A stretch of 64,000 nt of DNA, taken from NCBI GenBank assembly GCA_025786725.1, contig JAHLTZ010000016.1:1-64000 (forward strand), read 5' to 3'. The DNA comes from Syncephalis fuscata S228 (Eukaryota; Fungi; Zoopagomycota). Below the pieces are notes generated by a model, which ran no database searches, was not told the DNA's origin, and saw only the letters and a list, made by a program, of their open reading frames with translations. This document shows, piece by piece, positions 1 through 64,000 of the stretch (the first letter of the stretch is position 1; every line of letters begins with the position of its first letter). The position numbers and the translations under genes were made by a program.

Positions 1-270
1 GTGGGACAGAATGGGAATGATATAGGTAAATGGTGGATATATGCATACTGGATAACGAATCTATGATGACGAGTATTTGATGACTGATGTCACTCACCAC
101 CCATCATCATGTTCAATAGATTGGGCGTTATTAAATATTAGTCATTTGTCCCCCAAAAAGCAATAAGTGTGATGATGTGACGATTAAATAAAACTCACCA
201 CTTGTCCCCATGTTCAATAGAGTGAATGTGCAGTGCAATTGCGCGAATGTTATCAAATATATTTATTTAA
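1..270 (+). repeat. Dispersed AT-rich repeat family R1, copy truncated by the window edge
   Basis: gtgggacagaatgggaat...atatgcatactggataa...gtcactcaccac...catgttcaatag recurs in diverged form at ~4440-4590, ~6530-6600 and, inverted, at ~42640-42770. Confidence 0.65.
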
Positions 271-1016
271 TACCAGTCACATACATTGTCAATAAACTGT
301 TTAGTATTAATTTAATAGCTGTGACATAAATAAGACAGTTAACTAAATAAACCATTGATACTACTCCTACATCAACCAATCTACATATGTCATAAGTAGC
401 CATCTGATAAGTTTATACAATTTAGTCTAGTTTGGCTATTATAAGGCTGACACAGTATCACTAGTAGTTTACCATCTTTTTACATTTACGCTGACTTCTG
501 GGTCTTTGCATTGTTTTCGTGCTTTCTTATCTTGCCTATGCTGTTTTTTAATGCACGCCGTTCTTTTTTTTGCGTTCATCACAAGACAGTATAGAAGAGA
601 TTGACAAAATCGATGGCCATCATCAACACATGCTTCAGCATTGATTGCTTGATCAAGTCATTATTCATATTAGCTATTAACACGTGTATATCTATGTTAA
701 CCATTAATGTGGAATAGTTACGTAAGTATATGATTAATATTTTCTGATTGTTAAATACAAATAAAGCACGAGCATAGCTATAATGAGTAATTAAATTAAA
801 TTAAATGGAACCATGTTTTATTACTACAATTTTGCATAGTTGAGTAGGAACGGCCAATTGCAAGCTTGTTGATAATATGCTGATACCATTGATTAAATAG
901 TGAATAAGCCGAAGCATTGGCTAAAACTTGATGTATAAATAGACTGGACGGCAGTTATCGAATGGCCTTGCTTTTTGCCCAATATATACCTAAAGTTTGT
1001 TGAACTAGCAATTTGA

Positions 1017-2358
1017 TTAGATTACCAATGCTAATGCCTTGAAAGTGTTGGTTATTTTATGTTTATAAGCAGATATAACACATATCACATGATTAATATA
1101 TAATTGGTTAATATACAACGCCACTTACAACCTATTAACACGAGTTATTAGACACACACAGTGCGTGTCATACAATTAATATATATTTGGTTAATTAAAA
1201 TTTTACTTACAGCCTATTATATAGGTCATTAGATGCACACAATGCATAGTATATGGTTAGTATATACCTAGCTAATATACAATACCACTTATGACCTATT
1301 AATACAAGTTATTAAACACACAATGTATATGGTATACACTCAATATACAAATATTTAATATTCAATGCCACTTACGACCTATTCATATGAGTTATTAGAC
1401 ACGCGATGTGTGTCATATGATTAACATATAGTTAGTTAAATTAATAAAAATCACTTACAAACTATTATATAGATTATTAGGCACACACGATGTGCGGTAT
1501 ATGATTAGTATGTGGTTAGCTAATATGCAATGCCACTTACGAGCTATTATATAGGTCATTAGACACACACAATGCGCGGTATATGATTAGTATCTAGTTA
1601 ACTACTATCCAATGTCACTTACGTCCTATCAACACAAGTTATCAAACACACAACATATATAATATATGCTTAGTATATAGTTAGTTGATATACAATATTA
1701 CTTACGACCTATTAATATGAGTTATTAGGCACACGGTACGTGTCATATGATTAATATATAGTTGGTTGATTAAAAAATTACTTACAAGCTATTATATAGG
1801 TCATTAGACACAAGCGATGCGAGGCATATGATTAGTATATAGTTGGCTGATATAAAATGCCACTTACTAGCTAGCAAAGCCAATTTAGCAGCATAAACAT
1901 TGTTTAGTTAACTAAAAACTAGTTAATGTTATTGCAATATACCTCCTATTAATATAGATTTGGTATATTAGCATTCTGAATGTGGCTTTTATTTATTGTT
2001 TTATGTTAAACGTACTCTTAGCTAATAATTCTATATTTATTTATTTTAATTAATGAGCAATGGTTAGCCAAAACATCAATAATCATGTATGCTCAAAACT
2101 TACGGGCTATTTACGTGTGTTATAGCATTCATTATGTGTATAACAACATATAGTGAGTACCAAAACAATGATCCATCATCACAACTTACCACCTAGTACC
2201 ATTGTTAGTTAAACATAATGTTAGTAAACATAACACTTGAATATTTATTGCGATTGCAACATACCACGACGGGCTAGAGTTGGATTAGCATCTACCATGG
2301 CTGTAGTGGCCACAAGAGCCATGATAATGGTGCAAACGACGGCAATAAAAAGCTTCAT
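1017..2358 (-). CDS. Secreted prepro-peptide encoded by a microexon array (locus 1), predicted MKLFIAVVCTIIMALVATTAMVDANPTLARR-GAPKRATCRPLCRRC(SLVI*)
   Basis: Exon 1 is 2358-2265 (31 codons + 1 nt; signal peptide, RR). It is followed by AG|exon|GT microexons at 2192-2190 gtg, 2106-2104 ccc, 2021-2016 ctaaga, 1945-1943 gag, 1870-1868 cta, 1788-1786 ctt, 1708-1706 gtc, 1625-1623 gac, 1543-1541 ctc, 1461-1459 ttt, 1378-1376 gtc, 1295-1293 gtc (AT donor), 1213-1211 gct, 1131-1129 gtt. Introns are 70-83 nt. The terminal exon and stop are uncertain. Confidence 0.8.
1090..1870 (-). repeat. Diverged tandem array, ~82-nt unit = one intron + one 3-nt exon
   Basis: On the + strand (c)acttac-NNN-ctat recurs every 80-83 nt, with shared internal motifs (atatgattagtata, ttattagacacac). 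Confidence 0.9.
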
Positions 2359-4149
2359 GTTGATATTAAATTGTTAAGGCAAACAAATAGAATGAACAAA
2401 GTTTGGTAGCAGTGAGTATTCGGTAGAAAATGGCGTGTGATGATGACAACACTTGTTAGTTTTGCGTACACTGTGGCCTATTTAAGTCCATGGTTATGCT
2501 AATATACCAGTATACTGCGTTGCATGGACTATACCATTAAAATGCAATATAAATCAATAGGAACACGTCCATATGGTGGTTGAAGCACGTGCATACCAGC
2601 ACACTGATGGTATGATAATTTGTAGTCAGGTCTTTATTCTAACCTGCTCAGCGCTGGCACGAATGATGTAGCAATATCATCATTTAATAAATGTATGATA
2701 GAGGTTTGCGTAAAAACTAGTACTGTGCTATTATGCAATTCGACCATGTGACGCTAATTAAATCTATTGGTTCTAAAAAAACAGGGATGATGTATCGTTG
2801 TGTCTTTGCTGTTGCTTTCAACGACAGCTTCAATCTTCGGTATTTTTATGTATCTAAAACAAACGTAAAGCATCAATACAGTAGCAACGCTATTGCATTA
2901 GGCCTTTGGTTCTTTACAGACATTTACTGTTGTGCATAAACTGATTATATTCTCTGAGCTATGAAAGTATATTGATTGGTTTGCATATGCGTTTAGCATT
3001 GTGGCTTGCCTACAGAAATGAATGGTTTATTTTTAGAAAAACATTATCAAATGCTGATGTAAGTTCTACTATTGATCAGGGATTATTTTTATTGCTTACT
3101 GCCTGTTAATCATATGCATTTTTGATAATGAATCATTACCTTCTATCACCAGTATCGTTTATTTCCAGCACCAAAGCAACGTAAACTGACCAAATGGCAT
3201 GTAGCTCTACATAAAGACATTGGGCTATGTCTATCAGGCTGCCTCAATCAGATACAATCAATGCTGAGTGTACAGCAGCAGTTCATGGTATGTCAATCAG
3301 TACTCTCCTGTTGTGTAGATGATTCATACAGTAATGACTTGATTAAAATAACAGGTTTGCAATCTGAAGTCTGCGTTATGTGTTACACACCCAGGTCATG
3401 TTTTTACGGCCCCAATTTAATAAAAATAATAATTGAGCAGATTATAGCTATTTCAGCGATACTATTACTAGTCGTACCACTTTCCAGTCACTTTTCTGCT
3501 ATAGCTATGTATATTAAATATTATTTGCTGAGTAACATGGAAATAAGCAATATTCAATAAAATTCAGTTGTTTATTCACTGTCATATTGTATACAACCAT
3601 ATTTACGATTAAAAACTTATAAAAAGTATTTATAATAAATAGCTGATCATTATACTTACTGCTTGTTATTGATACAGCATGTATGCCTATTGCTCTGTAT
3701 GTGTCTGCTTATAATTGTCTATTTGCTATTACATTGTATCTCATATACATTACTTGCTAATGTAACTTTAGTAGAATAACTTTTATCAACAAACATTAGC
3801 CCGATACACAGCATTATAATATATAGCCTATTCTTTACTTGCTTTAAATATTTTAACAAAACACATGTTTTTATCCATTATTTATTTTAAACAATCAAAG
3901 TTATAGCTAACTATTATCAACTAATTCGCCCCTAATTAGCCATCAGTAATCAAAGTGCTAAATACTTTTAATAAACCAAAAGTTTACACATACCTCTAAT
4001 ATTTGTTCTACCGATATAGCTCAATGTTAAGTGCAATGACCAAGCTTTATAGTAATAGAGCTGGAACCAAACAGACAACAGCACTAGATATCACATAGCC
4101 AATATGTAATAAAATAGTATACATTATAATGAGTATGCAATATTAAACG

Positions 4150-4590
4150 AGATTAGCAATGTTAAGTTATTGAGTATATATGCATGATCAATGAATGAAT
4201 TAGTCATTTACTAATAATAAAACTAGAACAAAAATAAAAATAGTTTTGAATAGAGGAAGGTTAGGCAATTATAAAATAATATATAAAATGATAAATGTAC
4301 GGTGAAAAAGCATATAAAATGAAGTTAAAGCTATAGAGCATACAACGCAATAAATGGGCTGAGTGAAATGTGTTGGTGTGTATAATAAATAAAGTGTGTC
4401 TAGCCTATCATAGAATGGTATATGATGACATGAAATAGTATAAAGATGATATAGCTAAATAGAGTATATATGCATACTGAATAATAAATCTACAACAATG
4501 GGTATTTTGATTATTAATGTCGCTCACTGCCTAGTTCTATGCTCAATAGAAATGATGTTGCCAAATCTAGTCGTTTGACCCCTAATAGCA
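4150..4590 (+). repeat. Dispersed repeat R1 copy
   Basis: Similar to 1-160, 6480-6600 and the reverse complement of 42640-43100 (aaagctatagagcat, tataataaataaagtgtgtctag, atatatgcatactgaataataaat). Confidence 0.6.
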
Positions 4591-4902
4591 CTGAATAGTT
4601 AATAAAATGTTTTTTTTGCTATACTATAATATAAACACACATTGTTACTTACTTTTTACAGTTTATCTATTCGCTATAGCTATAGCGTCCCAATCAATGT
4701 GAACATTACTATAAAGCACCACTTGAACGCGTGGAGCTGCAATGGCCGCATGATTGGTGTGATTTAAGCACATGATTGCACAGCGTGACGCGGTATCAAA
4801 ACGACAAATGCACAGCCCGCAGATACATACGCAAGCATCTTTACTTCTTTACTTATTTCTTCTATTCTACTGTAGCTATACCACCAATATTGTTTGTAAA
4901 CC

Positions 4903-6183
4903 ATGCGCCATAATTGGGTTCTACCTTCAATATGGGCAATTATCAATGCCAGTAACTATCTGGCTGTTGGTATAATGCCAACTTATTCACCAAACCATTG
5001 TCGTCTTTCGTTGACGTCTTCGTTGTGGCTTTCGGCAGAGTATGAGTCGCACTTTGAAATGAGCTCAACCAACGATTTCCTTCCATTTGCTGTATATAAT
5101 CAAGAGCCAGAAGTTGGAGAGGAAGAGGCACTTGGTGTGCCAGGATTAGTATTTGATAGTGAACGTACTGGCGGTGGTGCCATGAGCGACTACACGGCAT
5201 ATGTATCCTACAAAGACCAGCCAGGATTTATGAAATGCAGCTACCGAACCTTCTGCTACACTCGTGAAGTTCGTGCGCTAAAGGTAAATAGATAACATTA
5301 TATTGCTGCTTACGACTTATTATTGCTATTATTATAAATCAATTTAGAAAGTTAATAAATTAAATCCCCAGCTGCCTGTAATACCTGAATGGCCAGGCTA
5401 TTCCGACCCAATGCCATTCAGTAGCTATGTCCCCAGTCTGCTGACCTATTTTCGCACTGGAGATGGGTTCGGATGTATTGTAATGTCATTGGCCAATGGT
5501 ATTACACTTAAAGAATACACTAAAAGTCTTAGTTCGCTTCAAAAGGATGTAGAACTACGCGACGTAGTACGGCAATTGCTTATTAGTAAGTATCTAGTAT
5601 AGTTGGTTGATACAATGTCTAACCGATAACTATAGGTCTTGCCTATTTACATCGCTCCGAGTGGGTGCATGGTGATCTTAAGCCAGACAGTAAGTAGGCT
5701 GTGCAGATAAGAATTAAACTAACTTGTACAATAGATGTTATGGTCCAAGTAACGCCACCAAGAACCGATGGCAAATCACGTGTTCAAGTAACACTGATCG
5801 ACTTTAATCTCGCATTTCCAACCATCAACGGTACTAGTCCTCCAGCAGGTCACACCGTCGGCTATACACCACCAGAGTTTTATGGATCAAAACAAACCGT
5901 CTCACACTCATTTGATAGTTGGTCATTAGGTGCAACGCTTTATGCGTTATTTACAGGCCATGCTCCGTATGAGATTGATTATGACGAAAAAGGAACCACT
6001 GGTGTATGGTCATTGGAAAAGCGGAAAGAATTTATGCGCAGCATGCTTAAGCATCAGCAGCATAGCTATCAACAGCTAAACTGCAGCGAAGAAGCTCGTG
6101 AATTTATTGAAACTCTAATGGTAATTGACCCAGCAAAACGAGTTACAGTTGAAGAGATTATGTGGCATAAGTGGCTTAAATAA
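4903..6183 (+). CDS. Divergent Ser/Thr protein kinase, 4 exons; start uncertain
   Basis: Splicing (5284-5347, 5586-5635, ~5690-5734) reconstructs LAYLHRSEWVHGDLKPDNVMV, LIDFNLA, HTVGYTPPE, DSWSLGATLYALFTGHAPY, DPAKRVTVEEIMWHKWL. Confidence 0.9.
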
Positions 6184-6329
6184 CTCATGAACCAATGAAG
6201 CTTTAATGGTAGCAGGTGATATTCTATACAAATAATAAATTAGAAAGGCGTGTCATTTTATCCAATGCTTATTATTATGCTAGTATATTTGGACACAACG
6301 GCAAAATTGCATTACTATTTACAAATATC

Positions 6330-6600
6330 TGATAGCATAAAGTGAAGGCGGTGTTAAGTGGATTGATTGAAATAATAAAATAACAAAATTATACAAAAAA
6401 AAAAAGTAAGCTGTATAATATATAAATTGAATAAAATAAAACAAATTAACAAAAAGCTGTATTATATATAGCCTAATAAATAAAATGAATAAAGTGTGTT
6501 TATTATATCGCATAATGATACATATTAGCGTGGGACAGAATGGGAATAATGTAAGTAAATGAATGTGTAGGTCAATTACGCGAATGCTATTAAATTTAAG
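6330..6600 (+). repeat. Dispersed repeat R1 copy (partial)
   Basis: aataaagtgtgt...gtgggacagaatgggaataat...gaatgtgtaggtcaattacgcgaatg matches 1-30, 225-250 and 4380-4420. Confidence 0.55.
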
Positions 6601-7050
6601 CATTTAATTTTAAATCGTATTAAATGGTTTAGTAATTTGTTTAATATTAACATAATAATAACAACAGATATTACTATTGAAATAGATGGTGTGGCTATAG
6701 ATGCATCGAATGTAGCTAGTTGTAGTTTATTGCTATTTGCAAAAGAATACATTTATTAAATTAATAAATGAAATAAAGTATATGTAACAAGCTGAATAGC
6801 AACAGCTCCCTTGTCACGATAAATCAAGTGTTGGGATTATGACAGTATTAGTTACACCGCCTTCATTGCACTTTTATAAATAGCATTAGTGTGTAGCCGA
6901 TGATCGCTTAACTATTTTTTGAAATAAAAATCACACATTTAATATTTTAACACGATACGTTTACTAATAAGTATCACGACTATAAAATAGCTAACAATAC
7001 ACGCTTTATAATGAAATATTATCTTTATTCACAATCCGTGTTTACGAATG

Positions 7051-8385
7051 TTACAGTATATATAATAATATTGTAACGCGAATCAAGCAACTAACTAACG
7101 TATTACATTGACTTATTCTATCATATACAAGTCGTAGACGATCGTCTTTTGGCAGTGTATCATCAGATGATGTGGATTGATTTATCGCATCGACAAACGG
7201 ACAAACAGCAACCTTGACTGTTGCTTCAAACAGGCCCCGTACTAGGTCGCGTAGGCGGTGGCCTGTTTGTGCAAAATCAGGGAATGCATTGGCTTCGAGC
7301 AGCCATACATTGTGAGATTCATCGATAAGAAAATCAAATCCATAGAGTTCAAATGCATTTGGCATTGGCTGGAAGCCAATAGCATCCGATGATACTGCAG
7401 CAAAACATTCACCCAATACTGACGCACACTGGTTGAATATCTGCTCTAATGTTGTAGCTTTAAGACCATGGTTTGTTAGATTCCAAAAAGCGCGTACAGC
7501 TTGCGCTTCATCAAATGCCTCATTGTGCTGCTGAAGGCATGTATTTGTAAGATGTCCTTGCAGCGATTCTATACTAGTAATATCATAGTCAGTGCCGGCA
7601 AAAAGTGCCAGCATTTCGCGATATAAATAGACTTGCGTTCGTCCTACAGATAGTACATAAGCACGTAGATGGAATTTCCGTGAATCATTTGGTAAAAGCA
7701 ACGGTTGCGCAATATATCGTTGAATGACCCATTCTCTCAAGAGCCATGCACTGCCCTGCTCGCTATCCGCATCTTCGTTGGCATCTTCTGCTTCGCTATC
7801 GCTTTCTCCAAAAAGCTCCTCTATCATTGTTTCCATGCCTGATAACGAATCTAGTAAATAGATGCCTACACCGCGTCCAGTCATTGAAGGCTTCATGATA
7901 AAGCGTTCAAGCTGCTTGGGATCATTACATGACAGATTATTACGAAATCCACGCTCAACTTCCCAACACTCATTTAGTGCTTCATCAAGATAGTCAGGAT
8001 GATCCAGACGGAATATCCACGTCTCTGGCACATGCTGTTTTAGCAAGCTTTGGGGTCGCTTTGCGCAGTAATGCTGAAAGGCATTGGCCATTTGAATTTT
8101 ACGAATTAAAGCTTTTCGTATGCAGTAGGAATTAATTAAGCTGCGTTCAGGATGCTTACTGGCTATATCCCAGTCAATCGATTCGTATTCGCGCCACTGT
8201 AAAACGGGTACAGTATTGCTACAAACGTAAGCATCTTTATTACGAGGTGGCCACTCCGAAACAATAGTCAACGCGGGACATAATAGCGCTAATGTTTCTC
8301 GTACTAGTATATCCACATACGGATCATCAAGACGGACTACAGCCACCATAGACGAGTGAATATCGATACAGCTGTGGGTGGCCAT
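7051..8385 (-). CDS. Tubulin-tyrosine ligase family ATP-grasp protein (Pby1-like)
   Basis: INSYCIRKALIRK, IMKPSMTGRGVGI, VIQRYIAQPLLL, RKFHLRAYVL, HLTNTCLQ, FELYGFDFLID, LLEANAFPDF; first ATG at 8385. Confidence 0.9.
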   Translation of the reverse strand: MATHSCIDIHSSMVAVVRLDDPYVDILVRETLALLCPALTIVSEWPPRNKDAYVCSNTVPVLQWREYESIDWDIASKHPERSLINSYCIRKALIRKIQMANAFQHYCAKRPQSLLKQHVPETWIFRLDHPDYLDEALNECWEVERGFRNNLSCNDPKQLERFIMKPSMTGRGVGIYLLDSLSGMETMIEELFGESDSEAEDANEDADSEQGSAWLLREWVIQRYIAQPLLLPNDSRKFHLRAYVLSVGRTQVYLYREMLALFAGTDYDITSIESLQGHLTNTCLQQHNEAFDEAQAVRAFWNLTNHGLKATTLEQIFNQCASVLGECFAAVSSDAIGFQPMPNAFELYGFDFLIDESHNVWLLEANAFPDFAQTGHRLRDLVRGLFEATVKVAVCPFVDAINQSTSSDDTLPKDDRLRLVYDRISQCNTLVSCLIRVTILLYIL

Positions 8386-9970
8386 GATAAAAAAAACAAC
8401 TTCTACGAAGCTTACGAGAAATAAAAAGTAAAGAATATGCTGAAAAAAAAATGTGTAATGTAACAAATTTTCCTTCCACGCAATTTATTATTTCCTTATT
8501 TAGTAGTAATGTCGTGTATAACTAATAAAATAAAGTGAAGAAAATTCCGAGTTTTTTAAAAAAATAAAAAGTGAAGGCCAATATTTTATTATAAGATATA
8601 ACAATGTTACTACTCCACATACTCAATAAATTGTTAGTAAAGCTTAAGTATATTGATTACTAAACATAGTAGTTCAAATCAATTGCTAATATTATTCCAT
8701 GATTTACACCACATTATTAACACCCATGATCAACACGCGACTAAACACCCGGTCCTACCGACTTCTAACAACAGCGTCAATCAATTACTACTCTTATCAA
8801 CCATTCGAATCCTTTGTAAAAAACTTTCTAATTGTTATCAACCATTAAGAAAGCAACGAACAAACAATAAATTCAAGTCTTTCTTAGCTATTGCTAAAGG
8901 TCATTTGTTGTAAAATATCGCTACTATTTTGCTATCTCAATTTTAAATTCACTTCATTGCTAAGTTTTGGACCTTTTCGTGCCATCCCAACCTATTAGTA
9001 ATATTTAGGCTGGACTGGCACGTTTATTAGCTAGTTTTACACTAGCTATTCTATACTTTATTATATTTTTAATAAGGAATTAATCATCTTTTATTAAGGA
9101 CCTAAGGTAAGCATTTATAATACTAACAATCTTGTTTCATAGGTTATTAAGATGAGTGTAGTATTAGTTATCGATTTATTACTTTTCTTTCAATAAAATA
9201 GCAACAATAAAAAACAGCAACATTCTTTTTGAATTTAACATAGCATAGATATCTAAATTAAAATTTTTAAAAAATGTCTACTTGTTACGAAGATAATTAC
9301 GCGTTTTTTATTATACAAATACTTTATCGTAATTATATTAATTTAATATCCGCAAAATTCATATTTGTTACGCAATTTTATTAAATAACAGCAATATTAT
9401 TGATCTAAGATGGTTTAGAAAGTGTAATTATTTAGTATCTCCATCCTATATGGACTTGACAATAGCAAATATATTGTATACTTTGTTATGTCAAGTATTT
9501 CTTTATTTAAATATCAAATAAATATTACGCTTGTATTACAATACAACATAGTATATGTACATATAACATAAATACATGCCAGCCGTGCAACTAACAGACT
9601 ATATTATGCAATCACCATACTCATACCATTTACTCTATCTGCCATAGTAATACTGTTTTGCCTTTAATTACATTGCTACAAGACAATGGTAATATTATTT
9701 ATGTGTTATTAAAATTAAAATTATAAAATTATTTTACTTGATCCGTAGCTATTGCTATAAAAGCACTGATTATACATTAAATTTATTTTAAAATATAACA
9801 ATTGAAAATGCATGCATTTCGGTATTTTAACGTAAGCCTTTTAGCTATTTATGTTATAGTTTAGTGTATTGTCGAATAAAAACAAACATCAAATGACTAA
9901 TAAAGCACTAATATATAATCCACACAATCAATTAGCTAGTACATTTTGTTCTTGAAATTATCATAGCACT

Positions 9971-10554
9971 TTATAGCACACTGGGACGCTCCCAGCCACA
10001 GTATGGACAAAATCGCCAGCTAGAAGATCCAATGGCAGTACTGCAAGCACCACAGTGATCCATAGAGTTTTCGCCTGCTACTATATTTGGATCTCTATAA
10101 GCTTGTTCCGCTGCGGCCAACGTTGCTTTCTCGTCACGATCCGGTAGATATGCAGGCGGCTTTTCTTGCTTTCTAACAGATGAAAATATTTGACGCTGTC
10201 TCTGAGGATGTGCCCCTGGTTGATCCACGTATCCACAACGATGACATACCCACACTGCATGGCCTCGATATACCTAAGTATATAATCAAATTGCAAAATC
10301 AATTCGTATAAGTGCACTATTTTCGCTACTATATAATTGCTTACAGGGAATAGAGGGACAAAGAACAACGAAAGCCGCTGATCGACTCGAGTTTGCATTA
10401 GTGCACATGCACCACATTGAGGACAGGTACGGGCCGTCTTCTGTAGCCATTTACGTTTGGGCGAAAGCCCAACTGATAAGCATATTATTAGTAATAGTAG
10501 TGGTATATATCATTTAATTAATAACTTACTGATAATTAGAAAGAACTCGAACAT
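9971..10554 (-). CDS. Small zinc-ribbon protein, 3 exons
   Basis: Spliced MFEFFLII|IGLSPKR..TCPQCG..LSLFFVPLFP|VYRGHAVWVCHRCGY..CGAC..FCPYCG; four CxxC pairs. Confidence 0.75.
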
Positions 10555-10829
10555 ATAAAAGCAACCAAGTTAACAGTAGAATAAAATGTAGAACATCACA
10601 CAATTGCCGTGTTTTTTCTTCAAATAAACCAGACTGTTTCACTATGGTCTTAGTCTTTGACTTGCTATCTTTTTTGCAGCCAAGGTAGCTTTGCTAATAA
10701 CTGTGTGATCTAATATCTTAGAAGGCTTGTCTAAATATAATTGATAATATTCATGTGTATAGCTACGTCACTATATTACAACATATAACCAATAGCCAAT
10801 GACTTGTATTATAACAAATTAAAGATTAT

Positions 10830-13800
10830 TTATTTAAATCCTGTTGGATGTTCAATCTGTCTCAATCGACTATCGACTGCTTGTACAAGCTGTAAAGAAA
10901 TTGGTATAGTCATTAATATGCCGTTAATGAACAATTGCCATTAATTTAATACCTAATAAATTATACACATTACTACTCTATTCATACTGTTTGAATCTAC
11001 ACTAATCTATACCAAACAATGAATTGTACTTTTATATACGTTTAACATGACAAGTATAGCCATTTATCCATTCACTAGCCAACAATAACAATTAAGCAGT
11101 TGAGCAGTATTAACCAGTTAATTGTCACGTTTAATTAAATAACCTTATTTCTGTTTTATTTTTATAGCATGTTTTAGTCCATATATATGTATTGTTTCAT
11201 TTGAACACACATTATGCAAACTATAATTGATTAATGAGCATGCTTTATTTTAATAGATTAAATCAAAAGTCTATGACTGGTGGTAAACTGGCACATAAGT
11301 AATTACGAATTTCCTCGCTTAATCGCTTATCTGCAATATCATTATAATGACATTAAAACAAAACTTAGTTATTCTCTCGACCAAATAATCATCATTCTTA
11401 CCATCTTTACATGTAATAACTGCCGCTTGTAAGCGTTCATTCAGCTGGCTTAAATAGTAAAGTAATTCTATGGCTTTACGTTGTATTTGACTAGGTAGAC
11501 TTACAAAGGGGCCAAATATAGGACCTATCATATAATCATTAACCATCATAATAAGTACCAAGGCTCATAATAATAACGACAATGATAATGATAACACTTA
11601 CCTTTACCGGGTAGCGTAACGTGGAAAAATGGAATCAAATTCATTTGTAGCTGTTTCAAAAACTGTATTACAATTAGCTTATTTTAAATCATTTTTACTT
11701 ATCATTTTACTTACCTGATTATCAAGAGAACTACGTTTACATTGTCGTTTAACAGCATCATTCAAAGCATCAAGAACCACCTATACATACACATGATTTA
11801 TTAGTCAACTGTTATACATCTATATGGCTAGAATGTTTTGTTATAAACCATAGCAGTACCTCTGTTGTTTCAGGATGTAATGTTTTTAAATTCCACAGCA
11901 TCTTGGGTAAAGAAAGTAGCCAACGTTCTAAAGCAACTGCTTCTATAGAACGCGGCTTTATTCGAAAAGTGCCCTTATACTGAGAATGGCATTCCGTCTA
12001 ATGCTATGTTAGCCATCTACCCTTCTCGTATCTAATCCCCTGTTATACTTGCCTTGGTTAAATGAGCAATAAACTCTACACAAAGTCGACGAGATGGTGA
12101 GGTAGCATGGCATCGTTCACCATAAGCACAAATTGCCTAAAATTAAATACACAGCAAATGAGTGCTCTATAGTAGGTCTATTCAAACTATGTCTACCTGG
12201 AATAGAATTGCCTGTTCACTAGCCTCTAAACAATTCATCAGCGTCCACACTGACGGCATCATAGCTGCCAACTGTTCTGGCGGTATTGAATGTACCATAT
12301 TATCTGACTTGTTAGCCGATTTCTACATACACATTGATGTCAGTAAAGCATAAATAGATGGCCGTTTCAACTAATCATTACCGCAGCAGTAGTGTGCCAG
12401 TCAAATACTTCAAGCACATAATCGACAACCTGGCCTGTCCATGGCGGTGCCTGATGATTAAGTGCAGAGTCTTGGTGCATATTCTGATCCTGTGCCATTA
12501 AATAAAGCGATGTCAATTCGCAGAAAGCCGCATTCATGTCTTGTAGTGTCGATTCGGTCTAATATTATAAGTTAGCAACTTGTACAATATATTATTTTAT
12601 GTATTACCTTTTTATCTATTATTTTATGCATATCTTGGCCATAAGGAAAATAAAGTGTAAAATGCTGTAATAAAGACTTCATATTACTATCGATCCAACT
12701 AGCCGTTATCTAATTGAAATATGTTAGCTGTAAATACTATAAATAATTGGTAGCTAACCTGTATCGATATTTGTCGTCCAAAAGCGGCCCGCCATAAAGT
12801 ACGTAAAATACGTAATATTAAATACACGGTACCCAATGAATCATTCGATAGTATATCTCCATGTGCTGTAAATACACTAGGAGCAGACTCTAGCCAAATA
12901 GCTAGTAAAGCAGGTCGCAACGCATCCAGTAGATTAAGTAATTCGGTAACATTCATAGCATTATCACTGCGATCAGTATCATTCATGTTGGTAGACGGCG
13001 TAAATGGATTAAATTGCTTTGCTGCCGTGCCAGCAACTTCATTATGAGCGTATAAAAGTGTTTCAGGTGCATTTAACAAAGCTGATAACGTATGCTATTG
13101 TATGGTTGTTAGTCGTTGCTTATAAGTCAATATCTATATCCTACACTAGCCGGTGATGACCAAGATAAGCAAGGAGACGGAACTGATGCCACATATGACC
13201 TTGATAGTGGCTGATACAGATAATTATTAAAGAACCAATAACTACAATAATACATTTAATTATTTAGTATAATAGATTACTGTAGACTTACGGATCATAT
13301 GCCAATTTGGATGCCGTTATTTTTGTACTTGCTTCTAGGAACCGGCATAGACTTCCCAGTACATCAATACGTAGCTTTTTGTTATTAGCATGTATACTTT
13401 CATTACTATATTATAGCCATTAAAATAAATACCTTTTGTGATCCCACTGTACTTTTTGGATTAATAAATACTGAATTACGTGCCGAACCTGCTAAATACA
13501 TTTATAAACATACTAATCTATATATATATATATTCTATACCGCTCACCAGTATTATAGGCACTGATAGAAGAAGTTGAAATATTACCATGGTTCTGATTA
13601 CCGCTTAATAGACCAATATAGTTAGGTATTAACTAGATGATTACTTATTAATATCAATAGTATTAATATGCAAAATATTAATTACCAATGGCTGTTGAAC
13701 TACCACAAATTCAGGCGCTAATTTAATCCATAAATCGAGAAATAAAAGCGATCCAGCTTGTATAGTTTCATTTAAATGTGTCATGGCTGATCGTGTGTAT

Positions 13801-14459
13801 ACAACAAGTACAGGTAGAAATGGCGCTAAATTGGTCTTGTTACACGACAATTGTCAGTAAAAAGCTGTAAATTACATTAAACCTCTTACCTTATCAAGTG
13901 TAGGTAGGAATTCTTCTAATAAACTATAGAGTGCTTTGCGCACTTGATTATCTTCATCCACCAGTAGACTGGCCATAATATTAACGATACTGCTTAATGA
14001 TGTTGCCAACAAGCCAGGATGCATACGGAACAGCTCACAAAGTCCATTTAAGGCATCTACTAATAGGTAAATCAATAGTTATTTAATGATCTATCAATTA
14101 CCTCGTCGAGTAGATGCACTATAATGTTTTAATTGAGCAGTTAAACTGCCTAATGATTGGTTACGTGAATTGGTTGCTTGATGTGATTTATCAACAGTTA
14201 AACTCTGTCCCGGCAATACAATAGCTATATTGTTTTGTTGTTGTTGTTGTTATTATTACAAATATAAAGTATCTTTATTGATAAACTACCTTGAGATTTA
14301 AACGAAGTCGACGTTGCATTGTCAGCCACTAGTTTCTTCTTGCCGACTTTAAGTTTTTGTTTCTATTAAAACGTTAATTTTGTAGTATACCACTTGTAGA
14401 TTCTGGTCTACCTTAAAGTCTTCGGCCTTTAGCTTCTTCTTGCGAGTGTTTTTAGGCAT
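10830..14459 (-). CDS. IPI1: Pre-rRNA processing protein Ipi1/TEX10 (Rix1 complex), many exons; 3' end approximate
   Basis: MPKNTRKKKLKAEDFK|KQKLKVGKKK..NATSTSFKSQ, LKHYSASTRR, ALNGLCELF, VYTRSAMTHL; C-terminal FGPFVSLPSQIQRKAIELLYY. Confidence 0.85.
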
Positions 14460-14605
14460 GGTGCCAGCAATTAACGACAAAAGTGGTGCTGAAAGAAGAA
14501 AAAGATAAAAAATAATGAACACACATTTTATTACTAATACACCAGCACAATCACTGAAAGTGACGTATCTTTACTTCTTTCGTCTTTTGGTTTATTCAAT
14601 TTGTC

Positions 14606-15300
14606 ATGGCAGAATCGCGTCCTTCTATTGTAGGCGAAGAGGTGCCTGCCTCTTCATTTCCCGTATTCTTAAACTCCAAGGTTATCCACGGCTTTGGTCG
14701 GGGCAGTAAAGATTTAGGCATTCCTACAGGTAGACTACAATAGACGAGAATGCGTTGGGCTATCAACACACATCCTACTGACCACTGTACTCCCTAGCTA
14801 ATATGGAGGAGAAAGCCCAAGAAAGTCTGTGTAAAGACGCGAAATTAGGCGTATACTATGGCTGGGCACAAGTTGTAGGCGTGGAAGACAACACAGTCTT
14901 TCCAATGGTGATGAGTCTTGGCTGGAATCCATTCTACAAGAACGAGAAACGATCGGCCGTAAGTACAAATTACAGGCCATTGCACACTATAAACACTTAT
15001 GACAATTTACTATCTATTCTTTAGGAGGTGCATTTGATTCATCAATTCTCAAATGACTTTTATGGACATCAAATACGTGTAGCTTTATTAGGATACATTC
15101 GACCAGAGAAGAATTACGATAGTTTAGGTAATATGGACATTGACTAGTCAACTGAATAACTAACTAACTCTATTCATATTATAATAGATGCTTTAATTGC
15201 AGATATCCATATGGATATTAAAGTGGCACAGAACTCGTTAAATCGTCCTAGTTACCAAAGTGTGGCACGGCATGCATTTTTTTCACCTGATCAACAATAA
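14606..15300 (+). CDS. FMN1: Riboflavin kinase
   Basis: [16 protein letters not shown]|[42 protein letters not shown]. Confidence 0.95.
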
Positions 15301-15329
15301 ACAAAAAGTTACATTGTAATCTCTAATGA

Positions 15330-16492
15330 TCATTCCTTTGTAATAATAAGATACCAATTATCACGGTCATACCCAGACTGTGCTATATGTGTATGTGGTA
15401 ATGATTCTACCAGTGCATCCAATTCTCCTTCAACGAATAAATGATAATAACTACAATACCATGTAATTAATTAACTGTATTAATTAACTATTAATACCGT
15501 TAAATACTAACCGTTGGTAGACATGTGCCTCTGGTGTCTCTAAGGCAGTTGGATCTACACTAGATGATGGTGGCGATACGGTTACCGTCTCTTCTCGCTG
15601 TGATTTGGGCATTTGATTTATTTTAGTTACCCATGGCACTAATACATCTGGATGATCTGGATCAAATTTACGACGGCCCTATGTTAATTACAGTTGTTAA
15701 CAAAATATTATTGTTAATAATACTGTGGAATATTTACCTTTTGTTCCATGGCCCATACAAAAATAAGCAGCTGGCCCCCTGGCCTTAGCACTCGAAGTAG
15801 CTCCTAAATATGACGAATTAATTTAACTATAACCATACTGGTAGTCATTAATAATAAACAATTACCTTAATAGCGGCTATTCTACGTTCTGGTGACGTGA
15901 AATGATGAATAACCGCAATGGATAAGGCAAAATCCTTTATAATGATAAGTTTAGGCTATTACTATCGAAATACGATGACTATCTTGTATTGTATAGCATT
16001 ATATGGTATAAAGGATACAAATCGTTTACTAACATAAGGCAAACTTAGATTATCACAGCACATTACTTCATGTTGGCGTTCATGGGCTATCGATACTAGG
16101 GATTCGCAGCTATACATCAATTATAAGCTATATGGTTATAAATACAATAACAACAACGATTGATATTACCGATCAGATCCAATAGTATAGACATCAGGAC
16201 GAACACCAAGATATTTCCCGTTACCACAACCAACATCGACACCAATAGCGCCTTTAGGTAACTGTTGGAGAAACTGCTCCACTACTGGCCATGGCTATTT
16301 ATTACACAAATAAATACAGTTGGTTGGTTAGTTAGTTATACAATAGCTATTTAAATAAATAAATAACTAGATAACTACCTTGTAACGTGTCTGGCTGAAA
16401 TGACCAGCAATAGCCTCATAGACTTGGTGGACATAGCGTTCTTCCTTCTCTTGTTCACTTAGATTCAATGTATCTGGAATGGGGTCTGGCAT
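15330..16492 (-). CDS. TRM9: tRNA wobble-uridine carboxymethyltransferase (Trm9/ALKBH8 methyltransferase domain)
   Basis: ERYVHQVYEAIAGHFSQTRYK|PWPVV, DVGCGNGKYL, SIAVIHHFTSPERR, LIFVWAMEQ, QDVLVPW, GYDRDNWY. Confidence 0.92.
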
Positions 16493-16634
16493 TGTTGTTA
16501 ATAGGTTGTGTAGTAACAGTGTGCTAAAAGACAAAAAGATACTAAAACAAACGGCGAAACAGAAAATAGTATCATTTTTACTCTTTTCCTTCTTGGTCTA
16601 TAGCATAGTATATACAAGTAAAAGGTTAACCAAT

Positions 16635-17509
16635 ATGTCAAAGCGTTCTACGACTACACCATTTGGGGAACGGGCCCAAATACATGAGAATTCCGTTGGT
16701 GCAACTCTACTTAATCTCATGGAGCGTAAAAAAACGAATCTATGTATTGCAGCCGACTTGACTACCAAACAAGAGCTGTTAGCACTAGCCAATGCCGTAG
16801 GACCCCATATCTGTCTATTAAAAGCAAGCCATTGAACAATACATATATATATATATTAAAATACTAATATTGTTTTATTAATATTTAGACACATATTGAT
16901 ATTGTACGCGACTTTGATTACGACCTTGTCGATCAATTGACGCGACTTGCTTTGCAACACGATTTTCTTATTTTTGAAGATCGTAAATTCGCCGATATTG
17001 GCAACACTGTGCGTCTACAGTATGGTGAAGGTGTCCACCGTATTGTGCAATGGGCCCATTTAATTGATGCCCATACATTACCAGGTGATGGTATTGTTCG
17101 AGGACTTAAAGAAGTCGGTGTGCCATTTGGACGTGGACTTATCCTACTTGCTCAAATGTCTAGTGCCAATTCGCTATTTACACCAGATTATACAGCAGCC
17201 AGTGTAGAAATGGCCCGTGCCCATACTGATTTTGTCGTAGGATTTGTTACAGGCAGCCGTTTGACCGATGGTGAAGATCAACGCGATTTTATCCACTTTA
17301 CACCTGGTGTGTCATTATCGGCAACAGGCGATGCACTAGGCCAACAGTATCGCACACCACGTCAAGCTGTACTTGAATGTGGCACAGATGTGGTCATTGT
17401 TGGTCGTGGTATCTACGGTGCAGCTGATCCGGCTATTGAAGCCAAAAGATATCGCGATGATGCCTGGCAAGCCTATTGTGAACGGGTTGGCAATATAACT
17501 GAACTATAA
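16635..17509 (+). CDS. URA3: Orotidine-5'-phosphate decarboxylase; one GC-AG intron at 16824-16888
   Basis: KKTNLCIAAD, ICLLK|THID, LIFEDRKFADIGNTVRLQY, TPGV, DALGQQYRTP, IVGRGIY. Confidence 0.97.
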
Positions 17510-17721
17510 AGCTTTTTCATCTATGTCTATCAATAATGATTAAAACAAAATGAATAATTAACAAACGATGATAAATATAGATTAATTAACAAGTGACTAT
17601 CCACTAGTATGATTAATGACAACATTTTTAATTGAATTTATTTATTCACTCACTACTAAAATATAATAAAATAGACGCAAATGCAAATGCAGAAAACATA
17701 CAAGAAGAAACTATTGACGCT

Positions 17722-20700
17722 TTAGTAGCGTCCACTAGGCAATGAAGTGGGAAGTGAACTAGCCAAATGAGATGGCACTGGACCAAGAAGTGAATTAGTA
17801 TTCATACTTGGCCCATTTGTGCCATTGTTATGGTTAGAAGTGTGAACAAGGCGCGATGGTAATGGTGGCGATGCCGCATTAGTATATGATTGCATTGCAT
17901 TGTTCATTGATGCAGCATGTCTTATTCCGTCTAATGTTGTCGTTGAATGATGAGGATGTGAATGATGCAAATGATGAGGCAGTGAAGAAGGCTGATGATA
18001 AGAAGAAACAGGCGGTTGAGAAGATTGATGTTGATACTGCTGTTGTTGTTGTTGTTGTTGAGTGTGATGTAATGGATGGTGAGCTGAAGATGAATTGTAG
18101 TCATATGAAGATGGCTGCAGTGCATGAGATGGTGGTGGTCGAAGATTAGAATGACGATATGAATGTTGAGATGGCATCGACGATCCCATTGGATTCAATA
18201 ATATATTGGACGCTGTTGAAGATGCAGTTGGATGAGTATTAATGGTAGATGGATCCGATGCAAGTGGTCCACGTAACATTGAATTACTCATACCATTTGT
18301 ACTAATACCCGCATCAACAAGAATGCGTCCCAGATCGGTGGCCACCGCAGTAGCAGCCGCTTTAATTGATACACTATTCACTGCTTCTAATCCATCCATT
18401 CCGTTAGCCCGTGCTACTCGGCAATCCTTGTGTGCTAGTAACAAAGTCTTTAAATTAATAATCTCTTCTCTTAAAGAGGTTGCCTGATCTTGTAGTTGGT
18501 CATTTTCACGAGATGTTAAATCAATTCGGTGTTGTAATTGATTGAGCCATGCCTTTTTGCGCTGTCGGCATTTGAGTGCAGCTATTAATGGTAATAAAAT
18601 TAATAAACTTAGCTATATCCAATATCTATTGCTCTACGCTTACCAAGTCGATTACGTTCAAGGAAGCTTTGTCGCTTTTCTCGTTCATCATCGGGTAAAT
18701 GATCTAGATTAACCTTTGGAATACGGCGTCGATCAATAGTTTGGCGTTTAGTAAGCGGTAGACCTTCCATTAAATGGCCATAGCTCTCCATATAGTCGGC
18801 GGCAGGTACAGATCCGCGTGGTGTCTTGGGATTTTGTGAGCGAGATCGTTTAGCAGGTGTGACAGATTTTGTATGCTGGTCTTCGTTGCTACTACGTTCA
18901 CGTAGCCGTGTAGTCATAGTAATTGTGTTGTTGATGTGTTTGGCAGTAGTTTCTATTGGAGAAAATGTACTATTATCCATAGCAGATGTTGAAGGGGGCG
19001 ACGACGATGACGACGGCGACGGCGACGACAAGTGCGATGGTGGCGGTGCATACATTGGACCAATACGTGGTGTATACTTTTGCGACGTGTTCTGTGCCAC
19101 AGTTATATGAGCCGCCTTGGTCGACTAATTGTCATGGTGTAAGCATAGCTGTCATTAGTACGCTTGATTCAACTTACCTGTGAACCAGTAATATCCGATG
19201 ATGGCGGATGGCTGCCATTCGATCCTGTGGCCACGTGCCTACCACTATCACCAGTCATATCATCGTGCATAGAGGCAGCAGTAGAAATGGCCGTCGTCGT
19301 CGTTTTAGCTTGATTATTATTACAATTGGTGAGCTGGTCCGGTGCAATGACTGCAGGCAGTGAAACCAACGGATTCAATTCATTGGAAAGTACCATAGAA
19401 TCTATGGAAGTATCCATACTTACAGCTGCTTCTACAACTGCAGCAACTGCAGCTGCACGTACCTGCTCCTCTCGTTTAATTGCTACTTGTTCCTGTGCTG
19501 CAGCGGCAAAGAGTGCAGCCGTCATTGGCGACAGCGGTGGTGCGTTAGACGTGTTTGGATTAAGACCGACCGCCTTAGCGAATAGTGGATTGATAGCAGG
19601 AGCACTGAATCGGGTTGCTACACCGCCATCTACCGGTCCTGATGCATTAACAGTTGATGTGTAGCCGTGGCTTTGACTATTTGTGCTTAATACATTTGAA
19701 ATTGAATCCATAATTGTTTCGTTTTTTGGATTTACAAATTCGTGATTGGCACTTGGTACAGTTGATAAAGAAGATATAATTTGCTGCCCACTGCTTGAAG
19801 ATATTTCGGTTATGGGCGGTACAATTGCTAATGATGAAGTGGGCGAAGTAGGCAATGCTACACTGCTAGTACGACTTATACTGCCGTCACTACTATTGCT
19901 GATACTGCTGTGGCCTGTATTACGGTGTGTAGATGCAATCGTTTTTGCTAAAAGGGGCTGTGGCGAGTCCCTTGGTCCTTGTAGTAGGCTCGGAGATAAC
20001 GGCCCGAATCTTAAAGAGTCCCAGCCAAAAACTCCTGTATTTGCCGATGAACGAGTTGTAATGATAGCCGGATTAGGCGAGTCAATAGACGCGGCAGGAG
20101 GTAGTACTGTTCGTGGTGATGGTCGCTGTCCTTTTGCCGAACGGCCAGTAGGTGAAGAGTCAATTCCAGTAGTCGATCGTGTCTTTGTACTGGATACTGG
20201 TGCATCGAGTGTATTTACGGATCGAAGAGATGATCCAGCTGTCGTTATTAAGCTGCCGTTGCATCAGTAGTGCAGTGGTAGTTGCACCGTTACGATAATC
20301 TCCAGTATTGGCTGGTGGATTAGGTGCAGATGATCGACGTTGACCTGATAAATGGCTGTTATTGCCGTAATTACTACTATTGTTGGTTTGAGTCAATGGT
20401 AATGTACCGTCTTCTTTACGTTTATTCGTCGTATCCGATAAAGCAAATGTATCTGCTCCTAAGAATGTCGGATCTGATTCAGGAGATGCAAGTTGCGAAA
20501 AAGATTGTTCAAATGGATTTGGCTCAAAATCCAACTTGTTTAAAGCGGTTAGAAAGCGAGACGGAGTTTGACCAGCCAGATCCAACGAAGCAACTTCAGT
20601 TGATGGTACAAGTAACTGCTGCGGTTGGTGCTGTTGTTTCTGTCTAGCCGGATTGGCTCTATTCGTAGCAATTGTTGCTGTAATGTCGGCAATAATAGGC
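17722..20700 (-). CDS. ATF1: Atf1/ATF2-like bZIP transcription factor; start not resolved
   Basis: KLDFEPNPFEQSF, VLPPAASIDSP, WDSLRFGPLSPSLLQGP (Atf1 N-terminal motifs); bZIP EKRQSFLERNRL|AALKCRQRKKAWL..LREEIINLKTLLLAHKDC. Confidence 0.88.
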
Positions 20701-20956
20701 TCTATAATACAATAGATTAGCTACTATAATTTATCATTAGTCGTTTATTGTTTAGCATATGCATATATCCGCAAATAGTATTAACAATAATAATGCGCAT
20801 ACATACATAATGAGTTTGTGCACTTGCTATTAGTATTTCCAATATCAATACGCTTAATATTACTATTGCTTGAATATTAAATAAAATGAATTGGAAAATG
20901 TTAAAGAAACAACTAGTAAATGAAAGTAGTTTCGCCTAATTTGATATACGATTTCT

Positions 20957-20964
20957 TGACGTCA
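20957..20964. promoter_or_regulatory. Perfect CRE palindrome TGACGTCA upstream of the Atf1-like gene
   Basis: Exact match, with adjacent ATGAC half-sites at ~20967 and ~20981. Confidence 0.5.
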
Positions 20965-21234
20965 TAATGACATAAATTAAATGACGGATATGGAAAGCAT
21001 TTTGGCCCTAGTAATATGTGATCCAGTATGAAAATCACTACCGATTGGATGAATGGACGGATGATTAACCGATTGGCCAGTTTGTCCTTTCTCTCTCTAT
21101 GTGTGTGTCGGCCGGACCGTCAGCCGACTGGGCCGTCGTTTAATCATTGGGCCAGTATGACACGCCTCAAGAGCATGTGTTATGCAGTAACTAAACCATG
21201 CCATGCGATAAATAGAGAGACTATTGCATGGCAC

Positions 21235-21380
21235 AACACATACATACATACATATCCACACACAAGTATACACTCACTCACTCACACATTCACACACACT
21301 CACACCGCATACACGCAAGTGCATACATACATACATACATACATACACACGTATACACACATATACATGTATATATAACT
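21235..21380. repeat. (ACAT)n/(AC)n microsatellite
   Basis: Directly visible. Confidence 0.9.
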
Positions 21381-22047
21381 ATGAGAATTTATAGAATGTT
21401 ATTTGAATAACATCATATAGACGCCAAGACTACCGAGCTTTGTATACACACGCTGCATTCAGAATAATACTGGTGGTATGTGCTGGTGGATACGATAATT
21501 GGTTGTAGCGATTACCGTATCTACTAGAACAGCGTACCAGTATTACGCTAGATACAATGCGCACAGTGTAATACAAGTAATCGGTAGATACGTCATGATG
21601 ACCGCATAGCGCATTCTATATAAAACAATAAAGCTTACCAGATAAATCGCGCTCCGCCATACTTGACGCTCGATTTAACACAACGACTAGATTAACGACT
21701 ACAGAAATTCACCAGCACGTAGATAGTTAACCAATGCAACAAGTTGGCGTAATTGGAGACAAAGGTGAAAACAAGAGTAGTAGACTCGGAGTGAACGTGG
21801 TGTGGAAAAAGTATGAGCTCATCCATATGAGAGGATGACGGTTAAAGTGGGAAGAAAAATAGGGTGATATAAAGTGAGAACGAATGAGGAATAAACGAGC
21901 GAGCAAGCAGGCAGGCAGGCAGGCAATGTAATATAGGTGCAGTTGTTACTTGTTCGGCAGAGGGGTAATTTAATCGGAGCCACCAGGCAGTACAAACCCA
22001 CGCGTATGCGTGGTCACAGCCAAGAAGACAGGATATGAGCAGTTGGA

Positions 22048-22117
22048 AAGAGAGAGAGAGTAGAGAACAAGATAGAGAGATAGAAAGAAAGAAAAAGAAA
22101 GAAAATATAGTATGAAT

Positions 22118-22151
<34 letters not shown>

Positions 22152-22200
22152 AGCATGAATGTGTGTGTGTGTGTGAGAGAGTGGGTGGATGTATGTATGC
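22048..22200. repeat. (AG)n/(AAAG)n/(GT)n microsatellite cluster
   Basis: Directly visible. Confidence 0.9.
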
Positions 22201-22228
22201 AGCACCGCTATAACCATAAGCCCGATTA

Positions 22229-22664
22229 CTAAAATAGTTTCTCCGCTAGACCAACATCCTTGGCAATATAGTAGAAATGTATTGTACAGCATGATGTGAA
22301 ACTAAAACGCATAAAGCACACCGCGTATAGTTGTTTATTTTGTGCACAAACTAGTCTTGGTATAAAGTGTGGATATGCTTGCAATAGCCGCTACCATCAT
22401 CAATGGTAAGCATCTACTACTACTTGACATGTATGCAGGTTGCACACTTACCTTGTACTTGTTCTACGTTGGATACATTCCAGCTAGCACACCACTACAA
22501 CAGACCATTAATAAATAAAATATCTATTTATGTCATTCTATTAACTCTACCTTGTTAAACGAGACCGGTAAAGATAGATTTAAAACACGTATGGCCGTAT
22601 AAGTACAGGCAAGTGCCACTATATGTGGTGGATAGTCAAGCGACAATGTCTCGGATCGCATACT

Positions 22665-22699
<35 letters not shown>

Positions 22700-23861
22700 T
22701 AATACATATGCATCCAGTTTATAGCAACAGTTAAATAAAATAGCCCTGTTGAATCCAAAGAACCACATGTATAAATGCTTACCTATCATTGGCATATGAC
22801 CATGCAAGTTGTAAGAGTGTACGGGCCATTGGCTGTCGTGAAGGTGGCAGTACTTCTAAACACGTAACAGTTTAGAATTCATACGTATTATTGGTATAGC
22901 TATATGGATACAATTACTTGTATGTTCAAGTAGGCGCACTACTTACTACTATCATTAGAATTGCTATCCGCATCGTCGTTATTATTACAATTGTTGTTGT
23001 AGTCATCTTCATCATCTTCGTTGTCAGATACGTTATCTGGATTCTCTATATATTTATCTGGTTGTAATAAGCGTTGTACCACTCGTGATACCCATATATG
23101 TGGTGTTGGTACATTAACATCAAATTGTAATATACGTAATACTGCTAGCTCTGCTGCAACTAATGAATCTCTCATACGTTGATATTTCTAATATAGTAAA
23201 TCATATATAATATATAATGTATGTATAAATGTTATTAAATAGTAAATTACCATATAACTATACATAATACCTACGTCATCAAGATTCAAGTACGGTTGTT
23301 TGGTATTTAAAACACTATTGACAAAGCATAATTAGTTTATGTATAATATTTGATTGCTATACGCACAGATAACTAACATTAATAAGATCGCGTACTTTAC
23401 GTAATGTCTCGGTTGATTTGCATGCTAAATGTAGACACGCGGCTCCCATTAACTAAATAGACCGTTTAATATTAATATTGAATTATAAACGACTAATGTA
23501 ATTACATGTTCATCCAAATCAATATACTCGACCTCTTCCTTTGGCGCCTCTCTTAGAAAGCGACGACATTGATGAAGATAGATTTGTGCAGTAGCCGCCG
23601 TCATACGTGGTCTACAATTTATTATCAAATATTAATAACATTAATTAATAGTATTATCAATTAATATTAATTATTTAACTATTATAGTCACTAGCGTAAA
23701 TAAAACACTTACAATTCAAGTAGATCGCTACATATTAATAGAAATTCAAATACTGGCAACGGTTCTATAGCTCTTCGCTCAGATTCCCGGTCGGCTTTGC
23801 CTGGGATTGGCAACTTTGCTGCAGACGAAACAGTGGTTGTTGGTGTAGACGAGTCGTTCAT
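22229..23861 (-). CDS. Transcriptional cyclin (cyclin K/L/Q-like), multi-exon; 3' end uncertain
   Basis: TAATAQIYLH, GAACLHLACKSTETLRKVRDLIN, MRDSLVAAELAVLRILQFDVNVPTPH. Confidence 0.8.
22665..22700. repeat. (GATA)n microsatellite, intronic
   Basis: Directly visible. Confidence 0.9.
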
Positions 23862-23961
23862 GGTCTTAGAATGAGAAGCAATCTAGCAGTGACTTGTCAC
23901 CCCGTCCACGCTTTTAGCTGTTTTCTTTTCTTCATTTGTCCGTAACTCTCTGCTGTCACGT

Positions 23962-25381
23962 ATGCCGCCACTTGAACTAGTTGCCGAACTAAAAGGTAAG
24001 CAGTAGTTACACAGCAGCAAGCAAGCAATTAACCCTACGCCTATTACTGCGTATCCATTCATTTATTCATTCATTGGTGTTTAGGCCATGCCGATCGGGT
24101 CTGGCAAGTAAGCTGGCACCCTAAACAACTTGCCTTAGTCAGCTGTAGTGGAGACAAGACAGCGCGTATATGGTCACCATCCAATAGACAGAATACAAGT
24201 GAAGGAAATAGTATTTCGGCTGACTGGCACTGTGTTCATATATTAGAGGGTGCTCATGAACGCACTATACGCAGTGTTGCCTATTCACCTTCGGGTAAGA
24301 CAATTGCTACGGCCAGTTTCGATGCATCCACTGCCATTTGGGAACAGACAGGCGATGATGGAGGTAATACCAGCAATAACTGCCCAGTGGATAGTAGTTA
24401 AATGGAATAACAATATATAGAATTTGAATGTACAGCCACGCTAGAAGGTCATGAAAATGAAGTGAAAAGTGTAGCCTGGTCTTATAACGGCACTCTACTC
24501 TCCACCTGTAGTCGAGATAAAAGCGTATGGATTTGGGAAGGTAGGTCAAATAGTATAATCCATTTAGACATTATGCATAACCTGTATTAGTTGGTCAAGA
24601 GGGAGAAGACTTTGAGTGTGTCAGTGTATTGCAAGAGCATTTACAAGATGTTAAAATGGTAGCATGGCATCCTAGTGAAGAAGTAAGTATACCAAGCTAC
24701 TTATTCCATCCATTAAACGACATTTGTAGCTATTAATATCCGCTAGTTATGACGACACAATTCGTGTATGGCGTGAAGATGACGATGATTGGTATTGCGC
24801 CAGTGTATTGTCAGGACATCAATCTACTGTTTGGTCGGTTGATTTCGATAAAGATGGTCGTCATATTGTATCAGGCAGTGACGATAATACAATAAAGATA
24901 TGGAGACGGCAAAAGACAGCAACAGAAGAGCAACGTAAGTTGAAATATGCACAAATAGGCGTGTATATACATATACATATAATGATTTATTCTAGCATCT
25001 GTATTCCGTCGACAGAACCACGACGCACTATGGCAATGTGTTGCAACCATTAATGAACAACATAGCCGGTGTATCTATTACGTGTCATGGTCAAAAGTAC
25101 ATAATAGAATAGTGACAGCATCAGGCGATAATAATGTCAAAGTATTTGAAATCAACGAGGTATGAGTTATTTTACATTAATAATATCTAACTGATAAATA
25201 CTTGTATTTATAGGATATGTCAACCGGAACACTATCTACACAATTAGCTTGTGTAAAAGAAAATGCACATGGTGTTACCGATGTTAATGTAGCAATATGG
25301 TGTTCATTACCAGAATATGGAAATCTACTGGCTACTGGGGGAGATGATGGCATAGTTCGTATCTGGCGTTATAATGAATAA
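23962..25381 (+). CDS. CIA1: WD40 cytosolic Fe-S assembly protein Cia1
   Basis: [84 protein letters not shown]. Confidence 0.95.
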
Positions 25382-25687
25382 AAGAGAGCTATCGATGGAT
25401 TAGTTTACAATGCAAATATAGATACAGATATGTAATAGCATCATTTTATTAATCATTAAATAACGTCAATTATTTATTAATAATACTCTATAAATATAAC
25501 TATTTAACTGGGTCAAATAGCAAAAGTGTAACAAAGATTTGATTTATTTAATTGGCATGTTTAGTAGCACTAGATATTAGAGATTATCCACTAGCGTCTA
25601 TCTACCGGCTTATCTAGGTCGATAATTGCCGATACTTACGCATGGCGTCTTTTCCTTTCAACTCTATCCAACTTACTGTTTAAAACC

Positions 25688-28182
25688 ATGACTATTCGTT
25701 CACTCGGTGTTATATCGCGTAGTAGCGTACTAAATACGCCTACTACTATTAAAACTGTTCAGCCGTCAACAAATTACTTATTATTGTCGCGTCAATTAAG
25801 GTAATAGACGACGGTCTAGCTAGCCACTTACTTATACCATTCCTCTAGAAGATGGCCTATACGTCAGTATGGTACGGCAGTAAAGACACCAACAGCACCG
25901 CGTACATTTGAACTACAGTCTAAAATGCCTCGTTTGCCCATTCCAACACTTGAGGAAACTAGCCAGCGCTATTTACGCTCACTCGTGCCTATATTGACCC
26001 CGGAGGAATATAAAAGATCCGAGGCAGCGGTACACGAATTTGTAAAGCCCAATGGCTTTGGTGAGGAATTACAGCATCGTCTACACAGCTAGATCGATCA
26101 TCACCGGTAATAATCGCTACAATCATTGTAATTGCTAATATCATCTAATGCACAATCATTAGAACTCTTGGCTAGAAGATATATGGCTTAACAAAGGCTA
26201 TCTTGAATGGCGTGAACCATCACTGATTAATGTTAATTGGTGGGCGCAATTCAGCGATGCGCCATCAGGCCTTTTCCATCCTATGCCACCACCGGGTGAA
26301 TTTACCGCCTACCAAGCACGTCGAGCAGCCGGTCTTGTATCGAGTTTACTAGATATTAATGATCAATTAAACAAGTAGGTGACTGTCGTCATAGTATTGT
26401 ATTCATAGTTATTTACTGTAACTGTATTCACCCATACCAGCGAAACATATCCAGTGGAAATGGCCCGTGATCGTCCAATGTGTATGCGCCAGTATCAGTG
26501 TCAGTTTGGAGGCATTCGTATTGCTGAGAATCCATCTGACAGAATAGTTAGTGTGTATCCAGCATTGGCTCGTCATATTATTGTACTTGTTCGTGATCAA
26601 ATATTTAAAGTGCCAGTTATTGCAGATAGCGGTAAACGTGTACCAGTCCAGTTATTGGAAAAGTCAGTTACATAGTAACTATATTATAATTAAATATTTA
26701 CTGAAGCTACATAGACAATTGGCTGCAGTTATTAAGCAAGTGAAGCAAGACGATGCACAACCACCAATTGGTGTGCTTACTGGTGGCAATCGTGATCGAT
26801 GGGCCAATGTAAGTAAATACTTTTATTGACACACCTATATATTTGTTTATTGTTTATTTATTGAATAATTAATAGGTTCGAGAAAAGCTAGTATCGCTAT
26901 CTGATACTAATAGGCGTACATTGGATGCTATTGATACATCGTTATTTGCCATATGTTTGGATGATCATCCAGCCTCGCTTAACTATGATGAGGCCCATAA
27001 AGAGCTATTCCATGCCAATAATGCCCATAATCGCTGGTTTGACAAGCCAATTCAAGTCATCGTTGCTAATAACGGGCGTGCCGGTGTTAATGGAGAGGTA
27101 GTGATAACATATACTAAAAGCGAATCAACTAATGCAACTGTATATACCAATAGCACACACCGGCCGATGCAGTAACACCGGGCACTTTCTTTGATGCTAT
27201 TCTTAAAGCGTAAGTATAAATACATAGTATAATAGCTAAGTTTATTAGTAAATACTAACTTGCTGGCAGTGAACCATCTCGTGATCCTATCAACGTTGAT
27301 GACACTGCTTCACTTGCGTCACCAGAACATCTTTCCTGGACAATTGACTCGTCAGTCAGTGATGCCATTGAGCAGGCAGAAAAGGAAACGGCCAAGCTAA
27401 TTGGTGGCATTGACAGTGTAATACTACATTATCAAGAGTTCGGCTACGAGTATTTGAAACGCGGTAAGTATAGCTAGATTAACTAATATAATGGATCAGT
27501 ATATATACATATACATAATAATAACGTTATTATTTAGTACGCACCAGTCCAGATGCTACAGTACAGATGGCATTGCAACTAGCCTTTTACCGACAACACG
27601 GCCGGCCATGTCCTACGTACGAGTCGGCGTCAACTCGTCTATTCCTTCACGGACGTACAGAGACTGTCCGTTCCTGCTCAATAGACAGTCTGGCATTTAC
27701 GCAAGGATTTGACGACCCAAGCCTTTCGGTAAGTTACGCTGCTGAAATGGCAGTATATTCTAACCTACTACGACCACCACTAGGTACAAGAAAAGCGTGA
27801 GCTATTGAAAAAGGCCCTTAACGCACACGTAGAATATATGCGAGCTGCCTCTAACGGCAAAGGAGTTGACCGTCATTTGCTGGGTCTACGCTGCCAAATC
27901 CACAATGCAGAAGAACAGAAACAAGCGACGCTATTCACCGACCCGGCTTACCTGGCCTCCATGAGCTTTGAGCTATCCACTTCGAATATGTCGCCGGGCG
28001 ATAGATTCTGGGGCGGCTTTGGTGCTGTGGTGAAGAACGGCTATGGCATTAACTACGCCATCGGACAACGACATCTTAAGTTTAGCATAAGTGCCTGGAA
28101 CGAATGCTCTACCACCGACGAGATTGCAATGCGTCAGCAGATCTGGCGTGCCTTGAATGATATTGGCCAACTCATGGAATAA
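25688..28182 (+). CDS. Carnitine/choline O-acyltransferase family protein with an apparent 1-nt frameshift near 26085
   Basis: [35 protein letters not shown]|[53 protein letters not shown]. Confidence 0.92.
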
Positions 28183-28405
28183 ATACAGACACGGCCATTA
28201 CGGCAGAACGAGTCATGTTTTATTATACTATACACTGCCGGTGGCAAATGAATATTATTGACAATGTATGCATAATAATTAGATTTACGCACTCTATACA
28301 CAAACTGAACAAAAAACTTGGTGCATAGTCTGGCACAACTATATGCACTAGATTTTACCAAAAAGAAACGCTTAAAGTTACTAGTAACAAGAAGCAAAAA
28401 AGAAG

Positions 28406-28477
28406 CGCCCGATGTGGGGCTCGAACCCACAGCCTTGAGGTTAAAAGCCTCACGCTCTACCATTGAGCTAACCGGGC
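28406..28477 (-). tRNA. tRNA-Lys(UUU)
   Basis: GCCCGGT acceptor stem pairs with ATCGGGC; D arm GCTC/GAGC; anticodon arm TGAGG-CTTTTAA-CCTCA; GGTTCGA T loop; downstream T6 terminator. Confidence 0.95.
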
Positions 28478-28946
28478 TGGTTGCTCATGTTTTGTTAGCC
28501 AAAACAAGCATATTATTCCAGATTTTTATTTTATTTAATAGCTACAGTTTTTTGGTTTTTTGTAAACGGTACATAACAGCTACGCCAATTGAAAATCAAT
28601 ATCTTTTTACGTATGTAAAAACCTGAAAACCTGGTATATCTGTGATGTATATTGTAGTACTTGTGCATTAGTATAATTAGTATTACAAACCATTTATATT
28701 ATTAATAATTCTGATATTTAGCATTATTTTATAATAAATTATCCAACACTAATATAAAGATGTATGTATATGTGTGAACCAGCAGGTTACTACTTTTAAA
28801 TGCATTAAAAGCTATTCTAGTGGAGTTTTTTTAGGTTGGTTATAGTGTTATTGCTATATAGACTGTGCCATGACTAGCACTATTCTAACAATGTCATTTC
28901 AAGTGTATTTCATTCCTTTTTTAGATCGACAGCAAATCACTTGAAT

Positions 28947-29574
28947 ATGAGCGCGAAATCTCGGTCCACTTTGTTTGTAGGCAAGTATCTAAGCTTTTTG
29001 CGTACACATACGCTTATACATCTCATTGATGATACTATGGCACTTATAGGCGGTTTTGATGATCAAGTAACGCGAGAAATACTGTACAGAGCATTCTTGC
29101 CGTTTGGTGAGATCGCTGACGTCGAGATTCCGACAGATCCCAGGCAGAGTAAGTATTGGCATATTTGGCACTAATAGAATTCAATTCTAACCGCGATTGG
29201 CATCTGGCTATATACGTGCATAGGCGAGGGACATCGTGGCTTTGGTTTTGTTGAGTTTGTTGAATCGGCCGATGCGCAAGCAGCTCTAGACAATATGCAT
29301 ATGTCTGAACTGTACGGGCGCACGATTAAAGTAACAATGGCTAAGCCCATGCGTCATCGCGAGTTTCGCGACCGGCCTAGTAAGTTTTATTGGATAGGCG
29401 ATGTTAATTAATGCTAATGACGCTTTATTAGTTTGGGAGGACGAGGAATGGCTACAATGGCATGCAGAATCAAAGCAGGCGGCAAATGAAGCAGAAGGAA
29501 CGGCAGATTCGTCGGCTGTTAAGGAACAGCCTCTGCAGCCGGTTAAAATATCTACGCCTGCGCAAGAAGTATAA
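28947..29574 (+). CDS. RRM protein resembling the cyclophilin E (PPIE) N-terminal RRM, no PPIase domain; first intron GC-AG
   Basis: TLFVG|[75 protein letters not shown]. Confidence 0.85.
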
Positions 29575-30019
29575 TAAAGTAATGGCCGCAGTAAGCGTAT
29601 CCACGTGTAGTATGTTAATTATTAAGCAATGATAAATACTATATTTTTATTTATTGTACTTGTATATTAACGTATTTGATATTTAAGAATTTGTGCAAAT
29701 TATTGTGTATGTTATGTAGTTTGTGCATTTTAAATTACTTAAGCATGAATGGATGAGTTAATATTGCACTGTGTATAGAAAACGAGGCTAAAGCGTATTC
29801 GGTACTTGTAGATGTTTTGACGCAGCTGATTGAATATCTATTATTACCATACTAGACTGTAGTTTGAATGATAATTGGTACCACATACGACTAGCTTGTG
29901 ACAAGTAAGTAGCTATAGAGATAGCATGGCAGCTGTAGTGAATAATACGAGTAGCATTATGGAGCTTTGTGTTAATTATAGTAGGCATGGTTGATATCTA
30001 CTTTGACTCACCCAAGCAG

Positions 30020-30660
30020 TAAATCTTTTTACGCAATCAATTGTAATAATTTCAATAGTTGACGAGTTGATTAAATTGATTTGTGTTTAAATGAACATTT
30101 ATAATAAACATTAATGTAATATAATAACATTATTATTTCCATAAAATAAAATTGATTGAATGTAACAGAACATTGTATTAGTAATAATATTAAACATTTA
30201 AATAAATAATGTAACACACTATTTGAGTTTTTTGAAACATTTAAGGCCGATCATTATTAGTGTTGACTATGCGTAGAAAGATTGATCGAATGTTAATAAA
30301 ACCATATAATTGCAATTCCATATCGTTCCGCAGTTGTTGTTATTGTTGCTACGTACAGTGTGGTTTCTTGCGTCTAAATGGTCTTTTCTATTCTCCAATC
30401 TTCTACTGTCACATCAACATCATGATTAAATCATAATATTTTATTATAAGCAGCATAAAATACTATAACATTTATTAACACTAATATCGGACATTGAAAA
30501 TAGTGCTGATTAATTAAGGCTCCAATTAATTCAATCGGAGTCAATGTGGCACTACAACAAATAGCACTTGTCAGTAGTAAAAACTGATTGACGGTTTGGT
30601 ATTCGAGTTACGGATATCTTTGTCCTAGTTTGAAGCTAGGGGGTCAAAGTACAGTAGCAC
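30020..30660 (-). repeat. Dispersed repeat family R2
   Basis: Its reverse complement matches 57600-57800 and 58560-58705, and 61365-61520 and 62050-62185 (agcttcaaact.ggacaaa, aaaccgtc.atcagttttta, attattacaattgattgcgtaaa). Confidence 0.75.
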
Positions 30661-33477
30661 CTTAGGCATAATAGGCTACTAATTAGACAAATGTTCGAGT
30701 ATATTTGGTGAATAAAAATAGCAATTACAAAATAATATAAAGACAATATTTTAGATCCAGTGTTCATTGTTCTGCTAAACAAGCAGGTGGTGAATGGGAT
30801 TCTAGGCTATATTTGTATTCATTTGTATTGCTTGTTTATTAGTACCAATGGGTGTTGGTTGTTATATAGGTGATTTGCATTGCAATGGTGTTCAAACAAA
30901 GCGAATTTACTGGTTTGAATAGAACTTTTCTTTGTTCCTAAAACATACATTGGTGGTAGGATGTTAATTAAAACCATGTTATTTAGTAAAAAAACAAAGC
31001 TGGTCAGGTCATCGATCCAATACACTGATGATATGTTTAGTACAGTATCAATAAGCTTAATTGATAAATGTAACTAATAGACAAATTATTTGTGATTAAT
31101 ATGTGAAACTGGTTAAAAACATGCATATTCGATTTGATTCATCAATCTTTAATGAGCAGTTTATTTATAATATATCTATATCTATCATTATTACATTATT
31201 TTGATTTATCTGATAATAATATAATATAACAAAATATCTAATATTGGTTATAAATACTGATACTGTACTAAGATTAGAGATACTTTATTGAAAATAAAGC
31301 GTAATATGAGGCGCAAAACTTAGCATTGGCCTAACTATTCGCCTATGAGATGCTTGGCAAGATAACACGATAAATACAACAGTTATCGTAACGCTACACG
31401 TGGTACGCCATTGACTTGTATATATGTCTCGTCAAACAGATGTTTCAAATGAACATCTAGATGCCAGGTCGCTTGAGTAATAAGGAGCTGCCAATAAGCA
31501 GCTATCTAGATGCACTACATCTTGTGGAAAACATGACAGAAACAGGCAATATCACGTATCAAATCGATTTATAAAGCCAAATAGTCAGTTATAGTAAATA
31601 CAACTTCTTCAATAGTAGCTATTATTATTTATCGTCCGTTTTTGCAATAAAATAATTTAGTAATGATATATTAAATTATCTAAATTAACAATAACAAGTA
31701 ATCAACCGTTAGCATTTACTACTCTACAATCAATGAGCCTGATTAAAAATACAAGTATAAACATTTATTAATAGAGAGTACACGTATCAATATTCAACGC
31801 TAGATAAAGCCTTTTCATAGAAATACAGCTTGATTGCTAATTATAGCAACTGACTATTGTTGCACTTATACATTCTAATTGTAATAGCTGTCTTTCAAGT
31901 ATTGCCTTGTGCACTTGGCAGTAGTTTTTTGTCGCATTGGCCCCGTCCTTTTTTTCGTCTATAAACACTGCTGATTTTCTCTTTATTCTAGCGATATTAT
32001 TGTTATTGTTATTCTTATTGTCGTGCAAAGCCGCGGCTCGCGTTTCCCCGTCTTTTATTCTTATCCAGGCTAGATTAGCGGAGTCAAATAACTATAACAG
32101 CAGACGCATTACTTCTATTCGCGCTGTTGTTATTCCTTGTTTCTGCTTATTATTACTTATCTTTTGCGCCATATCAATTTTCTGGTTCGATATTCGGTCT
32201 ATACTGCCACTTTGGTAAGTTGTGTAGGAATGGTATTTTTAATAAGCCGTAGACCGACTCTTGAATGTGTGTTGGTGTTAAAATATACGACACTTTGTTG
32301 CGTATTTGCGCTAAGCTGGCATGCCTCAGCGTGTGCGTGCGTGTTTTTGTGTTTTTGTGTGCGTGTGTGTATCTACACGCGGCCTTACCCAACTTGGCCC
32401 CCTCCTACATGGTAGGAAGCGTGAGCTTGCGACAAGCAAGGCAAGTAGGAACGTCACATCGCGTGGGTTGCAGTACCGTATAAGCATCCTGTGCCGTTGC
32501 TTAAACTGTTGACTGCTGCGGTAATATGATGCGTCTACAGCCGGTTTAGCGGTTTAAATTATCCATATACAGAAGTCATTTGTTTGATATGATCTTTTCG
32601 CTTGAATATTTACAAATTATCTGGATTAACCGTTCCATTTGATAGAACAATATATACTGGTTATTTCAACATCTACCATCTTGCACCAAACAGTGTTTCT
32701 GGATTAGCATCAACTCTCTTACCATTACCGCGGATTGCCCCACGATCTACCTATTCATGCAACAGGTTGTCCATTGGGCCGTAGTTAATTTTTTCCCGTG
32801 CTTTACTGCGGCTGTTACTGCTACTATTACTACTATTTTGCCACGATTATACCTTGATTTATCGTGGTGATTAGCCATAGTATTGCTTACCATACGCCCT
32901 GTCAATCGCGTGGCTCCCACGTGAATAGCCCGCCAATACCATATTGTTTTGTACTGCTTACCGCTGCTGCCATCATCAGCATCACCACTTGCCTTGGAAC
33001 CGGTCGGGCCTCGTGCTAATGCATCACATGCCTTTAATCTATTCATTCACAGCCACACGTTTACATTTATTATTTTGGTCAGCAGCCAGATTGAATTTCA
33101 CGTCTTTATTTCTCGCCAAGGTAACACACCGTACGTGTTGACCATCTCTTTCATCTTCTCTGCTCTCCTTTACGTTTTGTAGACTCGATAGCCATTATCG
33201 CCACCACTAGCACTATTATAACAACATCCTTTACCTTTAGAAGTCACTACGACACTTATTATTTGTTTGTTTCCTTATATTCACATTTACTTTATTCAGC
33301 TTCATATAGACCGTCGACATTAGTCGCCTCTTTGCTAGTGTCCTACTGATACACATTGCAACTTTTGCTTTTTCTTTTTATTATAACTCTTTAAATTTCT
33401 TTATTACATTAGAATAGTTTCTTAGCGCTGTGCGCTGCATACCGCTTTGGATAGAATAGAGCTGGGCACTGTGCAGT

Positions 33478-35565
33478 ATGGGTGCCAAACAATCCAAATC
33501 ACGCTATCCGAAAGATTATAGCCACTTAGCCACTCGAAGATATGACCGATCTTCGCAGCTTTCCGTTTTATTGACAACGCCTCAAGGATCTGCCACTCAG
33601 CCACTGCAATTATCACTGGCCGACAATGTCCAGTTGCCGCCAGAAGACGATAATAAAGCGAAGAAAGAGTCACGGGCCAATAGTTCATTACATAAGTTTC
33701 GTCGATTTGGCTGGTGTATGTGGGATATCCACGATGTCCCAAAGCAACGGCAATCTGGTAAAACACGCCACTGGAGAAGAACCGCACCACCTGGATTTCA
33801 ACGAGGCTGGGAATTTATGTTAGGTGTAAGCATTACTAATAACCAATCCCAGGCCGAACGTGATTGCTATCTTCGTATTACCAACTGGGTAGCAGATGTT
33901 ATAGAGGCAGGTGCAGTGGGTAGTTCAGCCGGTAGTGTAGGCGTTGAAGATTTTGATGTTCTACCTGAGAATTCGTTAGAACAAGTAGACACTGATTATA
34001 ATAATGCCGATTATAACACTAATGAAGATAAACAATATTATCTAAATGGTGGACAAGGCTTTGATGCATCTGAATGGCCCATAGCTACTGATGAGAAAGT
34101 ATTAGCACGTCTTAGTATGTCAAAAGAAGCTATGGTGCCATTGGATTGTGCCATTTCTGTACCATCCTCACCATCCTCACCATCACCATCATCATTAGTA
34201 CCAGCACCAGTAATAACAGCTACAGAAAACTTTGCATTAGAACAACCAGTATTAGAATTATCGTCATCGTCATTCAACGTATCCAACTTACCATCACCAG
34301 AATTACCATTATTGTCTTCATTGACGCCGCAATCAAATGAACCATCATTAGAGCTTGATACGTCAGCAACAGTTATACCTGCTACTAATGATGCTGAAGA
34401 TAAGCTTACAAATAAAGCTCGTGCCAATTATATGCGAGATTTAGATGAACGTCCAGTGACTTGGGTAGGTCCATTGCCGCCAGCACGCCATATACGACGA
34501 TCTATTAGTGGTACATCAGGTTTGGATAAGCATAGGCTGTGCAAGTCATGGGCACCGCCTTCCGATCGTATACGCGACCAGCAACAGCTGGCTACCAGTT
34601 TGATTGCGTGGCAGTTCACATCGGCTATTGCAGCATCAAATGGATCGCAGGTGCCATCTACGTCGCAAACAACGTCCTTTACTTATGCACACGACAGAAA
34701 CTTATCATCACCTACAACTTTTGATTCATTTAATACGCGCGATCTAACGTTATACAACGACTCATTAATTGTTAATGAAAATAACTCAGCCACATTAAAT
34801 ATGAACCATACTGATGCCATCTATGGACGTCGTAGAGCAGCCAGTATGAGTGTTGCCACTGGTATACGCTCACAGGAATTTGCAGCTTATAGTATGTCAG
34901 GCTTATCTTATTCATTACACCATCTCTACCAGCACCATTATCCCGACGGACGAATGTCACTATTATTACCAGAAGACAAATTAACTGACACCAATGCAGC
35001 AACAGGTCCTTCTGTTGTATCTCCTTCTACACCGACTAGCGTGATATCAAATCCTTACGAATCTGGACACTATTTATTGACATCAACACGATCACCGACG
35101 ATAATGAATAACAAACGAGTATCGTTAAATTCGTCAAATCATCGTTATTCAACTATCACCGTGACGGAAGAAGAAGAAGAAGAGCAAACTAAAGAGGAAG
35201 CAGAAGCAGTCGAGCAGGTCGATGGACATGGCCATCTATTGGAACAGCCTATCTTCGATGCATCTATCTTTGGTCGAACATCTGATACTATTAATCGGGT
35301 AGAGACCGATAATAATGATGCATCAAATGAGGTCAATGCCTTACAAGCAGCTGAGATGTCAGTACCAGCACTTGAACTAACCGTCAATTCTCGTTGGGGC
35401 TATGACTGGTCAGATATCGAAGATGAAGACTGCAACTTAGTACAAAGGCCGCGGTCACTGACAGGGCTTGGACCGCCACTGCGCAACTCTTTTGGGCGTA
35501 AACGAATCTATTCGCTCAATGAAGGATTGGTAAGCTTTCCCAACAAAATTATACCTCGAGATTAA
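33478..35565 (+). CDS. Hypothetical 695-aa, largely low-complexity protein with a possible N-myristoylation start
   Basis: Intron-less 2.1-kb ORF, GC-richer than flanks; begins MGAKQSK; no family recognised. Confidence 0.75.
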   Translation: MGAKQSKSRYPKDYSHLATRRYDRSSQLSVLLTTPQGSATQPLQLSLADNVQLPPEDDNKAKKESRANSSLHKFRRFGWCMWDIHDVPKQRQSGKTRHWRRTAPPGFQRGWEFMLGVSITNNQSQAERDCYLRITNWVADVIEAGAVGSSAGSVGVEDFDVLPENSLEQVDTDYNNADYNTNEDKQYYLNGGQGFDASEWPIATDEKVLARLSMSKEAMVPLDCAISVPSSPSSPSPSSLVPAPVITATENFALEQPVLELSSSSFNVSNLPSPELPLLSSLTPQSNEPSLELDTSATVIPATNDAEDKLTNKARANYMRDLDERPVTWVGPLPPARHIRRSISGTSGLDKHRLCKSWAPPSDRIRDQQQLATSLIAWQFTSAIAASNGSQVPSTSQTTSFTYAHDRNLSSPTTFDSFNTRDLTLYNDSLIVNENNSATLNMNHTDAIYGRRRAASMSVATGIRSQEFAAYSMSGLSYSLHHLYQHHYPDGRMSLLLPEDKLTDTNAATGPSVVSPSTPTSVISNPYESGHYLLTSTRSPTIMNNKRVSLNSSNHRYSTITVTEEEEEEQTKEEAEAVEQVDGHGHLLEQPIFDASIFGRTSDTINRVETDNNDASNEVNALQAAEMSVPALELTVNSRWGYDWSDIEDEDCNLVQRPRSLTGLGPPLRNSFGRKRIYSLNEGLVSFPNKIIPRD

Positions 35566-36373
35566 GAATGAAAAGATGTTGATTTTACAATACTTCTGAT
35601 ACATTAGCCCATGCGTTTTAATAAAAGAAATTATATTACAATAATAATAAATAGTATAGTATTAATACAACAGTAATGAATATTAGATGGCTTTAATTTA
35701 TTATTTGTATACAATGTAACATTTTTTCTCTTAATTTATTACATAGAATTAAAAAAATAAAAGACCAAATAGTTACACTTAATAGCATTCGCGCAATTAA
35801 GGTACACATTTGTTCTATTGAATATGAGAATGTGTGGTAAGTTATATTGGCCATCAAATTTATTATATGATAATTCTATTAGCATGATTGTTCTGTGTAA
35901 ATATATCTATTGCAAATATTGTCACATCGTTACATTTGCACAACATTGCAATATTGATACTTGCATTGTCTTATTCTCTAGCTTTTTACAATTCCATGCC
36001 GATCTATTTGGCGCTGACTAGCCCAATAATCAATAATCATAAATGACCAGTCCAATAATGTTTTAATAAAGCAAAAGTTTGTGCACACTCGTATTCATTG
36101 TTTATCTGTATGGCTCAATAAACAAAATAAATCAAGTTTATTGGTAATAAAGCTAGAGACAAACGGTTACTAGTTATGAATAGTATGTAGCTACTACAAA
36201 TAAGTAATATAGAATAGAATGCGTATACTGTGGAAAGTATATGAGTAGTAGTGCTAAGATTACAATGCATAAAACATTATCATTGGCGTACAATATCCAT
36301 GGACATTGTATGATACATCATTTGTATTTACAATAAATATAACCATTGCAGAAATGTAATTTATCATTTTGAC

Positions 36374-37470
36374 AGCTGTGTTTTAACAGAATATGCTATT
36401 TTCATTTATAATACCTTGAAATGACGATAAACATTAATTTACAAATTCAGACGTAAAACCATTGCGTCCATGTTATAAAGTATTCTAATAGCAATAATTT
36501 ACTTAATTAAACATTATTAAGATTGTGCATAACTTACGTATAATAAAGCAAACTGCATGATATTTTGCACAAGCATGCACATGACATACAGACAACTATT
36601 AGCGAAGTATACCGTAGTTGTGTTGCGGTATAGACCAATGGTTGCGATAATACGCTAATAAATGTGCAAAAATGGCCGTTTTTTTACCATTTATGGCTTG
36701 TGTAAACAAAATACAGCAAAATGATTGCTGGATTCGAGTTGTCCATGCTTAGTTATACACATTGGTATGTTTTATAGAACAATGATTTTTGCAAAAATGT
36801 TAGTCAAAAATGCAATTTACGTAATATTTGCTAACAAAAGCAATTAAAGTTATACGATTTTAAAGATTTTAATATTAAAAATGAAATTGGCATAAAGTAA
36901 ATTTAAAGCATTCACAACGCCAAAACAAGCATAATGGCAATTTAATATGCAGAAATATTGCTGTAAAGTGGCAATTTATGCTACTGATATACATATAACT
37001 TAGATTTTTGTTAGCAAATATTACGTAAATTGCATTTTTGACTAACATTTTTGCAAAAATCATTGTTTATAAAACATACCAATGTGTATAACTAAGCATG
37101 GACAACTCGAATCCAGCAATCATTTTGCTGTATTTTGTTTACACAAGCCATAAATGGTAAAAAAACGGCCATTTTTGCACATTTATTAGCGTATTATCGC
37201 AACCATTGGTCTATACCGCAACACAACTACGGTATACTTCGCTAATAGTTGTCTGCATGTCATGTGCATGCTTGTGCAAAATATCATGCAGTTTGCTTTA
37301 TTATACGTAAAGTTGTGCACAATCTTAATAATGCTTAATTAAGTAAATTATTGCTATTAGAATACTTTATAACATGGACGCAATGGTTTTACGTCTGAAT
37401 TTGTAAATAATGTTTATCGTCATTTCAAGGTATTATAAATGAAAATAACGTATTCTGTTAAAACACAGCT
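36374..37470. mobile_element. Foldback element: ~465-bp near-perfect inverted arms around a ~166-bp spacer; non-autonomous TIR element or local palindrome
   Basis: 36374-36839 is the reverse complement of 37006-37470; no ORF; no TSD identified. Confidence 0.6.
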
Positions 37471-38098
37471 ATTAGAATATAGCTATTACGTTTTACAATG
37501 ATCGCATTATTGTTATTCCAACACTGTATGTATGTTATTATGGCAGCGTAACTAATAAATATACTATGTGATTGGGTAACACGTTATATGTGAATAGGTG
37601 CAATATTAATACGCTAAACATTAACACTAAATACTAGTAATAAACATCTATAAATCATATAATCAACAGATATTTGTTAATTGTTAATAAATAATTATCA
37701 ACATAAGCCAGCAGCTCTGTGTTAAAAACAAACAAAACAATACAAAGCTCTTGCTTTATTACTAGCCATATTTACTAAAAATAATAATAACTTTACTCAA
37801 TATTAGTAAAGATTCTCAGTTTCTAGTTCCATTTGTAACTGCTTAGTGTCATGCAGCTTATTCACTTTACGATGGTTAAACTGTGGTAGTTAATAAACAA
37901 TAATAGCTAAATTTATTATCAAAACGATATCAACTAAGCAACATGCTGTATTCTGAGTGTTAACATAAGTGTTAGTAAGTATCAAAGACTAATGCTGTAG
38001 TATAACATCAAGATAAGGCGTGCTCAGTCGTCTAGCCCACAGCTTCTAAAATCAGAATTGTAACAGCATTTAGCATTATTGCCGCATTTTCACTCTCT

Positions 38099-38515
38099 TT
38101 ATCCGACAATGTTATGATTAGCGCTATTAACATAATTATTGTCGGCGCAGACGTTATTTGCGGTGGTATAGGCATTCACATCCGAGTTGGCAATGTGATC
38201 AGCCTCATTTTGATGACTATTGAACGCGCTAGTGACTGCATTCGCGTTAAGTGCATTGTTATTTGCATTGAAGTTGTTGTTGTTTGATGCAAACCATGGG
38301 GAGTAGCCGCAATTGCCATAGCCATAGTTACCATAGCCACCGTAGCAGCCATTGTAGCAATATGGACTCCATGGCGCATACGAGCCGGGATAGCCACCGA
38401 TGCCGAATGATCTACGCTCAAACAAAGCCATTGGCTGGGCATCCACATGCTCATGAATCAGCATAATAATAGCAACAACAGCAGCAGTTGAAATAGCCGA
38501 ACGAAAAGTAAGCAT
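38099..38515 (-). CDS. Secreted Gly/Tyr-rich plus Asn/Ala-rich 138-aa protein
   Basis: Hydrophobic signal ending VDA|QP, then RR, GGYPGSY..GCYGGYGNYGYGNCGY and an N-rich tail. Confidence 0.85.
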   Translation of the reverse strand: MLTFRSAISTAAVVAIIMLIHEHVDAQPMALFERRSFGIGGYPGSYAPWSPYCYNGCYGGYGNYGYGNCGYSPWFASNNNNFNANNNALNANAVTSAFNSHQNEADHIANSDVNAYTTANNVCADNNYVNSANHNIVG

Positions 38516-40707
38516 CTTGTAATTGGATAGTTGATTGATATCAATTGAATGTGTAGGTCAGTATCTATTGCGAATGTAACAGTTCTATAATGTAGCGAGT
38601 GGAGTCAAAGTAGGTAATCAAGCTTGAATGATTGTTGTGATGATGAACTAACTAGTCGATAGCAATATTTGTTGCACATTATATACTAGTGGATTAAATA
38701 GTGACATGATGATGTCAACCATGATAAATACTAGCTGTCATTAAGATTAAGAACTGACGCTGTTAATTATTGCATACTAAACAATGACATGGTGGTACTG
38801 AATTGTTTTGTACCATTAATAGATATGCGTAGACACTGACACTTTATTTCAGACGACTAAAAGCAATAGCCAAACGTAGTGAGGCATTTGTATGAATCAA
38901 GTCAAACAACAAAATGACCGCATATTTAAATGATAATCAGTCACATAGTTGTGCCGATGTCTGCTATTGGTACGATATTAGATATAAATAAAGCCTACAG
39001 CAAAAACTGATATTTGTATTATTTGGAAATTAGCCAAAATAAATAAAGAATAAGCCATATACTATTTCAGTAATATGTGTTGGATTAATACTCATTAGTA
39101 AATATTATTATCATAAGATAAATATTGATTTAGTGTACCATATACACCTATTCAAAAAATATATAATTTATTATAAATGCATAAATGCTTTTATAGGTAC
39201 TAGAGTACAAGGACCAAGTATAAATACATCAATTATAAGAGCGCCGATACTATTACAGTATAATGGTAGCCAACTGATTGCCATTGTTGCATCAGTGTGT
39301 ATTGTACACGAGATAAGTTGTGATAACAAATAAGCAAGTACGCACAGACAAAGGCACACGCATAAATGCGGCATTAACTACAAGCAGTAAGCATAATGGC
39401 TAGCCACTAGTTATATATATATATATTAATGAATTGAACCGCTATATCTATGACGATATGTACGATGATAGTGAATAAACAATCAAGTTACACTGGAGCA
39501 TTGATTATCTCCATGTCACTCAGTAAATAATACATAATATACACAGTTATAGTAGAAAGCAGACAGGAGTTGGTATAGACGATGGATAATATTGCTAAAA
39601 TGATAGTAAGTTATTTAATGCATCACTTATCCTGAATTGCAGACGTAAAAGCATGACCCGAATGCATAATGCATAATACAAATTTTAGACTGTAAACCAG
39701 TTATTTCTAATCAAGTTATTGTAATATGAGTCATCTACGCAACAATACAGCCTAGTTGGTATGCCGTGAGCTGCTGCTGTACGCTCAACTTCAAGCATAT
39801 CTGGCTGAGTCATTCTGATGGACATATCACAATGTCCTTACACCGAGTTGCATGTTATTTAGTCAGTTTAATTTACTTTGAGGCCAAGCAATAACGACAT
39901 CAACAGCCAAACATGATCTTCTATTGTCAAAATGCATATAATTAACAGGAAATAAATAATACAGGCAATTTATACTCAACAACACAAACTGAATTAACAT
40001 TTAGTAGCACTGTACTAGAAATAATCTGTTTATCCTTGTAGCCATGCCACAATGTCAAATCAAACGCATGTATGAACCAATCAGTATATTTCCATGGCTT
40101 AAAAGGTAGCAGATGGTTTATGCACGACAGCATATATACGTGGGGAGGTAAAGGCTCGATGCAGCAATGTTATTGCTGTATTGATGCTATTTACTGCTTA
40201 GGATGAATGTAAATATGGGAATTGAGGATGTTAGTGAAAGCGACAGCAAATGCACAACAATGCATCATCGCTGTTTCTTTAGAACCAATATGTTTAATCA
40301 ACGCTAAATAATCGAATGTTGTAACATTACAATATGAATTGATAGGTGCATTTCTACCAAATGAAAACCTGATAATGGCAGCGCCGCTTCATTTGTGTAA
40401 TTTCCAGAAGGCTGAAGCAAAGGCTTGGTTGCGTTATAGCGTATCATCGATATGCCGATATACGCATGATTCAAGCCAGCACATGGATATGCTTTATGAA
40501 TGCACACTGCACATCAATGATATAATCCATACAACACATTATACTGGTGTCTTTAATAGTCAGACTTAAATAGCACACAAATATACGCACCTAGCTAGTA
40601 GTATCATTATTACAATTTATTTTTTACTAAATACTTACTATCATCTACTTATCCTAAACACGCTCTATTGTCTATCCTACTTGATTTTTTAACAAATCAA
40701 TATTACC

Positions 40708-41623
40708 ATGAAGCTTTCTATTGCCAGCATCTGCGCCGTCCTCGTGGCTTTTGTGGCCAATATGGCTATGGTAAATGCTAAGCCAGTTCTAATTCGCCGT
40801 GGTACGTTGCAATTGCAATAATTAGTCATTTGATTAATTAAATACTGTTCGTATTATCGGATTGGTGTTATTAGGTCGTAAGTAATCCCATATATCGATT
40901 AGTCATGTATTACTTACACACCATTCCTTCTATGTGCTTAATAACCGCAATGTTAACAGCTCGTAAGTGGCATTGTATATTAAATAGCTATATACTAACC
41001 ATGTAACACCCAATGTGCGCACATTTGATAACTCGTATTGATAGAATGTAAGTAGCATGATATATTGATCAACTGTATACTAATTATATACCACCCGCCG
41101 TGTGTATTCAACAACTTGCATTACTAGTCAGTAGGTGGCATTGTATACTAACTAGTCATATACTAACTAAATGACATTCACTGTGTGGTTTGAATGATTT
41201 GTATTAATAGAAGGTAAGCTGTGTTGTACATAAAAAGCTATATACTAATTATATACCATTCACCGTGCGCGCTTAATAATTTGTATTATTAGCTAGTAAG
41301 CGCTATTGTACGTTTGCCAACTATGTGCTAACCATATAAAATTTACCGTGTGTGTTTAATAATTTGCATTACTAGCTAGTAAGCGTTATTGTATGTTTGT
41401 TAACTATGTGCTGACCATATGACATTCGCCGTGTGCGTTTAATAACATAAACCAATAGTTGGTAAGTGATATTGTATTTAATAAGCCATATGCTAAACGT
41501 ATATCATTCACTATGTGTGTCTAATAACTCTTATTTATAGGCTGTAGGTAGCTATGTATACCAAGTAGCTATGTACTAATCATACACCATGGACTGCGTA
41601 TGTAATAACTTGTGCTAATAGAA
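40708..41623 (+). CDS. Secreted prepro-peptide encoded by a microexon array (locus 2), predicted MKLSIASICAVLVAFVANMAMVNAKPVLIRR-GPQFKATIG*
   Basis: Exon 1 is 40708-40801. 3-nt exons: 40875-7 gtc, 40960-2 ctc, 41045-7 aat, 41128-30 tca, 41211-3 aag, 41293-5 cta, 41376-8 cta, 41459-61 ttg, 41541-3 gct, 41622-4 aag. All are flanked by AG and GT; introns are 73-82 nt; the last junction creates TAA. Confidence 0.85.
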
Positions 41624-42639
41624 GGTAAGTAGAAGCACGTACTACCAACTTAATACCAACTTTATGATATACGCTGTATTTATTTATAATCACAAAATAA
41701 CCAATAATTTCAAACCATAGACATTGGTAGTTTAATTGAACTGTTGGTTCAACATACTTTAGGTATATATTCGGCAAAAAAGGCCACTTGACAGCTGCTA
41801 TTTAGCCCGTTTATACATCAAGTTGCAACCAATGCCCCGGTTTACCTGCCTTTTAGTCGATGGCATCATTATATTACCAACAAACTTAAAATTAGTCGTG
41901 TCTACGCAACTATGCAAGATTATAGTAATAAACTAGCAGTTCCATTTTAACTAGCTTCAATCGTGTCGTTATAATTATACTTATGTTTCATTTGTATCCA
42001 AAACTTGGCAAACATTAGCCAAATATACATATTAACAAAGGATTATGCAACTATTCTGTGCTAATGACTAGCCTGGCCGATGAATCAACCAAGCAATTAA
42101 TGTCGAAGCATATGTTGGTGATGGATATCAGTTGTTGTCATCAGCTTTATTAACTTTGCTGATCTTGATATCGTTTTACGATGAATTTAAAAAATAATAA
42201 TGTGCAGCAAAAAAAACAATTTAAGTAAAAGAGGAAAGCATAAAAGACAATATGAAAAACCGAAAATATGAAATGTAAATGTAGAAAAGTGATGAGCTAT
42301 TATTAATGCTATGCGGTCTTTTAATAACCAACCTGATTTAAACTGTATAGCTTTATCAGATGATTACTTATGGTATATGTAGACTGATAATCATAAATAG
42401 CAGCAGTAACACTAACAGTGTTGTTTGTTTACTTAAACATGAGCTTTAACGCTTTATCTTCTTAGCGTAGTATTGTAATGCTTCTTGCCATTATGTTGAA
42501 CTTGATTGCCACATCTTTACGTTGGCTGATTTAGAAAATAGTGATTTAGTTGATTATCTTGATTGTATTATGGCTATTGCATTACCCTTAAACATTATGG
42601 TATAATTTGGTGTTTAATGGCTATATTTAATAATATTTA

Positions 42640-43100
42640 CGCAATTGAACATGGCACTAAGTGGTGAATGACATAATGAGTCAATTTATTATTATTTATT
42701 ACCGTAAATTTATTATCCAGTATGCATACATATTTTATTTATCTGTATCATTCCCATTCTATCTCACACTATCATATATTATTTATGATATACTAGACAT
42801 ATTTTATTTATTATATACTATAACGCACTTTGTTCACTTTACGCATTGCATCATAAACATTATAACTTTACCATTGTTATTCATACTATTTCAATTGTAT
42901 ATTTATTCTATTCTAAAGCACTTATTTTTAAATAAATTTGTTTCAACATTATTAATTGTAAACCTTAACTCATTCGCTCATTGCATTGTCATGCGCTATA
43001 GCTTTTCCATCAGTATTTACGTGCTTCTAACTACTTACCCATAGTTTTTATACTAGTGTACGCCTTATTGATCATACGGCACCAATAATATGAAAACATA
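42640..43100 (-). repeat. Dispersed repeat R1 copy spanning the inner breakpoint of the inverted duplication
   Basis: Reverse complement resembles 1-140 and 4300-4560. Confidence 0.6.
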
Positions 43101-45328
43101 TTTGGAATAACAGGCTATAGCCAAAAAGCTTTATTATTGATTAGTCAGCTCAGCCTAAAATAGAATAAATTCATTATTATCGATGTTACACCATAATATA
43201 ATTGTTATCTTTATTTTGCGAGTGTATACAGAATAAAGTCATCTACCATAAACTACTTATTTTCTGGATCATAAAAGTAATATTACTCAGTGAAAACTAT
43301 TACATTTTAATACGAGTGTTGCGAAGGAATTGGCCAGTGTGAGTTACGCGATTAGGCCGATATTATTTTGGCTTAAGCCACCATACGATGCGACTATTGT
43401 AAAGTTCAAAAATGGCCGTCGTACGTGCAAATCAAATCGACCCCTAAACGCCATGCAGCGGGTAAACAACTCCGTCAACAGACCGTTCGCTATCCATAAT
43501 GTTTCTTGATTTCTTACTCGGTAAATGCACAATGTAGAGCCACATAATTTATTAAAACACCCACAGCTGCATAACAGGTAATATGGAAGGTAAGCACTTT
43601 CACGTGGTAGACTTCAGCAAAGTCACATGGACTAGGCAGTCTGAGAGAATAACCAAAAGAACAACTACTTACCTGCATAAATACAACGCTAACAAAGCAT
43701 CCAGGTATTGCATAGTCAGCATTAGGCAATTCCAAAGCTATGCCAAGCATTTTACTTCAAATACACACGCCATAAAATCAGTTTGGTTACAATATAATTA
43801 ATTGCTGCCGAGCCGTCGATAGTTCGATTGAATCAACTGAATGGAGGCAAATAAAGCAGTCATGCAACAGCTAAGTGCAAGCAACTTTGAGTTGCAACGC
43901 TTTTAATTCCTGGATTAGGCAAACTAAATATCTTATTGGATTGTTATGAAACAACCGTACATATCAGCCATCGATACATTCATCATTACTAAATTCCTGA
44001 TTTCTACTATCTAGAGAGAAACAGAAACAAATTGTGCAACTTGGCCATGGGCGTCGCCTTTAACGTGGCAACTTATGCAGGCTAATTGGTGTATTGTCAG
44101 GAATGTGCTAACAATGCAGTGGTGCACGTGATGTTATCCAGCATTGCGCTTAGTCGGTTTCAGTAAAGCCATGAGTGGGTCGCCATAGGCCCTATTTGAT
44201 ACCTTTGAGCCCCTGGCAACTACCTGTAACACTATAGAAAAATTGCAAGTCTCATAAGAAACCACCATAAAGAACTATGCAGCATAATAGCGTGATTGTA
44301 TGATTTATGACTGATACTTATACAGCAATGTCTAATATTTCCTTCCAATCGGCCAGTGTAACTTTTAATCATGAAGGATGGGTTGATGGTACGGTCAGGT
44401 AAATAAAAGCATTGTCGATTCGCTACTACCCCAACTATTTCATCCGTTAATCTACAACACCCCGGCAGCACACATAGCTTGCATTGTTCTTTATACTTCA
44501 TTAATTTCTAATTTGTTAAATTCATTCATTTTTGTATCGACAAATATATACCCTTTTTCATTAGTATATAATTCACTCTTTCTTCGCATTTGTTTACAGC
44601 ATCATTAAGGAAATTTTCAACTAAATTATGTCGGATTGGACTTCGGAGACTATAGTACTTAATACTACGGGTAATACCAACGTAGATTGAAATATTTATT
44701 GCAATAACTAAAACCGATAAATAGAGCATTTTGCGGATGATTTGACCGAAACTGACATGTCCAATCTCGAGGTTCCCGATATTTATGTTTCTTTAAAGGC
44801 AACGGATAATAGCGAAGATTTGGCTGCCATCCCGAATATCAACAACAACTAATTCATTTAATAATATTACACGCGGTATTGTGTCTTTTGAGAAGACATT
44901 AATAATTACAAAGCTAGCTTTTGGTTACTATCGGCTGAACCAACAACTAATAATCATTTTAATTTACTCGATATTTCTGCTATACGCCATAGTACAACAT
45001 CTTTAACAACTTTACAATTGTATTTTTTGATAAAATGCATAACTAAGTGAACACTACAAGAGTTTGCTATGGCCAGTAGCTAAACTATTTGAGCCATTTT
45101 ATATTCTACGCTTTTTACTGATTTCGATGATATTATACTTATGTTTCGCTTGATAAAGCTATACTGATTTAATGATTTAAACTATAGTTGCGCTTCAATG
45201 TATTAATTTCAATGGCAACATCTGAATTATTGTTTATTTTATTACATATTGCTATATTATCATTCTAATATTGCACTATCATACGTATAATCAAATTAAT
45301 AGCCTTTATAGTCTATGTACCAGTTTAA

Positions 45329-45954
45329 TTATTCAAAGCCAAGACTTTGAAGAAATGCGTTAGAGCAACGCAATACCTGTTGGAAATTGTTCTCAAAACC
45401 ATCTTCGTCACCGTCATATGGATCTTTAATAATACGCTCTCCATTAGGATCATAATCACCAAAAAGCCTAACTGTATAAAGTATTAGAAAGACTATTTAA
45501 CAGTTGTCTCAGCTTACTAATAGCCTGTGAGTCTTGAGGTTTTAACTTCATCAAATTACTTAAATTGGATTCATCCATACAAAGAATGTATTCAAACTGG
45601 CCAAAATCTTCCTGTAATACTTGGCGAGCTATGTGATTGATTGGCACATTATGGCGCTGGCAACAACCAGCCGATCGATGATCCGCTGTCTTTCCCATCT
45701 AGATTAAATGTCAGATACCTTTATTATTCCATCTCTATAACTACCACTTGCATGTACTCCCGAAGTGCCAGCACTATCAATAATAAACTGATCGATCAAT
45801 CCTCGTTTATTGACCGCGTGTACAAACACCGCTTTAGCCATTGGGCTTCGGCAGATGTTGCCTATAAATTCAATAAACAATTCTTTATTATAAAGCTTCT
45901 ACTCCCCCTTTAGTCGATTTACCTACCAAGACATACAAATAGAACAGAAGGCAT
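45329..45954 (-). CDS. LTP1: Low-molecular-weight protein tyrosine phosphatase
   Basis: MPSVLFVCLG|NICRSPMA, IDSAGTSGVH, HIARQV, FEYILCMDESNL, IIKDPYDG. Confidence 0.93.
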
Positions 45955-46202
45955 ATTGTTTGAAACAGCTGAATAAAATAGACCAAAAAATAAAAGTGTT
46001 TGGCAGAGAATACGTCAGCTAAAAAAGAATCTCTTTTTATACACATACTCACATCACAACGTTCTTGTCTTCGCTTACATTCACCCAGTCCAAAACGCGA
46101 TTCAAATTGAGTCAATAGTGGCATGCACTATTAAACATAGCTGTTGGCCTACCTTCTATTTACCAACAAAGTACGACATTTTACAAGAAGGTCGGATAGA
46201 GT

Positions 46203-47865
46203 ATGGCACGAGGTGGTCATCGTGGTGGTCGGGGCGGTTTTGGTGGCGACAATTCGGTTCAACGTGGCCGTGGTGGTAGAGGACGTGGCGGCGGAGGACG
46301 AGGAATGCCAATACAGCAAGAAAAATCGACGTTAGATAGACCAGAGCTACAGCATGGACAATTACCAGCCAATAAGCCAGATACATCAGCGGCCATTAAA
46401 TCCAACGAGTTCTCGCAAAGCAACTCTTCCAAACGAGCACCAGTAGCAAGACCCGATACAGGCGTGGCTAGTGGGGTCAATGCAGCAATAAAGCCACTAA
46501 ACGAGACGAAAAAGAAGAAGAATGCAAAGAAAGCAAAAAAGAAGGCGTTGGCAGAAGCTACAAGTGCACCAGCGCCTAAAGTAAGCAAAAAAACATACAA
46601 AGGAAAGAACAAGGCTACGCCAGAAGAAGAGGCAGCGCAGCGTCGACGCGAAGAAAAGCGCGAAAGAGAGCGTGAACGGCGTCGCCAACGTGCGGCACGT
46701 CGTGCTAAAGAACGACAAGAAACAGAAGCAGCAGAAATGGCACGACGAACTAAAGTGGTAGTTCGACGGTTACCACCCACACTACCTGAATCTGTATTTT
46801 ACGAGGCAGCAGGCAATTGGCTATTAGATGATAAGATAGAATGGAAAATGTATTGTCCTGGCAAGGTGGCTAGCAGGTAAGTATTAAAGGAATATGATTA
46901 AATGGGCTAGCTTTCTAACGATATATTGAATTCTGTCAGCCGGGCCCAAGAAAACCGATATTCGCGAGCGTATATTCGTTTTCATACAATAGAACAAATG
47001 GTGGCTTTTCATCGAGGATTTGATGGACATTTATTTATTGATTCTAAAGGTAATATATCATTTGCATCATTTATCGGTAGCTAATTTTTCATCAATGTTA
47101 TTAGGCGAGGAAAGCTTTGCTGTTGTAGAGTATGCTCCATATCAGAAAATACCCAAAGAACGTAGCAAGGTAGATCATCACCAAGGTACAATTAATAAAG
47201 GTAAATAATACATGTGTTATATCACTAATCGTTAATGTATTTGCAATAGATCCTGATTATATGGCATTTCTCAAAAGATTAGAGGAGATTAAAGAAAATG
47301 GTAATGTAGAAAGTATTATGGACACACAACCAGAGGAAGAAGAGAAATGTAAGTTAATTATCTAATAACCAAATACATTTAATAATAATTAAATGGTGCC
47401 ACTGTAGCTTTATTGCCCACAGAAGGTAAAGATACACCACTACTCGAACATCTGCGTGAACAGAAAGCACTTATGGAAGCACGCAAACGAGAACGACGGG
47501 CACGGATTTCTAGTGCAAAGGCGGCATCTAGAGCTGAGAAAGCGGCGCGCGCAAAACAGCAAGCAAGTGCAAAAAAAGCTGCTTCTGGTAAAGCTCGACC
47601 TGAATCCGGTTCACGTCCTCCTAAGCCAGTCAAAATAGTTAAACGACCACCTGCTACCGCCGCAGCAGCGCCCAAAATTTTACTGAAACGGCCCACTGCA
47701 ACCAGCGAAGATATTACAAACGATCATAAAGATGAAGGTGCACCTAAAGTAGCAAAAGAGGGAACATCACGTTCGATAAGTCTGGCTTTAAATGCTGCGC
47801 TACAAGGTGGTAGCCGAAGTAAAGGCAGCGGTAAGAAGAAAGCTAATTCGCCTGAACAAAAATAA
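46203..47865 (+). CDS. UPF3: Nonsense-mediated decay factor Upf3/Smg4
   Basis: TKVVVRRLPPTL, YSRAYIRF, FDGHLFIDSK, AVVEYAPYQKIPK, GTINK|DPDYMAFL, TPLLEHLR. Confidence 0.92.
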
Positions 47866-49069
47866 TAACAACAACAATACTGGCGATTACTTTTTACTTT
47901 ATTCTATACTATGCGCTATGTTTGTTTTGTATTTAATTAAATAATTAATATAAAAGACATTGTTCATTTTTTTTGCAATTATGGCCTATTGTTAATAAAT
48001 AATAATAAATTGACTCATTATGTCATTCACCACTTAGTGCCATGTTCAATTGCGTAAATATTATTAAATATAGCCATTAAACACCAAATATACCATAATG
48101 TTTAAGGGTAATGCAATAGCCATAATACAATCAAGATAATCAACTAAATCACTATTTTCTAAATCAGCCAACGTAAAGATGTGGCAATCAAGTTCAACAT
48201 AATGGCAAGAAGCATTACAATACTACGCTAAGAAGATAAAGCGTTAAAGCTCATGTTTAAGTAAACAAACAACACTGTTAGTGTTACTGCTGCTATTTAT
48301 GATTATCAGTCTACATATACCATAAGTAATCATCTGATAAAGCTATACAGTTTAAATCAGGTTGGTTATTAAAAGACCGCATAGCATTAATAATAGCTCA
48401 TCACTTTTCTACATTTACATTTCATATTTTCGGTTTTTCATATTGTCTTTTATGCTTTCCTCTTTTACTTAAATTGTTTTTTTTGCTGCACATTATTATT
48501 TTTTAAATTCATCGTAAAACGATATTAAGATCAGCAAAGTTAATAAAGCTGATGACAACAACTGATATCCATCACCAACATATGCTTCGACATTAATTGC
48601 TTGGTTGATTCATCGGCCAGGCTAGTCATTAGCACAGAATAGTTGCATAATCCTTTGTTAATATGTATATTTGGCTAATGTTTGCCAAGTTTTGGATACA
48701 AATGAAACATAAGTATAATTATAACGACACGATTGAAGCTAGTTAAAATGGAACTGCTAGTTTATTACTATAATCTTGCATAGTTGCGTAGACACGACTA
48801 ATTTTAAGTTTGTTGGTAATATAATGATGCCATCGACTAAAAGGCAGGTAAACCGGGGCATTGGTTGCAACTTGATGTATAAACGGGCTAAATAGCAGCT
48901 GTCAAGTGGCCTTTTTTGCCGAATATATACCTAAAGTATGTTGAACCAACAGTTCAATTAAACTACCAATGTCTATGGTTTGAAATTATTGGTTATTTTG
49001 TGATTATAAATAAATACAGCGTATATCATAAAGTTGGTATTAAGTTGGTAGTACGTGCTTCTACTTACC

Positions 49070-49985
49070 TTCTATTAGCACAAGTTATTACATACGCAGT
49101 CCATGGTGTATGATTAGTACATAGCTACTTGGTATACATAGCTACCTACAGCCTATAAATAAGAGTTATTAGACACACATAGTGAATGATATACGTTTAG
49201 CATATGGCTTATTAAATACAATATCACTTACCAACTATTGGTTTATGTTATTAAACGCACACGGCGAATGTCATATGGTCAGCACATAGTTAACAAACAT
49301 ACAATAACGCTTACTAGCTAGTAATGCAAATTATTAAACACACACGGTAAATTTTATATGGTTAGCACATAGTTGGCAAACGTACAATAGCGCTTACTAG
49401 CTAATAATACAAATTATTAAGCGCGCACGGTGAATGGTATATAATTAGTATATAGTTTTTTATGTACAACACAGCTTACCTTCTATTAATACAAATCATT
49501 CAAACCACACAGTGAATGTCATTTAGTTAGTATATGACTAGTTAGTATACAATGCCACCTACTGACTAGTAATGCAAGTTGTTGAATACACACGGCGGGT
49601 GGTATATAATTAGTATACAGTTGATCAATATATCATGCTACTTACATTCTACCAATACGAGTTATCAAATGTGCGCACATTGGGTGTTACATGGTTAGTA
49701 TATAGCTATTTAATATACAATGCCACTTACGAGCTGTTAACATTGCGGTTATTAAGCACATAGAAGGAATGGTGTGTAAGTAATACATGACTAATCGATA
49801 TATGGGATTACTTACGACCTAATAACACCAATCCGATAATACGAACAGTATTTAATTAATCAAATGACTAATTATTGCAATTGCAACGTACCACGGCGAA
49901 TTAGAACTGGCTTAGCATTTACCATAGCCATATTGGCCACAAAAGCCACGAGGACGGCGCAGATGCTGGCAATAGAAAGCTTCAT
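49070..49985 (-). CDS. Microexon prepro-peptide gene, locus 3 (duplicate of locus 2, same predicted GPQFKATIG peptide)
   Basis: Exon 1 is 49985-49892 and the last microexon 49071-49069; the differences I saw from locus 2 are intronic SNPs. Confidence 0.85.
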
Positions 49986-52170
49986 GGTAATATTGATTTG
50001 TTAAAAAATCAAGTAGGATAGACAATAGAGCGTGTTTAGGATAAGTAGATGATAGTAAGTATTTAGTAAAAAATAAATTGTAATAATGATACTACTAGCT
50101 AGGTGCGTATATTTGTGTGCTATTTAAGTCTGACTATTAAAGACACCAGTATAATGTGTTGTATGGATTATATCATTGATGTGCAGTGTGCATTCATAAA
50201 GCATATCCATGTGCTGGCTTGAATCATGCGTATATCGGCATATCGATGATACGCTATAACGCAACCAAGCCTTTGCTTCAGCCTTCTGGAAATTACACAA
50301 ATGAAGCGGCGCTGCCATTATCAGGTTTTCATTTGGTAGAAATGCACCTATCAATTCATATTGTAATGTTACAACATTCGATTATTTAGCGTTGATTAAA
50401 CATATTGGTTCTAAAGAAACAGCGATGATGCATTGTTGTGCATTTGCTGTCGCTTTCACTAACATCCTCAATTCCCATATTTACATTCATCCTAAGCAGT
50501 AAATAGCATCAATACAGCAATAACATTGCTGCATCGAGCCTTTACCTCCCCACGTATATATGCTGTCGTGCATAAACCATCTGCTACCTTTTAAGCCATG
50601 GAAATATACTGATTGGTTCATACATGCGTTTGATTTGACATTGTGGCATGGCTACAAGGATAAACAGATTATTTCTAGTACAGTGCTACTAAATGTTAAT
50701 TCAGTTTGTGTTGTTGAGTATAAATTGCCTGTATTATTTATTTCCTGTTAATTATATGCATTTTGACAATAGAAGATCATGTTTGGCTGTTGATGTCGTT
50801 ATTGCTTGGCCTCAAAGTAAATTAAACTGACTAAATAACATGCAACTCGGTGTAAGGACATTGTGATATGTCCATCAGAATGACTCAGCCAGATATGCTT
50901 GAAGTTGAGCGTACAGCAGCAGCTCACGGCATACCAACTAGGCTGTATTGTTGCGTAGATGACTCATATTACAATAACTTGATTAGAAATAACTGGTTTA
51001 CAGTCTAAAATTTGTATTATGCATTATGCATTCGGGTCATGCTTTTACGTCTGCAATTCAGGATAAGTGATGCATTAAATAACTTACTATCATTTTAGCA
51101 ATATTATCCATCGTCTATACCAACTCCTGTCTGCTTTCTACTATAACTGTGTATATTATGTATTATTTACTGAGTGACATGGAGATAATCAATGCTCCAG
51201 TGTAACTTGATTGTTTATTCACTATCATCGTACATATCGTCATAGATATAGCGGTTCAATTCATTAATATATATATATATAACTAGTGGCTAGCCATTAT
51301 GCTTACTGCTTGTAGTTAATGCCGCATTTATGCGTGTGCCTTTGTCTGTGCGTACTTGCTTATTTGTTATCACAACTTATCTCGTGTACAATACACACTG
51401 ATGCAACAATGGCAATCAGTTGGCTACCATTATACTGTAATAGTATCGGCGCTCTTATAATTGATGTATTTATACTTGGTCCTTGTACTCTAGTACCTAT
51501 AAAAGCATTTTATAATAAATTATATATTTTTTGAATAGGTGTATATGGTACACTAAATCAATATTTATCTTATGATAATAATATTTACTAATGAGTATTA
51601 ATCCAACACATATTACTGAAATAGTATATGGCTTATTCTTTATTTATTTTGGCTAATTTCCAAATAATACAAATATCAGTTTTTGCTGTAGGCTTTATTT
51701 ATATCTAATATCGTACCAATAGCAGACATCGGCACAACTATGTGACTGATTATCATTTAAATATGCGGTCATTTTGTTGTTTGACTTGATTCATACAAAT
51801 GCCTCACTACGTTTGGCTATTGCTTTTAGTCGTCTGAAATAAAGTGTCAGTGTCTACGCATATCTATTAATGGTACAAAACAATTCAGTACCACCATGTC
51901 ATTGTTTAGTATGCAATAATTAACAGCGTCAGTTCTTAATCTTAATGACAGCTAGTATTTATCATGGTTGACATCATCATGTCACTATTTAATCCACTAG
52001 TATATAATGTGCAACAAATATTGCTATCGACTAGTTAGTTCATCATCACAACAATCATTCAAGCTTGATTACCTACTTTGACTCCACTCGCTACATTATA
52101 GAACTGTTACATTCGCAATAGATACTGACCTACACATTCAATTGATATCAATCAACTATCCAATTACAAG

Positions 52171-52587
52171 ATGCTTACTTTTCGTTCGGCTATTTCAACT
52201 GCTGCTGTTGTTGCTATTATTATGCTGATTCATGAGCATGTGGATGCCCAGCCAATGGCTTTGTTTGAGCGTAGATCATTCGGCATCGGTGGCTATCCCG
52301 GCTCGTATGCGCCATGGAGTCCATATTGCTACAATGGCTGCTACGGTGGCTATGGTAACTATGGCTATGGCAATTGCGGCTACTCCCCATGGTTTGCATC
52401 AAACAACAACAACTTCAATGCAAATAACAATGCACTTAACGCGAATGCAGTCACTAGCGCGTTCAATAGTCATCAAAATGAGGCTGATCACATTGCCAAC
52501 TCGGATGTGAATGCCTATACCACCGCAAATAACGTCTGCGCCGACAATAATTATGTTAATAGCGCTAATCATAACATTGTCGGATAA
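52171..52587 (+). CDS. Secreted Gly/Tyr-rich plus Asn/Ala-rich 138-aa protein (duplicate)
   Basis: Translation identical to 38099-38515. Confidence 0.85.
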   Translation: MLTFRSAISTAAVVAIIMLIHEHVDAQPMALFERRSFGIGGYPGSYAPWSPYCYNGCYGGYGNYGYGNCGYSPWFASNNNNFNANNNALNANAVTSAFNSHQNEADHIANSDVNAYTTANNVCADNNYVNSANHNIVG

Positions 52588-53211
52588 AGAGAGTGAAAAT
52601 GCGGCAATAATGCTAAATGCTGTTACAATTCTGATTTTAGAAGCTGTGGGCTAGACGACTGAGCACGCCTTATCTTGATGTTATACTACAGCATTAGTCT
52701 TTGATACTTACTAACACTTATGTTAACACTCAGAATACAGCATGTTGCTTAGTTGATATCGTTTTGATAATAAATTTAGCTATTATTGTTTATTAACTAC
52801 CACAGTTTAACCATCGTAAAGTGAATAAGCTGCATGACACTAAGCAGTTACAAATGGAACTAGAAACTGAGAATCTTTACTAATATTGAGTAAAGTTATT
52901 ATTATTTTTAGTAAATATGGCTAGTAATAAAGCAAGAGCTTTGTATTGTTTTGTTTTTAACACAGAGCTGCTGGCTTATGTTGATAATTATTTATTAACA
53001 ATTAACAAATATCTGTTGATTATATGATTTATAGATGTTTATTACTAGTATTTAGTGTTAATGTTTAGCGTATTAATATTGCACCTATTCACATATAACG
53101 TGTTACCCAATCACATAGTATATTTATTAGTTACGCTGCCATAATAACATACATACAGTGTTGGAATAACAATAATGCGATCATTGTAAAACGTAATAGC
53201 TATATTCTAAT

Positions 53212-54309
53212 AGCTGTGTTTTAACAGAATACGTTATTTTCATTTATAATACCTTGAAATGACGATAAACATTATTTACAAATTCAGACGTAAAACCATT
53301 GCGTCCATGTTATAAAGTATTCTAATAGCAATAATTTACTTAATTAAGCATTATTAAGATTGTGCATAACTTTACGTATAATAAAGCAAACTGCATGATA
53401 TTTTGCACAAGCATGCACATGACATGCAGACAACTATTAGCGAAGTATACCGTAGTTGTGTTGCGGTATAGACCAATGGTTGCGATAATACGCTAATAAA
53501 TGTGCAAAAATGGCCGTTTTTTTACCATTTATGGCTTGTGTAAACAAAATACAGCAAAATGATTGCTGGATTCGAGTTGTCCATGCTTAGTTATACACAT
53601 TGGTATGTTTTATAAACAATGATTTTTGCAAAAATGTTAGTCAAAAATGCAATTTACGTAATATTTGCTAACAAAAATCTAAGTTATATGTATATCAGTA
53701 GCATAAATTGCCACTTTACAGCAATATTTCTGCATATTAAATTGCCATTATGCTTGTTTTGGCGTTGTGAATGCTTTAAATTTACTTTATGCCAATTTCA
53801 TTTTTAATATTAAAATCTTTAAAATCGTATAACTTTAATTGCTTTTGTTAGCAAATATTACGTAAATTGCATTTTTGACTAACATTTTTGCAAAAATCAT
53901 TGTTCTATAAAACATACCAATGTGTATAACTAAGCATGGACAACTCGAATCCAGCAATCATTTTGCTGTATTTTGTTTACACAAGCCATAAATGGTAAAA
54001 AAACGGCCATTTTTGCACATTTATTAGCGTATTATCGCAACCATTGGTCTATACCGCAACACAACTACGGTATACTTCGCTAATAGTTGTCTGTATGTCA
54101 TGTGCATGCTTGTGCAAAATATCATGCAGTTTGCTTTATTATACGTAAAGTTATGCACAATCTTAATAATGTTTAATTAAGTAAATTATTGCTATTAGAA
54201 TACTTTATAACATGGACGCAATGGTTTTACGTCTGAATTTGTAAATTAATGTTTATCGTCATTTCAAGGTATTATAAATGAAAATAGCATATTCTGTTAA
54301 AACACAGCT
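53212..54309. mobile_element. Foldback element, duplicate of 36374-37470
   Basis: Same ~465-bp inverted arms and spacer. Confidence 0.6.
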
Positions 54310-55178
54310 GTCAAAAATGATAAATTACATTTCTGCAATGGTTATATTTATTGTAAATAACAAATGATGTATCATACAATGTCCATGGATATTGTACGCC
54401 AATGATAATGTTTTATGCATTGTAATCTTAGCACTACTACTCATATACTTTCCACAGTATACGCATTCTATTCTATATTACTTATTTGTAGTAGCTACAT
54501 ACTATTCATAACTAGTAACCGTTTGTCTCTAGCTTTATTACCAATAAACTTGATTTATTTTGTTTATTGAGCCATACAGATAAACAATGAATACGAGTGT
54601 GCACAAACTTTTGCTTTATTAAAACATCTATTGGACTGGTCATTTATGATTATTGATTATTGGGCTAGTCAGCGCCAAATAGATCGGCATGGAATTGTAA
54701 AAAGCTAGAGAATAAGACAATGCAAGTATCAATATTGCAATGTTGTGCAAATGTAACGATGTGACAATATTTGCAATAGATATATTTACACAGAACAATC
54801 ATGCTAACAGAATTATCATATAATAAATTTGATGGCCAATATAACTTACCACACATTCTCATATTCAATAGAACAAATGTGTACTCAATTGCGCGAATGC
54901 CGCTACATTTTGTCATTTGACCACTAAATAATAATATTTTTAATGTTTTAATAAAATAAACTGTTTAATAATGTCAAATGACAAATAAACAATCGTCAAA
55001 TTGTTACATAGCAGTACTCTTACAACATCTACTGGCCAAATACAATTATTTTATAATAAAAATCTTTTAGTAGCATGCAAATAGTACTGCCATTACTTTG
55101 TTAATGAAATAAATAAACATAGACACTAGCATAAATATAGTTGTAAAGGTAAATAGGTCATATACAACCTTGTATTGT

Positions 55179-56261
55179 TTATTCGCTTTCTTTGGCTTCT
55201 GCTCCTTCAGCGGTCGGAATAGCCTCCGAATCGCTTGCAGGCTTTTCATCGCGCAAAGCAACCTTAATGCTAAGTTCACGGTCTTCAGCCACCAATACGG
55301 TCTGGCTGTTGATGAGACGCTGCTGCTCTTCTTCCGTCTCAAACTCAACAAAACCAAATCCTTTGCTGCGGGCAACGTTGCCATTGCGGGCGGTAGGGTG
55401 ACGACGAACTACACTGGCCGACTTGACCTTGTAGTCCTTGAAAAGTGCAGTCAAGCCTTCATTGTCCATGGAAAATGGCAAGTTGGCCACAAATACGGTG
55501 GTCTTGGATGGTTCGCCCAACTGACGAGGCTTGCGAGCTGGACGTGGCTTGCGCTTCTTGCCAGCAGCTCCTTTGTCGGAATTGGCCTCCGTATCGCTCT
55601 TGGAAGAACCAGCGGCAGCAGGAGAACCGGCAGCACCGGTAGGAGCACCACGACGAGGGCGTACCTTGCTACGACGAGTCTTGCCGTCCTTCTTTTGCTC
55701 GCGTGCGGCAGCGTTGGCTTCTGCATGCGTAATAATTTCGCCGTCTTCCGAATCGGCGTTAGCTTCTTTGCCAGTTTTGCTGACAGACTTGGTGCGTCTC
55801 TTACGTGGCTTGCGGGCCTTTGGCTCGCCAGACTGCGGCTTGGCAATCTCCACGTTAATTTCGCGACCGTCCAGTTCTTTCTTGCTCAACTGGGCTACGG
55901 CAGCGCTGCATTGATCAAGATTCTCAAATGCAACAAAGCCATAGCCGAGCGAGCGCGTGCCGCGAGTAATGACCTTGGCTTGGACGCTATTTGGGCAATA
56001 ATACGTTAGTCAATAATGCATACGCTCAATACCTTGTGATGTCGATCATAACAGCATTTAGCCATGCTATCTTGGTTTTTATTATACTTACACTGTGCCA
56101 GCGGGTGCAAAGAACTCGCGCAACTGGTCTTCAGTTGTTGTAAAAGCAATATTGCCAACAAACACCTTATGTGGATACTCGTCGACTATCGACGCCGAAG
56201 AAGCAGCGGCGGCTTCAGCGGAGGCTGGGGCCTCGCCCTTTGACTGCTGTTCAGTGGACAT
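55179..56261 (-). CDS. Twin-RRM RNA-binding protein
   Basis: KVFVGNIAFTTTEDQLREFF, RSLGYGFVAF, LDGREINVEIAKP, TVFVANLPFSMD, RSKGFGFVEF. Confidence 0.9.
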
Positions 56262-57589
56262 GGTAAAATAACTTTAAACGAGGAGTAAAGTGTAGAAATG
56301 CCTACAGATGGAGTATATGCAGTCGACTATAGACTGTAAACAATAGGAACAACACGAGTGTGGCGTGTTTGTTCTTTGTGTAGAGGAGTGCGCGATGGAG
56401 TGCAGGATGGGATAGACAGTATCGAAAAGCACTAGGCTATGGGTGTTATTGATAGTGGTGCAATGAAGCGCAAGATTGAGACGGTGGCCGGGCACACACA
56501 CGCGTTGCGGTCGTCGTCGTCGTCGTCGAGGGGCTGGACGCGGCTCGCTTAGAGGGACAAACGGAAACTAGGCCAAAAAGTGGCTGGCTATAAAGTAGAG
56601 GGAAGATGATGAATTGGAAAGAAACACTGAATACATCAAACGAGCGGACATGGCGAGATATATGCTCTTTTGCGCTGTTCTCTCACTGAACCCATGCATT
56701 ATTGCCACCCATACAATTACACACACACAATAAATATAGATGCCACATCGCCTCATTTCACGTCCATTTCTGCCAATGGCCTGTGTGAGTGCTCGTTGAC
56801 CGCGAATTATGGTTGGTTCCTAATTAGGACACGTTTGAATAAAAAGAGAAGGAAAAGAAGGAGAAAAAGAAGGAGGAAGGATGCTGCCACAAGCAAGTAT
56901 AGTACTAATCGACACTACCATGGCTGTACATAAGTGTTCTATATACATTACACAGATACATTAACAAATACTGCTACTGTATATGTTCGGACACAAATAC
57001 ATATAATTGCTCGTATGGTTCTTGTAGACGTTTAACAGATGGCGGAGATATGGGCAATGCATACACCAACTACCAATCAATGAATGCCAACTGCTTGTAG
57101 TATCGCGTGATTGGTTAGTAGCATTGGACAAGTGGCATGCTCAATAAGCTGTATAGATTTAGAATTGATAGTTTTAGTAAACTATAAGTTTACTACCCAT
57201 CGCATTCTATTTTATTTTCATTTCTATGACATTAGCTGTTTTTCTTTTTATTCTCTCTTTATGCTTTGGTATCAACTAGTTACATGAAAACGATAGACGC
57301 TGCGCTAGAATGTAAGTATTAATAGAGTGTGGCATATGCTATGATGTATGGTTGTATTATTGTATCCCGTATGATGGAAATACCAATTCACTTGTCGGAT
57401 TTGGCGTCTGAAGTGGCAGGGATGGTCAATGGAGCCTGGCATGCCAGGAGAACCCACCGTTGCACCCTGTCGAAAGATTACGAATATTCGTTGCCGAACG
57501 AGTCTGAGGGATACTATAATATAACATATATTTACTGTAGTGTTGGATATGAACTATATTTATTTATAAATACTAACGATAATTACTAT

Positions 57590-58710
57590 TGGATTAGGGG
57601 GACTATTGTACTTTGAGCTTCTAGCTTCAAACTGGGACAAAAAGATCAATAACTCCAATAAACCGTCGATCAGTTTTTAATACTAAGGTGATTTGTTGAA
57701 GCGGTGCTATGTCAACTCCACTTGAATTAGTTGAAGATGAATTAGTCCACACAATTTTTAATATTTGATATTAGTGTTAATGAATGTTGTAGTATTCCAT
57801 GTTACTTAAAATATAATAAATAAATGCTAATCCATATTATTGTTGCTGCAAAGTATTTAAAGCATTATAATTTGATTATTTAATGTCACCTACCATTCAG
57901 TTCCATATTCAATAGATTGAATGTGCAGTTCAGTTACACGAATGTTAACAAAAAAGTTATTTATTCAAATTACAATAAATAGCTCATAAATTGTTTAATG
58001 TAAAAAATAGTTATTTTTATTTAATTAATAAATAATGTAATATGTACAATCCATAAATTAAATGACATTGTACATACAAATACTATGAATAAATTAAAAT
58101 AGAAATGAAAAATTGTTCAAGTGGTGGAATAAAAGAAAGAATAAAAATCAATAGCATAAAAGCAAATATAATTATAGGATATGTCATCAGTAAAACAATG
58201 AGTGTAATAAGAATGACAAACAATAAAGACAAATATATTCATAGAACAATGCCACTGGTAAAATAAGAAGAATGGATATCAATACATAGACAAATGCCAT
58301 TATTATAAAACATGATATTATAATTAACAACTAAACTTTTAAGCATTAAATTTAGTATATAAGCAACAGTGTTTATTGAATGTTAAATAAAATACTTGTA
58401 AGCACATCTATTCTAAACTACGCCTTGTATATACAATTAAATAATGACCCATCAAGAGAGCAAGAAAGAGTTAACAAAAAATAGTATAAATAATTATACC
58501 TAACACACCACTTGAGTAAAATAAATGTTTAAAATAGTAGTTACTAATACAATGTTTTATTACATTTAATTATAGTTTATGGAAATGGTAATGCTATTAC
58601 ATTTATTGATATTTATTGTGAATGATTATTTAAACACAAATTAATCAAATCAACTCGTCAACTATTGAAATTATTACAATTGATTGCGTAAATCATTTGC
58701 TGCTCCTGGG
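57590..58710 (+). repeat. Dispersed repeat family R2
   Basis: Both ends match 61360-62190 directly and 30020-30660 inverted. Confidence 0.7.
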
Positions 58711-58741
58711 AGATTAGAGTAAATCTTTCAAAACATATGTC

Positions 58742-61312
58742 ATGGGTAAAGATCGCGCGATAGACGGTGGTGAACGTAGCCGCTCGCATCGTTCCTCAGA
58801 ACATTCAGACGTTAAACGTAAGAGAAAGAAGCGATCTACTAAAGACCGTAAAAAAGAAAGAAAGCATAAGCGTAGTCATGAGTCTAAGCGTCGCCATCGC
58901 TCAGCAGATACGTCTTCGTCGTCGTCTTCGTCTTCAGAAGGCGAGACCAATATAGACTCATTTTCACGCGCCGACATTGACGATGACCTTTGGGTAGAAA
59001 AGACACCTATAGTAGATGTACCAGCTACAACAAGCAGTCTATCAACAACAACAACAACTACTACTACTACTACTACTACTACTACAACCGTCCTGCATGG
59101 ATGTTAGAAGTACCAGAAGAACTTGAAGGATTTGGTGCTATTAAACGTGAACTAACGCCACCTCCACCTCCACCTATTGACGAGGTATTAATAAATTACA
59201 ACACTTGTTAATGTTACTAATACAATGGTATTAATAGATTAAAGTAAGCGATCGTGAACTTAATACACTTCTTGTTGCGGGCACAGCTCTTGATGCTTAT
59301 CCAGAACCAGGTAAGTACCTGTATATTAATACAATGTAATGATTACAAAATACAAAATATGTGTATTTATACTATATTCTATTTATTGTGGTTAAATAGA
59401 ACAAAAAGCCATGGTGTATGGCGATGATGGATCAAGTTGGCGTATGCTTAAATTGAAACGAACATTAGAACTAGCTGATGAAGAGAAGCGTCCATTAAAA
59501 GAGGTAGCTATAGAACGCTACGGAGTAAGTTGAACAATCATCCATCAATAATTATAATCCAATTATTAACTAAATAAATGAATCTAGTCAACGGAGGATT
59601 TTGAACAAGCCATGTCTGAACGTAAATGGTTAGATCAACGAACAGGATCAAGTAGAATGAATTATGGCAGTAATATTAAGGGTACACGCACAGCAGCCAC
59701 CAGTGCTTTCCGTCGACCCAAACATCATTATGGAGATGATGATAGTGAAGATGATGATAAAGATAGTATGACAGATAGCTTTGGTAGACAACGACGGCCA
59801 GGTGAATCAACAACACGTCGATCACCTTCACCGCCGCCACAATATAAACCATCAGTTAGGCCATCAGTAGCACCAATGGCCCATACTACACATATAGCGA
59901 CAGTAGCCACACCGCTAGTTCAATGTATGTCTCAAAATGAATTGAATCGACTACAGGCCCGTGTATTACGCGCACGCATGCTTGGTACACCAGATGCTGA
60001 TGCATTAGAGGCACAGTATAAGATGGAAAGCGAGAAGGCCAAATCAGCCGGCGATCAACACGTTATTGTATTGACAGAAGCAGAATTACGCGGTCGTCGT
60101 GGTATTGCCGATAAAGTAGTAGAATCAAGTAAAACTAATAAACGACCAAAGGTAAGTATTAGTCATAATTAATAGTGTATCGATTTAACGTTTATTAGAT
60201 TGAGACCCACGATCAACAAGGAATGCGCATCAAGTATGGACACGCGGGCGAAGATGCTACTGTTGAAGAATTAGTACGTGAAGAACGTACAGGCACCACC
60301 AATGACTATCATAAAAGTATGGTGAAAGGCATAGCGCGCGATAGTCGATTCCAGGTAATTAGTAATATTAACTGTTATCTATAGTGCTAATATATAATCT
60401 ATAGGATGATCTAGATTATATGGATGAACAAGCAGATAAACTGGCAGCCCGTGTATCATCGGCACAGTCAACTACACAACAAGTACGACGTGATGCCATT
60501 GGTAATTATCAACGAGCACAGAAGGCTATGGAACAGTGTCATTACTGTTTCCGTGATGGTCGACCACCCACAGCACCGCTTATTTCACTAGGTCATCGGG
60601 CCTATTTGGCACTGCCCCCTACAGAACCATTAGTGCCTGGGCACTGTCTTATTGTGCCGGTACAGCATCAATTATCGATGCTTGAGTGTGAAGATGATGT
60701 ATGGACCGAAGTACGTAACTTTATGAAATGTCTACTCCATATGTTTCATGCGGAGGGACGTGGCTGTATCTTTATGGAGACGGTGATGAATCTAGACTGG
60801 CATCGTCACACCGTTATTGAATGTCTACCTATGCCAGAAGCACAAGTTCAAGATGCCCCTGCCTATTTCAAAGTAATATCAATGCTATTAATGTATATAT
60901 GCGTAATTAATATTTGTTGTTAATAATAGGAAGCTATTTTAGCATCAGATGAAGAATGGACACAACATCGTAAATTGTATGATACACGCAAGAATGGTTT
61001 CCGTCATACCATGACCCCTCGTCTGCCCTATTTCCACGTCTGGTTCACGCTTGATGGTGGTATGGTCATGTTATTGAGGATAAAGAACGATTTCCACCCT
61101 ATTTTGGTCGAGTAAGTTATAAAAAATATGAATTCGTGCCTTTATTTACTTATTCTGTACTATAGGAAATAATTGGCGGTATACTTGATCTATTACCACA
61201 GACATGGCGTAAACCACGACGAATAACCTCCACTAACATAATTAATATGAATGTCGCTAATTTCAAAAAGAATTGGGCTACTTATGACTGGACAGCACAA
61301 TTAGAGACATAA
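58742..61312 (+). CDS. CWF19: Cwf19/CWF19L2 (CwfJ domain) splicing factor with two apparent 1-nt frameshifts
   Basis: YGDDGSSWRMLKLKR, CHYCF, LVPGHCLIVPVQH, DDVWTEVRNFMKCL, HTVIECLPMP, APAYFK|EAILASDEEWTQHRK, LPYFHVWF, YDWT. Confidence 0.93.
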
Positions 61313-61359
61313 TTGATAATGAGAAAACTAGAATATAAGGAGTTAATGAACATGTTTTA

Positions 61360-62190
61360 TACTAATAACTCGAATAATAAACCGTCGATCAGTTTTTAAT
61401 ACTGAGAGGTGATTTGTTGAAGCGGTGCTATGTTAATTCCGTTTGAATTAGTTGAAGAATCAGTTTGCACAATTTCAATATCAAAATAGATATTAAATAG
61501 TATTTCATGTTACAATAAAATATAATAAATAAATAAAGATTAATTTATATTACTGTTACTTTAAAGTATTTAAAGCATTATAATTGGATATTAATGTCAT
61601 TTACTATTCATCATTATATTCAATCTATTGAATATTATTAAATAAAGTCATTTTAATCACAAATCATACTAAATAGCTAATGAATCTAATTAAATTGTAT
61701 AATAATGTTAAATGGTGCACAATATTTTATATGATGGTGCAGTTTATTTAATTTAATTAACAAGCACTAAAAGTTAAAATGAAATGGAACATAGCATATA
61801 TATATATATATTAGTGCAATAATACTAATACAATCAAATAGAACAATTAACTAAATAATTATTGATATCATTGCTAAAATAGCTAACATGGTTGTAATTG
61901 TAGTGAGTGTAACTCATTATAATATGTTAATGTTCAATATTTTCTTACACATGATCAACAACAACAACGATCAACCTTAAATGTCCCAAATAGATCGAAT
62001 AGTATGTTACATTGTTTATTTAAATGTTTAATATTATTATTAATATAATGGCCTATTACATTTAATTATATTCTATGGAAACGATACTAATATTATATTA
62101 GATTAATGTTTATTGTAAATGATTATTTAAACACAATTCAATTTAATCAAATTATTACGATCGATTGCGTAAAAAGATTGCTGCCTGGTG
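61360..62190 (+). repeat. Dispersed repeat family R2
   Basis: aaaccgtcgatcagtttttaatact..ggtgatttgttgaagcggtgctatgt is nearly identical to 57660-57712; its 3' end matches 58560-58705. Confidence 0.7.
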
Positions 62191-62369
62191 GATTAAAATA
62201 GATATTTACCAAAAATAAATTAAATTCAAATATCAATAAAATAAAACATTTTTCTTCTTTTTTATTTCTAATCGCTTTAGTTATCGTGTGTGCGTACACG
62301 CTTGTGTTTGCGTGTCTGTACTGATTGGCGTCGTGCATTTCTATTTACTTCTTCTTCTTCTTGTTCATC

Positions 62370-64000
<1,631 letters not shown>

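Follow-up and report, generated by a model that had tools for sequence, protein, structure and literature searches.

Here we describe a locus in the fungus Syncephalis fuscata (Zoopagomycota), at positions 40708–42000 on the forward strand of the window (the whole 64-kb stretch of DNA that was analysed), which is probably a real, spliced, protein-coding gene whose mature peptide is encoded in ten exons of 3 nt each. Comparisons of sequence indicate that the locus belongs to a lineage-specific family of small secreted prepropeptide genes, of which S. fuscata has about 300. By itself the locus is weak evidence; the strength is supplied by the family.

According to the explanation that we propose, exon 1 would contain, besides one further base, the codons for a signal peptide and for a short pro-region that closes with Arg-Arg (a Kex2-type processing site), and the ten 3-nt exons, each lying between a canonical AG and a strong GTAAGT-like donor, would encode the mature peptide three bases at a time. 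The array introns carry the normal GTAAGT, CTAAY and YAG signals of the organism and, because every microexon is in phase 1-1, the triplets would be joined in frame if each short intron were spliced out by ordinary intron definition. The joined product would be a 40-aa precursor, from which removal of the signal peptide and cleavage after Arg-Arg could release a 9-aa secreted peptide, GPQFKATIG, whose limits are predicted from the Arg-Arg site only. We infer that the locus copy is transcribed and spliced, and that its product undergoes Kex2 cleavage, is secreted and has a biological role, the likely one being that of an effector or toxin-like peptide of a mycoparasite.

Anatomy of the locus

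The coding part of exon 1 (94 nt; 40708–40801, forward strand) opens with an ATG at 40708 and, as read directly from the sequence, encodes a hydrophobic N-terminus, which is a putative signal peptide, then a short pro-region with Arg-Arg at its end, followed by the first base (G) of the next codon. Its 3' end reads ...CGC CGT G (Ile-Arg-Arg plus G), is in phase 1 and is followed by GTACGT. Upstream lies a conserved region comprising promoter and 5'UTR (40560–40707, forward strand), which is common to the family and was delimited by similarity to other loci, at least 40 of which are 75–80% identical to it. Intron 1 (73 nt; 40802–40874, forward strand) runs from GTACGT to TTAG and is of a sequence type unlike that of the array introns.

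Ten microexons follow on the forward strand, namely GTC (40875–40877), CTC (40960–40962), AAT (41045–41047), TCA (41128–41130), AAG (41211–41213), CTA (41293–41295), CTA (41376–41378), TTG (41459–41461), GCT (41541–41543) and AAG (41622–41624). All ten are 3 nt long, in phase 1-1 and part of a canonical AG-NNN-GTRRG unit, with a period of 82–83 nt; each is preceded by AG and followed by GTAAG, except that GTAGG follows microexons 4 and 9. The AG and GT at the locus are always 3 nt apart, and no AG directly abuts a GT to leave a zero-length exon. Between the microexons lie introns 2–10 (40878–41621, forward strand), nine introns of 78–82 nt that are diverged tandem copies of one unit of about 80 nt with GTAAGT, CTAAY and TAG. 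They were recognized from the family consensus and from the 83-nt period that Tandem Repeats Finder detects at the locus, and they are about 70–75% identical to units of other arrays. The intron lengths, in order from intron 1, are 73, 82, 82, 80, 80, 79, 80, 80, 79 and 78 nt.

Read in phase 1, the joined exons give GGT CCT CAA TTC AAA GCT ACT ATT GGC TAA, which translates as GPQFKATIG and a stop. The T of microexon 9 is the first base of the stop codon and microexon 10 gives its AA, and this GCT/AAG junction holds the sole in-frame stop of the joined frame. The earlier note had read a 94-nt exon 1 and ten canonical 3-nt exons here, with this peptide and with the only stop at the final junction, and both statements are borne out: all coordinates and AG/GT sites are present, and the TAA is preceded by no earlier stop. 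Of random orders of the ten triplets, 4.9% place a stop at the last codon and nowhere else. Across the window the pattern AGNNNGTARG occurs 42 times against an expectation of 9.6±3.1, a count reached by none of 100 shuffles, and 31 of the 42 sites fall in three arrays: that of the locus, that of its inverted twin (49064–49820) and that of a paralogue which we call locus 1 (1124–2194).

Downstream of the array, a last intron of 96 nt (41625–41720, forward strand) can be drawn if the first usable AG (41719–41720) is taken as the acceptor, there being no other AG past the first 12 nt of this stretch. The last exon (41721–42000, forward strand) would then contain a conserved 3'UTR that begins ACATTGG... 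and shares homology with the 3'UTRs of both array-bearing and intronless paralogues. The canonical last exon of the family (AG, then NN TAA in a TCGATGG-like context) is absent from the locus. Comparison with complete arrays identifies at 41694–41702 (forward strand) a remnant of the canonical last acceptor and stop (AG/NN TAA C...), in which AA replaces AG at 41694–41695. As the stop is already complete within the array, the position of the last acceptor affects the 3'UTR only. The product of the locus, devoid of Cys, would be very short.

Other copies in the window

A twin of the whole gene, with the same ten triplets, is present as an inverted copy on the reverse strand (48973–49985), in the other arm of a giant palindrome, whose arms (about 36682–42607, and 48086 to at least 54000) flank a spacer of 5.5 kb. 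Locus and twin are 99.9% identical, with two differences in the gene (the equivalents of 41041 A/G and 41237 G/A) and none in the splice dinucleotides or microexons. Because the sole close relative is 99.9% identical, it contributes no independent evidence and no locus-specific signal of constraint.

Locus 1 (1040–2358, reverse strand) is a diverged paralogue with 11–13 microexons, among them a 6-nt exon and a dead unit whose donor GT has become AT; it encodes a Cys-containing peptide. The earlier note had aligned the peptides of the two loci without gaps. This alignment holds if a weak-donor exon of locus 1 (GAG/GTATAT) is counted, in which case exons 5–7 of the locus and their counterparts in locus 1 both read xAG CTA CTx, but fails otherwise.

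Family size and architecture

In the 29.4-Mb genome, the exon-1 start motif had 298 matches compared with six for a control pattern, and a protein query returned 340 candidates. The upstream region of about 150 nt together with exon 1 is 75–83% identical to at least 40 scored loci, of 277 candidates, and the conserved upstream region covers positions from about 40560 onward in all 28 loci compared. The distinction of two gene types drawn in the earlier note is replaced by this single family of about 300 genes. For more detailed reading we fetched 70 loci, which yielded 62 unique genes of the approximately 300: 47 array genes, 11 intronless genes and four that are other or broken. The triplet series of the locus is unique among the 62 loci read.

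The locus shares with the family an N-terminus of the form MKLSI..., a hydrophobic core and ...VDAKP...RR, a phase-1 exon 1 followed by microexons, and a 3'UTR beginning (A)CATTGG.... Exon 1 measures 94, 97 or 115 nt in the family and is in phase 1 in all intact members. The number of microexons per array ranges from five to more than 38 and, as the earlier note had anticipated, paralogues differ in exon content as well as in exon number. Among 752 microexons in 39 non-redundant arrays, 728 are of 3 nt, 23 of 6 nt and one of 9 nt; in the 6-nt exons the acceptor lies 3 nt further upstream and the unit length is unchanged (77+6 versus 80+3 nt). Donors of the form GCAAGT were found 11 times in the first 36 non-redundant arrays, inside double-length introns.

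The intron lengths of the family peak sharply at 78–80 nt, and a single consensus containing GTAAGT, a CTAAY box and TAG emerges from the alignment of 515 units. Ordinary introns of a neighbouring UPF3-like gene have the same signals but are 49–61 nt long. The array introns have no significant fold, with z between −1.5 and +1.6 for the ten introns of the locus relative to shuffles. The 78 best matches to two intron units lie in clusters which, where this could be checked, are downstream of family exon-1 sites. Some introns carry an insert of about 450 nt, and ORFs stay open across these inserts, for example in L058, whose 33 exons end at the canonical stop.

Complete arrays end with an intron of about 70 nt and a last exon that opens with 2 nt and TAA, and this TAA lies in the same TAA-TCGATGG-like context that is found 3' of the ORF in intronless paralogues. 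The stop conserved in the family is thereby reached in frame, since exon 1 contributes one base, the array 3n bases and the last exon two.

The database relatives were 'hypothetical proteins'; all 17 begin with an MKLSI-like sequence, all seven that were traced to their source came from S. fuscata, and two (KAI9599469.1 and KAI9595475.1) are identical to ORFs read from the genome. A Pfam search with intronless members gave no credible family, a scan of metagenomes with exon 1 gave no matches, and a search for encoding contigs found none. At the array loci L069 and L016, the deposited gene models and the joined peptides part company directly after Arg-Arg, indicating that annotation did not capture the arrays. 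RNA data of the species are public, its transcriptome having served in a screen for viruses (PMC7482067). Searches of the full-text literature brought up neither tandem arrays of 3-nt exons nor the S. fuscata family.

Five clearly broken members occur among the 62 loci, comprising exon-1 frameshifts in L043, L065 and L068, the absence of an ATG in L030 and a mutated donor in L037. The locus and its palindromic twin could likewise be decaying or silent, and no longer expressed or processed correctly, although the microexon family itself is genuine, and the loss of the canonical last acceptor, the short array and the Cys-free peptide are in keeping with such decay. However, exon 1 and the ten microexons are intact, the splice sites are strong, the ORF is closed by the stop within the array, and the promoter region is conserved. 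The manner in which the array ends recurs in L039, where the stop is likewise completed by the last microexon, and the AG to AA change in the last acceptor is also carried by locus 1, so that use of a downstream acceptor may be normal for a subfamily. We regard decay of the locus as unlikely.

Signals of coding selection in the joined exons

The earlier note had suggested decoding paralogous arrays for the placement of stops, and the outcome agrees with its reading. In the 39 non-redundant arrays, 777 joined codons contain three in-frame stops, two of which are the terminal codons of complete arrays (the locus and L039). Shuffling of exon order within arrays produced 29.6±4.1 stops, with a minimum of 15 in 5000 shuffles, and frame +2 contains 64. 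Cys codons number 73 as against 41.4±4.6 expected under shuffling, and the complete arrays L034, L044, L050 and L070 each encode six Cys, as do several intronless paralogues. In base composition by codon position, the joined codons match the mature regions of intronless paralogues (third-position T of 0.45 versus 0.42 and G of 0.12 versus 0.14, respectively) and differ from introns. These patterns indicate that the joined 3-nt exons are under coding selection across the family. A longest-common-substring test of intronless genes against joined arrays over the whole sample gave values of 7–12, with a control mean of 9 and maximum of 13, and so no excess; the one informative match is the in-register match between the sister genes L040 and L041.

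The same signals bear on the possibility that the whole array is removed, either in one step or by stepwise recursive splicing, such that the main mRNA consists of exon 1 and the last exon and the microexons are a by-product of tandem intron duplication. An exon of 3 nt is hard for the spliceosome to keep, every skipped form would be in frame, and exon 1 joined to position 41721 onward stays open for 23 more codons. Removal of the array cannot, however, explain the family-wide lack of in-frame stops, the enrichment of Cys or the codon-position signature. Moreover, paralogues do not conserve a reading frame in the last exon, and in intronless members this frame comes after the stop. This makes wholesale removal of the array quite improbable as compared with retention of the microexons in the mRNA.

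Divergence, duplication and intronless sisters

Divergence was estimated from 12 aligned paralogue pairs, with one member of each pair labelled. Mismatch between paralogues was 2.1% at donors and 1.8% at acceptors, values kept low in part by the parser, which demands good sites in one member or both of every pair. Mismatch was 4.9% in exon 1, 9.9% in the intron interior and 35% in the microexons, a microexon/intron contrast that may be inflated if intron similarity between arrays reflects gene conversion. The splice sites are thus protected and the triplets hypervariable. The earlier note had remarked that splice sites are kept while intron interiors have diverged; this pattern is found between paralogues (about 2% versus about 10%, or about five-fold), and the microexons diverge even faster. 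By pairwise mismatch, the CTAAY branch-point box shows no better conservation than intron interiors (9.0% versus 9.9%), yet it is among the most conserved columns of the 515-unit alignment. A non-genic 83-nt minisatellite with accidental AG and GT, for which the plain tandem repeat reported by Tandem Repeats Finder might be taken, is extremely improbable, given that the arrays always lie between a conserved promoter with a phase-1 signal-peptide exon and a conserved 3'UTR, that the splice sites are five times better conserved than the repeat interior, and that the variable triplets keep the ORF.

Arrays have also grown by tandem duplication of multi-unit blocks; a Trp-rich motif recurs in the peptides of L045 and L048. 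In a tree of promoter and exon 1 sequences, the intronless members are scattered among array genes, with at least five changes of architecture forced by well-supported branches. The sisters L040 (14 microexons) and L041 (intronless) are about 2.5% apart in promoter and exon 1, and their mature regions are colinear: 12 identical nt lie equally far from exon 1 in both, and a 7-mer before the stop is common to the two. Simultaneous loss of all introns via a cDNA intermediate would be the simpler reading of such intronless sisters. If this reading is right, the intronless sister may preserve in the genome the evidence that the array was spliced in the predicted way.

We put forward only tentatively the further suggestion that the one-codon-per-exon architecture is a peptide-diversifying device, operating through alternative splicing and through codon-wise addition, removal and shuffling over evolution. 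Because the exons are all 3 nt long and in phase 1-1 and the introns are copies of one unit, exon skipping, unequal crossover and the gain or loss of units would change whole residues and never the frame. Were the arrays to serve diversification, one gene could yield a set of peptides by alternative splicing, the divergence of the microexons at 3.5 times that of the surrounding introns would be explained, and the intronless paralogues would represent cDNA-derived 'frozen' products.

Comparison with known systems

The closest analogue of the S. fuscata family is the micro-exon genes (MEGs) of flatworms. These genes of Schistosoma and other flatworms form a secreted multigene family with the signal peptide in the first exon, a fast-evolving mature part, and symmetric internal exons of 3–81 bp in multiples of three, such that skipping stays in frame (10.1101/2023.06.21.545858; PMC4350168). 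The S. fuscata genes resemble MEGs in their predicted secreted-type product, short symmetric internal exons and fast-evolving mature part, but are fungal and have no sequence similarity to them that was detected with Pfam. Their exons also differ in being almost all exactly 3 nt long, with up to at least 38 in a row, and their introns are tandem copies of one unit of about 80 nt, whereas those of MEGs are long, unrelated and up to 5 kb. Two other differences from MEGs are that the microexons encode only the short mature peptide and that intronless sister genes exist.

Recursive splicing in the long introns of Drosophila and vertebrates involves ratchet points, at which a 3' splice site nearly abuts a 5' splice site; these constitute zero-length exons and serve the removal of one long intron. 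The S. fuscata arrays are similar in that an acceptor nearly touches a donor and the donor would be used after, or independently of, the upstream splice, and the existence of ratchet points implies that the spliceosome can handle such juxtaposition of 3' and 5' splice sites. The arrays are unlike ratchet points in that 3 nt of coding sequence would be kept at each step and the introns are short.

Fungal introner-like elements are a case in which very many near-identical spliceosomal introns are present in one genome (PMC3609843, PMC4457414). These elements are single, dispersed in unrelated genes, longer than regular introns and endowed with stable predicted folds. The S. fuscata intron units resemble them only in copy number, being clustered in the top matches and having no stable fold.

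In conotoxins and defensin-like peptides, which are encoded by conventional exons, a signal/pro region that is conserved is combined with a Cys-rich mature peptide that is hypervariable. The S. fuscata family is like conotoxin-type prepropeptides in its lower divergence of the signal/pro region than of the mature part (4.9% versus 35%), its dibasic site and the six Cys of many members, but, unlike conotoxins, has its hypervariable part divided among exons the size of a single codon. Isolated 3-nt microexons with canonical AG/GT have been described in the animal genes hth, MAP4K5 and RPS24 (PMC7392893, PMC8632122, PMC12207440). Those microexons are single and lie inside large genes, whereas the 3-nt exons of S. 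fuscata occur in tandem arrays that would form the whole mature peptide.

Implications

We know of no more extreme exon fragmentation than that proposed here for the S. fuscata family, if transcripts confirm it. As many as about 40 successive 3-nt exons would then make up a whole mature peptide, in a family of some 300 genes amounting to roughly 1% of a fungal genome, and a normal spliceosome would be able to process long runs of 3-nt exons faithfully. Standard annotation and read aligners are blind to such genes, and similar families may hide in other genomes. The pairing of array genes with intronless sisters provides a natural system for the study of intron gain, intron loss and cDNA-mediated conversion. 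Finally, if our explanation is true, this mycoparasite would possess a large hidden secretome of Cys-rich peptides, which would be candidate effectors or antifungal peptides.

Genomic setting of the studied gene

Both copies of the studied microexon gene (40708-41720 on the plus strand and 48973-49985 on the minus strand) sit on a giant, near-perfect palindrome, whose arms (36682-42607 and 48086-54000) extend over at least 5.9 kb around a spacer of 5.5 kb. Over the arm segment 39165-42607 there are 12 differences between the arms, eight of which are bunched at the outer end of this segment (39168-39182). The spacer contains a UPF3/Smg4-like gene (46203-47500, plus strand; Pfam PF03467) with ordinary introns of 49-61 nt and the signals GTAAGT...CTAAY...YAG. 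A tubulin-tyrosine-ligase family ORF occupies 7054-8466 on the minus strand (PF03133, E 2e-49).

Variation in microexon arrays and intronless members

Locus 1, the microexon-array paralogue at 1040-2358 on the minus strand, has one 6-nt exon (CTAAGA), a dead unit with donor AT in place of GT and a joined peptide containing Cys residues; its canonical last acceptor has changed from AG to AA, a loss also found in the studied locus. Elsewhere in the S. fuscata genome, the arrays of family loci L045 (G000:C19) and L048 (G000:C24:517439) are organised in higher-order repeats, each comprising three live units and one dead unit (AG|TAG|GTGACA), and encode a repeating Trp/Leu/Lys/Thr motif, which shows recent block duplication within arrays.

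Two sister genes 20 kb apart, L040 (G000:C13:178413; 14 microexons) and the intronless L041 (G000:C13:198501), are colinear in their mature coding sequences; this suggests that introns were lost en bloc via cDNA. Another intronless member, L033 (G000:C1:523550), encodes 111 aa in which several KR/RR sites occur and a SALKH-like motif is repeated; the product looks like a multi-peptide precursor. The deposited S. fuscata models KAI9595475.1 (L069 locus) and KAI9594927.1 (L016 locus) have the exon 1 common to array genes, followed after the RR by unrelated residues; these genes are mis-modelled in the public annotation.

Seven loci (L004, L031, L040, L043, L054, L058 and L059) share a non-coding element of ~450 nt, present twice in L043 and located about 780-1220 nt past the ATG in L058. 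A check of two element-bearing loci, L058 and L059, found no ORF of at least 90 aa in either. The insertion position within the array intron unit is identical in all seven loci, and the array and its ORF carry on past the insert. The insert is possibly a small mobile element with this intron as its target.
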